Virus record (IMG/VR): IMGVR_UViG_3300044960_000817
Span: 1 to 50,210 of that record
Strand: one strand, 5' to 3'
DNA length: 50,210 nucleotides
From: a virus
Taxonomy: Duplodnaviria; Caudoviricetes
Position 1 is the stretch's first letter; every line of letters starts with the position of its first letter. Below, piece by piece: positions 1-50,210 of this stretch. The position numbers and the translations under genes were made by a program. The notes below the pieces were generated by a model, which saw nothing but the letters and a program-made list of their open reading frames with translations, was not told where the DNA came from and searched no databases.

Positions 1-127
1 GCCTGCGTCAGCCGCGCGCCGGGATCGCCCGGCCGGTCGAGCGCCTCGACCGCCGCCTGCGTCAGCCGCGCGCCGGGATCGCCCGGCCGGTCGAGCGCCT
101 CGACCGCCGCCTGCGTCAGCCGCGCGC
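1..127. repeat. 54-bp tandem repeat; terminal overlap identical to 50084-50210
   Basis: Unit gcctgcgtcagccgcgcgccgggatcgcccggccggtcgagcgcctcgaccgcc starts at 1, 55 and (partial) 109; encodes AVEALDRPGDPGARLTQA on the minus strand. Confidence 0.95.
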
Positions 128-752
128 TGGTGCCGAGCCAGGCCAGCGTCGCGCTGAGGGTGACGAACCCCGCCTTGGTCGTGACGGCGGTGTCGCCGGC
201 CGTCAGATCGCTGGCGCTGGCGTCGCCGCCGTACCAGAGCGTGCCGGTATAGCTCGTCGTCACCGTGTTGCGCGCCGCGTAGCCGAGCTCGATCACCAGC
301 CGGTCGCCGTCCTGGCAGGCGACGCTGCTGAGCGTCTGCGCCGCCGCCAGCGCATGGCCGGCGGCCGTGGCCGGCCACTCGTTGACGCTGGCCGCCTCGC
401 GGTAGTCGGCCAGCAGCGTGCCGCGCGGCGTGCTGCTGTCGCCCTGCGTGACCCAGACATGGAGATGCCAGTGCAGGTCGGCGGCGGCGTCGCTCGCCAG
501 CGCGCCCAGCACCACGTCGATGGTGCCGGCGATCGTCTGCGCCGCCAGCCGCGGGCTGACCGCCCGAATCAGCAGCACGTCGTACTCGGCGGCCGCGTTC
601 GCCTCGGCGCGCGCCACGCTGGCGATCGCGCCGCCCTGCGCCTTGTCGATGTTCAGCGCGCGCGTCACCACGCCGCCGGTGTCGTCCCAGGCACCCTGCG
701 GCGTCGGGGTGAAGACGCCGGCATAGTTGTTGATGTAGAGCGTCGTCGCCAT
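1..752 (-). CDS. Minor tail protein, N-terminal part (continues across the junction into 48682-50210)
   Basis: ATG at 752 (MATTLYINNYAG...) just after the stop of the previous gene; frame open to base 1 through the 18-aa repeats. Confidence 0.8.
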   Translation of the reverse strand, partial: MATTLYINNYAGVFTPTPQGAWDDTGGVVTRALNIDKAQGGAIASVARAEANAAAEYDVLLIRAVSPRLAAQTIAGTIDVVLGALASDAAADLHWHLHVWVTQGDSSTPRGTLLADYREAASVNEWPATAAGHALAAAQTLSSVACQDGDRLVIELGYAARNTVTTSYTGTLWYGGDASASDLTAGDTAVTTKAGFVTLSATLAWLGTSARLTQAAVEALDRPGDPGARLTQAAVEALDRPGDPGARLTQ

Positions 753-755
753 TGG

Positions 756-1793
756 CTAGGTCGTCAGTTTGGCCCCGAATTCGAGCGCGTTGACATTGGC
801 GATATTCCAGGCCGCGGCGTTGGTCGGGTCGGTCTCGAAGATCTCCAGGTGCGAGACGTAGGTGTCCGACAGGCTGACCTCCGCCCCGGTGGCGTCGACG
901 CCGGCGCGCCGGAAGAGCGGACGAATTTTGCGGGTGCCCGCGTCATCCTTGCGCGCGCGCAGGACGCTCTGGACGCCGTAAACGGTGCCAGTCGCCGTCG
1001 CCAGGTCCTGCAGCAGGTAGGTATCGCGCACGTTGAGCGTCTGGCTCGACACGAACGTGCTGTCGTCGTCCGGGCTGGCCGCGTCATCGACCAGCGCGGC
1101 GTTGTCGGCGCCGCTGCTGGGCGTCCACTCGCTATAGGTGCCCTCGGCGGTCGGATTGATCGCCTCGACCTTGCAGTCGCCCAGGAAATCGTTATTGGTC
1201 GCGCCGGCATTGTTGCAGACGTAGAGATCATCGTAATCGACGGTCGCCCCGGTAGTTGGCACGCTGATCCAGAGCCGGTCGGCGGTGCTGTAGGACCCCG
1301 ACGCCTGCGTGTCCACGCCGCTCACCGTCAGCCCGCCAACCTGGACGCCATTGACGCGCACCGAGAACGATCCGGCCGCATTATTGATCGTCACCTTGAA
1401 CTCGATGTAGTAATAGGTATTATCGAGGAGGGTCGTGTCGGTGGCCGTCGCCAGCGTCGTGCCGTTGCGGGTGACGTAGAGATAGCCGCTCTGGAGCACG
1501 CGCAGGTCGACCTGGGTCGCGCCGCCCGGGTCGACCAGGGCGAAGATCTGCCAGCCGCTCGGCATCGTGCCGATGGTGCTGGACCGCACCGCCGCGCCGA
1601 CGATGAATGTCGAGCCGGTCGCGATCGTCCGCCGGATAGAGCGCGTGCCGCTGGTCGGCCCCAGGCGCAGCGCGCTGGTGCCGCGCCGGCCGGCGCTGGC
1701 GGTGATGGCGATCTGCGAGTCGGCCGTCCAGCCGCGCGTCCCGAGCTGGGACGTGCCGTAGGTATCGAAACTGTCGATATAGAGCAGGCTCAT
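756..1793 (-). CDS. Virion tail protein, beta-rich (lectin/LamG-like)
   Basis: Probable start MSLLYIDSFDTYG overlaps the tape-measure stop (ATGA); Thr/Ser/Gly-rich beta-strand pattern; the longer ORF call has a spurious N-terminal extension. Confidence 0.7.
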   Translation of the reverse strand: MSLLYIDSFDTYGTSQLGTRGWTADSQIAITASAGRRGTSALRLGPTSGTRSIRRTIATGSTFIVGAAVRSSTIGTMPSGWQIFALVDPGGATQVDLRVLQSGYLYVTRNGTTLATATDTTLLDNTYYYIEFKVTINNAAGSFSVRVNGVQVGGLTVSGVDTQASGSYSTADRLWISVPTTGATVDYDDLYVCNNAGATNNDFLGDCKVEAINPTAEGTYSEWTPSSGADNAALVDDAASPDDDSTFVSSQTLNVRDTYLLQDLATATGTVYGVQSVLRARKDDAGTRKIRPLFRRAGVDATGAEVSLSDTYVSHLEIFETDPTNAAAWNIANVNALEFGAKLTT

Positions 1794-4700
1794 CCCGTCG
1801 CGCCTCCTAGCACCCCCTGGAACCCATTGCGCCGGCCGGTCTGGAGCAGGAGCGACCGGAGGCGCTCGGCCAGGTCGCGCTCGGTCGTCACGTTGCCCTC
1901 GACGGTGACGTTGACCAGCACGTCGCCGCCGCGGGCGCGCGCGCCGGCGGCGAAACCGCGCGCCAGCGCCGTCTCGGCATAGCGCGTCGCGGTCGCCGCC
2001 GGCGCGGCCGGGGCCGGTGGCGCGGCCTCCGGAGCCGGGGCCGGCGGCGCGGCCGGCGGCGCGGCCGGTGTCGGGCCGCCGCCCACCGCCAGCCGGTTGA
2101 GCTGCCGCCAGAGGGTGATCGCCCGCTCGACCAGCTGGATCACCCGGCCCAGCGCGTCCTCGATGAACTTGAACGCGCCGCCCAGGACGCTCTGCCGGAT
2201 GCCGGCCAGGAAATCGCCTCCCAGGTAGGCCAGCAGGTCGCCGAGCTTGGTCTGGAGCGCACCGACGGCGTTCCAGAGCGTCTCGCTCCAATAGGTCGCC
2301 AGGCCGTCGCTCCAGCGCTTGCCGTCGCCGGTCTCCCACCAGGCGCGCAGGTCGCCCCATTTGGTCTGCAGGCCGTCCCAGGCGCGCTTGGCCGTCGTCA
2401 GCCACTGGTCGGTCTCGCGCTCCAGCCACGCCTGCACGCCGGCGCGGAAGGCGGCCCCGTCGCCGTCCCACCAGCGCTTCAGCCCCTCCAGCGCGCCGGT
2501 GAATTTGCCCCAGGCCGTCACCGCCACGTCGCCGGCCGCCGGCAGCGTCGTCTCCAGCCAGGTCTTCATCTGGCCGAAGCGGTCGCGGCCATCGGTGTCC
2601 CACCAGGCGACCAGCGGCCCCCAGCCGCCCGTCAGCAGGAAGGCCAGGTGCTGCTTGAGCACGGCGGTCGCCGCCGGCAGGACCTGGCTCAGGTCGATGC
2701 CCATCGCCGCCAGCGTCGGCTGGCCGTCGCGCCGCCACCATTCGTTCAGCGCGTTCAGCGCCGGCCGCAGGTCTTTGTTCCAGACGTTGATGAAGGGTTG
2801 CAGGACGTCACTGACCTCCTGCCGCAGCGTCTGGCCGAAGGTGCCGGCCTCCTTCGTCAACGCCGCCCAGGCCTCGCCGAGGGACTTGCCGGTGCCGGCC
2901 AGCGTGCTCAGGTCGTCGGCCAGCCGCTCCAGCGGCCCGGCCAGCCCGTCGATGGTCGTCTGGAGCCCCTGGAGCCGCCCCTCCCACTCGTCGAGCACCT
3001 GGCGGAAGGGGTCGTTCTTCGCCCAGTCGTCGGCCTTGCGCAAGATCTGGTCGATCGGCGTCTCGCCGGCCCCGCCCGGCCCGCCCTCCGGCCCCAGCCC
3101 CAGCCCCGCGCCCGCCCCCGCCTGCTGCGCCTCGGCCAACTGGCGCGCCGCCGTCAGGATTTGGTCCAGCTCCTGCCGCCACGTCTGCGCCCGCTCGGCG
3201 ATCTCGCCGTATTTGGCGCGCAGGTCGGCCAGCGCCTGGCTCTGCTCCTGGAGGCGCTGCCGCTGCGCCTCGACCGCTTTGGCCGCCGCCTGCTCGGCCG
3301 CCTGCGCCTCGGCGAGCTTCGGCTCGATCTCGCCGATCTTGGCCACCGCCCGGCCGACGTTGTCGAGGATCGTCTGGGCGGCCGCCTCCAGTCGCCGGTC
3401 GAGCAGGCGCTTGCGCGCCCGCTCGAAGGCGTCGGTGTCGATCTCGAAGCGGAGCCGGGTCTGCTGACTGAGCAGCCGGAGGCGCTCCAGCCGCTGCTCC
3501 AGCGCCGCCAATTGGCCGGCGCGCGCCCGCTCGACCGCCTCGGCGCGCTTGAGCGACCCCTCCAGGTGGTCGGTGGCCGCCTTCCACTTGACGATGCCGG
3601 CGCGGGCCTGCTCGAAGGTCAACTCCCGGCTATCGTCGAGCAACTGGCGCAGCGCCCGCCGCTGCGGCTCCAGGTCGAGCGCCTCGGTCAGCCGGATGCG
3701 CTCGCCCTCGGCCTGGACGCGCGCCAACTGGCGCTGGTACTGCTCCAGTTGCCGCCGCAGCGGCGCGGTATCGACCGCCTCCTGGAGCCGGATCGTCTCG
3801 CCGACCAGCCGCAGTCGCTCCAGTTCGGCGGTGAGCGCGGCCACCTGGTCCTCGCCGCCGCCGGCCAGGCGCAGCTTGTTGATCTGCAGCTGGATGCGGG
3901 CGATGGCGTCCTCGTTCTCGGCCAGCGCCGCGCTGGTCGCCTCGCCGCTGAGCGCCGCCTGGAGCCGGTTGATCGTCAGCAGCAGCCGCTTGGCGGCCTG
4001 GTCGTTGGCGAACAGCGCCTCCTCATAGGCGCGCGTGCCGACCAGGCTGGCCGCGGCGAACGCCTGCAACTGGTCCCTGGCCCGCGCCAGCGCGCCACGC
4101 AGCGCCTCGACGCGCGCCCGCGCCCGCTCCAGCCCGCCCGTCAATTTGGTCTCGACGATCGCCAGTTCGACCTGGCGCGCCTCCTGCGCCAGGTCGGCCA
4201 GCCGCTCCTCGACGGCGCGCGTGCCCGCGACGATCGCGCCCGCCCACTCGTTGAGCTCGTCGCGCGCGCGCGTCAGTTCCCCGCTTAGCTCGCTCACCCG
4301 CTGCTGGGCGGCGCGCTGGGCGGCCTCCAGGTCGCGCAGCCCGGCGTTGAGCGCCGCCAGCACGGCCTCCTGCTCGCGGATTTGGGCGTTGACCGCCGCC
4401 AGCTCGCGCCCGAGCGCCTCGACCGCCGCCTGGGCCGCCCGGTAGGCATCGACCGCGCCGCCGCCCAGCAGCGCCACCAGTTGCTCGGTCTCGGCCCGCT
4501 GCGCCGCCTCGGCGCGCGCCACCCCGCCGGCCGTCACCGCCTTGAACCGCTCGATCTGGGCGGCGGCGGCGTCGAGCAGCGGGCCGGTGCGGGCGACCAG
4601 GTTGGCGAAGATCTCGGGGATGCGGTTCTCGTAGCCCTCGGTCATCACGTCGATCAGCGAGGGCGAATGGCGCGCGAAGGGGTTGAGATAGTTGAGCGCC

Positions 4701-5662
4701 CGGAAGATGACGACCGCCGCGCTGGTGACGATGCGCGCGATCGCCAGCATCGCCCGCTGATAGCCGGACGCGAGGATGCCCAGCGCGCGCAGGATGACCT
4801 CGACGTGACCGGCGGTGCGCCGGGCCAACTCCTCCAGTCCGCCCGACTGGCCGAGGTCGGCCAGCCGGATGGCGACCTCGCGCACGCGGCGGAAGATCGG
4901 CTCGAAGGCCGTGCCGCCGAACTGGCGCACGCTGTCGAGGATGGTGCTGACCGCGCCGTTGAAGGTCTGCGCCTGGCGGGCCATCATGCCGCCGAAGTCG
5001 CGCGCGGCCATCTCCCGGAACGCCTCGATGAAGAGGCGCGCCGATAGCTGGCCTTTCTCCTGCAGCTTCTGCAGTTCCTGGGTCGACTTGCCCAGCTTGG
5101 CCGCCATGATGTCCATGACCGCGCCGACGGCGACGCCGGCCTCGGTCAGTTGCATCAGTTCTTCGCCGCTGACCTTGCCGCGGCTGCTCATCTGGGTCAG
5201 CGCCAGCGTGATGCGCCAGATTTTGTCGGCCTGGCCCTGGCTGACGTCGCCGATGGCGGTCAGCACTGGGATGATCTGCTGCATCTCGAAGCGGGCGTTG
5301 AGCAGCATCCGCGCCGCCTCGGTCAGTTGCGGCAGCTCGAACGGGGTGGTGGCGGCGAAGCGCTGCAGGTCGGCCATCATCTGGCGCGCCCGGTCGGCGC
5401 TCTTGAGCATGACCTCGAACGAGACCTGGGTCTGCTCCAAGCTGGCATTGAACCCGACGGTGGCGTCGGCGGCGGCGGCCAGCGCCTGCTGGAAGACGCC
5501 CAGCACGGCCGTGCCGCCGGCGAAGGAGAGGCCGGTGATCAGCGCCGCCCGCAGGCGGCCGGCCGCCTGCTGGGCGACCTGCTGAGCGCGCGCCAGGTCG
5601 CGCTGGAAGGGACTGACATCCGCGCTCAGCCGCACCCGGATATCGCCGGCCTCGATCGCCAT
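1790..5662 (-). CDS. Tail tape measure protein
   Basis: 1290 aa, helical; tape-measure domain (FAATTPFELPQL...GKVSGEELMQL), long coiled coils, Trp-periodic C-terminal repeats; follows the chaperone genes. Confidence 0.93.
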   Translation of the reverse strand: MAIEAGDIRVRLSADVSPFQRDLARAQQVAQQAAGRLRAALITGLSFAGGTAVLGVFQQALAAAADATVGFNASLEQTQVSFEVMLKSADRARQMMADLQRFAATTPFELPQLTEAARMLLNARFEMQQIIPVLTAIGDVSQGQADKIWRITLALTQMSSRGKVSGEELMQLTEAGVAVGAVMDIMAAKLGKSTQELQKLQEKGQLSARLFIEAFREMAARDFGGMMARQAQTFNGAVSTILDSVRQFGGTAFEPIFRRVREVAIRLADLGQSGGLEELARRTAGHVEVILRALGILASGYQRAMLAIARIVTSAAVVIFRALNYLNPFARHSPSLIDVMTEGYENRIPEIFANLVARTGPLLDAAAAQIERFKAVTAGGVARAEAAQRAETEQLVALLGGGAVDAYRAAQAAVEALGRELAAVNAQIREQEAVLAALNAGLRDLEAAQRAAQQRVSELSGELTRARDELNEWAGAIVAGTRAVEERLADLAQEARQVELAIVETKLTGGLERARARVEALRGALARARDQLQAFAAASLVGTRAYEEALFANDQAAKRLLLTINRLQAALSGEATSAALAENEDAIARIQLQINKLRLAGGGEDQVAALTAELERLRLVGETIRLQEAVDTAPLRRQLEQYQRQLARVQAEGERIRLTEALDLEPQRRALRQLLDDSRELTFEQARAGIVKWKAATDHLEGSLKRAEAVERARAGQLAALEQRLERLRLLSQQTRLRFEIDTDAFERARKRLLDRRLEAAAQTILDNVGRAVAKIGEIEPKLAEAQAAEQAAAKAVEAQRQRLQEQSQALADLRAKYGEIAERAQTWRQELDQILTAARQLAEAQQAGAGAGLGLGPEGGPGGAGETPIDQILRKADDWAKNDPFRQVLDEWEGRLQGLQTTIDGLAGPLERLADDLSTLAGTGKSLGEAWAALTKEAGTFGQTLRQEVSDVLQPFINVWNKDLRPALNALNEWWRRDGQPTLAAMGIDLSQVLPAATAVLKQHLAFLLTGGWGPLVAWWDTDGRDRFGQMKTWLETTLPAAGDVAVTAWGKFTGALEGLKRWWDGDGAAFRAGVQAWLERETDQWLTTAKRAWDGLQTKWGDLRAWWETGDGKRWSDGLATYWSETLWNAVGALQTKLGDLLAYLGGDFLAGIRQSVLGGAFKFIEDALGRVIQLVERAITLWRQLNRLAVGGGPTPAAPPAAPPAPAPEAAPPAPAAPAATATRYAETALARGFAAGARARGGDVLVNVTVEGNVTTERDLAERLRSLLLQTGRRNGFQGVLGGATG

Positions 5663-5663
5663 C

Positions 5664-5913
5664 TCAGCGCCTCCGCCGCTGCTCGGCCAGGTCGGCGATC
5701 ATGGCGCGCGCCTCGGCCTCGGCCGCCTCGGCCAGCACCAGCTTATCGAGCCACCACTGCGGCATCTCCAGCGCGCTGGCGGCCGGGTAGACCGGCAGAC
5801 CCGCCGCCCGCGCCGCCCGCACCAGTGGGTACCAGGCTGGCATCGCGCCCATCTCGCCCCCCATTGCCAGCCAGCGCCTCAGCTGCTTGGCTTCCTCGGC
5901 CTCAGCCGAGGGT
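5664..5913 (-). CDS. Tail assembly chaperone frameshift extension (T segment of G-T)
   Basis: Open -1 frame PSAEAEEAKQLRRWLAMG...EMPQWWLDKLV between chaperone and tape measure; entered by a CCT-to-CCC slip. Confidence 0.65.
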
Positions 5914-6214
5914 CCGGCTGCCAGTCCTCCAGGCACGCGCTGAACACCTGCAGCAGCAGGTCGAAGGGCAGCGTCTCGAGCTGCTCGGTCGCGATCGGGA
6001 TCGGCTCGCCCCGCCGCGTGACCTCCCAGTCGACGACGAGCTCGGTCAGCGCGGCGACGACCTGGTCCAGCGTCAGCGCCTGGCCGGGCGCGAGGTAGCG
6101 CATGAATTTGGGCGTCACCGCCGCCGGCCGGTACCAGACCGCGGCGGTCTGGCCCTGGTAGGTGACCGCGATCTGCTTGCGGTCGGCCAAGATCTGCTCG
6201 AAGGTGATCGGCAC
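5879..6214 (-). CDS. Tail assembly chaperone (G-like)
   Basis: 111 aa between tail tube and tape measure; AAGGAGG RBS; LVVDWEV motif. Confidence 0.8.
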   Translation of the reverse strand: MPITFEQILADRKQIAVTYQGQTAAVWYRPAAVTPKFMRYLAPGQALTLDQVVAALTELVVDWEVTRRGEPIPIATEQLETLPFDLLLQVFSACLEDWQPDPRLRPRKPSS

Positions 6215-6271
6215 GGGAACCTCCTTGGGGGTGGGGCCGGCCGGTGGCCCGGCCGGCGCGACGGGACGGGT

Positions 6272-7555
6272 CTACAGCGCGCTGATCGTGTTGCGGACGG
6301 TTGCCTTGAGCGCGCTGCCGAGGTTGCTGTCGTAGACGCCGGTAAAGGTCCACTCGATCGCGTAGAGGCCGTCGGAGTCCTGGAACTCGGACACGTCCGA
6401 GACCCGGCCGACGAAGTCGAACTGGAGCAGGTAGGGGTTGGAGGAGATCGTCTCGCCCGAGCAGCGCACCCGCAAAAACTTGGTGGCGTTGTCGCGCGCG
6501 GTCGTCAGGAAGGCCATGCCCTCGGCGTCGGCCTCCAGCATCAGTTTGAGGGAGATGCTCGGCACCGCCTCGACGATCGCGACGAAACTGGTGTTGCCGT
6601 CGAGGACGAAGACCGGCTGGTAGCGGCCGGTGACCGCGAGCTCGCCCGACAGCGGCCGGCTCAATTGGGTCGTGCCGAGACCGGCGAACGTATTGTCGCT
6701 GAAGACGGTGACGTGGGTGGCGGCCACCGGCTTGAGCGTCAGCGTCGTCGGCGCGACGCCGGCCGTCGTCTCGGCGACCGAGATGTTGGGCGAGGTACCG
6801 CCGGTGAAGTTATGACTGGCGGTCATCAGCGTCACGTCCTGCGCCCCGAGCGCGCCGGTGAACTGGACGGTGTAGGGCGTGCCCGGGCCGGGGCCGCCGG
6901 TGACGACCACATTGCCCGCGCCGATGGTGCTGAGCGCCTCCAGCGCCGTCTGCACGGCGCTCGCGGTGGCGTTGTAGGCGATGTTGCTGGTCGTCGCGCC
7001 GTTGAGGGTGAGCGTGAACGTCCCGCCGGTCGGGCTGCCGGTGATGGTGACGGTCTGGACCTCGCTGGTGGACATGTAGATATTGTCGGTCAGCGCCTTG
7101 CCCAGCACCGTGCCGTCCAGGTCGACGCCCGAGCGGCTGAAGCGGAAGGTCAGGTCGGGCACGACGGCGTGGGTGAACCGATGGGCGCGCGGCCCGCCGC
7201 CCTGCTCGATGGTGTAGGTCTTGCCGTTATCGGGCGAGCCGCGGTTGGGCAAAAACGTCCAGGTGTACTCGCTGCCCGCCTGCGACGGCGCGCCGGGCGC
7301 TTTGAGATTGCTGGCCAGCAGATAGATGATCTCGTTATAGCTGACCGCGCCCGAGAGCTTGCCCTCGGTCCACTCGCGGTTCTGAATGGTGGTGCTGTCG
7401 AACTTGGTGCCCTCGGGCCGGAAGCGCTGGATGTCCAGCTTCGGCCCGACCATCAGGCCGACGGCCTGCAAGAGCTTATTGGCCGCCACCGCCGTCCCCG
7501 GCGTCGTCTCGACGCCGAGCTGGGTGCTGTGGAAGATCGTCGCGCGCTCCGGCAT
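6272..7555 (-). CDS. Major tail (tube) protein with inserted beta domain
   Basis: QLGVETTPGTAV N-terminus, position after tail terminator, GAGGAGG RBS; insert EVQTVTITGSPTGGTFTLTLNG... Confidence 0.85.
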   Translation of the reverse strand: MPERATIFHSTQLGVETTPGTAVAANKLLQAVGLMVGPKLDIQRFRPEGTKFDSTTIQNREWTEGKLSGAVSYNEIIYLLASNLKAPGAPSQAGSEYTWTFLPNRGSPDNGKTYTIEQGGGPRAHRFTHAVVPDLTFRFSRSGVDLDGTVLGKALTDNIYMSTSEVQTVTITGSPTGGTFTLTLNGATTSNIAYNATASAVQTALEALSTIGAGNVVVTGGPGPGTPYTVQFTGALGAQDVTLMTASHNFTGGTSPNISVAETTAGVAPTTLTLKPVAATHVTVFSDNTFAGLGTTQLSRPLSGELAVTGRYQPVFVLDGNTSFVAIVEAVPSISLKLMLEADAEGMAFLTTARDNATKFLRVRCSGETISSNPYLLQFDFVGRVSDVSEFQDSDGLYAIEWTFTGVYDSNLGSALKATVRNTISAL

Positions 7556-7677
7556 GATGCCCGCCCTCCTCGGTCACTGAGTGGCCGAGAGCGGGCGTCA
7601 CGCCGGACGGCGGCTCTGCTCGGGCGCGGGCCGGCGGCCGGGTGGCGGGCGGCCCGCGCGTCGTCTCTGCTTGGATA

Positions 7678-7791
7678 TTATGCCCGTTCGCTCGGCTCCT
7701 GGCCCGGCCGGAGGCCGAAGCGCTGCTCGATGGCCCGGACGACCATCAGCAGCGCCCGGCGCACCGTCAGCCAGAATGCGCGCTCGTCCAT
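7678..7791 (-). CDS. Small hypothetical protein (37 aa, MDERAFWLTVRRALLMVVRAIEQRFGL...)
   Basis: ATG right after the previous stop, GGGAG RBS, amphipathic helix. Confidence 0.6.
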   Translation of the reverse strand: MDERAFWLTVRRALLMVVRAIEQRFGLRPGQEPSERA

Positions 7792-7792
7792 G

Positions 7793-8215
7793 TCAGGCTC
7801 CCTGCGCGTAGAGGCGGTAGCGCCCGCCGAGGTGCTGGTAGACGACGCCGGCGGCCACCTCGCTATAGGCGAGCTCGCCCTCCAGCACGCAGGCGACGAC
7901 CGTGCCGCCGCTGGCGCTGCCGCGCGCCAGGTCGAGCAGCGCGTCGATGCGGTCGGCCGCGTCGCGCGGCGCGCCGGCGATCGACGGGCCCTTGGCGACC
8001 ACCTTGACGACATAGATCAGGTCGGACCAGAGCCGCGCCGGCCCCGCGCCGCGCAGGACGGTGCCGGACTGGAACTGCCAGACGCCGAATGGGTAGGCCG
8101 CTCCCTGCGGCGGCCGGTCGCGCCAGATGCCGCCCGGCAGCAGGCCGTCCAGCGTGGCGTCGCCGGTCAGGCGGGCGGCCAGGAAGGCGTCGGCGACGGC
8201 GGTCGTCAGCGCCAT
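7793..8215 (-). CDS. Tail terminator / completion protein (DUF3168-like)
   Basis: GGIWRDRPPQGAAYPF motif, ADRIDALL; synteny. Confidence 0.75.
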   Translation of the reverse strand: MALTTAVADAFLAARLTGDATLDGLLPGGIWRDRPPQGAAYPFGVWQFQSGTVLRGAGPARLWSDLIYVVKVVAKGPSIAGAPRDAADRIDALLDLARGSASGGTVVACVLEGELAYSEVAAGVVYQHLGGRYRLYAQGA

Positions 8216-8583
8216 CAGGCCGGCCCCCCGCCATCGAGCAGGCGCGTCATCGCCCGCCGGAAGGCGGGCAGGTGGCGCTCCAGCGCCGGCACCAGGTAGG
8301 GCCGGCCGGGGATATATGCGCCGCTGGCGGCGTGGTGGTAGCCCAGCTCGACGTAGACGCCGTAGCCGGTGTTGGTGCCGATCTCGGCCGTCGCCGGGCC
8401 GGTCAGCTGGGCGTGGATGCTGGCCCGCAGCCGGCCGGTGTCGACCGGGCAGGCCAGTTTGGCATCGCGCTCGACGGCGAGCGCGGTCTGGTAGACGACC
8501 CGGCCGGCGCGCGCCGGCGCGGCGCGCAGCAGCGCCGGCAGGCGGTTGTGCTCGAAGGTCACCTCGACGCGGGGCCGGATCAT
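8215..8583 (-). CDS. HK97 gp10-like neck protein
   Basis: AKLACPVDTGRLRASI, YGVYVELG and RPYLVPA motifs; start MIRPRVEV overlaps the upstream stop. Confidence 0.85.
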   Translation of the reverse strand: MIRPRVEVTFEHNRLPALLRAAPARAGRVVYQTALAVERDAKLACPVDTGRLRASIHAQLTGPATAEIGTNTGYGVYVELGYHHAASGAYIPGRPYLVPALERHLPAFRRAMTRLLDGGGPA

Positions 8584-8942
8584 CAGCGCACCTCGATGGC
8601 GCGCACCGCGCGCAGCACCTCGTAACTTTTCGGCACGGCCACGCCGACGACCTCCAGCGTCCGGCCGCCGGTGACGAGCCGGTCCTCGACCGCCACGTCG
8701 GTGCCGGCCGGCAGCCGGATGGTATAGACGAACTGCCCGGCGACCCGGCCGGCCAGCTCGCTCTCGTCGCCGGGCTGGGCCAGCACCAGCGCCGTGACCG
8801 TCGCCAGGTCGGCCCAACTCTCGCTCGGGCCGCCGAGCGCGTCCTGGCTGGCCGTCCGGCGCTGAATGACGGCGGTGGTGGTGAGGGCGGCCGCGGCGTC
8901 GCGCCGCAGCGCCGCCAGGTCAGTTGTCGTCAGCAGCGCCAT
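8583..8942 (-). CDS. Head closure / head-tail joining protein (SPP1 gp16-like)
   Basis: IQRRT..DALGG..ESW, LPAGTDV..EDRL pattern; synteny. Confidence 0.8.
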   Translation of the reverse strand: MALLTTTDLAALRRDAAAALTTTAVIQRRTASQDALGGPSESWADLATVTALVLAQPGDESELAGRVAGQFVYTIRLPAGTDVAVEDRLVTGGRTLEVVGVAVPKSYEVLRAVRAIEVR

Positions 8943-9360
8943 CGAGGTCCGTCCTGCCGCCGATCAGGTCGAAGCGGTCGCGGGTGAAGGCGGGCCGCAC
9001 CCGGTCGGCGTCGTCGTCGCGCGTCTGTTTGTCGCCGATCGCGATGCCGCCGGCATAGACGGTCGCCGCCTGGGTCGCCAGCCTGCGCCGCAGCCGGCGC
9101 AGCAGCGCCTCGTAGCCCTCGCGCTGCTGCTGGCGGGCGACGCTGACGCCATCGACCGACGCCTGGGTGCGGCGCGCCAGCCGGGCCAGGATCGCCTGGC
9201 AGCCGGCCACCGCCGCCCGGATGACCGAGCCCTCGCTGGCCAGCAGCGCGTCGATCTCCTGGTCGAACAGCAGCGGGTCGTTGGGATCGGTGTCGCCGAG
9301 CTCGAAGCGCACCGCGTCGCGGTCGCTGGTGGCGATCTGAGCGGTGTAGGAGAAGCTCAT
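8920..9360 (-). CDS. Head-tail connector/adaptor
   Basis: DAVRFELGDTD...LLFDQEIDALL motif; synteny. Confidence 0.75.
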   Translation of the reverse strand: MSFSYTAQIATSDRDAVRFELGDTDPNDPLLFDQEIDALLASEGSVIRAAVAGCQAILARLARRTQASVDGVSVARQQQREGYEALLRRLRRRLATQAATVYAGGIAIGDKQTRDDDADRVRPAFTRDRFDLIGGRTDLDGAADDN

Positions 9361-9363
9361 GGC

Positions 9364-9654
9364 TCAGTCCCAGACCACGAGCGCGTCGACGCTCGCCGCC
9401 GACGGCGCGACGATGATGCTGGTGCTGAAGGCGGCGTGGAACGCCAGCGCCACCGGCGCGGCGGTGCTGGCCGGCACATTGAGCACCAGGACGGTCGTCG
9501 CGCCATCCTTGAGCGTCAGGGTCGCCGCCGCGCCGCTATTCGAGAGCACGATCCAGCGCAGGATGCCGCGCGTGGCCTTGACCGTCTGGTCGCCGGTGAC
9601 GTTCTGGATGCGCGTGTAGAGGCTGGCGTCGGCATATTTGCGCCCGCTCGGCAT
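9364..9654 (-). CDS. Hypothetical virion protein
   Basis: 96-aa beta-rich ORF, GGGAGG RBS, in the head operon. Confidence 0.6.
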   Translation of the reverse strand: MPSGRKYADASLYTRIQNVTGDQTVKATRGILRWIVLSNSGAAATLTLKDGATTVLVLNVPASTAAPVALAFHAAFSTSIIVAPSAASVDALVVWD

Positions 9655-9670
9655 CGGTCGGCCTCCCGGA

Positions 9671-10009
9671 TCAGGTCAGGTCGAGCCAGAGATAGTCCCA
9701 GGTCAGCGCCGCGCCGTCGATCGCGCCGGCGGTCGGGTTGTAGAGATACACGGTGACGGTGTCGTCGGCCGTCACGCGCGCGCCGAGCGGCAGCAGGTCG
9801 TCCTCCAGCGCCGCCGGCATGGTGACGTAGACGCGGTCGCCCGCCCGCGCGCCGGTCAGGGTGAAGGTGACGCTGCCGCGGGTAGCGGCGGCGATGCTGC
9901 CCGGGTCGAGGCTGACGGTGCCGGCCTGGATTTTCTTGATGTTCGACCCGCCGCCGACGTTGACGCTGCCGACCAGCGCCCGGCCCCGGGTGACGCGGTT
10001 GAGCGGCAT
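9671..10009 (-). CDS. Putative head decoration/structural protein
   Basis: 112 aa beta-rich (TFTLTGARAGDRV...VTADDTVTVYLYNPT); AGGAGG RBS. Confidence 0.6.
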   Translation of the reverse strand: MPLNRVTRGRALVGSVNVGGGSNIKKIQAGTVSLDPGSIAAATRGSVTFTLTGARAGDRVYVTMPAALEDDLLPLGARVTADDTVTVYLYNPTAGAIDGAALTWDYLWLDLT

Positions 10010-10030
10010 GGCGCTCCTCCTGGCTGGTGC

Positions 10031-10405
10031 TTACTTGCTCTTGCCGACGCCCCGGCCGACCGGGGCGACCTCGGCCAGCATCTGCTCCTGGCGCGCCTCG
10101 CGCGCGTCCTCCTCGGCCGGCGTGAGCGGGCGGCCGGCCGCGCGCCGGCGCTGCTCCTCCTCCAGGCGCTGGCCGTGCGCATGACGGGTGGCCAGGTCGA
10201 CGAACTCGGCCCCGTCCAGCGCGCACTGGTAGGTCTCGGCCGTGTCGCTGACCTCGCCCACGTAATTGAGATCGATCAGCTTGCGATCGTTGCGCGCGCC
10301 GACCAGGCGGAAGATCTGGCCGCGATCCAGCGATTGGCCGTTATAGACGAACGGCCGCTTGGCCCAGACCCGCTTGCCGTTGGTGTCCACGTCCCTGCCT
10401 CCCAT
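10031..10405 (-). CDS. Hypothetical protein after capsid gene
   Basis: ORF with normal composition; start may be the GTG at 10390 behind GGAGG. Confidence 0.6.
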   Translation of the reverse strand: MGGRDVDTNGKRVWAKRPFVYNGQSLDRGQIFRLVGARNDRKLIDLNYVGEVSDTAETYQCALDGAEFVDLATRHAHGQRLEEEQRRRAAGRPLTPAEEDAREARQEQMLAEVAPVGRGVGKSK

Positions 10406-10456
10406 GCGGGGCCGGGCGGGTCGCCCGGCGCGTCATGCGATGAGTCCGGCGATCCG

Positions 10457-11413
10457 TCAGGCCGCCGCGTTTTGGGCGAAGATGCCGGCGCTCGCGCCGG
10501 TCAGCTTCTGATCGAAGTAGCTATTGGCCTCGATGATGTCGCACTCGCGCTCCTCATCGCGGAAGCGCCGGATGTACTGGATGGCGCTGGGCACGCGTTG
10601 CCAGACGAAGGTGTAGCCGCCGGAGGGCGTCAGCAGGCTCGGGCGCGGCGGCACGTAGATCAGCAGGGCATGCTTGCCCCAGATGCGGCTGTAGGTGACG
10701 CTGCCCTCGGCGGTGCCCTCGACGCTGGTGGTGTAGATCGCCTTGCCGACCATCACCTCGGGGATCTCGGCCAGCGCCGCGAAGAGCTCCAGCGAGACCT
10801 GGCCGCGCTGGGTGTACTTGATGGTATCGATCAGGTCCGGGTGCCATTTGAGCGACGACCAGAGCTGCTTGCCGATGATCAGTTTGTTCGGCTCGCGCCC
10901 GATCTTGCCCTCGATGTCGTCGCGCCAGGTCGTCAGATCGACCAGCGGCTGCGAGTTCGCATAATCGGACCACTGGGTGAAATCGGTGCCGCCGACCTTG
11001 TCCGCGCCCCACTTGCCGGTGGTGAAGAAGTCGGTGGCGAAGGCGACCTCGCGCCGCATCAGCATCTTGTCGGTGACCATCTCGACCGCGTCGCGGTCGA
11101 GATTGAAGACCGAGTCGGCGTTGTCGCGCTCCTCGTCGTAAATCTCGTGGCCATAGGAATAGCGGTCGCAGAAATAGGTTTCGCTGGTGTCGACGGTGAA
11201 GCCGCCCCGCGCGCTCTTGGTGCCCGGGGCGCGCAGCTTGGCCTCGTCGCGGAACCAGAAGCTCTGGTCGTACTTGGCGATCCGGTCCGACTGCTTCTGG
11301 ACCGGCACGAGCGGGAAAATCCGATCGGCGATATACTCCAGGTTCTGGTAGGCGATGCTGAGATTGGTCAGCAGCGCGTCGACGTGCAGGTCGCGCGCGG
11401 TCGGCTGCGGCAT
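10457..11413 (-). CDS. Major capsid protein
   Basis: 318 aa; HVDALLTNLSIAYQN..IADRIFPLVPV N-terminus typical of lambda-E-like capsids; GGAGG RBS. Confidence 0.9.
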   Translation of the reverse strand: MPQPTARDLHVDALLTNLSIAYQNLEYIADRIFPLVPVQKQSDRIAKYDQSFWFRDEAKLRAPGTKSARGGFTVDTSETYFCDRYSYGHEIYDEERDNADSVFNLDRDAVEMVTDKMLMRREVAFATDFFTTGKWGADKVGGTDFTQWSDYANSQPLVDLTTWRDDIEGKIGREPNKLIIGKQLWSSLKWHPDLIDTIKYTQRGQVSLELFAALAEIPEVMVGKAIYTTSVEGTAEGSVTYSRIWGKHALLIYVPPRPSLLTPSGGYTFVWQRVPSAIQYIRRFRDEERECDIIEANSYFDQKLTGASAGIFAQNAAA

Positions 11414-11439
11414 GGGTGTCCCTCCGTGGTGTGCGTGAG

Positions 11440-11481
11440 CAGGTCGCTACGGGGCTGGCGTAGCGCGCCAGCCAACGACCT
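11440..11481. promoter_or_regulatory. Stem-loop between decoration and capsid genes
   Basis: aggtcg...ggctggcg-tagcg-cgccagcc...cgacct inverted repeat in the capsid 5' leader. Confidence 0.5.
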
Positions 11482-11879
11482 TAGCCGGCCGCCGTCCGGA
11501 ACCAGTTGATCGGGATCATCAGGACGCGGATGATCGTGCCGTTGGCGCTGGAGGCATCCAGCGCGATACCCAGCACCGAGTAGTCGGCGGTCGCCTTCTT
11601 GACCAGCTTGCCGCTCGCGTTCGGCCCGACCAGATCGCCGGCGGCGATGGCGGTGCCAGAGCCGTCCGAGACGGCCTTGCTGATGCCCTGCAGGCGCACC
11701 TGCGCGGCCTGGTTGGCCGCCGGCTTGTTCTGGAGAATGCCGATGGCGCGGTCGGTGGCCGCGTTAGTGACATTGACGGTGTCGACGGCCGTGTACTCGA
11801 CGGCGTAGAACTGCTTGGCCGTCAGGTCGGCCGCTGCCTTGAAGCTCTCGTCCCAGTACTGCCCGCCCGAGGTAGCCAT
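11481..11879 (-). CDS. Capsid decoration/cement protein (DUF2190-like)
   Basis: AAADL...AIGILQNKP...IAAGDLV..NASGK...GIALD pattern; upstream of the capsid gene. Confidence 0.75.
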   Translation of the reverse strand: MATSGGQYWDESFKAAADLTAKQFYAVEYTAVDTVNVTNAATDRAIGILQNKPAANQAAQVRLQGISKAVSDGSGTAIAAGDLVGPNASGKLVKKATADYSVLGIALDASSANGTIIRVLMIPINWFRTAAG

Positions 11880-11922
11880 GTCTCATCTCCCGCGCTGTGG
11901 CTGTAGTCGTGGACCGCGCCGC

Positions 11923-13872
11923 TCAGCCGATGCCGGCGCGCGACCGGACGGTGTTGGTGATCGCGTGCTGCTCGTAGAGGTCGGGGTGCTCGCTGGCGAC
12001 GCGCGCGAGCGCGTCGGCATAGCTGAGCTGGCCCTCGGTCATCGCCTTGGCGACCAGCGCGCCCAGCCGGTCGGTCGGGCTGGTGCCGGCCGGCTCGCGG
12101 CGGCCCGAGCCCTGCTCGCGGAAGAGCGGCTGGACGGCGGCGGCCACGGCGCGGTTGTGCCGGATATACTCCTGGACCGCCTCGCTCTCCTCGCCGAAGG
12201 CCTGGGTCAGCCGCTCCAGCATCGCCAGGTGCTGCGCCGGCTCGCCGAACCAGCGGTGCGGGCTGTCATCGGCGCGCCCCATGATCTCGTCGGTGAAGCG
12301 CCGGGCGCGCGCCTCGGCCTCCTGGCGCGCCAGGCGCTCGGCCAGCGCCTTGCGCTCGGCGTCGGCCTGCTCGGCCAGCCGCTTGGCCTCGGCCAGTTGC
12401 GCCTGCAGCTCGGCGAACTGACGGGTCTGCTCCTCGGTGAGGGTGATCGTGTCGCCCATGCGAGTGACCTCCTCGGGCGCGGCGTCGGTCAGGCCGCGCT
12501 CGCTGGCGATGAGCGGGCGCAGCGCGCCCTCCTTGAAAAAAGGCCGCGTCGTGATCGCGCCGCCGATGGCGACGTCCCGGTGCTGCTGGCCGGTGGCCGG
12601 GTCAGTCCAGACGTCATAGAACTCCGGGCTGACGTACTTGAAGCGGTCGGCCTCGATCAGCGCCACGCCGCGATCGGTCCACGCCACGCGCGCGTCGGCG
12701 CTGCCGTCGGGGTTGACCCGCATGTCGGTGATCCAGCCGACCGCGCCGGAGAGCTTGCTCTCGTGCTCGGCGTCGAGCGGCAATTGCCGTTGGTAGACGC
12801 CGGCCTGGAATTGGCGGACGAAGTTCTCGTTGCGCGCGCGGCTGATCCGGATCTCGCCATAGCGCGGGTGCCGGTAGACGCCGGGCTTGGGCAGGTAGGG
12901 AATCCACTCCGGCGGCTCGGCGAAGGCGGCGGGGGCGGCCTCGATGAAGAGCCGCACGCCGCCGGTCGTGAGCTCGGCCAACTCGCGGTAGGACTGGACC
13001 TCGTCGGCCTCGGCGTCGGTCAGCCCGAGCAGCGCGAACGCGCTGCGCTCGTGGCCGACGGCGACGGTGACCGCGTCGAAGGCGAGCGGGCGCGCCGCGC
13101 CCGGCGCGTCCGGGGCGGGCGCGCCGGGGGCGAGATAGGCGAGCGTGATGTGCGGCAGGAAACCGTGCTCCTGGCTGACCGGCAGGCCGGCCGCCGCCAG
13201 CGCCTCGGCCAGCGCCTCGCGGAAGGCCCCCAGCGCGGGCGCATCGATCAGGGCGTGCAGGCATTCCAGCCCGTCGCTGTCGGCGGTGGGCAGGAAGCGC
13301 CCCAGGCCGGCCACGCGGGCGGTCAGCGGCGGCTGGCCGGCGGCGAGCCGGCCGACGACGCTGCGGGCGGTCGCCGCCTGCTCGTCGGTCAGGTCGCCCA
13401 GGTGGACCAGCGTCAGGTGCAGATCATCGGCGCGCTCGCCGCCGGGCACCGCCAGCGCCGCGGCGTCGGCCGGGTCGGGCCAGAGCGCGACGATGCTGCT
13501 GGTGAAGCGCACCGGGTCGGCCGCCTGGCGCGCGCGCAGCGTCTCGGCGCGCATCATGCCGCCGGCGTGGCCGCGGGCGCGGCGAACACACTCGTCGAAA
13601 TGCTCCGGCGCGACCTTCTCGCGCAGCAGCTCGCGCAGCCGGGCCAGGAAATACCGGGTCGGCCGCGGCTGGTCCGCGCCGTCCGGGTCGCCCTCGGCGG
13701 CGCGGACGGTGCCATTGGCCAGCCGGAAGGCGGCCGCCTCGCAGTCCGCGCCGCGCTCGGCCTGGCAGCGCGCATAGGCGCTATTCCAGACGTCGACCCA
13801 GCGCCGGCGCGGCGCGGCCGGCATGGCGCGGACGTGGGCGGGCAGGTCTGGACTGTCGATCGTGTACGGCAC
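11923..13872 (-). CDS. ChaB - 2H phosphoesterase - Mu gpI-like prohead protease - scaffold fusion
   Basis: ChaB-like MPY..DLPAHVR..RRWVDVWNSAY; two HxT motifs (HLT 13411-13419, HIT 13144-13152); protease motifs LDAEH, AVGWI, WTDRG, KYVSPEF, TTRPF; C-terminal coiled coil. Confidence 0.85.
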   Translation of the reverse strand: MPYTIDSPDLPAHVRAMPAAPRRRWVDVWNSAYARCQAERGADCEAAAFRLANGTVRAAEGDPDGADQPRPTRYFLARLRELLREKVAPEHFDECVRRARGHAGGMMRAETLRARQAADPVRFTSSIVALWPDPADAAALAVPGGERADDLHLTLVHLGDLTDEQAATARSVVGRLAAGQPPLTARVAGLGRFLPTADSDGLECLHALIDAPALGAFREALAEALAAAGLPVSQEHGFLPHITLAYLAPGAPAPDAPGAARPLAFDAVTVAVGHERSAFALLGLTDAEADEVQSYRELAELTTGGVRLFIEAAPAAFAEPPEWIPYLPKPGVYRHPRYGEIRISRARNENFVRQFQAGVYQRQLPLDAEHESKLSGAVGWITDMRVNPDGSADARVAWTDRGVALIEADRFKYVSPEFYDVWTDPATGQQHRDVAIGGAITTRPFFKEGALRPLIASERGLTDAAPEEVTRMGDTITLTEEQTRQFAELQAQLAEAKRLAEQADAERKALAERLARQEAEARARRFTDEIMGRADDSPHRWFGEPAQHLAMLERLTQAFGEESEAVQEYIRHNRAVAAAVQPLFREQGSGRREPAGTSPTDRLGALVAKAMTEGQLSYADALARVASEHPDLYEQHAITNTVRSRAGIG

Positions 13873-13943
13873 GCGAAAGGCCCAGCGATCGTCCCTCGTG
13901 GGGGCTTGGCTGGGCCTCGCGGGCCTTCCGATTCAGTTGTCCT

Positions 13944-13972
13944 ATCCTATCGCGCCCGCCGCCGCCGCGCAA
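13944..13972 (-). promoter_or_regulatory. Putative promoter of protease-capsid operon
   Basis: TTGCGC-N17-TAGGAT followed by ACAACTGAAT and a hairpin leader. Confidence 0.5.
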
Positions 13973-13994
13973 CTCCCGGCGCGCGCCCAGCGTC

Positions 13995-14291
13995 CTAGCC
14001 GACCCAATCGATCTGCGGGCCGGCGGCAACCAGGCGGCCGGCGGCCATTTCTGCCGCGGCCCAGTCGGCGTCCTCGGCCTGATAGTCGTAGTTGAGCAGG
14101 TCCTCCGGGCGGGCCGGCAGCTCGGTGTAGTGCAGCGGGCCGCATATGCCGACCACCCGATCGCCGGTCGGGTTGCGCCGCTCGGCGTCCCAGATCGCCT
14201 CGGTCATGACGGCGTAGCGCTCGCCGCTGGCCGTGTGCCGCATGATGCCGTACCAATAGCTCTGCCCCTCGCGCCGCGTCGCCATGGTCAT
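13995..14291 (-). CDS. Small accessory protein
   Basis: MTMATRREGQSYWYG...; GGGAGG RBS; own promoter at 14344-14372. Confidence 0.7.
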   Translation of the reverse strand: MTMATRREGQSYWYGIMRHTASGERYAVMTEAIWDAERRNPTGDRVVGICGPLHYTELPARPEDLLNYDYQAEDADWAAAEMAAGRLVAAGPQIDWVG

Positions 14292-14341
14292 CGTCCTCCC
14301 CGCCTGGCCGGCCCTGCGACCGGCGCTCGCCAATCCTGCCC

Positions 14342-14372
14342 GCATGATATAACACTAGATGCGGGGTGCCAA
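14342..14372 (-). promoter_or_regulatory. Sigma70-type promoter with shared 14-bp box
   Basis: TTGGCA-N17-TATCAT; box GTGTTATATCATGC. Confidence 0.75.
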
Positions 14373-14386
14373 GAGGGTCTGGCGAA

Positions 14387-14414
14387 CGGGGCCGGGGCGG
14401 TCGCCCCGGCCCCG
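14387..14414. terminator. GC hairpin after 14422-14670 gene
   Basis: cggggccggggcg/cgccccggccccg inverted repeat; no clear U-tract. Confidence 0.4.
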
Positions 14415-14421
14415 CGCCGGC

Positions 14422-14670
14422 CTAGCCGGCGATCACCGCCAGCGGGTTGGTGCCAGGCGGCACCCGCATCGCCAGGGCCTCGAAGCGGCCGTCGTCCTGG
14501 CGGTAGTAGCAAACGACCGTCCGCAGTCCAACCTGGGCCCAGGCGGCGCTGACCCCGCCGCTCAGCTCATGGTGGACGATGCCCGCCCGCCCACCTCCAC
14601 GCCGGACGAGCGCCCAAACAACATCCTCGTCGACGACCCACTGCTTCGCCATGACCCACGGCCTCGCCAT
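14422..14670 (-). CDS. Small accessory protein
   Basis: MARPWVMAKQWVV...; GGGAGG RBS; consensus promoter upstream. Confidence 0.65.
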   Translation of the reverse strand: MARPWVMAKQWVVDEDVVWALVRRGGGRAGIVHHELSGGVSAAWAQVGLRTVVCYYRQDDGRFEALAMRVPPGTNPLAVIAG

Positions 14671-14708
14671 CTCGCCCTCCCTTCTGCCTGCCCGATCCAA
14701 TCCTGCCT

Positions 14709-14739
14709 GCATTATATAACACTATGTGAGGGATGTCAA
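14709..14739 (-). promoter_or_regulatory. Perfect sigma70 consensus promoter with shared 14-bp box
   Basis: TTGACA-N17-TATAAT; box GTGTTATATAATGC. Confidence 0.9.
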
Positions 14740-14853
14740 TCGGGTCTGGCGGCCAGCCGCCCTGGCCCAGGGGCCTTGACGACATGATGACGCTGTGCTG
14801 CACTGTAATCATACTCGCGGGAGTGGACGCTCTCACCACGAGGAGGGAGCGCG

Positions 14854-15291
14854 ATGCCGCATCCATTCGTCCAGTTCCGGGTCGCCGGCGAGGTGGGCGA
14901 CCACCTGCGCCGCCGCGCGAGCGGCCGGCCGCTCGGCGGGATCGCCCGGCGCGACCTGGAGCGGTACTACGCGCTGCTGGCCCAGTCGCTGCGGCGGATC
15001 GCGCTCAGCCAGGACGAGGCGAGCCTGATCGCCGTCGCCTGCAACGGCGTCCTCTGGACGCCGCAGACCGTCGACCTGATTTGGGCCGAGGTCGACGAGG
15101 CGATCCGCGCCGACCGCCTCGACCAGCAATGGGGCGTCGACGGCCCGGCGCTGGTCGATCTGCTGCGGGCGCTCGGGCCGGCCGAGCGGCTGGCGCTGGT
15201 CGATGCCGTCGAGCACCTCTGGACGCTGGTCGGCCAGGGCGACCCGCGCCCGCTGCCGGAACTGCTGCGGGCGGTCGGGCTGGTGGGGTAG
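14854..15291 (+). CDS. Hypothetical protein, possible N-terminal ribbon-helix-helix DNA-binding domain
   Basis: GAGGAGG RBS; FVQFRV strand followed by two helices. Confidence 0.65.
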   Translation: MPHPFVQFRVAGEVGDHLRRRASGRPLGGIARRDLERYYALLAQSLRRIALSQDEASLIAVACNGVLWTPQTVDLIWAEVDEAIRADRLDQQWGVDGPALVDLLRALGPAERLALVDAVEHLWTLVGQGDPRPLPELLRAVGLVG

Positions 15292-15539
15292 GGGGTGGCG
15301 ACATGGCACGGAATTGGGCTGGCCGGAAACGCGGGGTCGGCATGGCGACTGCCTGCCCCTGGAGCCCGCGCGGCCAGCGCCGGACGCCGGTGCGCGCCGT
15401 CTCTGCGGCGCTGGCCGCGCGATCGCGCTCCGCGCCGGCCTGTGGTGCCGCCGGTGCTGGCCGTTCGTCCTGATCTGATTGCTCACGCGATCCCACTCCC
15501 CGACCGGGGCGCGGGATCGTCTCTCTGTAGAGAGGAGGG

Positions 15540-15776
15540 ATGGCGATGATCCTGGACTGGCGCTATACCCGCCCCTGGCGCGTCGAGGTCACCTGCGCCT
15601 CGGGCCGGACCTACACTATCGACGTCAGCGGGGGCGACGATGCCATCGGCTGGGCGGCCTCTGTCAACGAGCTGCCTGGCACGGTCTGGCATTACCAGAC
15701 CGCCCACGAGGCGGTCAGCGACGCGCTCGACGCGATCGACCGCGTCGAGCGCAGGGAGACGGCGAATGCGCGCTGA
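15540..15776 (+). CDS. Small accessory protein
   Basis: GAGGAGG RBS; 78 aa; overlaps next start. Confidence 0.65.
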   Translation: MAMILDWRYTRPWRVEVTCASGRTYTIDVSGGDDAIGWAASVNELPGTVWHYQTAHEAVSDALDAIDRVERRETANAR

Positions 15777-16173
15777 TCTCGCCTGGTCCGACCAGCCGGT
15801 GGACCGGCTGGTCAACCTGACGCCGCACGCCGTCGCGCTCGTGCTCGCCGAGGGCGAGGGCGAGCCGGTCACGCTGGTCATTCCGCCCAGCGGGCAGGTC
15901 GCCCGCTGCGCGGAGATGGCCAGCCGGGTCGGCACGGTCTGCCACCGCGAATCAGCGACGATTCGCGGCGGGATCGACGTCCCCGTGGTCAAAATGATCT
16001 ACGGGGAGATCACCGGGCTGCCGGAGCCGCAGCCCGGCCGCTACTACATCGTCAGCCGCCTGGTGGCCGAGGCGGCGGCGGCGCTGGGCCGGCGGGACTG
16101 CCTCGTCCCGGCCCAGACGGTCCGGGACGGGCAGGGCCGGATCACGGGCTGCCGGGCGCTGGCGCTGGTCTAG
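15766..16173 (+). CDS. NLTPH-motif family phage protein (possible cyclic-oligonucleotide ring nuclease)
   Basis: LVNLTPH, IPPSGQVAR, GLPEP, YYIVS, VRD..G.I.GC motifs; GGGAG RBS before ATG 15766; function is inference. Confidence 0.7.
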   Translation: MRADLAWSDQPVDRLVNLTPHAVALVLAEGEGEPVTLVIPPSGQVARCAEMASRVGTVCHRESATIRGGIDVPVVKMIYGEITGLPEPQPGRYYIVSRLVAEAAAALGRRDCLVPAQTVRDGQGRITGCRALALV

Positions 16174-16408
16174 CGCCGGGCAGCGCCGGCGGATCGTCGC
16201 CTGGCGGATCGCCATCATCCGCGCCGGCCGCGGGCGGCAGCAGGCGCAGGCGCGGCACCCGGACGGCGTTGAAGGTGTGGCAATTGTAGCACTTGATCTC
16301 GGCCGCGCAGCCCGGCTGCCAGCGGAAACGCCCCAGCAGCCGGTTGCAGCGCGAGCAGCGCCACTGCTCCAGGTCGCCGTCATCCGGCCAGGCCAGCGTC
16401 CTAGCCAC
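16142..16408 (-). CDS. Com-family zinc-ribbon regulator
   Basis: WRCSRCNRLL...EIKCYNCHTFN matches the Mu Com pattern. Confidence 0.8.
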   Translation of the reverse strand: MARTLAWPDDGDLEQWRCSRCNRLLGRFRWQPGCAAEIKCYNCHTFNAVRVPRLRLLPPAAGADDGDPPGDDPPALPGARPAPAPGSP

Positions 16409-17315
16409 CGGGGCGCTCCTCGCCGGCGCGCACCAGCGCGATCGCGCAGCGGCAGGCCGGGTGCATCGGCGGCGTCAGCACCGGCCCGAGCGGGGTGGCG
16501 AACGGCTCGGTCAGGCCGACGCCGGGCCGGCCGAACATCTGGCGGCAGTGCGGGCAGGTGCGGTCGTCGCGAGTGACGATCCAGAGCCGCCGCCACTCGG
16601 CCGGCTGGAAGAGGCCGTCGGCGGCCGCCTGCTGCCAGAGCAGTTGCTGGCCGAGGTTGCTGGCGCGCAGCGTCTCGGTGCGGGCGATCAGGGTGGCGCG
16701 CTGGCGGTGCAGCCGGTCGGCGTAGCGGCCGGCGCGGGCGGCCACCTGCGCCGCCGTCAAGCGCCCCAGCAGCGCCTCGGCCTCCAGCCCGGCCAGATAG
16801 TTCTGGTAGGCGGTTGCCGCCGGGCCGGCCAGCCCGATCAGCGGCCGGATGCGCCGGGCGATGGTCGGGATATCCTCGCCGCCCGCCAGGCCACGCCGGA
16901 TCGCCGCGCGCAGCGCCGCCCGCGTCGTGTCGGTCACGCCGGTCACCAGCGCCGCGCCGACCTGGTCGACCGCCGCCAGCGCCAGCGGGTTGAGCAGATC
17001 GAAGCGGATCGCCAGCCCGGCCGCGTCGCGGCCCAGCAGCGTCGGCAACTGGTCGGCCGCCACCCGCAGGCCGGCGCGCGCCGCCGCCAGCAGCACCGGC
17101 GCGAGCAGTAGCCGCAGCCGCTCGCCCTGCGCCGGCCAGTCGATCGTCGCCACCGCCGCCGCCAGGTCGCCGCGCTGGATGGCCGCCCGCGCCGCGCCGG
17201 CGTCGAGCGCCGCCTGGAGCCCGCTCACCCAGGCGGCCCAGGCGCGCCGGAAGGCCGCCAGTTGGCCGTCCGCCGCCCGATGGAGCGCCGCGTAGAGCGC
17301 CGCCAGTCCCGCCAT
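16401..17315 (-). CDS. MuF / SPP1 gp7-like minor head protein (short form)
   Basis: RATLIARTET, W...DDRTCPHC, PPMHPACRC; follows the portal. Confidence 0.88.
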   Translation of the reverse strand: MAGLAALYAALHRAADGQLAAFRRAWAAWVSGLQAALDAGAARAAIQRGDLAAAVATIDWPAQGERLRLLLAPVLLAAARAGLRVAADQLPTLLGRDAAGLAIRFDLLNPLALAAVDQVGAALVTGVTDTTRAALRAAIRRGLAGGEDIPTIARRIRPLIGLAGPAATAYQNYLAGLEAEALLGRLTAAQVAARAGRYADRLHRQRATLIARTETLRASNLGQQLLWQQAAADGLFQPAEWRRLWIVTRDDRTCPHCRQMFGRPGVGLTEPFATPLGPVLTPPMHPACRCAIALVRAGEERPGG

Positions 17316-17316
17316 G

Positions 17317-17465
17317 CTAGTCCGGCGCATACCCGAGGATGCGCCGCACCTCGCCCACGACCGCCGCCGCGCCGGCCGCGCCACCCTTGGGCATCCACTG
17401 GCCGCCCAGCGGATGGCCCTTGGGATAGCGCGGCTGGGACGGGCTATAGAACTGCCGCGAGGCGC

Positions 17466-17469
<4 letters not shown>
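17317..17469 (-). CDS. Uncalled 50-aa micro-protein with QPR...GGQW motif
   Basis: GTG overlaps the portal stop (GTGA), TAG 1 nt before the MuF ATG; MSASRQFYSPSQPRYPKGHPLGGQWMPKGG...GYAPD. Confidence 0.7.
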
Positions 17470-19984
<2,515 letters not shown>

Positions 19985-19985
<1 letters not shown>

Positions 19986-20488
19986 CAGGCGCTTCCCTCC
20001 GGACCGGTCCCGGCCGGCGCGCACCAGATCACGTCGCGCGGCCCGCGCCCGGTCTCCTCGTCGTCCACGGCGCGCCGGGCCGGCGCGGGGCCGGGCGCGG
20101 GCGCGGGGTCGAGCGGGGCGGCCACGAGCGCGCCGCGCAGCGTGAGGCAGATCTCGCCCGGCAGCAGCTGGTCGCTGTCGTCCCAGGTGCCACGGAACCG
20201 ATCGTCCAGCACGGTCGGGTCGAAGCAGTCGGCCGCGCGGGCGCGCAGCACGCACCCGTCGAGCCGATCGGCCAGGGCGGGGTCGTCCAGGTCGATCTGG
20301 AGCGTGATGCGCCGGCGCGCGGCCACCGCCGGGTCGCGCCGGGCCGGCGTGGCCGCGCGCCGGGCGGGGCCCGTGCCAGTGGTGGTGTGGATGGTGACCA
20401 TGCTCGGCACGAGGCGAATGATGGGCCGGGGCGAGCGGGGCAGCGCGGCGTCGTCCGGGCCGGTGACGATGATGGAGGAGACGGTCAT
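19985..20488 (-). CDS. Hypothetical protein between TerL and portal
   Basis: MTVSSIIV... with GGAGG RBS; stop abuts the portal start. Confidence 0.55.
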
Positions 20489-20490
20489 GG

Positions 20491-22086
20491 TCAGAACCTC
20501 CACTTCGAGCGGGCGGTGCTGCCGCTCGGCGCGACCTTGGGCGCGGCCAGTCGCTCGCGCAGGTCGGCCCACGCCCAGTAGGCCGCGTCCGTCAGATCGA
20601 AGGGCTTGGCCTTCGGGAATCGCCGCAGCGCGCGCTCCAGCGTCAGGTGGGTGCCGAGGACGTGGACCAGGCCGCCGCGCTCGTAGTCGGCCAGCATCTG
20701 GCTGGCGCGGTGGACCTTGGGGCCGTGGCCCGCGCCGGCCTTGGCCGAGCGGAAGGCGGGCGGGCGCGTCGCCGCCGGATCGAGGCCGCGCGTCCGGCAG
20801 TAGCTCTCCCAGGCGCGGGCGTAGCTCGACTTCCAGGTATCGCCGCCCTGGTCGGTCTCGACGCCGACCGCCTCGGCCCCGAGCTCGACCGCCTTGGCGA
20901 TGGCGCGCAGCATGACCGCCTCGGGGCCGGCGCGATCCTCCCAGGACCAGAGCCGGTAGATCGTGCCGTCCGCGCCCAGTCCGTCGGCCTGGATGCCGCA
21001 GGCGTCGGAGTCGTCGGTGTCGGTGACGGCCGGGTCGACCCAGACGACGGTGCGCACCAGGTCGGGCACGGCGGCGGCGGCGACGCGCTGCCAGACCAGG
21101 TGGCCGAACAGGCCGCCGTCGGGGTCGTCGACCTCGTGCTGGGCCTCGCGCAGGAAGGCGGTCAGCCCCCAGGTATTGATCTGCTGCTGGCAGACGGCCA
21201 GGTCCTGGCCGGCCCAGGTCGGCGCGCCGCCGGTGATGACCCAGCGGCCGTCGCGCTGCTCGACGGTCAGCCCCTGCACCGCCGGGATCGGGCCGGTCAC
21301 GATCCGGTCGAGCAGGAAGTCGGCGCGCCCGTCGGCCAGCCGGGCGAAGACGCCCTGGTGATGCACCAGGTTCTGGATGGCGATCACGGCGCAGTCGCTC
21401 GCCTCGGCCGGCAGCAGCTTGCGCGTCAGCGCCGCGATCTTGCGCTCGACGGTGCCGGGGCTGTCCAACTCGCCGTCGATGTCGTCCAGGATGATCAGGC
21501 CCGGGCGGTCCTCCTCGATCTTGACGCCGCGGGCGGCGGTGTCGAGGCCGATGGCGTCCAGGGTGAAGCCGGAGGCGGTGCGCAGTCGATTGCGCCGCCA
21601 GCCGCGCGAATTGCCGTAGCGGCCCTTGAGCGGCCGGGCGGCCTCGGGGTAGAGGCGCTCCAACTCGCGCGCCTCCAGCAGGCTGGCGACGTTGCCGACG
21701 TGGTCGTCGGCCTGCTCCTGGGTGCCGCAGACATAGAGCGCATAGGCGCGCTGGCGGCGGGCGGCGATGGCGGCGCAGGCCAGCTCGACCGAGGTGCTCT
21801 TCGCCCCGCCGCGCGGCAGGATCAGCACATAGGGGGCGGGCCGGACGCCCGGCTCGATCGTCCAGATGTGCCGCCAGAAATCCTGGTGGTGCTGGGCGAA
21901 CGGGGCGCGCACGTGGCTGGGGAAGAGCGCCCGCAGCCAGGTCGCGGGATCGGCCTCCAGCCGCGCGCGCTCGCCGGCGTCGGCGGTCGTGACGCCGCCC
22001 TGGCCGCGCGCCAGTCGCAGGCTCAGCCCGGCCAGCCCGAGCGCGGCCGAGCCGCCGAGGAAGGCGCGGCGCGACAGGGCGGCCAC
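20491..22086 (-). CDS. terL: Terminase large subunit
   Basis: Walker A PRGGAKS, Walker B LIILDD, nuclease VWVDPA and DLTDA. Confidence 0.9.
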   Translation of the reverse strand: MAALSRRAFLGGSAALGLAGLSLRLARGQGGVTTADAGERARLEADPATWLRALFPSHVRAPFAQHHQDFWRHIWTIEPGVRPAPYVLILPRGGAKSTSVELACAAIAARRQRAYALYVCGTQEQADDHVGNVASLLEARELERLYPEAARPLKGRYGNSRGWRRNRLRTASGFTLDAIGLDTAARGVKIEEDRPGLIILDDIDGELDSPGTVERKIAALTRKLLPAEASDCAVIAIQNLVHHQGVFARLADGRADFLLDRIVTGPIPAVQGLTVEQRDGRWVITGGAPTWAGQDLAVCQQQINTWGLTAFLREAQHEVDDPDGGLFGHLVWQRVAAAAVPDLVRTVVWVDPAVTDTDDSDACGIQADGLGADGTIYRLWSWEDRAGPEAVMLRAIAKAVELGAEAVGVETDQGGDTWKSSYARAWESYCRTRGLDPAATRPPAFRSAKAGAGHGPKVHRASQMLADYERGGLVHVLGTHLTLERALRRFPKAKPFDLTDAAYWAWADLRERLAAPKVAPSGSTARSKWRF

Positions 22087-22087
22087 G

Positions 22088-22681
22088 TTAGCGCCCGCCC
22101 CCGACGATGCGCTCGGCCTCGGCCAGCACGTCGGCGACGCTCAGGCCCAGCTCGCGCGCGATGCGCTCGGCCTCCTGCTGCAGGCGGGCGGCCGAGAGCT
22201 CGTCGAGCCGGGCGGTGCCGAGCAGCTTGATCTCCTCGGCCAGCGCCGCCAGCGCCAGCTTGATATAGCGCGGGTCGCCCTGGCGCTGCTCGCGCCGCAG
22301 CGTCGCGCGGTCGCTGACCCGGCCCGGCCCGTCGCCGCCGCCGGGGGCGCTGGTGACGCGCTGGCTCTGGCTGATCTCGCGCGGCTGGCGCGAGGCATAC
22401 CACTCGGCCCACATCGTGCGCCAGACGTGGCGCAGCTTGGCCAGGTGGGCGGCGCGCGCCGCCTCGACCCGCTCGGCCTGCGCCAGCCGGGCGCGCCGGT
22501 GCAACTCGGCCACATCGCGATTGACCTGCTGCGGCGTGAGCGTATAGCCGTCCGGCCCGCGCAGGGCGTTGAGGCGGCCGGTCATCTCCAGTTGGGTCAG
22601 GCCCTCACACTCCCACTGGCTCAGCAATTCCAGGTCGCGCTCGCGCTGCTGCGGACTGCGTTTTGGTCCCGTCGATGGCAT
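22088..22681 (-). CDS. Terminase small subunit (putative)
   Basis: HTH-like N-terminus, helical, directly upstream of TerL. Confidence 0.65.
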   Translation of the reverse strand: MPSTGPKRSPQQRERDLELLSQWECEGLTQLEMTGRLNALRGPDGYTLTPQQVNRDVAELHRRARLAQAERVEAARAAHLAKLRHVWRTMWAEWYASRQPREISQSQRVTSAPGGGDGPGRVSDRATLRREQRQGDPRYIKLALAALAEEIKLLGTARLDELSAARLQQEAERIARELGLSVADVLAEAERIVGGGR

Positions 22682-22699
22682 GGATCACGTCTCTATGGA

Positions 22700-23998
22700 T
22701 CACGTCTCGGCCCGGCGCGGGGCGAGGCCCAGGCCGGCCAGGCGTTCGAGGATGACGGCCACGTAGCGCGGCTCCCGCTCCAGGCCATAGCAGCGCCGGC
22801 CGGCCTGCTCGGCGGCGACGAACTGCGTGCCGGAGCCGGCGAATGGCTCGTAGCAGAGATCGCCGGGCGCGGTGTGCTGGGCGATCGGGATGGCGAAGAT
22901 CTCGACCGGCTTGGCGGTCGGGTGGTCGGTGTGGACGCCGGGCTTGATGGTCGCCACCTGCCAGACCGAGCGCGGGTGGTCGTCGCTGACCCGCTTCGGC
23001 TTGTGCGGCCGGACCCAGCCGAAGAAGCAGGGCTCGTGCTGCCACATGTACCAGCTGCGATTCAGGATCGGCCGGTCCTTGACCCAGATGATCTGCTGGT
23101 GGACGAAGGCCCCGTTGCGCTCGAAGGCGGCCTGGACCAGCGCCGCCCTGACGCCAGCGTGCCAGCAGTACCAGGCGGCGTCCTGGGCGATCGCCTCGGC
23201 ACGCGCCACGGCCATGAAGGCCGCGTATAACGCCTCCGGGTCGCCGATCTTGTCCCAGTCGCGGTAGGAGTCCGACCAGTCCTTGTTGTTATCCGGATCG
23301 CCCCACTTGTGGGGGTGGTTGGTGCCGTCGTAGGCGACGGCATAGGGCGGGTCGGTGGCGAACAGCACGGCGCGCTCGCCGCGCATCAGCCGGCGCACGT
23401 CCTCGGCGCTGGTGCTGTCGCCGCACAGCAGCCGGTGCGCGTGCCCCGGCAGCGTCCGGCTGGGGATCTCCCACAACTGGCCCGGCGCGGTCTGCCACTT
23501 GGCGAGCAACTCGTCGGCCCGGTCCGGCTCCGCGCCGGGGTCGTCGGCCAGGCCGGCGTCGGCCGGGTCGCGCGCGCCGCCGGCGTAGTCCAGCCCGTGC
23601 TGGGCCGCCAGGTCGGCCAGCATCGTCTGGAGCGCCGGCACGCCGGTGCTGACCTCGCGCAGCAACTCGTCGAGCTTGGCGGCGTCGGCGGTGGCCAGGC
23701 CGGCAATCGGGTCGAGCGTGGCCAGCACCAGCGCCTCCTCGGCCTCCTCCAGGTCGACATAGAGCACCGGCACGGCCGCCTCGCCGTTGCGGTCGGCCAG
23801 CGTCACGCGCAGGTGGCCGTCGAGCAGGCGGCCGGTGCGCCGGTTGACGATCACCTGCTGGACCCAGCCGACCTCGGCCAGCGAGCCGGCCAGCGCCTCC
23901 TGCTGCGCCGCCGGGTGGGTGCGCCAGTTGCGCGGGTTGGCCAGCAGCTGATCGGGCGGCTCGGCCCCCTGCCCGACGATCCGGTTGCGCCAGTGCAT
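22700..23998 (-). CDS. ParB-like domain + N4/N6 amino-DNA methyltransferase
   Basis: NPRNWRTH/LLDGHLR ParB-like; HRLLCGDS, TDPPY, HPTAKP, EPFAGSGT. Confidence 0.9.
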   Translation of the reverse strand: MHWRNRIVGQGAEPPDQLLANPRNWRTHPAAQQEALAGSLAEVGWVQQVIVNRRTGRLLDGHLRVTLADRNGEAAVPVLYVDLEEAEEALVLATLDPIAGLATADAAKLDELLREVSTGVPALQTMLADLAAQHGLDYAGGARDPADAGLADDPGAEPDRADELLAKWQTAPGQLWEIPSRTLPGHAHRLLCGDSTSAEDVRRLMRGERAVLFATDPPYAVAYDGTNHPHKWGDPDNNKDWSDSYRDWDKIGDPEALYAAFMAVARAEAIAQDAAWYCWHAGVRAALVQAAFERNGAFVHQQIIWVKDRPILNRSWYMWQHEPCFFGWVRPHKPKRVSDDHPRSVWQVATIKPGVHTDHPTAKPVEIFAIPIAQHTAPGDLCYEPFAGSGTQFVAAEQAGRRCYGLEREPRYVAVILERLAGLGLAPRRAET

Positions 23999-24072
23999 GC
24001 CACCCTCCCGGCTCGTGTGCTACGCATCAGGAGCGCCTTGCTACGCATGAGTATACCGCCCTGGCCGCCTGG

Positions 24073-24420
24073 TTAGACGATCAGCACCAGCAGGAAGGGT
24101 TGGCTGGGGCGCTTGGGGGCGTAGAGATCGCGGCCGCTCAGCGTGGCGCGGAACCAGCATTTGTAGAGGCCGGCGGTGTCGGTGTCGCCGGTCGCCCAGG
24201 CGTACTTCGCCTTGCCGCGATTGGCGGTCGTGCCGTCGTCGAGCTTGGTGGCGGCGACGCCATTGAGCTTGTACGCGCCGGTGGCGGCGTTCTGGAGGTA
24301 GATGACGACGCTGGTCGCGCCGGAGATGTCGATCGCGCCGGTGTCGTCCTCGAAGGTGATCGCCAGTTCGGGCAGGCGGCCATCCTTGCCGATGGTGAAA
24401 TCGACGAGCGTCGCGGTCAT
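24073..24420 (-). CDS. BppU-like virion protein
   Basis: IDISGATS..GKAKYAWATGDTDTAGLY pattern. Confidence 0.6.
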   Translation of the reverse strand: MTATLVDFTIGKDGRLPELAITFEDDTGAIDISGATSVVIYLQNAATGAYKLNGVAATKLDDGTTANRGKAKYAWATGDTDTAGLYKCWFRATLSGRDLYAPKRPSQPFLLVLIV

Positions 24421-25712
24421 GGCCCAACCCCCAGCGAGGTCTTGGTAACGGTGGCGCGCAGCGTGGCGCGCCCGACGGTGACGGTCAACTCGGTGCCGCT
24501 GGCGGTCGGCCGGGCGGTGACGCTGCCGGTGATGGCCGGCAGCGTCACGCCGGTTTGGGTGATGGCGAGCGCCTCCTGGCCACCGGCGGCATAGGCAGCG
24601 GCCAGCGCGGCGGCGATCGCCAGCGCCGCGGCCACGCTGCCGGCCTCGGCCGGCGACACGCTGACGGCCAGGCTGACCGCCTCGGCCGCGCCGCCAGCGT
24701 CGGCCAGCAGGATCGGCACGGTCACGCTGACCGCCGCGGCCGCGCTGCCGGCCGCGGCGGGCGCGAGCGTGACGCTGGCGGTGGCCGCCTCACTCGCGCT
24801 GCCGGCCGCGGCGGGCGCGAGCGTGGCGGCGATGGCGGCCGTCTCGGCCTGGCTGCCCTGCTCGCCGACCGGCAGGCTGCCGGCTACGTCCGGGGCGATG
24901 GCGGTGCCGCCCGCCTCGGCGGGCGCGAGCGTGGCGCTGGCGGTGGCCGCCTCGGCCGCGCTGCCGGCCGCGGCGGGCGCGAGCGTGACGCTGGCGGTGG
25001 CCGCCTCACTCGCGCTGCCGGCCGCGGCGGGCGCGAGCGTGGCGGCGATGGCGGCCGTCTCGGCCTGGCTGCCCTGCTCGCCGACCGGCAGGCTGCCGGC
25101 TACGTCCGGGGCGATGGCGGTGCCGCCCGCCTCGGCGGGCGCGAGCGTGGCGCTGGCGGTGGCCGCCTCGGTCGCGCTGCCGGCCTCGCCGACGGTCACC
25201 ACCGTGCCGCCAGTGGCGATGTCGGCTACCTCACTCGCGCTGCCGGCCGCGGCGGGCGCGAGCGTGGCGCTGGCGGCGACTGCCTCGGCGGTGCCGCCGG
25301 CCTCGCCGACCGGCAGGCTGCCGGCTACGTCCGGGGCGATGGCGGTGCCGCCCGCCTCGGCGGGCGCGAGCGTGGCGCTGGCGGCAGCCGCCTCACTCGC
25401 GCTGCCGGCCGCGGCGGGCGCGAGCGTGGCGGCGATGGCGGCCGTCTCGGCCTGGCTGCCCTGCTCGCCGACCGGCAGGCTGCCGGTCACGGCCGGGGCG
25501 ATGGCGGTGCCGCCGGCCTCGGTCGCGGTCAGGCTGGCGCTGGCGACGGCCGCCTCACTCGCGCTACCGGCCTCAGCCGGGACGAGCGCGATGGCGATCA
25601 GGATCGCCTCGGTCGCCGCGCCGCCGTCGTCAATGATCTTGGCGGCACCCGCGGGTGCCGCCGGCACGAAGGCCGCGTCCAGGCCCGGCAGCGGCAGGTA
25701 GGGGGCGAACAC
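24417..25712 (-). CDS. Ala-rich 18-aa repeat virion/fibre protein
   Basis: Tandem units such as TLAPAAAGSASEAATASV and SLPVGEQGSQAETAAIAA. Confidence 0.7.
   Translation of the reverse strand: MFAPYLPLPGLDAAFVPAAPAGAAKIIDDGGAATEAILIAIALVPAEAGSASEAAVASASLTATEAGGTAIAPAVTGSLPVGEQGSQAETAAIAATLAPAAAGSASEAAAASATLAPAEAGGTAIAPDVAGSLPVGEAGGTAEAVAASATLAPAAAGSASEVADIATGGTVVTVGEAGSATEAATASATLAPAEAGGTAIAPDVAGSLPVGEQGSQAETAAIAATLAPAAAGSASEAATASVTLAPAAAGSAAEAATASATLAPAEAGGTAIAPDVAGSLPVGEQGSQAETAAIAATLAPAAAGSASEAATASVTLAPAAAGSAAAAVSVTVPILLADAGGAAEAVSLAVSVSPAEAGSVAAALAIAAALAAAYAAGGQEALAITQTGVTLPAITGSVTARPTASGTELTVTVGRATLRATVTKTSLGVGP
24730..25575. repeat. 54-bp repeat array with a 216-bp higher-order duplication
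   Basis: The same block recurs at 24769 and 24985 (offset 216 = 4x54). Confidence 0.85.
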
Positions 25713-26435
25713 CTAGCGTCCCCGCGCCAGCCGCGCCAGCATGGCCGGCGGATAGAGCCCGACCCGCGGCGGCCCATCGGCCGTCGTCAGCGTGCCGACC
25801 GCCGTCCAGTGCCGGCCGGCACCGGAAACGTCCCGGAGATCGTTATGCCCGCCGCGCAGCGGCGTGCAGAGGTAGAGATCGCGCCAGCTCACCGGGTAGA
25901 GCCAGTTCATCTCCGCCTGGACCTCCGCCCGGCTCAGCGCGCGCCGCCAGATTTTGATGCCGGCGAAGCGGCCGTTGATCACGTCGACGTTGCTGGAGGT
26001 CATCCCGCCGACCTCGTTGCGCGTCGGCGCGGGCCGGCCCGACAGGCTGCCGGTGTGATTGACCTCCTGCGCGCCGTTGAGATAGGCGATCCGGCTGTTG
26101 GTCGCCGCCCGGACGATGCAGACGTGGTACCACGTCGCCGCCGCCAGCGCCGTCGCGCCGGCCGTCTCGGTGTAGTTACTCACCGAATCCATGGCGATCA
26201 GGAGGACGAACTGGCTGCTGCCGGTGCCCTTAAGGTCAAAAATGTCATAATTCTGCGAGGAGTTGTTGACGTTAATGCTGAAGATCGTGTCGTAGACGTT
26301 GAGGCCAGGCGCGGTCACCACGTACAGCCAGGTCATCATCGTGTAGGGCGCGTCGTAGCTGAGCAGGTCGCTGGTGCGCAGCAGCCGGTCGTTGCTGTCG
26401 ATCAACACCGCCTGCGGCATGGCGCTCGCCGGCAT
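25713..26435 (-). CDS. LamG/concanavalin-like virion protein
   Basis: YTMMTW, TWYHVCIV, AYLNG, IKIWRRALSRAEV motifs. Confidence 0.8.
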   Translation of the reverse strand: MPASAMPQAVLIDSNDRLLRTSDLLSYDAPYTMMTWLYVVTAPGLNVYDTIFSINVNNSSQNYDIFDLKGTGSSQFVLLIAMDSVSNYTETAGATALAAATWYHVCIVRAATNSRIAYLNGAQEVNHTGSLSGRPAPTRNEVGGMTSSNVDVINGRFAGIKIWRRALSRAEVQAEMNWLYPVSWRDLYLCTPLRGGHNDLRDVSGAGRHWTAVGTLTTADGPPRVGLYPPAMLARLARGR

Positions 26436-26437
26436 CG

Positions 26438-26869
26438 TTAGGTCCCGCGCGTGCTGTAATAGGCGGCGCTGACGGTCGAGCCGGAGGCCGGGAAGGCCAC
26501 GCCGGCCCGGTTGATCAGCGCCACCCGGAACTCGCCCGGCGGCAGCAGCACCGGCCACAGCCCCCGGCGCTGGGCGGTCGCGTTGCGCAGCACGAAATTC
26601 CCGACCCACAGCGCCGCCTGGAGGTCGGCCACCGCGTCGTCCGGGAAATTGGTCCCGTCCAGGCTGGGCAGCAGATACAACTCGCAGATCGTGCCGGCCG
26701 CCGGGGCGGTGCCGAAGGTCACCACCAGCTCGACTGCGGCGAACAGCTCCTGGTTGGTATTGACGACATCGCCGCTAACCGCCCGCGCGCCGTTGGCCAG
26801 GCTGTTGAGCTCCGTCGACAGCCAGGTGACGGCCGTGGCGAGAGTGTCATAGCGAAACGAGGAGGCCAT
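26438..26869 (-). CDS. Putative virion structural protein
   Basis: ELNSLANG...LYLLPSLDGTNFPD beta-sandwich pattern. Confidence 0.6.
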   Translation of the reverse strand: MASSFRYDTLATAVTWLSTELNSLANGARAVSGDVVNTNQELFAAVELVVTFGTAPAAGTICELYLLPSLDGTNFPDDAVADLQAALWVGNFVLRNATAQRRGLWPVLLPPGEFRVALINRAGVAFPASGSTVSAAYYSTRGT

Positions 26870-26878
26870 GCTCGCTCC

Positions 26879-27373
26879 CTACCCGGCCAGCGCCCGGCCG
26901 ATATCGTCGATCGTCACGACCGTGCCCGGTCCCCAGAGTTGCTCGGCGCGCGAGCCGCGCCGGGTGGCCAGCGCCAGCAGGCGCGTCCGGCTGCCCTGGG
27001 TATCGCTGGTGATCAGCCGGTTGAGGTTGCCGAGCACGCGGTTGTTCGAGCCGTCCTCGTTGAGCAGCGCGATCGTCGTGCGCTGCTGGGTGATGCTCTC
27101 GAACCAGGCCACGTGCGCCGCGTTGGGGCTGGTGGCGAAATCGCGGTTGTCGATCGCCTCCAGCAGGTCGGCGGCGCTGATCGACGGGTTGCGGACGGTG
27201 ATGGCCGCCCCGGTCGGCGCGCCGGCCACCGGCGGGGCGGTCACGCCGTCGCGCGGCCAGTTGAGCAGGTCGGCCAGCGCCTGGTGGTTGCCGGCGGCCA
27301 GGTGGGACGCATAGCCGAGGCCGGCCGGGTCGGCCTGGAGCTCGCTCCGCAGTGCGGCGTCTGTCATCGCCAT
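26879..27373 (-). CDS. Putative virion protein
   Basis: LRSELQADPAGLGY...SRAEQLWGPG; GGGAGG RBS. Confidence 0.6.
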   Translation of the reverse strand: MAMTDAALRSELQADPAGLGYASHLAAGNHQALADLLNWPRDGVTAPPVAGAPTGAAITVRNPSISAADLLEAIDNRDFATSPNAAHVAWFESITQQRTTIALLNEDGSNNRVLGNLNRLITSDTQGSRTRLLALATRRGSRAEQLWGPGTVVTIDDIGRALAG

Positions 27374-27388
27374 TGGTGCGCCTCCCCG

Positions 27389-28291
27389 TTAGCTCATCGT
27401 CACCTGGAGCGTCGGCGTCCAGGTCTGGCCGCTGGCCTTGGTGCCCTGGTTGCTGACCTTGCGCAGCATGTTGGTGGCGTCGCTCGCGCCGTTGCGAACC
27501 GAGAACTCGTACCACTCGTGGTTGGCCTCGGTCGAACCGAAGTCGGCGGAGCGGAAATCCATCCGGCGCATGCCGGACCCGCCCTTGGCCGGGTAGGAGG
27601 CGGCCATCGCCTTGAACCACTTCTTCTGGCGGGCGGTCCAGGTGACGCTGCCGTCGGCGGTGGTCGCGCCGTCGGTCTCGTTCCAGGAGGGCTCGGATGC
27701 GCCCGAGGTGCCGGCCGTGGTGCATTCCTGGATGACGACGGTCGCCTCGGTCGGACTGGTCCGCCGCCGCTCGTTGCCGAGCGAGTACGCGGTGCTGGCC
27801 GCCCAGGCGGTGCGGGCCGCGATCGCCTGCAGGTCGGTCTGGGTGGCGCTGGCATTGTCGGTGGCGCTCTTGTTGTTGTCGCCGACCACCAGTTGGGCGT
27901 TGGCATTGCCGAAGTTGGTCGGCGTGCCGATGTTGCAGATCAGCTCCCAGCAATCGTTGTCCCAGCCCTCATTGAGGAGGAGGTTGCCGGCGAACTCGGT
28001 CACCGGCTGGGCGCAGACCGCGCCCTTAACCGCGAACTCGCGCTCCAGGTCCTCCAGCTTGGCGCGCAGGTAGGCGACGTCGTTGGCCAGGCCGTGGCGC
28101 GCGAGATGGACGATCTCGGCCCAATAGCGCGCCAGCCGGGCGTCGAGCCAGGCCTTATGGTCGGCGGCGAAGCGGCGGATCTCCCAGCGGGTGAAGAGTC
28201 GCGATGGCGACCAGAGCTCGGGTTTGACCGCCATGCGCGGATAACTGACCGCGCGGCCGGTCGGGATAGCGAGCTGGCGGGCCGTGGTCAT
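27389..28291 (-). CDS. Putative virion protein with small carbohydrate-binding-like insert
   Basis: Start MTTARQ with GAGGGGAGG RBS; GNLLLNEG...FGSTEANHEWYEF; insert WAASTAY...CTTAGTSGASEPSW...DGSVTW. Confidence 0.6.
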   Translation of the reverse strand: MTTARQLAIPTGRAVSYPRMAVKPELWSPSRLFTRWEIRRFAADHKAWLDARLARYWAEIVHLARHGLANDVAYLRAKLEDLEREFAVKGAVCAQPVTEFAGNLLLNEGWDNDCWELICNIGTPTNFGNANAQLVVGDNNKSATDNASATQTDLQAIAARTAWAASTAYSLGNERRRTSPTEATVVIQECTTAGTSGASEPSWNETDGATTADGSVTWTARQKKWFKAMAASYPAKGGSGMRRMDFRSADFGSTEANHEWYEFSVRNGASDATNMLRKVSNQGTKASGQTWTPTLQVTMS

Positions 28292-28710
28292 GGCACCCTC
28301 CCCTCGACGTGATAGAGCTCGGCCTGCAAGCGCTCCAGCTCGGCGGCGAGCGCGCGGACGCGCTCGCGCTGGGCAAGGCGGGCGGCCGCCTGCGCGCGGA
28401 AGGCGTCGGAGAAGCGGCCCAGGTCGGGCCGGGCGAGGGCGGCACACTCGCGCGAGCAGACGAGCGTGCCGTCATACTCCAGGCAGCCCTGGCTCGGCGC
28501 GCCGCAGTGCTGGCAGGCAAAGTCGACCAGCGCGACGTGGCCGGGCACGATCGGCACCGGGCCACGGGCGGTGGCATAGCTGCCGTAGCGCGCGGCGCAC
28601 TCGGCCAGGGTCAGATACTCGCGGACGTCGGGCATGGGGAAGGGCTGGCCGCGGGCGCGCCAGTCCTCCCAGACCGCCCGGCTGCGCTCGATCTCGGCGG
28701 CGTCGATCAC
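28288..28710 (-). CDS. Hypothetical protein with CxxC motifs
   Basis: AGGAGG RBS before GTG 28710; CQHC...CSREC. Confidence 0.55.
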   Translation of the reverse strand: MIDAAEIERSRAVWEDWRARGQPFPMPDVREYLTLAECAARYGSYATARGPVPIVPGHVALVDFACQHCGAPSQGCLEYDGTLVCSRECAALARPDLGRFSDAFRAQAAARLAQRERVRALAAELERLQAELYHVEGRVP

Positions 28711-28844
28711 CGGCTCATCCTCCTGGGCACACAACAACCCGCCGGCCGTGGCATGGGGTCGGGCCGGCGGGCGCGACGCGATGCGTCGGTGGTGCGCTCA
28801 GGGGGGGCCGGCCGGGGGCCGGCGCGCCGTGGCGTCTGGTGAGA

Positions 28845-29255
28845 TTATCCGCTGTCGCCGGCCGCGCTGCCAGCGGGCGGCCGGGCGGCGGCCAGCAGCG
28901 TCTGCTCGATGGCCGGCCGGTCGCGCGGCCGCCAGACGTGGACGGTCGCGCCGGCCAACCGCAGCGCCGCGTGCCAGGCGCGCTGCTCGGGCGTCGGGTA
29001 GCGGCCGTCGCGCTTGGCCTCGACGAAGGCCAGGAAGGGCCGGCGCGGGTGGACGATGACCAGATCGGGGAAGCCGCTGGCGGTATTGCGCGCGCGCCGG
29101 CCCCGGTGGGTCTTGCGGCTGTCCGGATGGCGATAGACCAGGTAGCCCAACCGCTCGGCCAGGTCGACGAGCCAGCCCTGGAAGCCCAGTTCGGCCTCGG
29201 CGGGCGGGGTGAGCAGGTCGGCCGGGGCAAGCCCGGCCGAACGGCGGAGAGTCAT
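28845..29255 (-). CDS. VRR-NUC (PD-(D/E)xK) nuclease
   Basis: SGFPDLVI...FVEAK...TPEQRAW. Confidence 0.85.
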   Translation of the reverse strand: MTLRRSAGLAPADLLTPPAEAELGFQGWLVDLAERLGYLVYRHPDSRKTHRGRRARNTASGFPDLVIVHPRRPFLAFVEAKRDGRYPTPEQRAWHAALRLAGATVHVWRPRDRPAIEQTLLAAARPPAGSAAGDSG

Positions 29256-29335
29256 GCTCCCTCCCGTTGCCGGGGCCGCCTCGCAGGCCGCGGCCCTGGC
29301 AATGGGAGGACGGCGCGTCCGGCCGCCGGTTACGG

Positions 29336-29608
29336 CTACTGGACGATCTGGAGGCCGCGCCGTCCAGACTCGCCGCCCCGGCGCAGCTCGCGCAGCAGCC
29401 GCGCGCCGACCTGCTCGCCCAGGCGGGTGAATGCCTCGATCTCCTCGCGCGTCAGGTCGATGGTGAGCTCGACGGCGCTGCCGTCTGGCAAGCGGAGGAT
29501 GCCATCCAGACGGCCGGAGCCGTCATAGGCGCGACCAAAGTCGTTATAGACGATGACTTGGCCGAAGCGCACTTCTTGCACCATGAACACGGGACGCGCT
29601 GGCCGCAT
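29336..29608 (-). CDS. Hypothetical protein
   Basis: AGGAGG upstream; plausible composition; start uncertain. Confidence 0.5.
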   Translation of the reverse strand: MRPARPVFMVQEVRFGQVIVYNDFGRAYDGSGRLDGILRLPDGSAVELTIDLTREEIEAFTRLGEQVGARLLRELRRGGESGRRGLQIVQ

Positions 29609-30281
29609 GGAGCTTTCTTCCTCCTGGCAGTGGCTGGGGTGGCCACTGGTACACGCGGATGGCACCCGGTGGCCGAGGTGGCCACGGGTACATAAGGTGG
29701 CTCTGACACGGGCATGATAGCGCAATCGTGGGCCGCCGATCATCCGGAGAATCCCGCATCGCCATTAGTGATTTCCCGGATGCGACGGCGCTGGAGCAGC
29801 GCCGCCATTCGGCCTCGTCCTCAGCGGCCATGGCGGCTGGCCCGGCCGCGCCCGTCGCCCGCGCGGGCGCGCGCCGCTCCGCCAGCACCTGGCCGGCCGG
29901 GAGGCGCACGTTGAGCAGGTGGTCGATCAGCTGGCCGCTGCCGGCCGTATAGACCTCGCCGCCATGCCGGCGGCAATAGGCGGCCGGGATGCGGTAGCAG
30001 CGATTGCTGGTGTGGTCGATCAGCTCGATGGTGTCAACCGCGCCCCGGATGCGCTCCCAGACGTCGAGCGCCAGCGTCACCAGGCCGCGCCGGCGGAAGA
30101 TAAAATTGCCGCGCTCGCCGCCGCCCTGGTAGAGGCGCTGGGCGAGATCGAGCGTGCCATGCTGGCGTGGCCGGCCGGAGGCCGACGAATACACCGCCAG
30201 CTTCGCGCCCGGCGTCAGCCGCGTGCCGGCGCGGCGCTCGACCGGCGGCTTGTCGCGAACGACCGGGGCCCTGGGGACCAT
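29544..30281 (-). CDS. Hypothetical protein
   Basis: GGAGGGAG RBS; N-terminal half looks genuine, the C-terminal tail may be run-on into intergenic DNA. Confidence 0.5.
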   Translation of the reverse strand: MVPRAPVVRDKPPVERRAGTRLTPGAKLAVYSSASGRPRQHGTLDLAQRLYQGGGERGNFIFRRRGLVTLALDVWERIRGAVDTIELIDHTSNRCYRIPAAYCRRHGGEVYTAGSGQLIDHLLNVRLPAGQVLAERRAPARATGAAGPAAMAAEDEAEWRRCSSAVASGKSLMAMRDSPDDRRPTIALSCPCQSHLMYPWPPRPPGAIRVYQWPPQPLPGGRKLHAASASRVHGARSALRPSHRL

Positions 30282-30329
30282 ACTCTCCCTCCCTCGCAAT
30301 TCAGCGCGTGATCAGACCGTGCGTCGGGC

Positions 30330-31319
30330 TCAGGATCGGCCGCGGGCCTCGCCACGGGCCGCCTGGATGGCCTCGGATCGATGGGCGCGGGACAGCGGCG
30401 TGCCGAGGATGACGGTCGGCAGGTCAAGCCGGCGGTCCTTGATCGCCAGGCTGGTGATCTCGCGATTGCTGTAATAGGCATTCCAGGCGTTGGCGACGTA
30501 CCGGCAATAGAGCGCGCCGGTGATGCTGGCCACCCGGTGGTCGGCCAGCCAATCGAGCAGCGTATGTTCGGGACTGCCGCGCCGGAGGCCATCGTTCTCG
30601 GCGACGATCGACCAGAAGAGCTCGGCCATGTCAGGCTGGTAGCGCAGCGTGTAGAGCGCGACCGCGTTGACCGGCGCGACATCGAGCAGCCGGCGCGTCG
30701 CCTTGCTGCCGGCCGACCAGCAGGCCCACAGCCGGCGCGCCTCGTTCACCCAGGCGCGGACAAAGGCCACGCGCTCGGCGGCACTGACAATCACGCGGCC
30801 GGGGCCGGCGGCGAACTGGCTGGCGATATACGGGTGCGCCTCGCCGATGCTGCGCACCCACCGCTCCTGCATGCCGAGATCGGCGGCCAGGTCCATCGCC
30901 CGGTAGACGTCGGTCAGCACGCGCGGCCGGCCGCGATCGATGGCCGAGTAGAGCGCGTTGAGCTCCTCCGCGCTGCCGACCTGATAGGTCTCGACCACGA
31001 ACTCGACCGCGCGGGCGGCCGCCACGACGGCCGTCAGCCGGTGATAGCCGTCGATCAAGAGGGGGCGGTCGCCCAGCGTGGCGAACTTGAGGCTGTTGAC
31101 CAGCCGCCACTCGCCACGCTCGATCATCGCCGCGTAGCCCGTGACGACCTGTGGCCGGATCGACCGCTGCCGCTGGTAGCAGCAGGTCTCCAGCCAGGTC
31201 TGCGCCAGCGCCGGCGTCACCATGACCACGCGGCTGCTATGCGCCGCGCCCGCGCCCGCGCCATTGCTATGCGCCGGGGCGCTGACGAGCGCCAGATCCG
31301 TGTCGCTGCCCAGGTCCAT
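30330..31319 (-). CDS. ParB/DGQHR-like domain protein
   Basis: VTPALAQTWL..QR...LIDGYHRLTAV..IDRGRPR; own promoter and GGAGG RBS. Confidence 0.7.
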   Translation of the reverse strand: MDLGSDTDLALVSAPAHSNGAGAGAAHSSRVVMVTPALAQTWLETCCYQRQRSIRPQVVTGYAAMIERGEWRLVNSLKFATLGDRPLLIDGYHRLTAVVAAARAVEFVVETYQVGSAEELNALYSAIDRGRPRVLTDVYRAMDLAADLGMQERWVRSIGEAHPYIASQFAAGPGRVIVSAAERVAFVRAWVNEARRLWACWSAGSKATRRLLDVAPVNAVALYTLRYQPDMAELFWSIVAENDGLRRGSPEHTLLDWLADHRVASITGALYCRYVANAWNAYYSNREITSLAIKDRRLDLPTVILGTPLSRAHRSEAIQAARGEARGRS

Positions 31320-31378
31320 GCCGTCCCTCCCTCAGGCACCATGGCCGCCCCGGCCGGGACCGCCCCGGCCGCCATCCA

Positions 31379-31409
31379 GTGTTATATCATACTGTGATAT
31401 ATATTTCAA
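31379..31409 (-). promoter_or_regulatory. Sigma70-type promoter with shared 14-bp box in inverted orientation
   Basis: TTGAAA-N17-TATAAC; plus-strand box GTGTTATATCATAC. Confidence 0.75.
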
Positions 31410-31549
31410 GAGCCGCCGGTCGCGAGCGCAGTGGCGCGGCCGCCGGCCGCGCCACCTCATCGCGGCGCAGCGCCGCCAGGTCCGCGCGGTCACGCGCGGC
31501 GCGGCGCAGATCGTGCCGGTCTCATCAGGCGCGGGCATCGCGGGCCTCC

Positions 31550-32443
31550 TTACTCCACCGCGCGGGTCGCGCCGGGGCCGGCCAGCGGCGCGGGGAACTG
31601 CTCCCAGGGCTGGCCATCGAGTTCCCGCCCGCGCGCGCCGTGATAGCGGCCACTCCACTGCTTCCAGAAGAACGCCACCCCGGCGGCGCGGCACTGGTCG
31701 CGCAGCGCGCGCGCCCACTCCGGCCGGACCTCGCGGTAGCCCGGGCCGCTCTCGCCGCCCGCGATCACCCAGCCGATACTCGGGTGGTCGATGGCGCGGC
31801 CAGTCGCCTCGGCGGCAGCATCGCCCATCGCCGGCCACCACTCGCCGGTCAGTGCGTTGACGCATCCCGGCTCGTGGCGATGGCCCAGTCGCATCGGGAT
31901 CGTGGTCAAATCGACCGGACCCAGCAGCGGCTCGCACGACAGGAAGCGCACCACGGCCGGCACCGCCAGCAGGTGCGGGATGCGCTGCGCGGCGTACTCC
32001 TGGCTCTCCACGCTGGTGCCGTACCAGACGTTGGGCAGCGGTCGGTCGAGCCAGGCGGCCGGCACCAGCGTGGCGATGTTCTCCGGCCGCTTGGTCAGCA
32101 GCAACCAGTCCAGATGGGGCGTCTGCTCGATCAGCCGCCAGAGCCGGGCGCGCTCCCCGGCCAGGTCCGGGATGGCCTCGAACACGTCGGCCATCGACGC
32201 GCAGAAGACCTTCCGCCGGACCCCGGCGCGCGCGGCCCGGGCCTCCCAGCGCAATGGCTGGGCCCAATACGCATCGCCGAAGGTCCGGCGCGGCGTGGCG
32301 TGCGCTGGCCCCCAAAGCGCCAGCCCCCAGCGCCGCGCCAGCGCCTCGGCGTAGCAATGCTGGCAGCCGGGACTGACCCGTTGGCAGCCCCACCAGGGAT
32401 TGAAGGTATGGTCGGTCCACTCGATCGCGGTCTGCTCAGCCAT
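31550..32443 (-). CDS. DUF5131 (Gp37/Gp68) radical-SAM-like protein
   Basis: TAIEWTDHTFNPWWGCQRVSPGCQHCYA, LLLTKRP, SCEPLLG, WVIAGGESG. Confidence 0.9.
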   Translation of the reverse strand: MAEQTAIEWTDHTFNPWWGCQRVSPGCQHCYAEALARRWGLALWGPAHATPRRTFGDAYWAQPLRWEARAARAGVRRKVFCASMADVFEAIPDLAGERARLWRLIEQTPHLDWLLLTKRPENIATLVPAAWLDRPLPNVWYGTSVESQEYAAQRIPHLLAVPAVVRFLSCEPLLGPVDLTTIPMRLGHRHEPGCVNALTGEWWPAMGDAAAEATGRAIDHPSIGWVIAGGESGPGYREVRPEWARALRDQCRAAGVAFFWKQWSGRYHGARGRELDGQPWEQFPAPLAGPGATRAVE

Positions 32444-32639
32444 TCTCCCGCTCCTCGTCGGCCGCCAGCCCGGCCGCCAGGACCAGCAAGCGCTCGATCT
32501 CGGCCCGCGTCGCCGCCAGCCGATCGACCGCCGCCTGCGCGCGCCGGTCCAGTCGCCAGGCCATGCGCCAGAGCCAGAAATTGATCGCGGTCAGCGCGCC
32601 GTGCGCTGCCAGGAGCCACCACGCGCCGCCGTCGCTCAT
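32436..32639 (-). CDS. Small membrane-anchored protein
   Basis: MSDGGAWWLLAAHGALTAINFWLW + coiled coil; ATGA overlap with upstream gene. Confidence 0.55.
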   Translation of the reverse strand: MSDGGAWWLLAAHGALTAINFWLWRMAWRLDRRAQAAVDRLAATRAEIERLLVLAAGLAADEERENG

Positions 32640-33283
32640 GCCGCCGTCTCCCGCGCCCGCCGCCGCTCCCGGTCGCCCGGCGCGGCCGGCCGCCGCTCGA
32701 CCTCCGCGTAGGCGCGCCGCAATTCCGCGCGCGCCCGGAAGAGCATCGACTTGACCGCCGTCCGGCTCATGCCGAGGCGCTGACCGATCTGCTCGCAGCT
32801 CAGCTCCTGGCACTCGCGGAGCAGGAGCGCCTGGCGGTGGCGGGGGCGCAGCCGCGCCAGCGCCGCCCGCACCTGGCCCGCCGTCTCCGCGCCGAGCAGC
32901 ACCCGCTCGGGATCGTCCGCGCTCGCACCGCGCCCGGTCGCCAGCGCCGCCTCGTCCCGCGCCGGGTCGAAGGCGCGCTGCCGGTGGCACTGGCGGTGTC
33001 GCAACAGGTCCAGGCAGCGGTTGTCGACGATGCGGTAGAGCCAGGCCGCGATGCACGTGTCCGGCCGCGCCAGGTCCAGGCGCGCCAGCGCGCGGTAGGC
33101 GCTCACCAGGCTGTCCTGGACGACGTCGGCCGCCGCCTCGGCATCCCGGCCCAGCCGCCGGTAGGCGTACTGGTAGAGCCGCGGCCCGTGGCGCTCCACC
33201 AGTCGCGCGAAGGCGGCCTGGTCGCCCGCCCGCGCCGCCGCGACCAGCGCGATGTCGATGTCGGTCTCGCTCGCGATCGTCAT
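32636..33283 (-). CDS. ECF sigma-70 factor
   Basis: AGDQAAFARLV, ADVVQD, WLYRIVDNRCLDLLR, region 4 AVKSMLFRAR. Confidence 0.9.
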   Translation of the reverse strand: MTIASETDIDIALVAAARAGDQAAFARLVERHGPRLYQYAYRRLGRDAEAAADVVQDSLVSAYRALARLDLARPDTCIAAWLYRIVDNRCLDLLRHRQCHRQRAFDPARDEAALATGRGASADDPERVLLGAETAGQVRAALARLRPRHRQALLLRECQELSCEQIGQRLGMSRTAVKSMLFRARAELRRAYAEVERRPAAPGDRERRRARETAA

Positions 33284-33330
33284 GTGCGTCCCTCCGTCTC
33301 TCGTCCGTACCAACCAGCAGCTTGTCGCCG

Positions 33331-33858
33331 TCACGCCGGCGGGCCGGCGCGGTCCGGCTGGTCCTGGCCGCGCAGGCTGGCCAGCAGCGCCTCGGCCTCG
33401 GCGCGGAATGGATAGGCCGCGCGCCGCCCGCCCGCCCGCCGGCGCGCCTGGCCGGCCAGCGCCGCCAGGTGCGCCCGCAGTTGGGCGCGCCGCTCGGCGG
33501 CCTGGCGCTCGCGCTCGGCCGCCTGCTCCGGCCCGACCGCTCGCTCCGCCAGCAGCGCCGGCCCGGCCGGCAGCGCCCCGTCCCCGGCCCGCCAGGCCGC
33601 GATCGGGTCGTGGTCCTCCTCCGGGCTGCCGCCCGGCCGCCGGCCCCTGGCCAGCGCCCGCAACTCGGCCGGCACCGGGAAGTAGGTGCAGGTCTTGAGC
33701 GCCTCGGCCACCGCCCGCCGGAAGCGGGCGTCGCTGAGATCATCCAGCGCGGGGCGGTAGATAGCGCACAACGCCGCCACCGTCGCCTCGTCCTTGGCCC
33801 GGCTGGGCCACATCATAAACAGGACCGCCATCCCCTCCCGGAAGGTCTCGTCCGTCAC
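33331..33858 (-). CDS. Helicase loader/inhibitor-like replication protein
   Basis: LDDLS..RAVAEALKTCTYFPVPAELR; follows the initiator; AGGAGG RBS. Confidence 0.65.
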   Translation of the reverse strand: MTDETFREGMAVLFMMWPSRAKDEATVAALCAIYRPALDDLSDARFRRAVAEALKTCTYFPVPAELRALARGRRPGGSPEEDHDPIAAWRAGDGALPAGPALLAERAVGPEQAAERERQAAERRAQLRAHLAALAGQARRRAGGRRAAYPFRAEAEALLASLRGQDQPDRAGPPA

Positions 33859-34783
33859 CAGTCCCTCCTGCCCCATAGGCGGCGATGCCGCCCATAATCA
33901 TGCCCAGACTGCCGGCCGGCGCGTGCCCGTTGGTGGGCGCGGCCGGCTCGGGCGCGAGCTCGTACATCCGGCCGCGCAGGAAGCCGGAGGCGTCCTTCAC
34001 GTAGCCGCGCGCCCAGCGCGCGCTGGCCTGCCAGCGCGCCAGTCCGGCCATGATCTCGCCGGCGATCCGGTCGCCGTCGAGCGCCAGCCAGACCCGGAAC
34101 GCCTCGACCTTGCTGGACCGACCGCCGTTGGGATAGGCGGCCCAGAAGCGGTCGAACGCGTCCGAGTACGGCGGCAACTCCGCCCGCCGCCGGCGCGGCG
34201 ACCGACGCGCCGGCGCTGCTGCTGCTGCTGCTGCTGTTCCTGTTGCTGTTGCTGGTGCTGTTACTGTTACTGTCGATACCCTACCAGATAGGGTATCTGA
34301 TACCCTATCAGATACCCTATCGGCGGCGTCGGGAGAGGGTAGTGGGAGGCTATCCTGGGCCGGCGCGACCCTGGCCGGCGGCGGGGCCAGCTCGGGGTAG
34401 GTCTCCAGCACCCGCGCCCGCACCGGCTCGGGCAAATCGGCCACCGCCCGGCGCGCGGCGGTGGCGAAGGTCTCGCTGGCCAGCGCCCGCTGGTGCTTGT
34501 AGAAGCGCACCACGAACACCCAGGCGCGCTCGCGCCACCAGACGACCTTGCCGGCGGCCGCCAACTCGGTCATGGCCGCCACGATGCGAGCCTCGTCGAG
34601 GCCCGTCTCGTGCTGGATCGACGCCTCGCTGACCTCCATCGCGCCGCACGGCGTCTGGCGGTGGTTGGTGAGGAGATACAGGAACAGCAGCTTGGCCGCC
34701 GGCTTGAGGCGCTCGAACCAGGGGTCGCCCCAAATCCGCACCTCGACCGAGCGGTACATGCCCAGCCGCGTTGACGCTGCCAT
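33740..34783 (-). CDS. Phage replication initiator (O/DnaD-like)
   Basis: YR..IWGDPWF...KLLFLYLLTN winged helix; C-terminal FDRFWAAYP..SKVEA; internal iterons. Confidence 0.8.
   Translation of the reverse strand: MAASTRLGMYRSVEVRIWGDPWFERLKPAAKLLFLYLLTNHRQTPCGAMEVSEASIQHETGLDEARIVAAMTELAAAGKVVWWRERAWVFVVRFYKHQRALASETFATAARRAVADLPEPVRARVLETYPELAPPPARVAPAQDSLPLPSPDAADRVSDRVSDTLSGRVSTVTVTAPATATGTAAAAAAAPARRSPRRRRAELPPYSDAFDRFWAAYPNGGRSSKVEAFRVWLALDGDRIAGEIMAGLARWQASARWARGYVKDASGFLRGRMYELAPEPAAPTNGHAPAGSLGMIMGGIAAYGAGGTGDGRDLPGGDGGPVYDVAQPGQGRGDGGGVVRYLPPRAG
34275..34321. repeat. Iteron cluster (putative replication origin)
   Basis: gataccctac, gatagggtatc (inverted), gataccctatc x2 at 12-bp spacing next to a lower-GC tract. 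Confidence 0.75.
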
Positions 34784-34967
34784 CGTCGCTACCCTCCCAT
34801 CCCCGGCCCGCGCGGGGGAGAGCCGGCGGGGCCACCCGGCGCGGCCGGCCCGCTGGAGAGGGTGGGGCCGGCGGCCACGGCCCGCGGGGCGGGGTGGGGG
34901 GAAACCGGCCGGGCCGCGCGGCCGGGGCGGAGCCCGCGCGCGGACGCGCGGGCGATCGCGAGGCGAG

Positions 34968-35228
34968 TCATGCGCCACCTCCGTCGGTGGCGTCGGCCAT
35001 CCCGGCCGCGCACGCGGCGCAGCCGCAGGCGCGGTCGAGACCGTGGCAACCGGCCCGGCCCCAGCAGGGCGCGGCCGGCCCGTGATGGAAACAGTCCAGA
35101 CAACCGATCCAGAGCCGCCAGCCCGGCCAGGCCATCCAGTCCGCCGCCGGCACCCCCCATTTGCGGGCGAAGCCGGCCGCGTCGTGGCCGATCATGGGGC
35201 GGCCGCGAGCAATCGCAGAACCACGCAT
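34968..35228 (-). CDS. Small Cys-rich hypothetical protein
   Basis: CLDC...C...C...CGCAAC; start uncertain. Confidence 0.35.
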   Translation of the reverse strand: MRGSAIARGRPMIGHDAAGFARKWGVPAADWMAWPGWRLWIGCLDCFHHGPAAPCWGRAGCHGLDRACGCAACAAGMADATDGGGA

Positions 35229-35374
35229 CGTGTCATCCGTTCCATCACTAGAGGACCCTCGCCGTATGGCGAGCCGTCCCTCCCTCTCCAGTCCAGTGAC
35301 GACGCCCGCCCGTGCCTTGCCCGCCCGGCGCGGGCGTCGTCACGCTCAGGACGCTCAGGCCCAGCGCATCGGCC

Positions 35375-35668
35375 TCACCCCCTTCCGCCCGGCGACGTCC
35401 GGGCCGCCAGCCAGCGCGCCAGCGCGTCCTCCGGCACGCGCACCGCCCGGCCGACCCGCACGCTCGGCAGCTCGCCGCGCGCGATCATGGCGTAGATCTG
35501 GTCGGCCGACAGCCCGAGCCGCGCCGCCACCTCGCGCGCCCGCAGCCAGCGCGGGCCGGCCGGGGCGGGGGCCGCGGGCGCGGCCGCCAGCTGCTCCAGC
35601 GCCGCCGTGGCCGCGCGCAGCGCCGCCAGCGCCGCCGCCAGCGCCGGGTCCGGCCGGCTGGCGCTCAT
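35375..35668 (-). CDS. Excisionase-like HTH protein
   Basis: WLRAREVAARLGLS..IYAMIARGELPSVRVGRAVRVP; GGAGGAG RBS. Confidence 0.85.
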   Translation of the reverse strand: MSASRPDPALAAALAALRAATAALEQLAAAPAAPAPAGPRWLRAREVAARLGLSADQIYAMIARGELPSVRVGRAVRVPEDALARWLAARTSPGGRG

Positions 35669-35937
35669 GCGCTCCTCCGGCGCGGCCGGACCCGGCGCTG
35701 GTCCGACTCCTCGATATAGAACAGGTCCTGCTCGCTGGTCGCCAGCGCCTGGCAGACCCGCCGCACGAACTCGGCCGAGATGGCGCGCTTGCCGGCGCGC
35801 ACCTGCCAGAGGTAGACCCGGCTGTAGCGCGTCGCCCGCGCCAGCCAGGTCCAGCGCCGGCCCTGCGCCGCCATCACCTGGTCGAGCCAGGTGCCGGTGT
35901 AGGGGCTGCTGCTCTTGCGTCCAATCTTGCTGCCCAT
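35665..35937 (-). CDS. Cro-like HTH regulator
   Basis: WLARATRYSRVYLWQVRAGKR; divergent from the repressor. Confidence 0.75.
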   Translation of the reverse strand: MGSKIGRKSSSPYTGTWLDQVMAAQGRRWTWLARATRYSRVYLWQVRAGKRAISAEFVRRVCQALATSEQDLFYIEESDQRRVRPRRRSA

Positions 35938-35944
35938 GCGTAGC

Positions 35945-35972
35945 AGTATACACGACTGTCAGCCAAAGTCAA
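35945..35972 (-). promoter_or_regulatory. Early lytic promoter, probably leaderless cro mRNA
   Basis: TTGACT-N16-TATACT, ATG 7 nt downstream, no RBS. Confidence 0.7.
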
Positions 35973-36187
35973 GCCCACCGTCGTTCTGCTCGGTTAAGAC
36001 GTGTAGGAGCAGTATTTGCTGTCCTACTCGCGGTGGTGGAGCGCTTAACAGTGGCTGTGGTTGGCAGGCGATCGGTCAGCGACCCGGCGATGCCGCGACG
36101 CGCGCGCAGCAAATCGGCGCGCGTCGCTCCAGTGGCCCTGGCCGATGGTTTGCGCGCGCGTTAGCATAAGGACTGGAGACGTAGGAG

Positions 36188-36751
36188 ATGGACGGGATGG
36201 CGGGGCCGGGCGCGCGAGACGAACAGGACGATCGGACCTTCGGCGCGTGGCTGCGCGACCAATTGGTCGCGCAGCAGCTGAGCCAGGCGAGCCTGGTGCG
36301 CGCGATCGGCGCGCACAGCTCGGTCGTCTCGCGCTGGCTCAACGATCGCGACATCCCCAGGCCGCGCTCCTGCGAGCGACTGGCGCTGGCGCTCGGCGTG
36401 CGGCCCGAGGAGGTGCTGGCGCGCGCCGGCCACCTCGCGCTGGTCGCGCCCGAGGCGCAGCGGCTCAGCGACCAGTTGCGCGCCGCCGCCGCCCGGGCGC
36501 GGACGCTGGAGAGCCAGGTCGAGCAACTCCGCCGGCGGCTGGCCGCCGGCGCGCCGCGCCAGCCAGCCGAGGCCCAGCGGCCGGTGGCCGGCGACGTGCT
36601 GGCGCTGCCGGTCGTCGGCGCGGCGGCGGCCGATCATGACCGGCTGGCGGTCGAGACGGCGCTGGTGCCGGCCCGCTGGCTGCCGGTGCCGGCCGGCCGC
36701 CGGCCTGGAACAACGAAAATCCCCCGCACTGCGGGGGATCTCGCCGAGTGA
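36188..36751 (+). CDS. XRE-family CI-like repressor, possibly C-terminally truncated
   Basis: FGAWLR..LSQASLVRAIGAHSSVVSRWLN..P; LPVVG motif but no S24 peptidase domain; AGGAG RBS. Confidence 0.8.
   Translation: MDGMAGPGARDEQDDRTFGAWLRDQLVAQQLSQASLVRAIGAHSSVVSRWLNDRDIPRPRSCERLALALGVRPEEVLARAGHLALVAPEAQRLSDQLRAAAARARTLESQVEQLRRRLAAGAPRQPAEAQRPVAGDVLALPVVGAAAADHDRLAVETALVPARWLPVPAGRRPGTTKIPRTAGDLAE
36709..36742 (-). terminator. Intrinsic terminator after tRNA fragment
   Basis: atcccccgca/gcgggggat stem followed on the minus strand by ttttcgttgtt. Confidence 0.7.
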
Positions 36752-36794
36752 GCCGCGAAGGACTCGAACCTTCAACCGGCTGATTAAGAGTCAG
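36748..36794 (-). other. attP-like core: 3' half of tRNA-Lys(CTT)
   Basis: CTGACTCTTAATCAG anticodon arm, GAAGG-TTCGAGT-CCTTC T-arm, 3' acceptor strand; no D-arm or 5' acceptor strand. Confidence 0.8.
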
Positions 36795-37332
36795 TCGGGC
36801 CATCGCCGATAGGGCCGGTGTTTGCCGCTATTCCCGGCCGCGCGCGGGCGTCATCGGGCCGAGCGACCGCCACCATCGGATCGTCCGGGGTGCCAGCCAA
36901 GGTGCCAGCGGGACCGCGCGCGGCCAGGTGCCGGCGGGCGACCGCCACCGCCTCGGCCGGGAAGAGATAGCGCCGGCGCTCGGCCAGCGCCGGCCGGATG
37001 ACGCCGGCGCGCATGAGTTGCTCGGCGCGCCAGCGACTGACGCCGAGCTGGCGCGCCAGCTCGGCCAGCGAGATCAGGCGCGCCTCGCGGCGGAGTTGGT
37101 CGCGCGCCGCATCGGCGCGCGGCCGGCCCGGCTTGCGGGCGGCGGCGGCGCGGGCGGCGTAGCGCTCCAGGTCGCGCGCGTTGATCTCCCATGCGCCGCG
37201 CCGGTGCAGGCCGTGCCGGGTGGCCGGCAAGCGCTTGTCCCGGATGGCCTGGATGATCGCGTTGTGGGTCACGCCGAGCCGGCGCGCCGCCTGATAGGTG
37301 GTCATGATCTCGTTCTCCGTCTCCATCGCCAT
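36784..37332 (-). CDS. Tandem excisionase/MerR-like HTH protein
   Basis: MTTYQAARRLGVT..IRDKRLPA and LISLAELARQLGVS..RAGVI. Confidence 0.75.
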   Translation of the reverse strand: MAMETENEIMTTYQAARRLGVTHNAIIQAIRDKRLPATRHGLHRRGAWEINARDLERYAARAAAARKPGRPRADAARDQLRREARLISLAELARQLGVSRWRAEQLMRAGVIRPALAERRRYLFPAEAVAVARRHLAARGPAGTLAGTPDDPMVAVARPDDARARPGIAANTGPIGDGPTDS

Positions 37333-37458
37333 GCCGCGCTCCCCGCCTCACACCCGTCCGTCCGCTGACTAAGACTATGTGAGATACGGCGAGCCACGGC
37401 AAGGGGTCGGGCGCTCTTCCTGCGCTGGCGGCGCAAAGAAGAGCGCCCGCGCTGGTCG

Positions 37459-38706
37459 TCAATCGCCGGCCGCCCGGCGCGGCGCGGCCTCGAAGGCATC
37501 CAGGAGGATGCCCGCCGCGTCGTCGACCGCCCGGCCGCCGCGCGCCGCCGCGGGCTCGTCCCCGGCCGGCGCGAGCGCCAGCAACTGGCGCGCCTGGCGC
37601 ACGGCGGCGTCGTCCGGCCGGTCGGGCACCTCCGGCCCGCCGACCGGGCGCGGGTCGCGGCCCAGGTCGAGCAGCGCGCGCCGGCTGAGCGTGGCGATCG
37701 CCCGCATCGCCTGGGCGATCTGGACCGGGTCGCGCGCGTCCGGATCGAGCGCGGCGATGGCGCGCACGCGCTCGATGATGGCGGCCATCTCGGGGTCGCC
37801 GGTGAAGTTGAGCAGCGGCGCGCTGGCGGCAAGCTGCTTGAGTTGGGCGGCGTTGGCCCCCGGCAGGAAGCCGCGCTTGCCGACCGCGCCGAGCGCCCGC
37901 GCCGCCGCCGTGCCGACGATCTCGTACATCCGCGCCAGGCAGTCGACCAGGAACTCGTCGGCCAGGCGGGCCCGCCGGGCCGCCAGCGACGCCGCCAGGT
38001 CGGCCTCCAACTCGGCCAGCCCGAGCCGGGCGTCGCCGGCCGGCGTCGCCGGCGGGCCGCCGGCCGACTCCGGATCGAGATAATCCAGTTCGACCCGGTA
38101 GCCGAAGCGCGACCGCACCGTGTCGGCCGGCGGCCGCTTGGCCAGGATGCGCTCGATATAGGCCGCCACCCAGTCCGACGGCGGCGTGGCCGCCACCACC
38201 GGGTTGGTCGCCGCCAGCGCCCGATACGCCTGCTCGCCGGCCAGCAGATAGATCAGCCGCAGCGCGCGCTCGGCCTCGTCCCAGTCGTCGATGAGCGCAT
38301 CGACGGCGCGCCAGAAGCCGGCCGCGACCGCGGCGTTCTCCTCCTTCCAGCGCCGGTAGGCCGTCACCGGCACGAAGCGCAGGCCGAGCGTCTCGATGCT
38401 GTGGCGGTAGAGCGTCTCGTGGGCCGCCGTCTCCAGGCCCACCAGGCGGGTGGCGTGCTCGGGCGTGGTCAGCAGCTGGCGGCCCAGGTTGCGAATCTTG
38501 GCCAACTGGCGCGCCTCCGCGTCGGTCAGCGCCGGCAGGCCCAGGTCCTCGGGCGTCAGGCGCGTCCAGGGCCGCCAGGCGCTGATCGAGATGCGCACCA
38601 CGACGCCCTGGCGCAGCAGCTCGCTCGTCTTGATGCGCCGGACCTCGGGGTCAGCCAGCCAGCCCGCCGCGCCGGTCGGGGTCGGGGTCGGGGTCGTCGC
38701 GATCAT
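37459..38706 (-). CDS. DUF3150-like protein
   Basis: GVVVRISI..W..LTPEDLGL..LG.RFVP; helical; AGGAGG RBS; adjacent to the AAA ATPase. Confidence 0.55.
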   Translation of the reverse strand: MIATTPTPTPTGAAGWLADPEVRRIKTSELLRQGVVVRISISAWRPWTRLTPEDLGLPALTDAEARQLAKIRNLGRQLLTTPEHATRLVGLETAAHETLYRHSIETLGLRFVPVTAYRRWKEENAAVAAGFWRAVDALIDDWDEAERALRLIYLLAGEQAYRALAATNPVVAATPPSDWVAAYIERILAKRPPADTVRSRFGYRVELDYLDPESAGGPPATPAGDARLGLAELEADLAASLAARRARLADEFLVDCLARMYEIVGTAAARALGAVGKRGFLPGANAAQLKQLAASAPLLNFTGDPEMAAIIERVRAIAALDPDARDPVQIAQAMRAIATLSRRALLDLGRDPRPVGGPEVPDRPDDAAVRQARQLLALAPAGDEPAAARGGRAVDDAAGILLDAFEAAPRRAAGD

Positions 38707-38774
38707 GGCTCGTCCTCCTGTGGGTCTCCAGTCCGTCCGTTCCAGTTGCGGGGGATGATCGTGGTCGTCGTCGC

Positions 38775-40583
38775 CTACCAGCGCCGGCCGCGCGCCGCGA
38801 CCGCGTCGTCGTCGCCGGCCGGCGCGGCGTCGGGCCGGCCGGCCTGAGCCTCGAACCAGGCCAGCACCGGCGGCGGCAGCAGGCTGAGATCGTTGCACGC
38901 CTCGATGGCGAGCCGGGTGAACCGATCGGCGATCTGCGGCGTGCGCGGGCGCATCACCCGCAGCGCCGCCCGGATATCGTCGGCGCTGACCGCGTCGCGC
39001 CGGCCGGCGGCGCGGGCGAGCTTGACCGCCTTGGTGACGACGGCGGCGACATCGGCGGCGCTATAGCGATCGGTGCCGTCGGCCAGGGCGGCCAGCGCGA
39101 CGGCGTCGGCCGTCGCGCCGCGCGCGGCCAGGTGGACCTGGGCGATCGCCGCGCGATCGGCGGCCTCCGGCAGCAGCACCGGCACGATCGCGTCCATCCG
39201 GCCAAAGCGCAGCAGCGCCTCGTCGAGCAGGTCGGGCCGATTGCTGGCGAACAGCACGATCACCCGGCCACGGATGCTCTCGTCGCCCAGGAACTGCAGC
39301 AGCGCGCCGAAGAGGTTCTTGGCGACCGGGTTGCCGGAGGCATTGCCCCGGCTGCCCAGGTCGCTCTGGTCGATCTCGTCGACGAACACGATCGTCGGCG
39401 CGAGCGAGCGGGCGAAGCGGAAGAAGCGGGCCAGCGCCCGCTCGCTCGCGCCGACCAGGCTGCTCTGGATTTTCGCCGCCTGCAGACTGACGCAGTTCAT
39501 GTTGACCGCGCCGGCCAGCGCCCGCGCCAGATAGGTCTTGCCGGTGCCGGGCGGGCCGACGAGCAGGATGCCCTTGGGCACATCCTGGATGCGGCCCTGC
39601 GTCATCGGCGCGATCACCTCGGCCTCGACCCAGGCCTTGACGTGGGCCAGGCCGCCGAGCGCGCCGAGGCCGCCCGGCAGCGGGTCGAGCATCTCGGCCA
39701 CCTCGCTGAACTCGGTGCGGATGACCTCGTCCTTGCGCTGCTTGACCAGCGCCGCCGTGACGCCGCCGCGCTCGGCCCCGGCCAGCAGGATATCCTCGAT
39801 GTGGCGCAGGTTGAGGCCGGCGGTCAGCCGGCCCAGCGCCTCGGGCGACAGCCCGTCGGCCAGCGCGACCCCCCGGCTGGTGGTGTAATAGTCGATAAAG
39901 GCGCGCCGCGCCGGCTCGTCGGGCAGCGGCACCTCGACGGCGCGCCAGCCGGAGGCAGCGCCGCGCAGGTCGGGGTGCAGGTCGGCCACGTCGGCGGCGA
40001 GCAGCAGGATCAGGTTGCCGCTGGCGATGATCTTCGGGTCGCGCCCCCAGAGCTTGAGCAGCACCAGCACCGTCCGGTCGGCCGGGCCGAGCATGGCGAG
40101 CTCGGCCGGCGGCGCGATGGTGGCCGCCTCGTCGATGACGACGGCGACCTGGTTGGAGCCGGCGCGCAGCAGCGCATCGAGCTGGCGCAGCGCCGCCAGC
40201 GGCTCGGTGGCGTCGAACGGATCGGCCGGCAACGCGCCGGGGGCATTGCCGAGGATGGCGGCAATGTCGACGCCGCCGGCCCTGGGCGCGGGCGGGCGGG
40301 CGGGCGCGTCGCCGGTCACCAGCGCTATGGCGCGCTGGCGGGCGGCCTCGTCCTGGAAGGCGATGCCGGTCGCCCGGTTGTAGGTGGCCACGATGCGCGG
40401 CTGGTCGGCGCTCGCGCGCGGCACCAGCCCGGCCAGCGCCGCGCCGAGGTAGCCGCGCACCGTGCGCGTGCGCTCGACGTAGCCGGCCAGATCGCCGCTC
40501 AGGAGATAGGCATGCGCCTCGCTGGAGACGAACGTGTTCCGGATCGCCGCCCACCAGCCCGGGGCGGCCGCCGCCGTTGCCAT
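38775..40583 (-). CDS. AAA+ ATPase (Ycf46-like architecture)
   Basis: LGGL..VK.W, PKGILLVGPPGTGKT, IVFVDEID, SRH SNRPDLLDEALLRFGRMD; degenerate N-terminal P-loop domain. Confidence 0.9.
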   Translation of the reverse strand: MATAAAAPGWWAAIRNTFVSSEAHAYLLSGDLAGYVERTRTVRGYLGAALAGLVPRASADQPRIVATYNRATGIAFQDEAARQRAIALVTGDAPARPPAPRAGGVDIAAILGNAPGALPADPFDATEPLAALRQLDALLRAGSNQVAVVIDEAATIAPPAELAMLGPADRTVLVLLKLWGRDPKIIASGNLILLLAADVADLHPDLRGAASGWRAVEVPLPDEPARRAFIDYYTTSRGVALADGLSPEALGRLTAGLNLRHIEDILLAGAERGGVTAALVKQRKDEVIRTEFSEVAEMLDPLPGGLGALGGLAHVKAWVEAEVIAPMTQGRIQDVPKGILLVGPPGTGKTYLARALAGAVNMNCVSLQAAKIQSSLVGASERALARFFRFARSLAPTIVFVDEIDQSDLGSRGNASGNPVAKNLFGALLQFLGDESIRGRVIVLFASNRPDLLDEALLRFGRMDAIVPVLLPEAADRAAIAQVHLAARGATADAVALAALADGTDRYSAADVAAVVTKAVKLARAAGRRDAVSADDIRAALRVMRPRTPQIADRFTRLAIEACNDLSLLPPPVLAWFEAQAGRPDAAPAGDDDAVAARGRRW

Positions 40584-40608
40584 GGGTGCCTCCTCTCTCT
40601 CCCGTCCC

Positions 40609-40636
40609 TAATTATATCACAATACGTTATATCTAC
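40609..40636 (-). promoter_or_regulatory. Extended -10 promoter with degenerate copies of the shared box
   Basis: TGaTATAAT; GTAGATATAACG and GTGATATAAT half-matches; no -35. Confidence 0.55.
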
Positions 40637-40842
40637 CCGAGCCGGCCGTGCGCGACCACGTGGACGTGGCGAACGTCCGGCCGGTGCTGCTCGGGGGCCT
40701 GGGTGACGACCAGCCGGACGCGCTGGCCGATGCGGGCGACGAGCTGGTCGCTGAGCGCGGCGGCCTGCTCGAAGGTCAACTCGCCGTTGACCAGCACCTG
40801 GATCGCGCCGTCCGGCAGCCGGACGATGTCGACGGTCGCCAT
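40633..40842 (-). CDS. DUF2997-like small protein
   Basis: MATVDIVRLPDGAIQVLVNG...EQHRPD; AGGAG RBS; context. Confidence 0.5.
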   Translation of the reverse strand: MATVDIVRLPDGAIQVLVNGELTFEQAAALSDQLVARIGQRVRLVVTQAPEQHRPDVRHVHVVAHGRLG

Positions 40843-40853
40843 GCGTTCTCCTC

Positions 40854-41282
40854 CTAGAGGTGCAGCCGAATGTGGGTCGCCGGTCGCACCCGGCCCTCGT
40901 CCTCGACCTCGACCGCCTGACTGGTGACGCGCCCCAACCCGCTCAGCGCGGCAACGATCTCCTGGTCGAGCACCCGGCCGCCGGCCACATCGAGCAACTC
41001 GGCGACCTGCGCGCCGATCTCGGCCAACTGCGACCGGGTGTAATAGTCCGACTCGGTCTCGACCTGGCCGGCCGCGACGCGGATGGTCAGGCGGTCGCGC
41101 CCGAAGGCGGCGCGGGCGGCGACCGTCACCACGCCGCCGCGCTGGTCCGTGCTCGCGCGGCCCCAGCGCTGCCGGGCGTAGGCGTCCAGCAGCGCGGCCA
41201 CCTGCTCGGGGCGGAGCAGCGCGGCCAGCCGGCCGGCCGCGACGCGCGCCTTGGCAATGCTGATCGCTAGGTTGCAGGGCAT
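40854..41282 (-). CDS. DUF1257 (Ycf35)-like protein
   Basis: Size, alpha/beta pattern, C-terminal VEDEG..IRL strand; upstream of the DUF2997-like and AAA genes. Confidence 0.45.
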   Translation of the reverse strand: MPCNLAISIAKARVAAGRLAALLRPEQVAALLDAYARQRWGRASTDQRGGVVTVAARAAFGRDRLTIRVAAGQVETESDYYTRSQLAEIGAQVAELLDVAGGRVLDQEIVAALSGLGRVTSQAVEVEDEGRVRPATHIRLHL

Positions 41283-41314
41283 CGGCTCGTCCTCCTCTGG
41301 TGATCGGGGCCGGC

Positions 41315-41539
41315 CTAGCGGCCGCCCGGCCGGCGCAGCCGCTCGACCACCGGCACCGCCGCCGGGCTGAGCCGGTAGCCGAGCGCGAACAGATCGGCCA
41401 GGTAGCGCTCCAGGTCGTCGATCCGCCAGACCCGGTGGGTGTAGGGCCGGAGGTACTCGGTCGGCCGGGCCGGCGTGACGGTGACGGCCAGGCGGCCGTC
41501 GGCCTCGCGGGTGACGTCGATCGTGGCGAGCGCGCGCAT
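41315..41539 (-). CDS. Hypothetical protein
   Basis: AGGAGG RBS; 74 aa. Confidence 0.6.
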   Translation of the reverse strand: MRALATIDVTREADGRLAVTVTPARPTEYLRPYTHRVWRIDDLERYLADLFALGYRLSPAAVPVVERLRRPGGR

Positions 41540-41569
41540 GTCACATCCCTCCTGTGGTTGGGGCTGGGC

Positions 41570-42085
41570 TTACGCCCAGCCCATCCGCTCGCGGCAGATC
41601 GGCCCGATGCCGATCTGCCGGCTGGTCGCGTCGGTCAGCGTCCGGCCGCAGACGCCGCAGACGCCCAACTCCTGGCCATAGCGGGCCGACGCCGCCGCCG
41701 GGTCGGCGGCAATGGCGGCCAGCACGCGCGCGCGCCGCGCGCGCGCGCGCACCGGGTAGAACTCGTCGCTGGCCTGGACGCTGACGAAGGTCCGGCCGGC
41801 CCACCGGCCCTCGGCCGGCCGGTCGACGCGGAAGAAGCCCAGCGCGCCGTCGACCTCGACCGCGTACCGGCCGGCCGGCACCGCCGGCTCCGCCGGCGTC
41901 GCCTGGGCCTTGGCCAGCGCGGCGGCCGGCATCGCCAGCAGCCGCTCGATCGCCTGGCTCGCCGTCGCGCGGCTCAGCGCCGCCTGCCAGGCCGGCTTGA
42001 GCGCGACGCCGCGCTCGGCGGCCAGCGCCTGGATGAACGCGATCTGCTTCGGGGTCGCCGGAACGAAACTCGCTACTGCCGCCAT
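41570..42085 (-). CDS. DUF6011-like zinc-binding protein
   Basis: ATPKQIAFI N-terminus; CGVCGRTLTD.TSR..GIGPIC C-terminus. Confidence 0.75.
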   Translation of the reverse strand: MAAVASFVPATPKQIAFIQALAAERGVALKPAWQAALSRATASQAIERLLAMPAAALAKAQATPAEPAVPAGRYAVEVDGALGFFRVDRPAEGRWAGRTFVSVQASDEFYPVRARARRARVLAAIAADPAAASARYGQELGVCGVCGRTLTDATSRQIGIGPICRERMGWA

Positions 42086-42129
42086 CGGTGCCGTCCCTCC
42101 TGGTGCTGCGCCAACCTCCAATCCTGGCT

Positions 42130-42160
42130 GCATTATATAACACTAGATGAGATAAGTCAA
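42130..42160 (-). promoter_or_regulatory. Sigma70-type promoter with shared 14-bp box
   Basis: TTGACT-N17-TATAAT; box GTGTTATATAATGC. Confidence 0.9.
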
Positions 42161-42210
42161 CAGGCCCGGCCGCCACGCGGGCGAGATCTTCCCGGCGGCC
42201 GGGCGCTGGC

Positions 42211-42786
42211 TCAGGCCGCCGGGCCGGCGGCGCGCCACAGCGCCAGGAAGCGCGCCCGGCCCCGGCTCAGGCGGGTCTTGACCGTCCCGAGCGGCAGGCC
42301 GGTCAGGTCTTGCAGCGCCGTCTGCGTATAGCCCTCGGCGTAGTGCAGCCAGAGCAGGTAGCCCTGCTCGGCCGGCAGCCGGCGCAGCGTGGCCAGCACC
42401 CGCCGCCGGAGGTCGTGCCGCTCGGCCTCCTCGTCGGCCCCGGCCGCCGCGCCGGCCGTGACGGGCAGCCACGCCGCGCCGTCGCTGTCGCCATCGTCAT
42501 CGACCGGCACCAGCCCCAGCCGGCGCGGCGGCGGGCGGCGGCCGGCGCGCCGCCAGCGGTCGATGGCGACCCGGCGCGCCACCTTCTCGACCCAGTTGGC
42601 CGGCCGCGCCTCGGTCAGGCCGGCGCGCGCCGACCAGGCGCGCGCCAGCGCCTCCATCGCCACGTCCTCGGCCTCGCCCCGGTCCAGGCGATAGTCGCGC
42701 ATCAGGCGCGGCACGAGCGCGCCCATCGCCCAGGCCAGCAGCCAGGCCCAGTCGACGGCCGGAACCGGCGAGGGCGTGTCGTCCAC
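42211..42786 (-). CDS. Second ECF sigma-70 factor
   Basis: AEDVAMEALARAW, WVEKVARRVAIDRWRR, LPLGTVKTRLSRGR; start approximate. Confidence 0.85.
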   Translation of the reverse strand: MDDTPSPVPAVDWAWLLAWAMGALVPRLMRDYRLDRGEAEDVAMEALARAWSARAGLTEARPANWVEKVARRVAIDRWRRAGRRPPPRRLGLVPVDDDGDSDGAAWLPVTAGAAAGADEEAERHDLRRRVLATLRRLPAEQGYLLWLHYAEGYTQTALQDLTGLPLGTVKTRLSRGRARFLALWRAAGPAA

Positions 42787-42803
42787 GCGCGCGGCCCCGC
42801 CGG

Positions 42804-43661
42804 TCAGAACTGCACCGGCTCGACGGTGTCGCCCGCCAACCGGAAGACCTGGAAGCGCGCGCCGCCCAGCAACGGATAGGCGCGGCCCTCGACGTGCTGG
42901 ATCAGCAGCGCCGCCAGCAGCGGGGCCGTCTGCCGCGCGTCCTCGTCCAGCCCGTCCGGCATGGCCACGGTGACCAGGACATCCTGGTTGGGGATGGCGA
43001 GCAGGACCGGCTCGCCGTCCGGCCACCAGCCCCGGATCACCTCCGGCACCAGCGCCAGGCTGGCGGCGAAGAGGTCGCCGATCAGCGCTTTGGCAGAGAA
43101 GCCGAACTCCGGGATCGCCACCGTCCTGGGCTCCAGCGTCGCCGCGTGGGCGCGCAGTCCGGCCGCGCCGGCGGCGAAGATCTGGTCGTCGGCGACGCCC
43201 CACCGCAGCTGGTCCGAGCGCGTCAGCCGCTGCAGGTGGCCAGGGAAGTCCATCACCGCGCTGACCGCCAGTCCGCACTGCCAGGGCCGCAGCAGCAGCG
43301 TGCCGGCCGGGATGCCGGCGCGCTGCTCGATGCCCGCGCCGACCAACTGCACCTTGAGCCGGCCGACGGCGTCGCCCCAACTGTCGTCGGCGGCCATCGC
43401 CGTCTCCGGCGCGCGGATGGCGGCCAGCGCCGCCGCCATCCGCGCCAGCACCCCCTCCAGGTCGTCCGGCTGGTCCAGGTAGTTGCCGTAGGCATTGCCG
43501 AGCCAGATCGTCCACATCTCCGCGCCGAGCGCCGGCGCGCCGAGCGCCAGCCGCAGCGTGTCCTCCTCGTCGCCCGCCGTGACGGTCACGTCGGGCAGGC
43601 TCGCCCGCAAGTGCGCGGCCATCCGCGCGCGGAACTCCGGCATCGTCAGTCGTCCGCTCAT
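42804..43661 (-). CDS. DUF1444-like protein
   Basis: WLGNAY..Y...PDDLE, LLAIPNQDVLV; ATGA-coupled to the ARH gene. Confidence 0.55.
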   Translation of the reverse strand: MSGRLTMPEFRARMAAHLRASLPDVTVTAGDEEDTLRLALGAPALGAEMWTIWLGNAYGNYLDQPDDLEGVLARMAAALAAIRAPETAMAADDSWGDAVGRLKVQLVGAGIEQRAGIPAGTLLLRPWQCGLAVSAVMDFPGHLQRLTRSDQLRWGVADDQIFAAGAAGLRAHAATLEPRTVAIPEFGFSAKALIGDLFAASLALVPEVIRGWWPDGEPVLLAIPNQDVLVTVAMPDGLDEDARQTAPLLAALLIQHVEGRAYPLLGGARFQVFRLAGDTVEPVQF

Positions 43662-44629
43662 CGCCCATCCTCCCCGCCGGCTGCCACCGGCGTCCCTAGC
43701 AAGAGATCGACCACGGCCAGCGCCTGCGCCGGCCAACACCACGCCGGCCGCGGGCGCGGCGTGCCCGGCCCCGGCCGGCAGCCCAGCACCGTCGCGCGCC
43801 AGCGCGCCGGGATGCCGTCCAGGCCGAAGCGCGCGCCAAGCAGCGCGCCGGCGATGCAGGCATTGGTGTCGGTGTCGCCGCCCTGCATCACCACGCTCAC
43901 CAGTCCGGACTCGACATCGCGGGCCTGGAGGACGGCATGCCAGGCGCGCTGGAGCGCCACCAGCACCCAGCCATCCGGCGCTGCCCCCAGCGCCGGCGCG
44001 GCGGCGGCCAGCGCCCGCGCCACCGGCCGGACGGATTGCGCCCAGGCGAGCGCGACGCGGTGCGCCGCCGCCGGGGGGTCGCCGGCCAGCAGCGCCCGCA
44101 ACCCCAGCGCGTGCGCCACGCTGGCCGCCTGGCAGACCGGGTGCGGATGGGTCAGCGCGGTGTCCTGCCGGACCGCGCGGGCCAGCTCGTCCGGACCGGC
44201 TCCGACGGCGACCGCCCAGACCGGCAGCGGGGCCTGGCGCATCAGCGCGCCATTGGCCTGACTGGATCGATCCGGGTCGAACGTGCGCAGCGCCCGGCCG
44301 ATGGTGATGCCAATGTCGAACGGCCCCGATTCGAGCCAGGCCAGATAGGCCCGCAGCGCCAGGTCCGGCGCGTAAAAGCGGCCGCCGGCCAGGAGCGCCC
44401 GGCAGAGCGCCAGCGTCAGCTCGCCGTCGTCGGTCGGCTGGCCGGCGCTGGTGCCCCAGACCGCGCTCGGCCCGATGGTGCGCAGCCCGCCCGGGTAGCG
44501 CCAGACCAGCGCCGCCGGGCTGGCGAACTCAACCTGGCTGCCGAGCGCGTCGCCGACCAGCGCGCCGACCAGGCAGCCGGCGAGGCGCGCGCGGGTATCC
44601 AGGGTCTCCCCGCCGATCGTCCTCTCCAT
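43658..44629 (-). CDS. ADP-ribosylglycohydrolase (DraG/ARH family)
   Basis: GALVGDALG, PTDD, FDIG, ANGALMR, TH, GGDTDTNACIAGALLGA; frame also open from ATG 44743. Confidence 0.93.
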   Translation of the reverse strand: MERTIGGETLDTRARLAGCLVGALVGDALGSQVEFASPAALVWRYPGGLRTIGPSAVWGTSAGQPTDDGELTLALCRALLAGGRFYAPDLALRAYLAWLESGPFDIGITIGRALRTFDPDRSSQANGALMRQAPLPVWAVAVGAGPDELARAVRQDTALTHPHPVCQAASVAHALGLRALLAGDPPAAAHRVALAWAQSVRPVARALAAAAPALGAAPDGWVLVALQRAWHAVLQARDVESGLVSVVMQGGDTDTNACIAGALLGARFGLDGIPARWRATVLGCRPGPGTPRPRPAWCWPAQALAVVDLLLGTPVAAGGEDGR

Positions 44630-44650
44630 TCCTCTCCATTCCTCTCCATT
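44621..44650. repeat. 10-bp tandem repeat x3 at ARH start
   Basis: cctctccatt x3 (AATGGAGAGG on the coding strand). Confidence 0.95.
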
Positions 44651-44790
44651 CCTTCTTGCCGCCGGCGCGGCGCGCTCAGGCATGGCCGCCCGCCGGCCGG
44701 TGAGCGGTGACGTCCACCGCCTCGTCGGGCGCGCTCGGTCCATCCATGCGTCATACCTCCCTTCGTCCAGCCAGTCCCACGATCCTGTCG

Positions 44791-44821
44791 GTATTATATA
44801 ACACTATATTATCCGCGTCAA
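44791..44821 (-). promoter_or_regulatory. Sigma70-type promoter with shared 14-bp box
   Basis: TTGACG-N17-TATAAT; box GTGTTATATAATAC. Confidence 0.9.
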
Positions 44822-44908
44822 GAGGTGCGGGCGTCGGCGCGGCGGTGCGCCGCCTGCCAATCCGCGGCGCGTGGTCGGCCCGCGCGCTGGGCGAGCGGGC
44901 CGATCGCA

Positions 44909-45376
44909 TCAGTGGGCCGCCGGTCGCCGCGTCCGGCCGGTCAGCAGGCAGCGCACCGCCTCGACGACGCCCGCCGTGTGGACGAAGGCGCGGCCACGGC
45001 AGTAATGCTGCGGCAGCCGCCGGATGCGCCGCTCCGCTTCATCCGCCAGCGCGCGCGCCAGCGCCGCCGTCAGATCGACCGATGCCCAATCGAGGTCGAC
45101 CGGCGCGCCGGTCGCGGCGGCGCGCCAGCGCCACTCCCAAAGCGCCAGCTCGACCCGGCTGCGGCAGCCGGCGCGGGCGCGCAGCGCCGCCAGATGGTTT
45201 TTGACCGTATGCTCGGCGATGCCCAGCGCCGCCGCGATCTCCTTGTCAGCCTGGCCCGCGGCCACCAGGCGCAGCACCTGGCGCTGGCGCGGCGTCAGCT
45301 CGGCCGGCGTCGCCGCGCGCCGGATCTCGCCCCGCAGCCGGGGCGGTTGGCTCGCTGGCGCGCGCGGCCCGGCCAT
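44909..45376 (-). CDS. LuxR-type HTH regulator
   Basis: LTPRQRQVLRLVAAGQADKEIAAALGIAEHTVKNHL. Confidence 0.85.
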   Translation of the reverse strand: MAGPRAPASQPPRLRGEIRRAATPAELTPRQRQVLRLVAAGQADKEIAAALGIAEHTVKNHLAALRARAGCRSRVELALWEWRWRAAATGAPVDLDWASVDLTAALARALADEAERRIRRLPQHYCRGRAFVHTAGVVEAVRCLLTGRTRRPAAH

Positions 45377-45386
45377 CGCCCGCGCC

Positions 45387-46688
45387 TCACCCGTCCGCGC
45401 CCGCCGCGCCGCGCCGCGCCAATTCCAGCGCGCCCAGCCGGCGGAGTTGGACCGTCCAGCCGGGCGGCGCATCGGGATGGTACTCCAGGCAGGCGCGCTC
45501 GAACCACTGGACGGTCAGGCCGCCCTCAACCTGCTCGTTGGTGAGCGGCAGCCCCAGCACGCGCCGCGCCGTCTCCTCGCCCAGCGCCTCCCAGAAGGCC
45601 AGGAAGCCGTGCCCGAGATATCTGCCGGTCTCCGCGAAGAGCCGCACCCGGTTGTCGGGCGGGGTCAGCCCCCACTCCGTCAGCAGGTGCTCGACCTCGG
45701 CCAGGAACGCCGCCCAGCCGGCGCGCCGCAGCCGCGCCGGGCAGTCCTTGCCGCTCCAGTGGTGGTGTTGCACCACCCGCTCGACCGGCACGCCCCATTC
45801 CCAGCACAGGTGCGCCACCAGCCGCGCCGCCCGCGCCAGCGTCGCCGCCCAATTGCCGTCCGCGTTGACGCAGAGCTCGATGGCGATGCCGCTGGTGTTG
45901 CCCGTCGCCGTGCCGGCATGATAGGCCGCCTCGCCCGGCGGCAGCAGCTCGATCGCCTCATGGGCATCGACCACGTAGTGGTAGCTCGTCCGCTCCGGCC
46001 CACCGCCGCTCCAGACATAGCGGCGGTGCGCCTCGGCGTTCGCGCCGGGCGCGGGATTGGCCGTCTCGTGGATCGTGATGTACTGCACCGGATAGCGCCC
46101 GCCGGGCCGGTTGGCGTTGCCAACCGGCAGGTGCGCGACCCGCACCGCCAGCTCATCATCCATCCATGCGACTCCTTCCGTGTCCGGGTCGGCATGCTCG
46201 GTCATGAACGCCAGCACGCTCGCCAGATACCCGGCCGGGTCATTCTGGTCGCCGGCCGGTGCCCAGACGAGGCCCGATGGGTGGGCGAAGATCTCGCCGA
46301 TGCTGGTCCGCGTCGCGTAGTACCAGCGCGGCTCGACCAGCCGCGCGCAGGTCGACACGCAGCCGTCGCGCCAACTGGCGAAGGCCGGGAACGTCCCGCT
46401 CGCCCCGCCGACCTGGCCGACGACCGCCACGCCGCCGAAGGTCGGATGGCGCGTGTTGCCCCACGAGCGCGTCTGCGTCGCCACGCCCTGCCGGCCCATC
46501 TGGCTCTCGTGCCAGAAGATGGCGGCGATGAACAGCGGGTCGAGGTCGAAGGCCCGGATCGCATCCCAGTACTCGCCCGCGTCGCGCTCCGCCAGCACCG
46601 CCGGCGCGGCCCGGCGCGCCAGCAGCGCCCGGAAGCGGTCGCGCCCGATCCGGCAGACGCCCCGGAACGGATCACCGGCCTCGACCAT
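45387..46688 (-). CDS. Endolysin: lysozyme-fold/glucosaminidase-like + Amidase_2 + cell-wall-binding repeat
   Basis: DPLFIAAIFWHES; ITIHET, SYHYVVD, HAG, IAIELC, QH..WSGKDCP; FAETG...LGLPLT..VQWFERA.LE. Confidence 0.9.
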   Translation of the reverse strand: MVEAGDPFRGVCRIGRDRFRALLARRAAPAVLAERDAGEYWDAIRAFDLDPLFIAAIFWHESQMGRQGVATQTRSWGNTRHPTFGGVAVVGQVGGASGTFPAFASWRDGCVSTCARLVEPRWYYATRTSIGEIFAHPSGLVWAPAGDQNDPAGYLASVLAFMTEHADPDTEGVAWMDDELAVRVAHLPVGNANRPGGRYPVQYITIHETANPAPGANAEAHRRYVWSGGGPERTSYHYVVDAHEAIELLPPGEAAYHAGTATGNTSGIAIELCVNADGNWAATLARAARLVAHLCWEWGVPVERVVQHHHWSGKDCPARLRRAGWAAFLAEVEHLLTEWGLTPPDNRVRLFAETGRYLGHGFLAFWEALGEETARRVLGLPLTNEQVEGGLTVQWFERACLEYHPDAPPGWTVQLRRLGALELARRGAAGADG

Positions 46689-46692
46689 GCCC

Positions 46693-46917
46693 TCATCCTC
46701 CCCGGCGGCCGCGCTCGACCGCCAGCGTCAACCGCTGGACCTCCGCCCGCAACCGGATGACCAGCGCGTCGCGCTCGTCCAGTTGTCGCACCAGCCCGGC
46801 CACCTGCGCGCGCACCCGCCCAACCTCCTGCTGGGCATGCGTAGCGATCATCAACGCTAGCGTAGCATACCCGGCCAGCGCCAGCCAGGCCAGTCGGGCG
46901 GCCCAGCGCCGCCTCAC
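46693..46917 (-). CDS. Small membrane-anchored coiled-coil lysis-module protein
   Basis: GTGA overlap with holin stop; TM helix then coiled coil. Confidence 0.55.
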   Translation of the reverse strand: MRRRWAARLAWLALAGYATLALMIATHAQQEVGRVRAQVAGLVRQLDERDALVIRLRAEVQRLTLAVERGRRGG

Positions 46918-47360
46918 GGCCGGCGATCCGCGTCCGGCTCGGCCTCGCCCAGCAGCGGCCGCAGTTTGGCCAGCGCCTGCCGCAGCACCGGCGGCACCGG
47001 CGCGCCGGCGCGGCCGAGGTTCTCGGTGATCGAGACGAACTCGACGCCGCAATAGATGCCGGCCACGACCGACAGCGCCGGGATCGGCACGTCTGGCCAG
47101 ACCTGGCCGAAGGCCCACTGGGCCAGCGCCGCGCAGCCGACATAGATCAGCACCAGCACCTTCTTGGCCGCGCCGCGCGCCCCGACGTCGCTGTCGATCT
47201 CGCCCCGCAGGCCGGCGGCCAGCAGGCCGGTCACGACGTCAGCCACCATCAGCAGCGGCAGCGCCACCACCGTCCACGGCAGCGTCGCCGTCAGCCAGCC
47301 CACCAGCGCCCCCAGCGCCGCCAGCACCGTCCGGACCTTCGGCTCCAACTCCTCCACCAC
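46914..47360 (-). CDS. Holin (phage holin 4_1-like)
   Basis: DVVTG..A...DS..G..G..KK, E..SITEN....G.PVP; three TM segments. Confidence 0.88.
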   Translation of the reverse strand: MVEELEPKVRTVLAALGALVGWLTATLPWTVVALPLLMVADVVTGLLAAGLRGEIDSDVGARGAAKKVLVLIYVGCAALAQWAFGQVWPDVPIPALSVVAGIYCGVEFVSITENLGRAGAPVPPVLRQALAKLRPLLGEAEPDADRRP

Positions 47361-47511
47361 CGCCCGTCCCCCCTTCTTCTAGGCGCGCGACCAGTTCGCG
47401 CAGCACGTCCTCCGCGCCGACCATCTGCGCGACGCGCAGGTTGGCGAAGCGCTCGAACTCGGCCCGCTCGTGCCGCAGCCGTTCCAGGCGCTCCCGTAGC
47501 AGCTCGATCAC
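47239..47511 (-). CDS. Small coiled-coil hypothetical protein
   Basis: AAGGAGG RBS; first ~45 aa are coiled coil, the rest overlaps the holin. Confidence 0.45.
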   Translation of the reverse strand: MIELLRERLERLRHERAEFERFANLRVAQMVGAEDVLRELVARLEEGGTGGGGGVGAEGPDGAGGAGGAGGLADGDAAVDGGGAAAADGG

Positions 47512-47524
47512 CTCGCCACCTCCT

Positions 47525-48664
47525 TCAGCCGGCGTGCAGCGTGCAGGGAATGACCGTCCAGCGGTAGCCCAGCGCCGGGTCGACCGGCACCGCCGCCCAG
47601 CGCACCGCCACCAGCGCCCGGGCGATCGTCCCGGCCCGCAGCAGGTCGTCGGCCTGCCGCTGCGCCTCCCAGGCGTGCGGCGCGGCCTCCAGCAGGTCGC
47701 CGGCGGCGATGTCGCCGCCGCTGTCGCAGACCCGGATTTTGCCCAGCCCGAGCGCCGCCACGGTGTAGACCGGCCGGTCGTTCAGGCCGAAGCTCATCCC
47801 GGCCGCGTCGTCGCGCAGCTTGCCCCACCAGACGCCGTAGACGCGCGGATCGCCCGCCCGCGCCGCCGGCCCGACGCGCGGCACATCGTCGCGCGTCGGG
47901 CCCTGCACCTCGCGCCAGTGCCGGCTGCCGCGCCCCGCGCGCCGGTCATGCCGGACCAGTTCCGACCAGGCGACCGTGCCGTTCGGATGGCGCGCCTGGC
48001 GCTCCTCCAGCCAGTAGGTGTTCTCGCTCGGGCAGAGCTCGCCGGTGGCGACCACCACGCCGTAACGCGGCGGCTCAGCCTGGCCGTCGGCCAGTTGGGT
48101 CGGGTGCGCCCCCAGGAAGGTCTGGTAGGTGACCGTCGTGCCCGTGACCGAGATATAGCCCTCCTCGGTGCCGTCCTGGCGCAGCGAGACCAGCGTGCCG
48201 TCGCTGGTCAGCCGGTCGATAATCAGCGGCAGCCCGTTGTTGCCGATGACCTTGACGTTGTTGGTCGCGCTGACCTCGAAGCGCTTGTCCGGCAGCGTCG
48301 GCGTGGGATAGCCGGTGGGCGTGCCCGGCCGGCCCTCGAAGGTGCCGTAGACGAAGAGGTTCCGGGAGTCGTCGATGCCGAAGGCTTCGACGCCGTCGAT
48401 CGAGTAACTCAGGCCCTTGGTGTTGCCGGCCAGCGTGTTCTTCCAGAAGCCGGTGTCGGTATCGGCATTGTTGAAGCCCAGCGCGGCGGCGTTGTACGAC
48501 CCGCCCGAGCCGTTCGCGCCGTGGAGGAAGACCGCCTGGGTGTCGGTGGCATGGCCCGAGAGCACATTTTTGAGATAGGTGAGATTATCGCGCACGTGGG
48601 TATTCATCAGCGCGGCGGTGACGATCTCGCCCGAGACCCAGGTGCGGGGCGTTGTCCAGGCCAT
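47525..48664 (-). CDS. Tail fibre/minor tail protein with probable C-terminal chaperone-like domain
   Basis: MAWTTPRTWVSGEIVTAALMNTHVRDNL N-terminus; AGGAGG RBS; FLGAH..GDIAAGDLL..IPCTLH C-terminus. Confidence 0.75.
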   Translation of the reverse strand: MAWTTPRTWVSGEIVTAALMNTHVRDNLTYLKNVLSGHATDTQAVFLHGANGSGGSYNAAALGFNNADTDTGFWKNTLAGNTKGLSYSIDGVEAFGIDDSRNLFVYGTFEGRPGTPTGYPTPTLPDKRFEVSATNNVKVIGNNGLPLIIDRLTSDGTLVSLRQDGTEEGYISVTGTTVTYQTFLGAHPTQLADGQAEPPRYGVVVATGELCPSENTYWLEERQARHPNGTVAWSELVRHDRRAGRGSRHWREVQGPTRDDVPRVGPAARAGDPRVYGVWWGKLRDDAAGMSFGLNDRPVYTVAALGLGKIRVCDSGGDIAAGDLLEAAPHAWEAQRQADDLLRAGTIARALVAVRWAAVPVDPALGYRWTVIPCTLHAG

Positions 48665-48681
48665 CGATTCCCTCCTAGCTC

Positions 48682-50210
48682 CTAGTAGGACAGCCGGGTG
48701 GCGCTGTCGAGCGCGCTCAGGTCGAGTTGCCAGACCGCGCCGACCAGCGCCGTCAGCGCCGGGGCCAGGCTCCAGGTGGTCCGCCAGGGCGCATCGGGCC
48801 GGATGGTGTGCTCGACGCCCTGGATGACGAGCTGCTGGTCGAGCGTCGCCCCCGCCCAGGACATGCGCCGGATGACCCGGAGGCGGTCGCCGATATCGCG
48901 CCCGAGCAGGTGCGGCCAGTGGCCGCTGCTCGGGTCGCCGTAGCCCTCGAGCTGCAGCGCGGTGATGCGCACCTGCGGCTCCTTGTACTGCGCCAGCAGC
49001 CACTCGGCGGCATTGCGCGCCTCGCTGTCGTTCGTCATCAGCAGGCCCGTGACGGCCAGCGAGCGCTTGAAATGTTTGGTGATGCTGGTGGCGTCGGTGA
49101 CGGTCTGAGCCGCGCCGCCCTCGCGCGTGACGGAGACCTCGTTCCAGAGCCGCACGTCGTCGTAGGCCAGTTGGACCTTGGCATAGGGCAGCTCGCTGGC
49201 CGGATCGTCGCCAAAGGTAGCCTGCACGTTCGTGTAGCGCGGCAGCGTCATCAGGTCGCCGCGGCCGAGGAAGACGAGCTGGCCGAGCGGGTTGAGGTAC
49301 ATCAGGCCCATCTCGGTCGCGTCGACCGCCTGCAGGTGCGCCAGCACATCCTCGTTGGCCAGCGTCTTGGCCTGGACGGTGCTCAGCCCGGCGCTGACCA
49401 GCCGGTCGCCGGCCGGGCCGAGGATCGTGCTCGTGTCGAGCACGCTGGTGTCGAGCAGCCAGACGGTGCTGCTCGGCCCGGCCCAGTTGATCTGGTCGAG
49501 CACCGCCGTCACCCGCTCATCGCTGCGCTGCTGCGGGAAGCTCGCGCTGAGCTTCACCGTCGCCAGGAATTTATAGCCGTCGACCGCCTGGACCTCGCTC
49601 TCGGCTTGGCAATACCCATCCGGCCAGTCCAGTCCCCAACTCTCGATAAATCCGGTGAAGAGCGTCCAGACCGTGTTGCCGTCGAAGGTCGCCCGCACCC
49701 GCACCCGCTTGGCCGGGATCACCTGCGGATAGTACGGGCTGCCGCTGTTGCCGGGATGGAAGCGCGCGTCGTCGTTGCGCAGCGTCAGCACGCAGGTGCC
49801 GGCCTCGATCCGGTTCAACTCGTCCTGCCGGCCGCGCCGGATCGTGCAGGCCAGCACGTAGTCGGAGATATCGGTCCAGGTCAGCGTCACGTCGCCGGGG
49901 TTGTTGGCAAAGGCGACGTCGACCAGCAGGCGCGGGCGGGTGGTCGTCTCGACCTGCCGGACCAGCACTTCCAGCGCCGCCTGGGTGATCCGGACGTGCT
50001 GCTCCTCGCGGACCAGCGCCTCGACCGCCGCCTGCGTCAGCCGCGCGCCGGGATCGCCCGGCCGGTCGAGCGCCTCGACCGCCGCCTGCGTCAGCCGCGC
50101 GCCGGGATCGCCCGGCCGGTCGAGCGCCTCGACCGCCGCCTGCGTCAGCCGCGCGCCGGGATCGCCCGGCCGGTCGAGCGCCTCGACCGCCGCCTGCGTC
50201 AGCCGCGCGC
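48682..50210 (-). CDS. Minor tail (hub-like) protein, C-terminal part, continuous with 1-752
   Basis: Frame open to the window end through the repeats; WTDISDYV..IRRGRQ..AG...L.N.D.RF motif; ends with IQGVEHTI..W.T. Confidence 0.8.
   Translation of the reverse strand, partial: ARLTQAAVEALDRPGDPGARLTQAAVEALDRPGDPGARLTQAAVEALDRPGDPGARLTQAAVEALVREEQHVRITQAALEVLVRQVETTTRPRLLVDVAFANNPGDVTLTWTDISDYVLACTIRRGRQDELNRIEAGTCVLTLRNDDARFHPGNSGSPYYPQVIPAKRVRVRATFDGNTVWTLFTGFIESWGLDWPDGYCQAESEVQAVDGYKFLATVKLSASFPQQRSDERVTAVLDQINWAGPSSTVWLLDTSVLDTSTILGPAGDRLVSAGLSTVQAKTLANEDVLAHLQAVDATEMGLMYLNPLGQLVFLGRGDLMTLPRYTNVQATFGDDPASELPYAKVQLAYDDVRLWNEVSVTREGGAAQTVTDATSITKHFKRSLAVTGLLMTNDSEARNAAEWLLAQYKEPQVRITALQLEGYGDPSSGHWPHLLGRDIGDRLRVIRRMSWAGATLDQQLVIQGVEHTIRPDAPWRTTWSLAPALTALVGAVWQLDLSALDSATRLSY
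50015..50210. repeat. 54-bp tandem repeat
   Basis: Units start at 50030, 50084, 50138 and 50192 (partial). Confidence 0.95.

Follow-up and report, generated by a model that had tools for sequence, protein, structure and literature searches.

A linker motif at the borders between phage procapsid proteins and effector domains recurs in a 50-residue micro-ORF between a portal-ADP-ribosyltransferase gene and a MuF gene

The Rhs and CdiA systems have a short conserved motif where the constant carrier gives way to the variable toxin, with displaced or truncated modules downstream that have retained it. In phage T4, the ADP-ribosyltransferase Alt is packaged and injected with the DNA; a capsid-targeting sequence, found at the N terminus of Alt and of the internal proteins, is removed by the prohead protease. 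In encapsulins, the cargo-loading peptide is a short linear motif next to a Gly-rich linker, which directs cargo into a shell of the HK97 fold. Closest to the locus studied here are the MuF polymorphic toxins, in which a head protein encoded by the portal gene carries a variable C-terminal toxin, ADP-ribosyltransferases being among the commonest; the passages on these toxins propose that they are packed in the head and delivered with the DNA (PMC5576092, PMC3482391). Recombination with stand-alone cassettes is mentioned for polymorphic toxins in the abstract of one of these papers (PMC3482391). Polyvalent proteins, in turn, are multi-domain effector arrays encoded among virion genes; the passages that describe them report nuclease and 2H phosphoesterase fusions to MuF or portal, propose peptidase processing during assembly, cite the packaging of T4 Alt and name no linker motif (PMC5512222).

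The window, that is, the whole stretch of DNA analysed here, comprises an entire virus record; at 50,210 bp it carries direct terminal repeats, is rated complete and has a G+C content of 73%. It is a complete phage genome with a Mu-like head module. On the minus strand, a 531-aa ORF (20491-22086), which has no Pfam match and is only a candidate terminase, is followed by a 195-aa ORF, the portal-ART gene (17466-19985), a 50-codon micro-ORF (17317-17469) and the gene for the MuF head protein (16401-17315; PF04233). An 88-aa zinc-ribbon protein resembling translational regulators is encoded 3' of MuF, and beyond three plus-strand ORFs the module goes on with a head maturation protease, whose N-terminal domain is RNA-ligase-like, and with the genes for a scaffold and the major head protein. 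The ORF list, Pfam and PHROG place the portal-ART gene in this packaging and head module. No promoter-like or terminator-like sites were found in 16200-18400.

The portal-ART frame is open up to 20255, giving an ORF of 929 codons, the first 90 of which are Arg-rich and unmatched in homologues. Since the homologues align only from about residue 90-113 onward, the ATG at 19985 is probably the start. In the numbering of the 929-codon ORF, Pfam assigns Portal_Mu to residues 140-509 (E 6.8e-26) and ADPrib_exo_Tox (PF03496) to residues 700-870 (E 1.6e-21). The latter is an ADP-ribosyltransferase domain of the R-S-ExE type (17646-18158, minus strand), whose residues S178, E224 and E226 are invariant in an alignment of eight motif-ART sequences. 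Between the portal core and the ART domain lies a repetitive acidic linker (18365-18579, minus strand), in which Tandem Repeats Finder recognized a 6-nt unit repeated 7.5 times at 18534-18579, encoding a Gly-Asp run, and a 30-nt unit repeated 2.3 times at 18365-18433, encoding DEDWWAEGLP. The linker leads into the first copy of the motif described below. AlphaFold2 predicted the ART core of the linker and ART piece with confidence (pLDDT 73-92), and the first 64 residues of that piece, motif copy 1 included, at a pLDDT below 50 with no secondary structure. The window portal is thus predicted to carry an ADP-ribosyltransferase at the end of a disordered linker. With a procapsid carrier domain, a C-terminal effector and a location in the head module, portal-ART has the features of a polymorphic effector that would be delivered by the phage head, a class assignment that does not extend to the micro-ORF. 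Like the MuF toxins, it is a head-module protein with a C-terminal toxin, but its carrier is the portal rather than MuF, and the passages on MuF toxins describe neither a conserved motif ahead of the toxin nor a counterpart of the micro-ORF (PMC5576092, PMC3482391).

The initial annotation had noted that the micro-ORF nearly repeats the peptide preceding the ART domain, and this was confirmed. Copy 1 (YDPNQPRYPEGHPRGGQW; 18258-18311, minus strand) lies in the linker before the ART domain, and copy 2 (YSPSQPRYPKGHPLGGQW; 17395-17448, minus strand), a long variant, lies inside the micro-ORF. The two are identical at 14 of 18 residues and 43 of 54 bases; ten of the 18 codons are the same, four differ synonymously and four non-synonymously. 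A six-frame regular-expression scan of the window returned these two sites only, apart from one unrelated plus-strand match. A protein search of the record recovered the second copy with an E value of 1.6e-9 and 59% identity over residues 7-35, which indicates that the repeat also spans the Gly/Ala-rich stretch after the motif.

Conservation at the protein level, which had also been proposed, is borne out by a dN/dS of 0.27 between the copies (5 changes at 12.3 synonymous sites against 6 at 41.7 non-synonymous sites) and by the four residue replacements, all of which fall at positions that vary in the family. The motif of the micro-ORF keeps all 13 of the family-conserved positions. In simulations of neutral drift over a quarter to a half of the synonymous distance, these 13 positions were kept in only 0.024 to 0.0006 of the runs, which shows that selection has acted on the motif in the micro-ORF for most of its history, up to recent times or to the present. 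The retained positions would fit a recent loss of cargo and a working peptide equally. Three metagenome contigs with 54-57% G+C (L457-L459) hold arrays of motif copies. By our own count, 17 of 19 residues in one of these, KYDPSQPRYPKGHPKGGQWM, are identical to the micro-ORF copy. The micro-ORF copy is nearer to this sequence than to copy 1 of its own genome, and belongs to a conserved subtype, QPRYPKGHP-x-GGQWM, that also occurs in these unrelated contigs. The window copies are therefore members of family subtypes rather than products of a simple local duplication, and the motif is conserved as a peptide across very different base compositions.

The motif recurs in hundreds of other phage ORFs, so that the window copies are not due to chance. 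Its broad pattern, Aromatic-x-P-x-[QE]-P-R ... G-[RQKE]-[WF] with a short or a long loop, covers both window copies, and two forms can be told apart: a short one, Y-x-P-[DN]-QPRD-xx-GRW, and a long one, QPR-x-P-x-G-x-P-x-GG-[QE]-W, to which both window copies conform. Single proteins, such as L014, can hold both forms. With back-translated DNA patterns, the short form (strict pattern) was found in 85 IMG/VR stretches (88 instances) and the long form in at least 120 (at least 135 instances); the exact pattern of the window type had 0 matches there. The short form was also present in 93 stretches (95 instances) from bacteria represented by one genome per species, the matches coming from Alphaproteobacteria, Actinomycetota, Chloroflexota, Planctomycetota, Clostridia and others. 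By our own count the short form carries about 43 bits, for which chance would give well under one match. Altogether, at least 300 non-identical ORFs carry the motif. A phmmer search with portal-ART against 1.8 billion representatives retrieved portals of 427-1757 residues; six of the best 150 have Y-x-P-[DN]-QPR...G-x-W in a C-terminal extension, between the portal and the next domain, and in a seventh (P0118) the variant HPR occurs.

In the N-terminal, C-terminal and genome-ORF censuses the motif falls within no Pfam family, and no NCBIfam model matched the nine motif proteins and the micro-ORF that were scanned. Likewise, no PDB chain with the motif was found; a profile of 75 motif windows gave partial matches at chance level (E 1.5 or worse). 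A text search, which does not reach supplements and figures, found no publication that names it, and a tblastn search of named phages with the 30-aa motif window gave no match, a result of little weight for so short a query.

As the initial annotation had anticipated, the motif keeps company with head genes and passenger domains. We split motif-bearing ORFs at the motif for a Pfam census, which omits parts shorter than 60 aa and identical duplicates. Among the 57 N-terminal parts, portal families accounted for 14 (8 + 6), MuF for 6, Acb1 for 4, ART-PolyVal for 4 and 2'-5' RNA ligase for 2. Among the 80 C-terminal parts there were 14 Zeta_toxin, 8 ADPrib_exo_Tox, 7 MuF, 4 ART-PolyVal and 4 DUF7178 domains, besides single cases of a pesticin-type lysozyme, a CdiA-CT RNase A, Tox-REase-5, a glucosaminidase, 2H phosphoesterases and others. 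The 95 ORFs from bacterial genomes, trimmed to 450 residues on either side of the motif before the census, included portals (4 + 3 + 1), MuF (4) and the prohead protease Peptidase_S78 (2), and, as effectors, Ntox50 (3), a nuclease like that of CDI EC869 (2) and CHAP (2); no trafficking domain of type V, VI or VII secretion was listed among them. About 70% of the genome motif ORFs have no Pfam domain among the families listed.

In 23 ORFs the motif lies within 60 residues of the first start codon, directly after head or cargo genes; the 17 distinct upstream neighbours scanned include six portal-family genes and one each of MuF, S78, Acb1 and ART. Two to four copies occur in 30 of the 300 non-identical motif ORFs, at a median spacing of 310 residues, although these counts come from a loose regular expression that misses diverged copies (phmmer finds five to six in L058 and L072). 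In 213 of 221 complete motif ORFs the last motif is followed by 31 residues or more, and in the other eight by 30 or fewer; only four are 90 aa or shorter, one of them a frameshifted motif-toxin gene. It is thus a linear motif of flexible linkers, placed where procapsid proteins meet variable effector domains. The carriers at these joints are portal, MuF, prohead protease and scaffold-like proteins, and prophages of many phyla show the same pattern.

The ART domain of the window fits this scheme. In the closest motif-bearing relative of its portal (P0002), an ART-like domain follows the portal and precedes the motif, with an ART at the end, and the window motif and ART align end to end and collinearly with the terminal motif and ART of that protein (E 3e-22). 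Motif-ART genes also exist as stand-alone genes (L264, L307). The third codon positions of motif copy 1, the ART domain and the micro-ORF are slightly less G+C-rich than those of four core genes (293/327 against 1537/1623; Fisher p 0.001), which fits a later acquisition of the added part. Taken together, these findings mark the motif-ART cassette as a unit.

In comparison with the described systems, the phage motif has the same border role as the pre-toxin motifs of Rhs and CdiA, and one cassette array (L297) resembles their orphan modules, but the sequence differs, delivery is by the phage head, and the micro-ORF comes with neither a toxin nor an immunity gene. The targeting sequence of T4 likewise precedes a packaged enzyme as a short peptide; the two sequences are not alike, and the T4 signal is N-terminal and cleaved by the prohead protease, whereas targeting and cleavage are hypothetical for the window motif. 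As with the peptide of encapsulins, a few phage proteins end in the bare motif; the sequence is again different, the phage motif is usually N-terminal of the cargo, and its binding is putative. Unlike what is described for MuF toxins, the motif family defined here also joins cargo to prohead protease and to ORFs without a known carrier. Effectors carried by portal or MuF are already known, while a conserved border motif that crosses phyla is absent from Pfam and PDB; what is new is the motif family, not so much the micro-ORF. By analogy, the motif can be regarded as the phage-head counterpart of the border motifs in other polymorphic toxin systems.

The micro-ORF itself encodes seven residues, motif copy 2, a Gly/Ala-rich linker and a 15-residue tail, followed by TAG. 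Its motif is followed by 25 residues, with MPKGGAAGAAA as a Gly-rich continuation like that of the family, whose consensus after the motif is T-x-GGG. Its GTG (17469-17467) overlaps the TGA of portal-ART (17468-17466) as GTGA, with a GAGG at 17480-17477 and a 7-nt spacer (upstream junction, 17466-17480). At the other end, its TAG (17319-17317) is separated by one base from the MuF ATG at 17315-17313 (downstream junction, 17313-17319). This ATG is the real MuF start, as judged from a public gene call of 304 aa, from 10 homologues (24-41% identity) that share this start point, and from the 23 MuF-frame codons upstream of it, whose G+C by codon position (0.61/0.91/0.87) has a non-coding pattern. 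Given this start, the micro-ORF fills the 150-nt gap between portal-ART and MuF exactly, as had been claimed. In its own frame the values are 0.73/0.59/0.90, as in the neighbouring genes, and its motif half and tail are alike. At least one gene caller has predicted it, since a protein collection lists a 50-aa entry with this sequence (2 members from 2 contigs).

Portal-ART and MuF are in the same reading frame, with the micro-ORF offset by one base between them, and MuF follows the motif in seven of the 80 C-terminal census parts. Both facts would suit a split gene or an assembly error, in which the micro-ORF is the N terminus of MuF or the C terminus of portal-ART, cut off by an indel. This is scarcely credible in view of the 10 MuF homologues, none of which has the motif or an alignable extension, and of the 51 intervening codons in the MuF/portal frame, which have a non-coding G+C pattern. 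In addition, contigs from two runs at about 170x depth are identical over 16350-18399, both runs coming from one sample, perhaps the source, and a 151-nt contig from another study covers 17377-17527, and with it the upstream junction, with one mismatch and no gap.

Three candidates were considered separately and rejected. An assembly slip or sequencing error at the junctions is ruled out by the 170x contigs and the 151-nt contig. The micro-ORF as the MuF N terminus is discounted by the motif-free homologues that begin at the MuF ATG and by the MuF-relative loci, only one of 80 having the motif, in another gene. The tail as a displaced portal C terminus was suggested by RIL..G.Y in the tails of P0010, P0013 and L172, and fell when a shuffle test against 150 portal tails gave equal scores for 53% of shuffled tails.

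No homologue of the micro-ORF was found in INPHARED phages (tblastn) or in IMG/VR, and no Pfam, PHROG or NCBIfam family matches it. In a collection of 5.8 billion proteins, a search at near length found the micro-ORF itself only and a search of longer proteins found none; scores in the ESM Atlas were at most 0.87 and are leads only. Nor was there an equivalent among 80 portal-relative and 80 MuF-relative loci, the former having no motif at all. Among the 61 portal-relative loci with a separate downstream MuF, 48 have the first MuF start between -80 and +30 nt from the portal stop, and in most relatives it lies within a few bases of that stop, against 150 nt here. We take this near-abutting arrangement to mean that the ancestral state of the clade was a portal directly coupled to MuF. 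The linker, motif copy 1, the ART domain and the micro-ORF would therefore have been added between portal and MuF in the window phage.

With a probability of roughly 55%, the micro-ORF is an orphaned joint that lost its cargo or never had one, and is kept open because it relays translation, by coupling, from portal-ART to MuF. A motif and its Gly/Ala linker would have been stranded by the deletion of a second cargo or by the recombination of a motif-ART cassette into the locus. Ribosomes ending at the portal-ART TGA could restart at the overlapping GTG, with the GAGG 7 nt upstream, cross the 50 codons and terminate one base before the MuF ATG, and such a relay would restore the coupling of portal to MuF that relatives have directly. 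Lying in the path of translational coupling, the micro-ORF would stay open and is probably translated, and its 5-kDa peptide probably has no function of its own. The search turned up no relative near enough to reveal the ancestral state, and the deletion or recombination history is therefore inferred. Translation and the coupling role are likewise read from the sequence. A second motif after an ART domain is to be expected of a longer array, given a motif-ART-motif in one reading frame (L038) and the portal, ART-like domain, motif and ART of P0002. The idea of a remnant of a second, lost cargo, one of several put forward in the initial annotation, is favoured by the missing homologues, by the lack of a counterpart in the 160 loci and by the rarity of tag-only ORFs. 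For a decoy or regulator, another of those ideas, the data speak neither way.

With its 25 residues after the motif, against at least 31 in 213 of 221 ORFs, the micro-ORF has no folded domain there and is a joint without cargo rather than a full module. It keeps its motif, and no toxin domain or immunity ORF follows; it is therefore like a degenerate orphan module, though not a member of that class by definition. As a separate observation, the intact ORF with its start and stop and the gene-like codon composition, tail included, count against a leftover.

The open frame could also be an untranslated relic, the decaying end of a longer gene that is still open because stops are rare at 73% G+C, with MuF starting independently. 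Long chance ORFs abound in all frames of this genome, GTG is a weak start, and in the neutral simulations start, stop and openness all survived in 11-30% of the runs. We nevertheless regard such a relic as quite improbable, in view of the exact stop-start overlap at one end and the one-base gap at the other, the GAGG at the right distance and the complete retention of the conserved motif positions.

Elsewhere, ORFs that are short or end in the bare motif are seldom seen, and most have the appearance of damaged or truncated genes, which is why we take the micro-ORF for an orphaned joint. The L297 array contains a 65-aa ORF that is a frameshifted copy of a motif-toxin gene. Two proteins (L255 and L315) end in "...GGQWTK" right after the motif, and a 30-aa frame (L353), which overlaps a PF04860 portal where that gene ends, at a G7 run, closes four residues after it. 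In a scaffold-like protein (L345), 43 residues separate the motif from the C terminus. The ends of L255, L315 and L353 show that no cargo need follow the motif, which may function alone. Together with L345, they lend some substance to a functional tag-only peptide, in which the motif would be a procapsid docking signal and the free 5-kDa peptide would be packaged or compete with tagged cargo; such competition would set the loaded amount of the ART-bearing or another tagged protein. The intact ORF, its Shine-Dalgarno-like GAGG, its gene-like composition, the 13 conserved positions so seldom kept under neutral drift and the subtype shared with unrelated contigs of 54-57% G+C would all suit such a peptide. 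It nonetheless strikes us as unlikely, as no homologue was found in the databases searched, none of the 160 related loci has a counterpart, nearly all complete motif ORFs continue for 31 residues or more, and docking would be redundant for a motif that is mostly already tied covalently to a procapsid protein. Still less likely is the fuller version, in which the motif is a portable, self-sufficient signal for procapsid docking or ejection, shared by tailed phages of many phyla and several portal families, and the micro-ORF, like the bare ends of L255, L315 and L353, a deliberately cargo-less tag that is packaged or titrates the docking site. A complex prediction of the portal core, MuF and the micro-ORF partner scored 0.18, against a mark of 0.32, which counts neither for nor against the peptide.

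The RNA of 17290-17500 is more stable than its shuffles (z -3.1) and lies in the lowest 1.2% of 334 same-strand windows after correction for GC. The predicted fold pairs the start region of the micro-ORF with that of MuF over a long range, a hint that MuF translation would depend on the passage of ribosomes. An RNA that folds so well might instead serve recoding, with a -1 frameshift just before the portal-ART stop that adds the micro-ORF to some portal-ART chains and yields an ART domain flanked by two motifs. Indeed, the micro-ORF is in the -1 frame, which is open for five codons before its GTG, the single-frame protein of L038 has just this order, and frames switch at the G7 run in L353. 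This is very unlikely all the same: the 15-nt window GAG GCA GCG GCG TGA has no slippery heptamer (X XXY YYZ), and the RNA pairs over a long range instead of forming the compact stimulatory structure expected 5-9 nt downstream of such a site.

As for what the motif does, docking or retention has somewhat less than even odds, whereas processing or release, and other roles, such as a recombination joint with a structural role or the binding of DNA or a host factor, each have a little under one chance in three. A release or processing site fits about as well as the capsid-loading or ejection tag that had been proposed. Docking or retention would account for the bare C-terminal copies and for the stand-alone cargo genes that begin with the motif, and would be redundant where, as is often the case, a procapsid protein already carries the cargo as a fusion. 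Release at the motif would account for a copy at every joint and for a logical need: the portal remains in the virion, and the enzyme must come free of it to enter the host. Counting against it, the same motif occurs across phages with five portal families and presumably different proteases.

Whatever its role, the motif provides a simple sequence handle for finding head-delivered effectors, and since about 70% of the genome motif ORFs lack a listed Pfam domain, it points to many cargo domains that are still unclassified. It is also a candidate signal for cargo loading or release that would be useful for engineered protein delivery; if it were a self-sufficient docking signal, fusion behind some 20 residues would suffice to load any protein into a phage head. 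Finally, the motif offers an explanation for the swapping of cargo cassettes between unrelated phages, and the micro-ORF matters mainly as a footprint of that swapping.

In the 929-codon minus-strand ORF that encodes the portal with its C-terminal ADP-ribosyltransferase (ART), codons 1 to 90 (window 19985-20255) are rich in arginine and have no counterpart in the homologues, suggesting from sequence comparison that the true portal is likely shorter, at 839 aa. The probable portal start coincides with the 3' end (19985) of a 195-aa minus-strand ORF (19985-20572), which lies between a 531-aa ORF and the portal, has a gene-like composition (GC3 of 0.92) and gave no PHROG match. Two repeats were found in the portal-to-cargo linker: a 30-nt tandem repeat of 2.3 copies with 97% matches (18365-18433), by which DEDWWAEGLP is encoded twice, and a 6-nt repeat of 7.5 copies (18534-18579), which codes for a Gly-Asp run. 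The portal ART gene is separated from the head protein gene MuF by a 50-aa micro-ORF with a second copy of the junction motif (QPR...G[RQ]W). The minus-strand RNA at this site (17290-17500) has an unusually stable fold, with a z score of -3.1, within the lowest 1.2% of 334 windows after GC correction. The predicted pairing joins the start region of the micro-ORF to that of MuF, and the part that encodes the motif contains a 9-bp hairpin.

Next to MuF, and overlapping its stop by 8 nt, is the minus-strand gene for an 88-aa zinc-ribbon protein (16142-16408), which matches phrog_6417, annotated as a translational regulator (E = 1.6e-5), and resembles Mu Com. Between this gene and the protease, the minus-strand head module is broken by three plus-strand ORFs with gene-like composition (14854-16173), of which the 177-aa ORF matches the function-unknown PHROGs phrog_21731 and phrog_30542. 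A minus-strand fusion gene (11923-13872) joins the head maturation protease, at residues 319-630, to an RNA-ligase-like domain on its N-terminal side (residues 121-282; phrog_14859, phrog_2659). This RNA-ligase-like domain is a second enzyme of this phage that is carried by a procapsid protein, and the junction motif is absent from the fusion.

A different linker motif was observed in P0002, the closest of the motif-bearing portals among the best 150 matches of the protein search. Ahead of its first ART-like domain, residues 483-497 of the portal fusion comprise HLPGQHDQKAHG followed by a Gly run, which differs from the junction motif. Since similar H-D-Q-x-x-H-G strings are present in other phage head proteins, it may represent a second junction motif family.

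The junction motif itself was found in several other settings. In the IMG/VR sequence L353, the end of a PF04860 portal coincides with a G7 homopolymer run (about 3140-3255, reverse strand), at which the reading changes into a 30-aa frame with a bare motif; the ORF that follows is similar to a head maturation protease. The frame switch is due to an indel error or, alternatively, to slippage yielding a motif-terminated portal. A second IMG/VR sequence, L297, harbors a repeated-cassette array (about 8067-11350, plus strand), in which each cassette consists of the motif, a C-terminal domain of roughly 90 aa and a small downstream ORF. This small ORF recurs along the array and is a candidate immunity gene. 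One cassette is frameshifted, and another degenerate motif, KYADGQPRVPAGS, is found further on. The whole resembles the arrays of orphan cassettes in polymorphic toxin loci.

In Nitrospirillum/Azospirillum genomes, L365, L373, L382, L388, L398, L409, L430, L431 and others form one family, with several loci possible in a single genome. Its members share a conserved N-terminal stretch of ~115 aa with NDNLAKYSPDQPRD..GRW at its end; the C-terminal parts behind it differ in length (165-280 aa). The N-terminal stretch had no NCBIfam match in L365, the one member scanned, and could represent a carrier domain that has so far gone unrecognised. Finally, three metagenome contigs (L457-L459; 54-57% G+C) contain very long ORFs with numerous motif copies of several subtypes, every copy being followed by a 250-400-aa domain of mostly unknown family. 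These contigs are rich in unclassified cargo domains.
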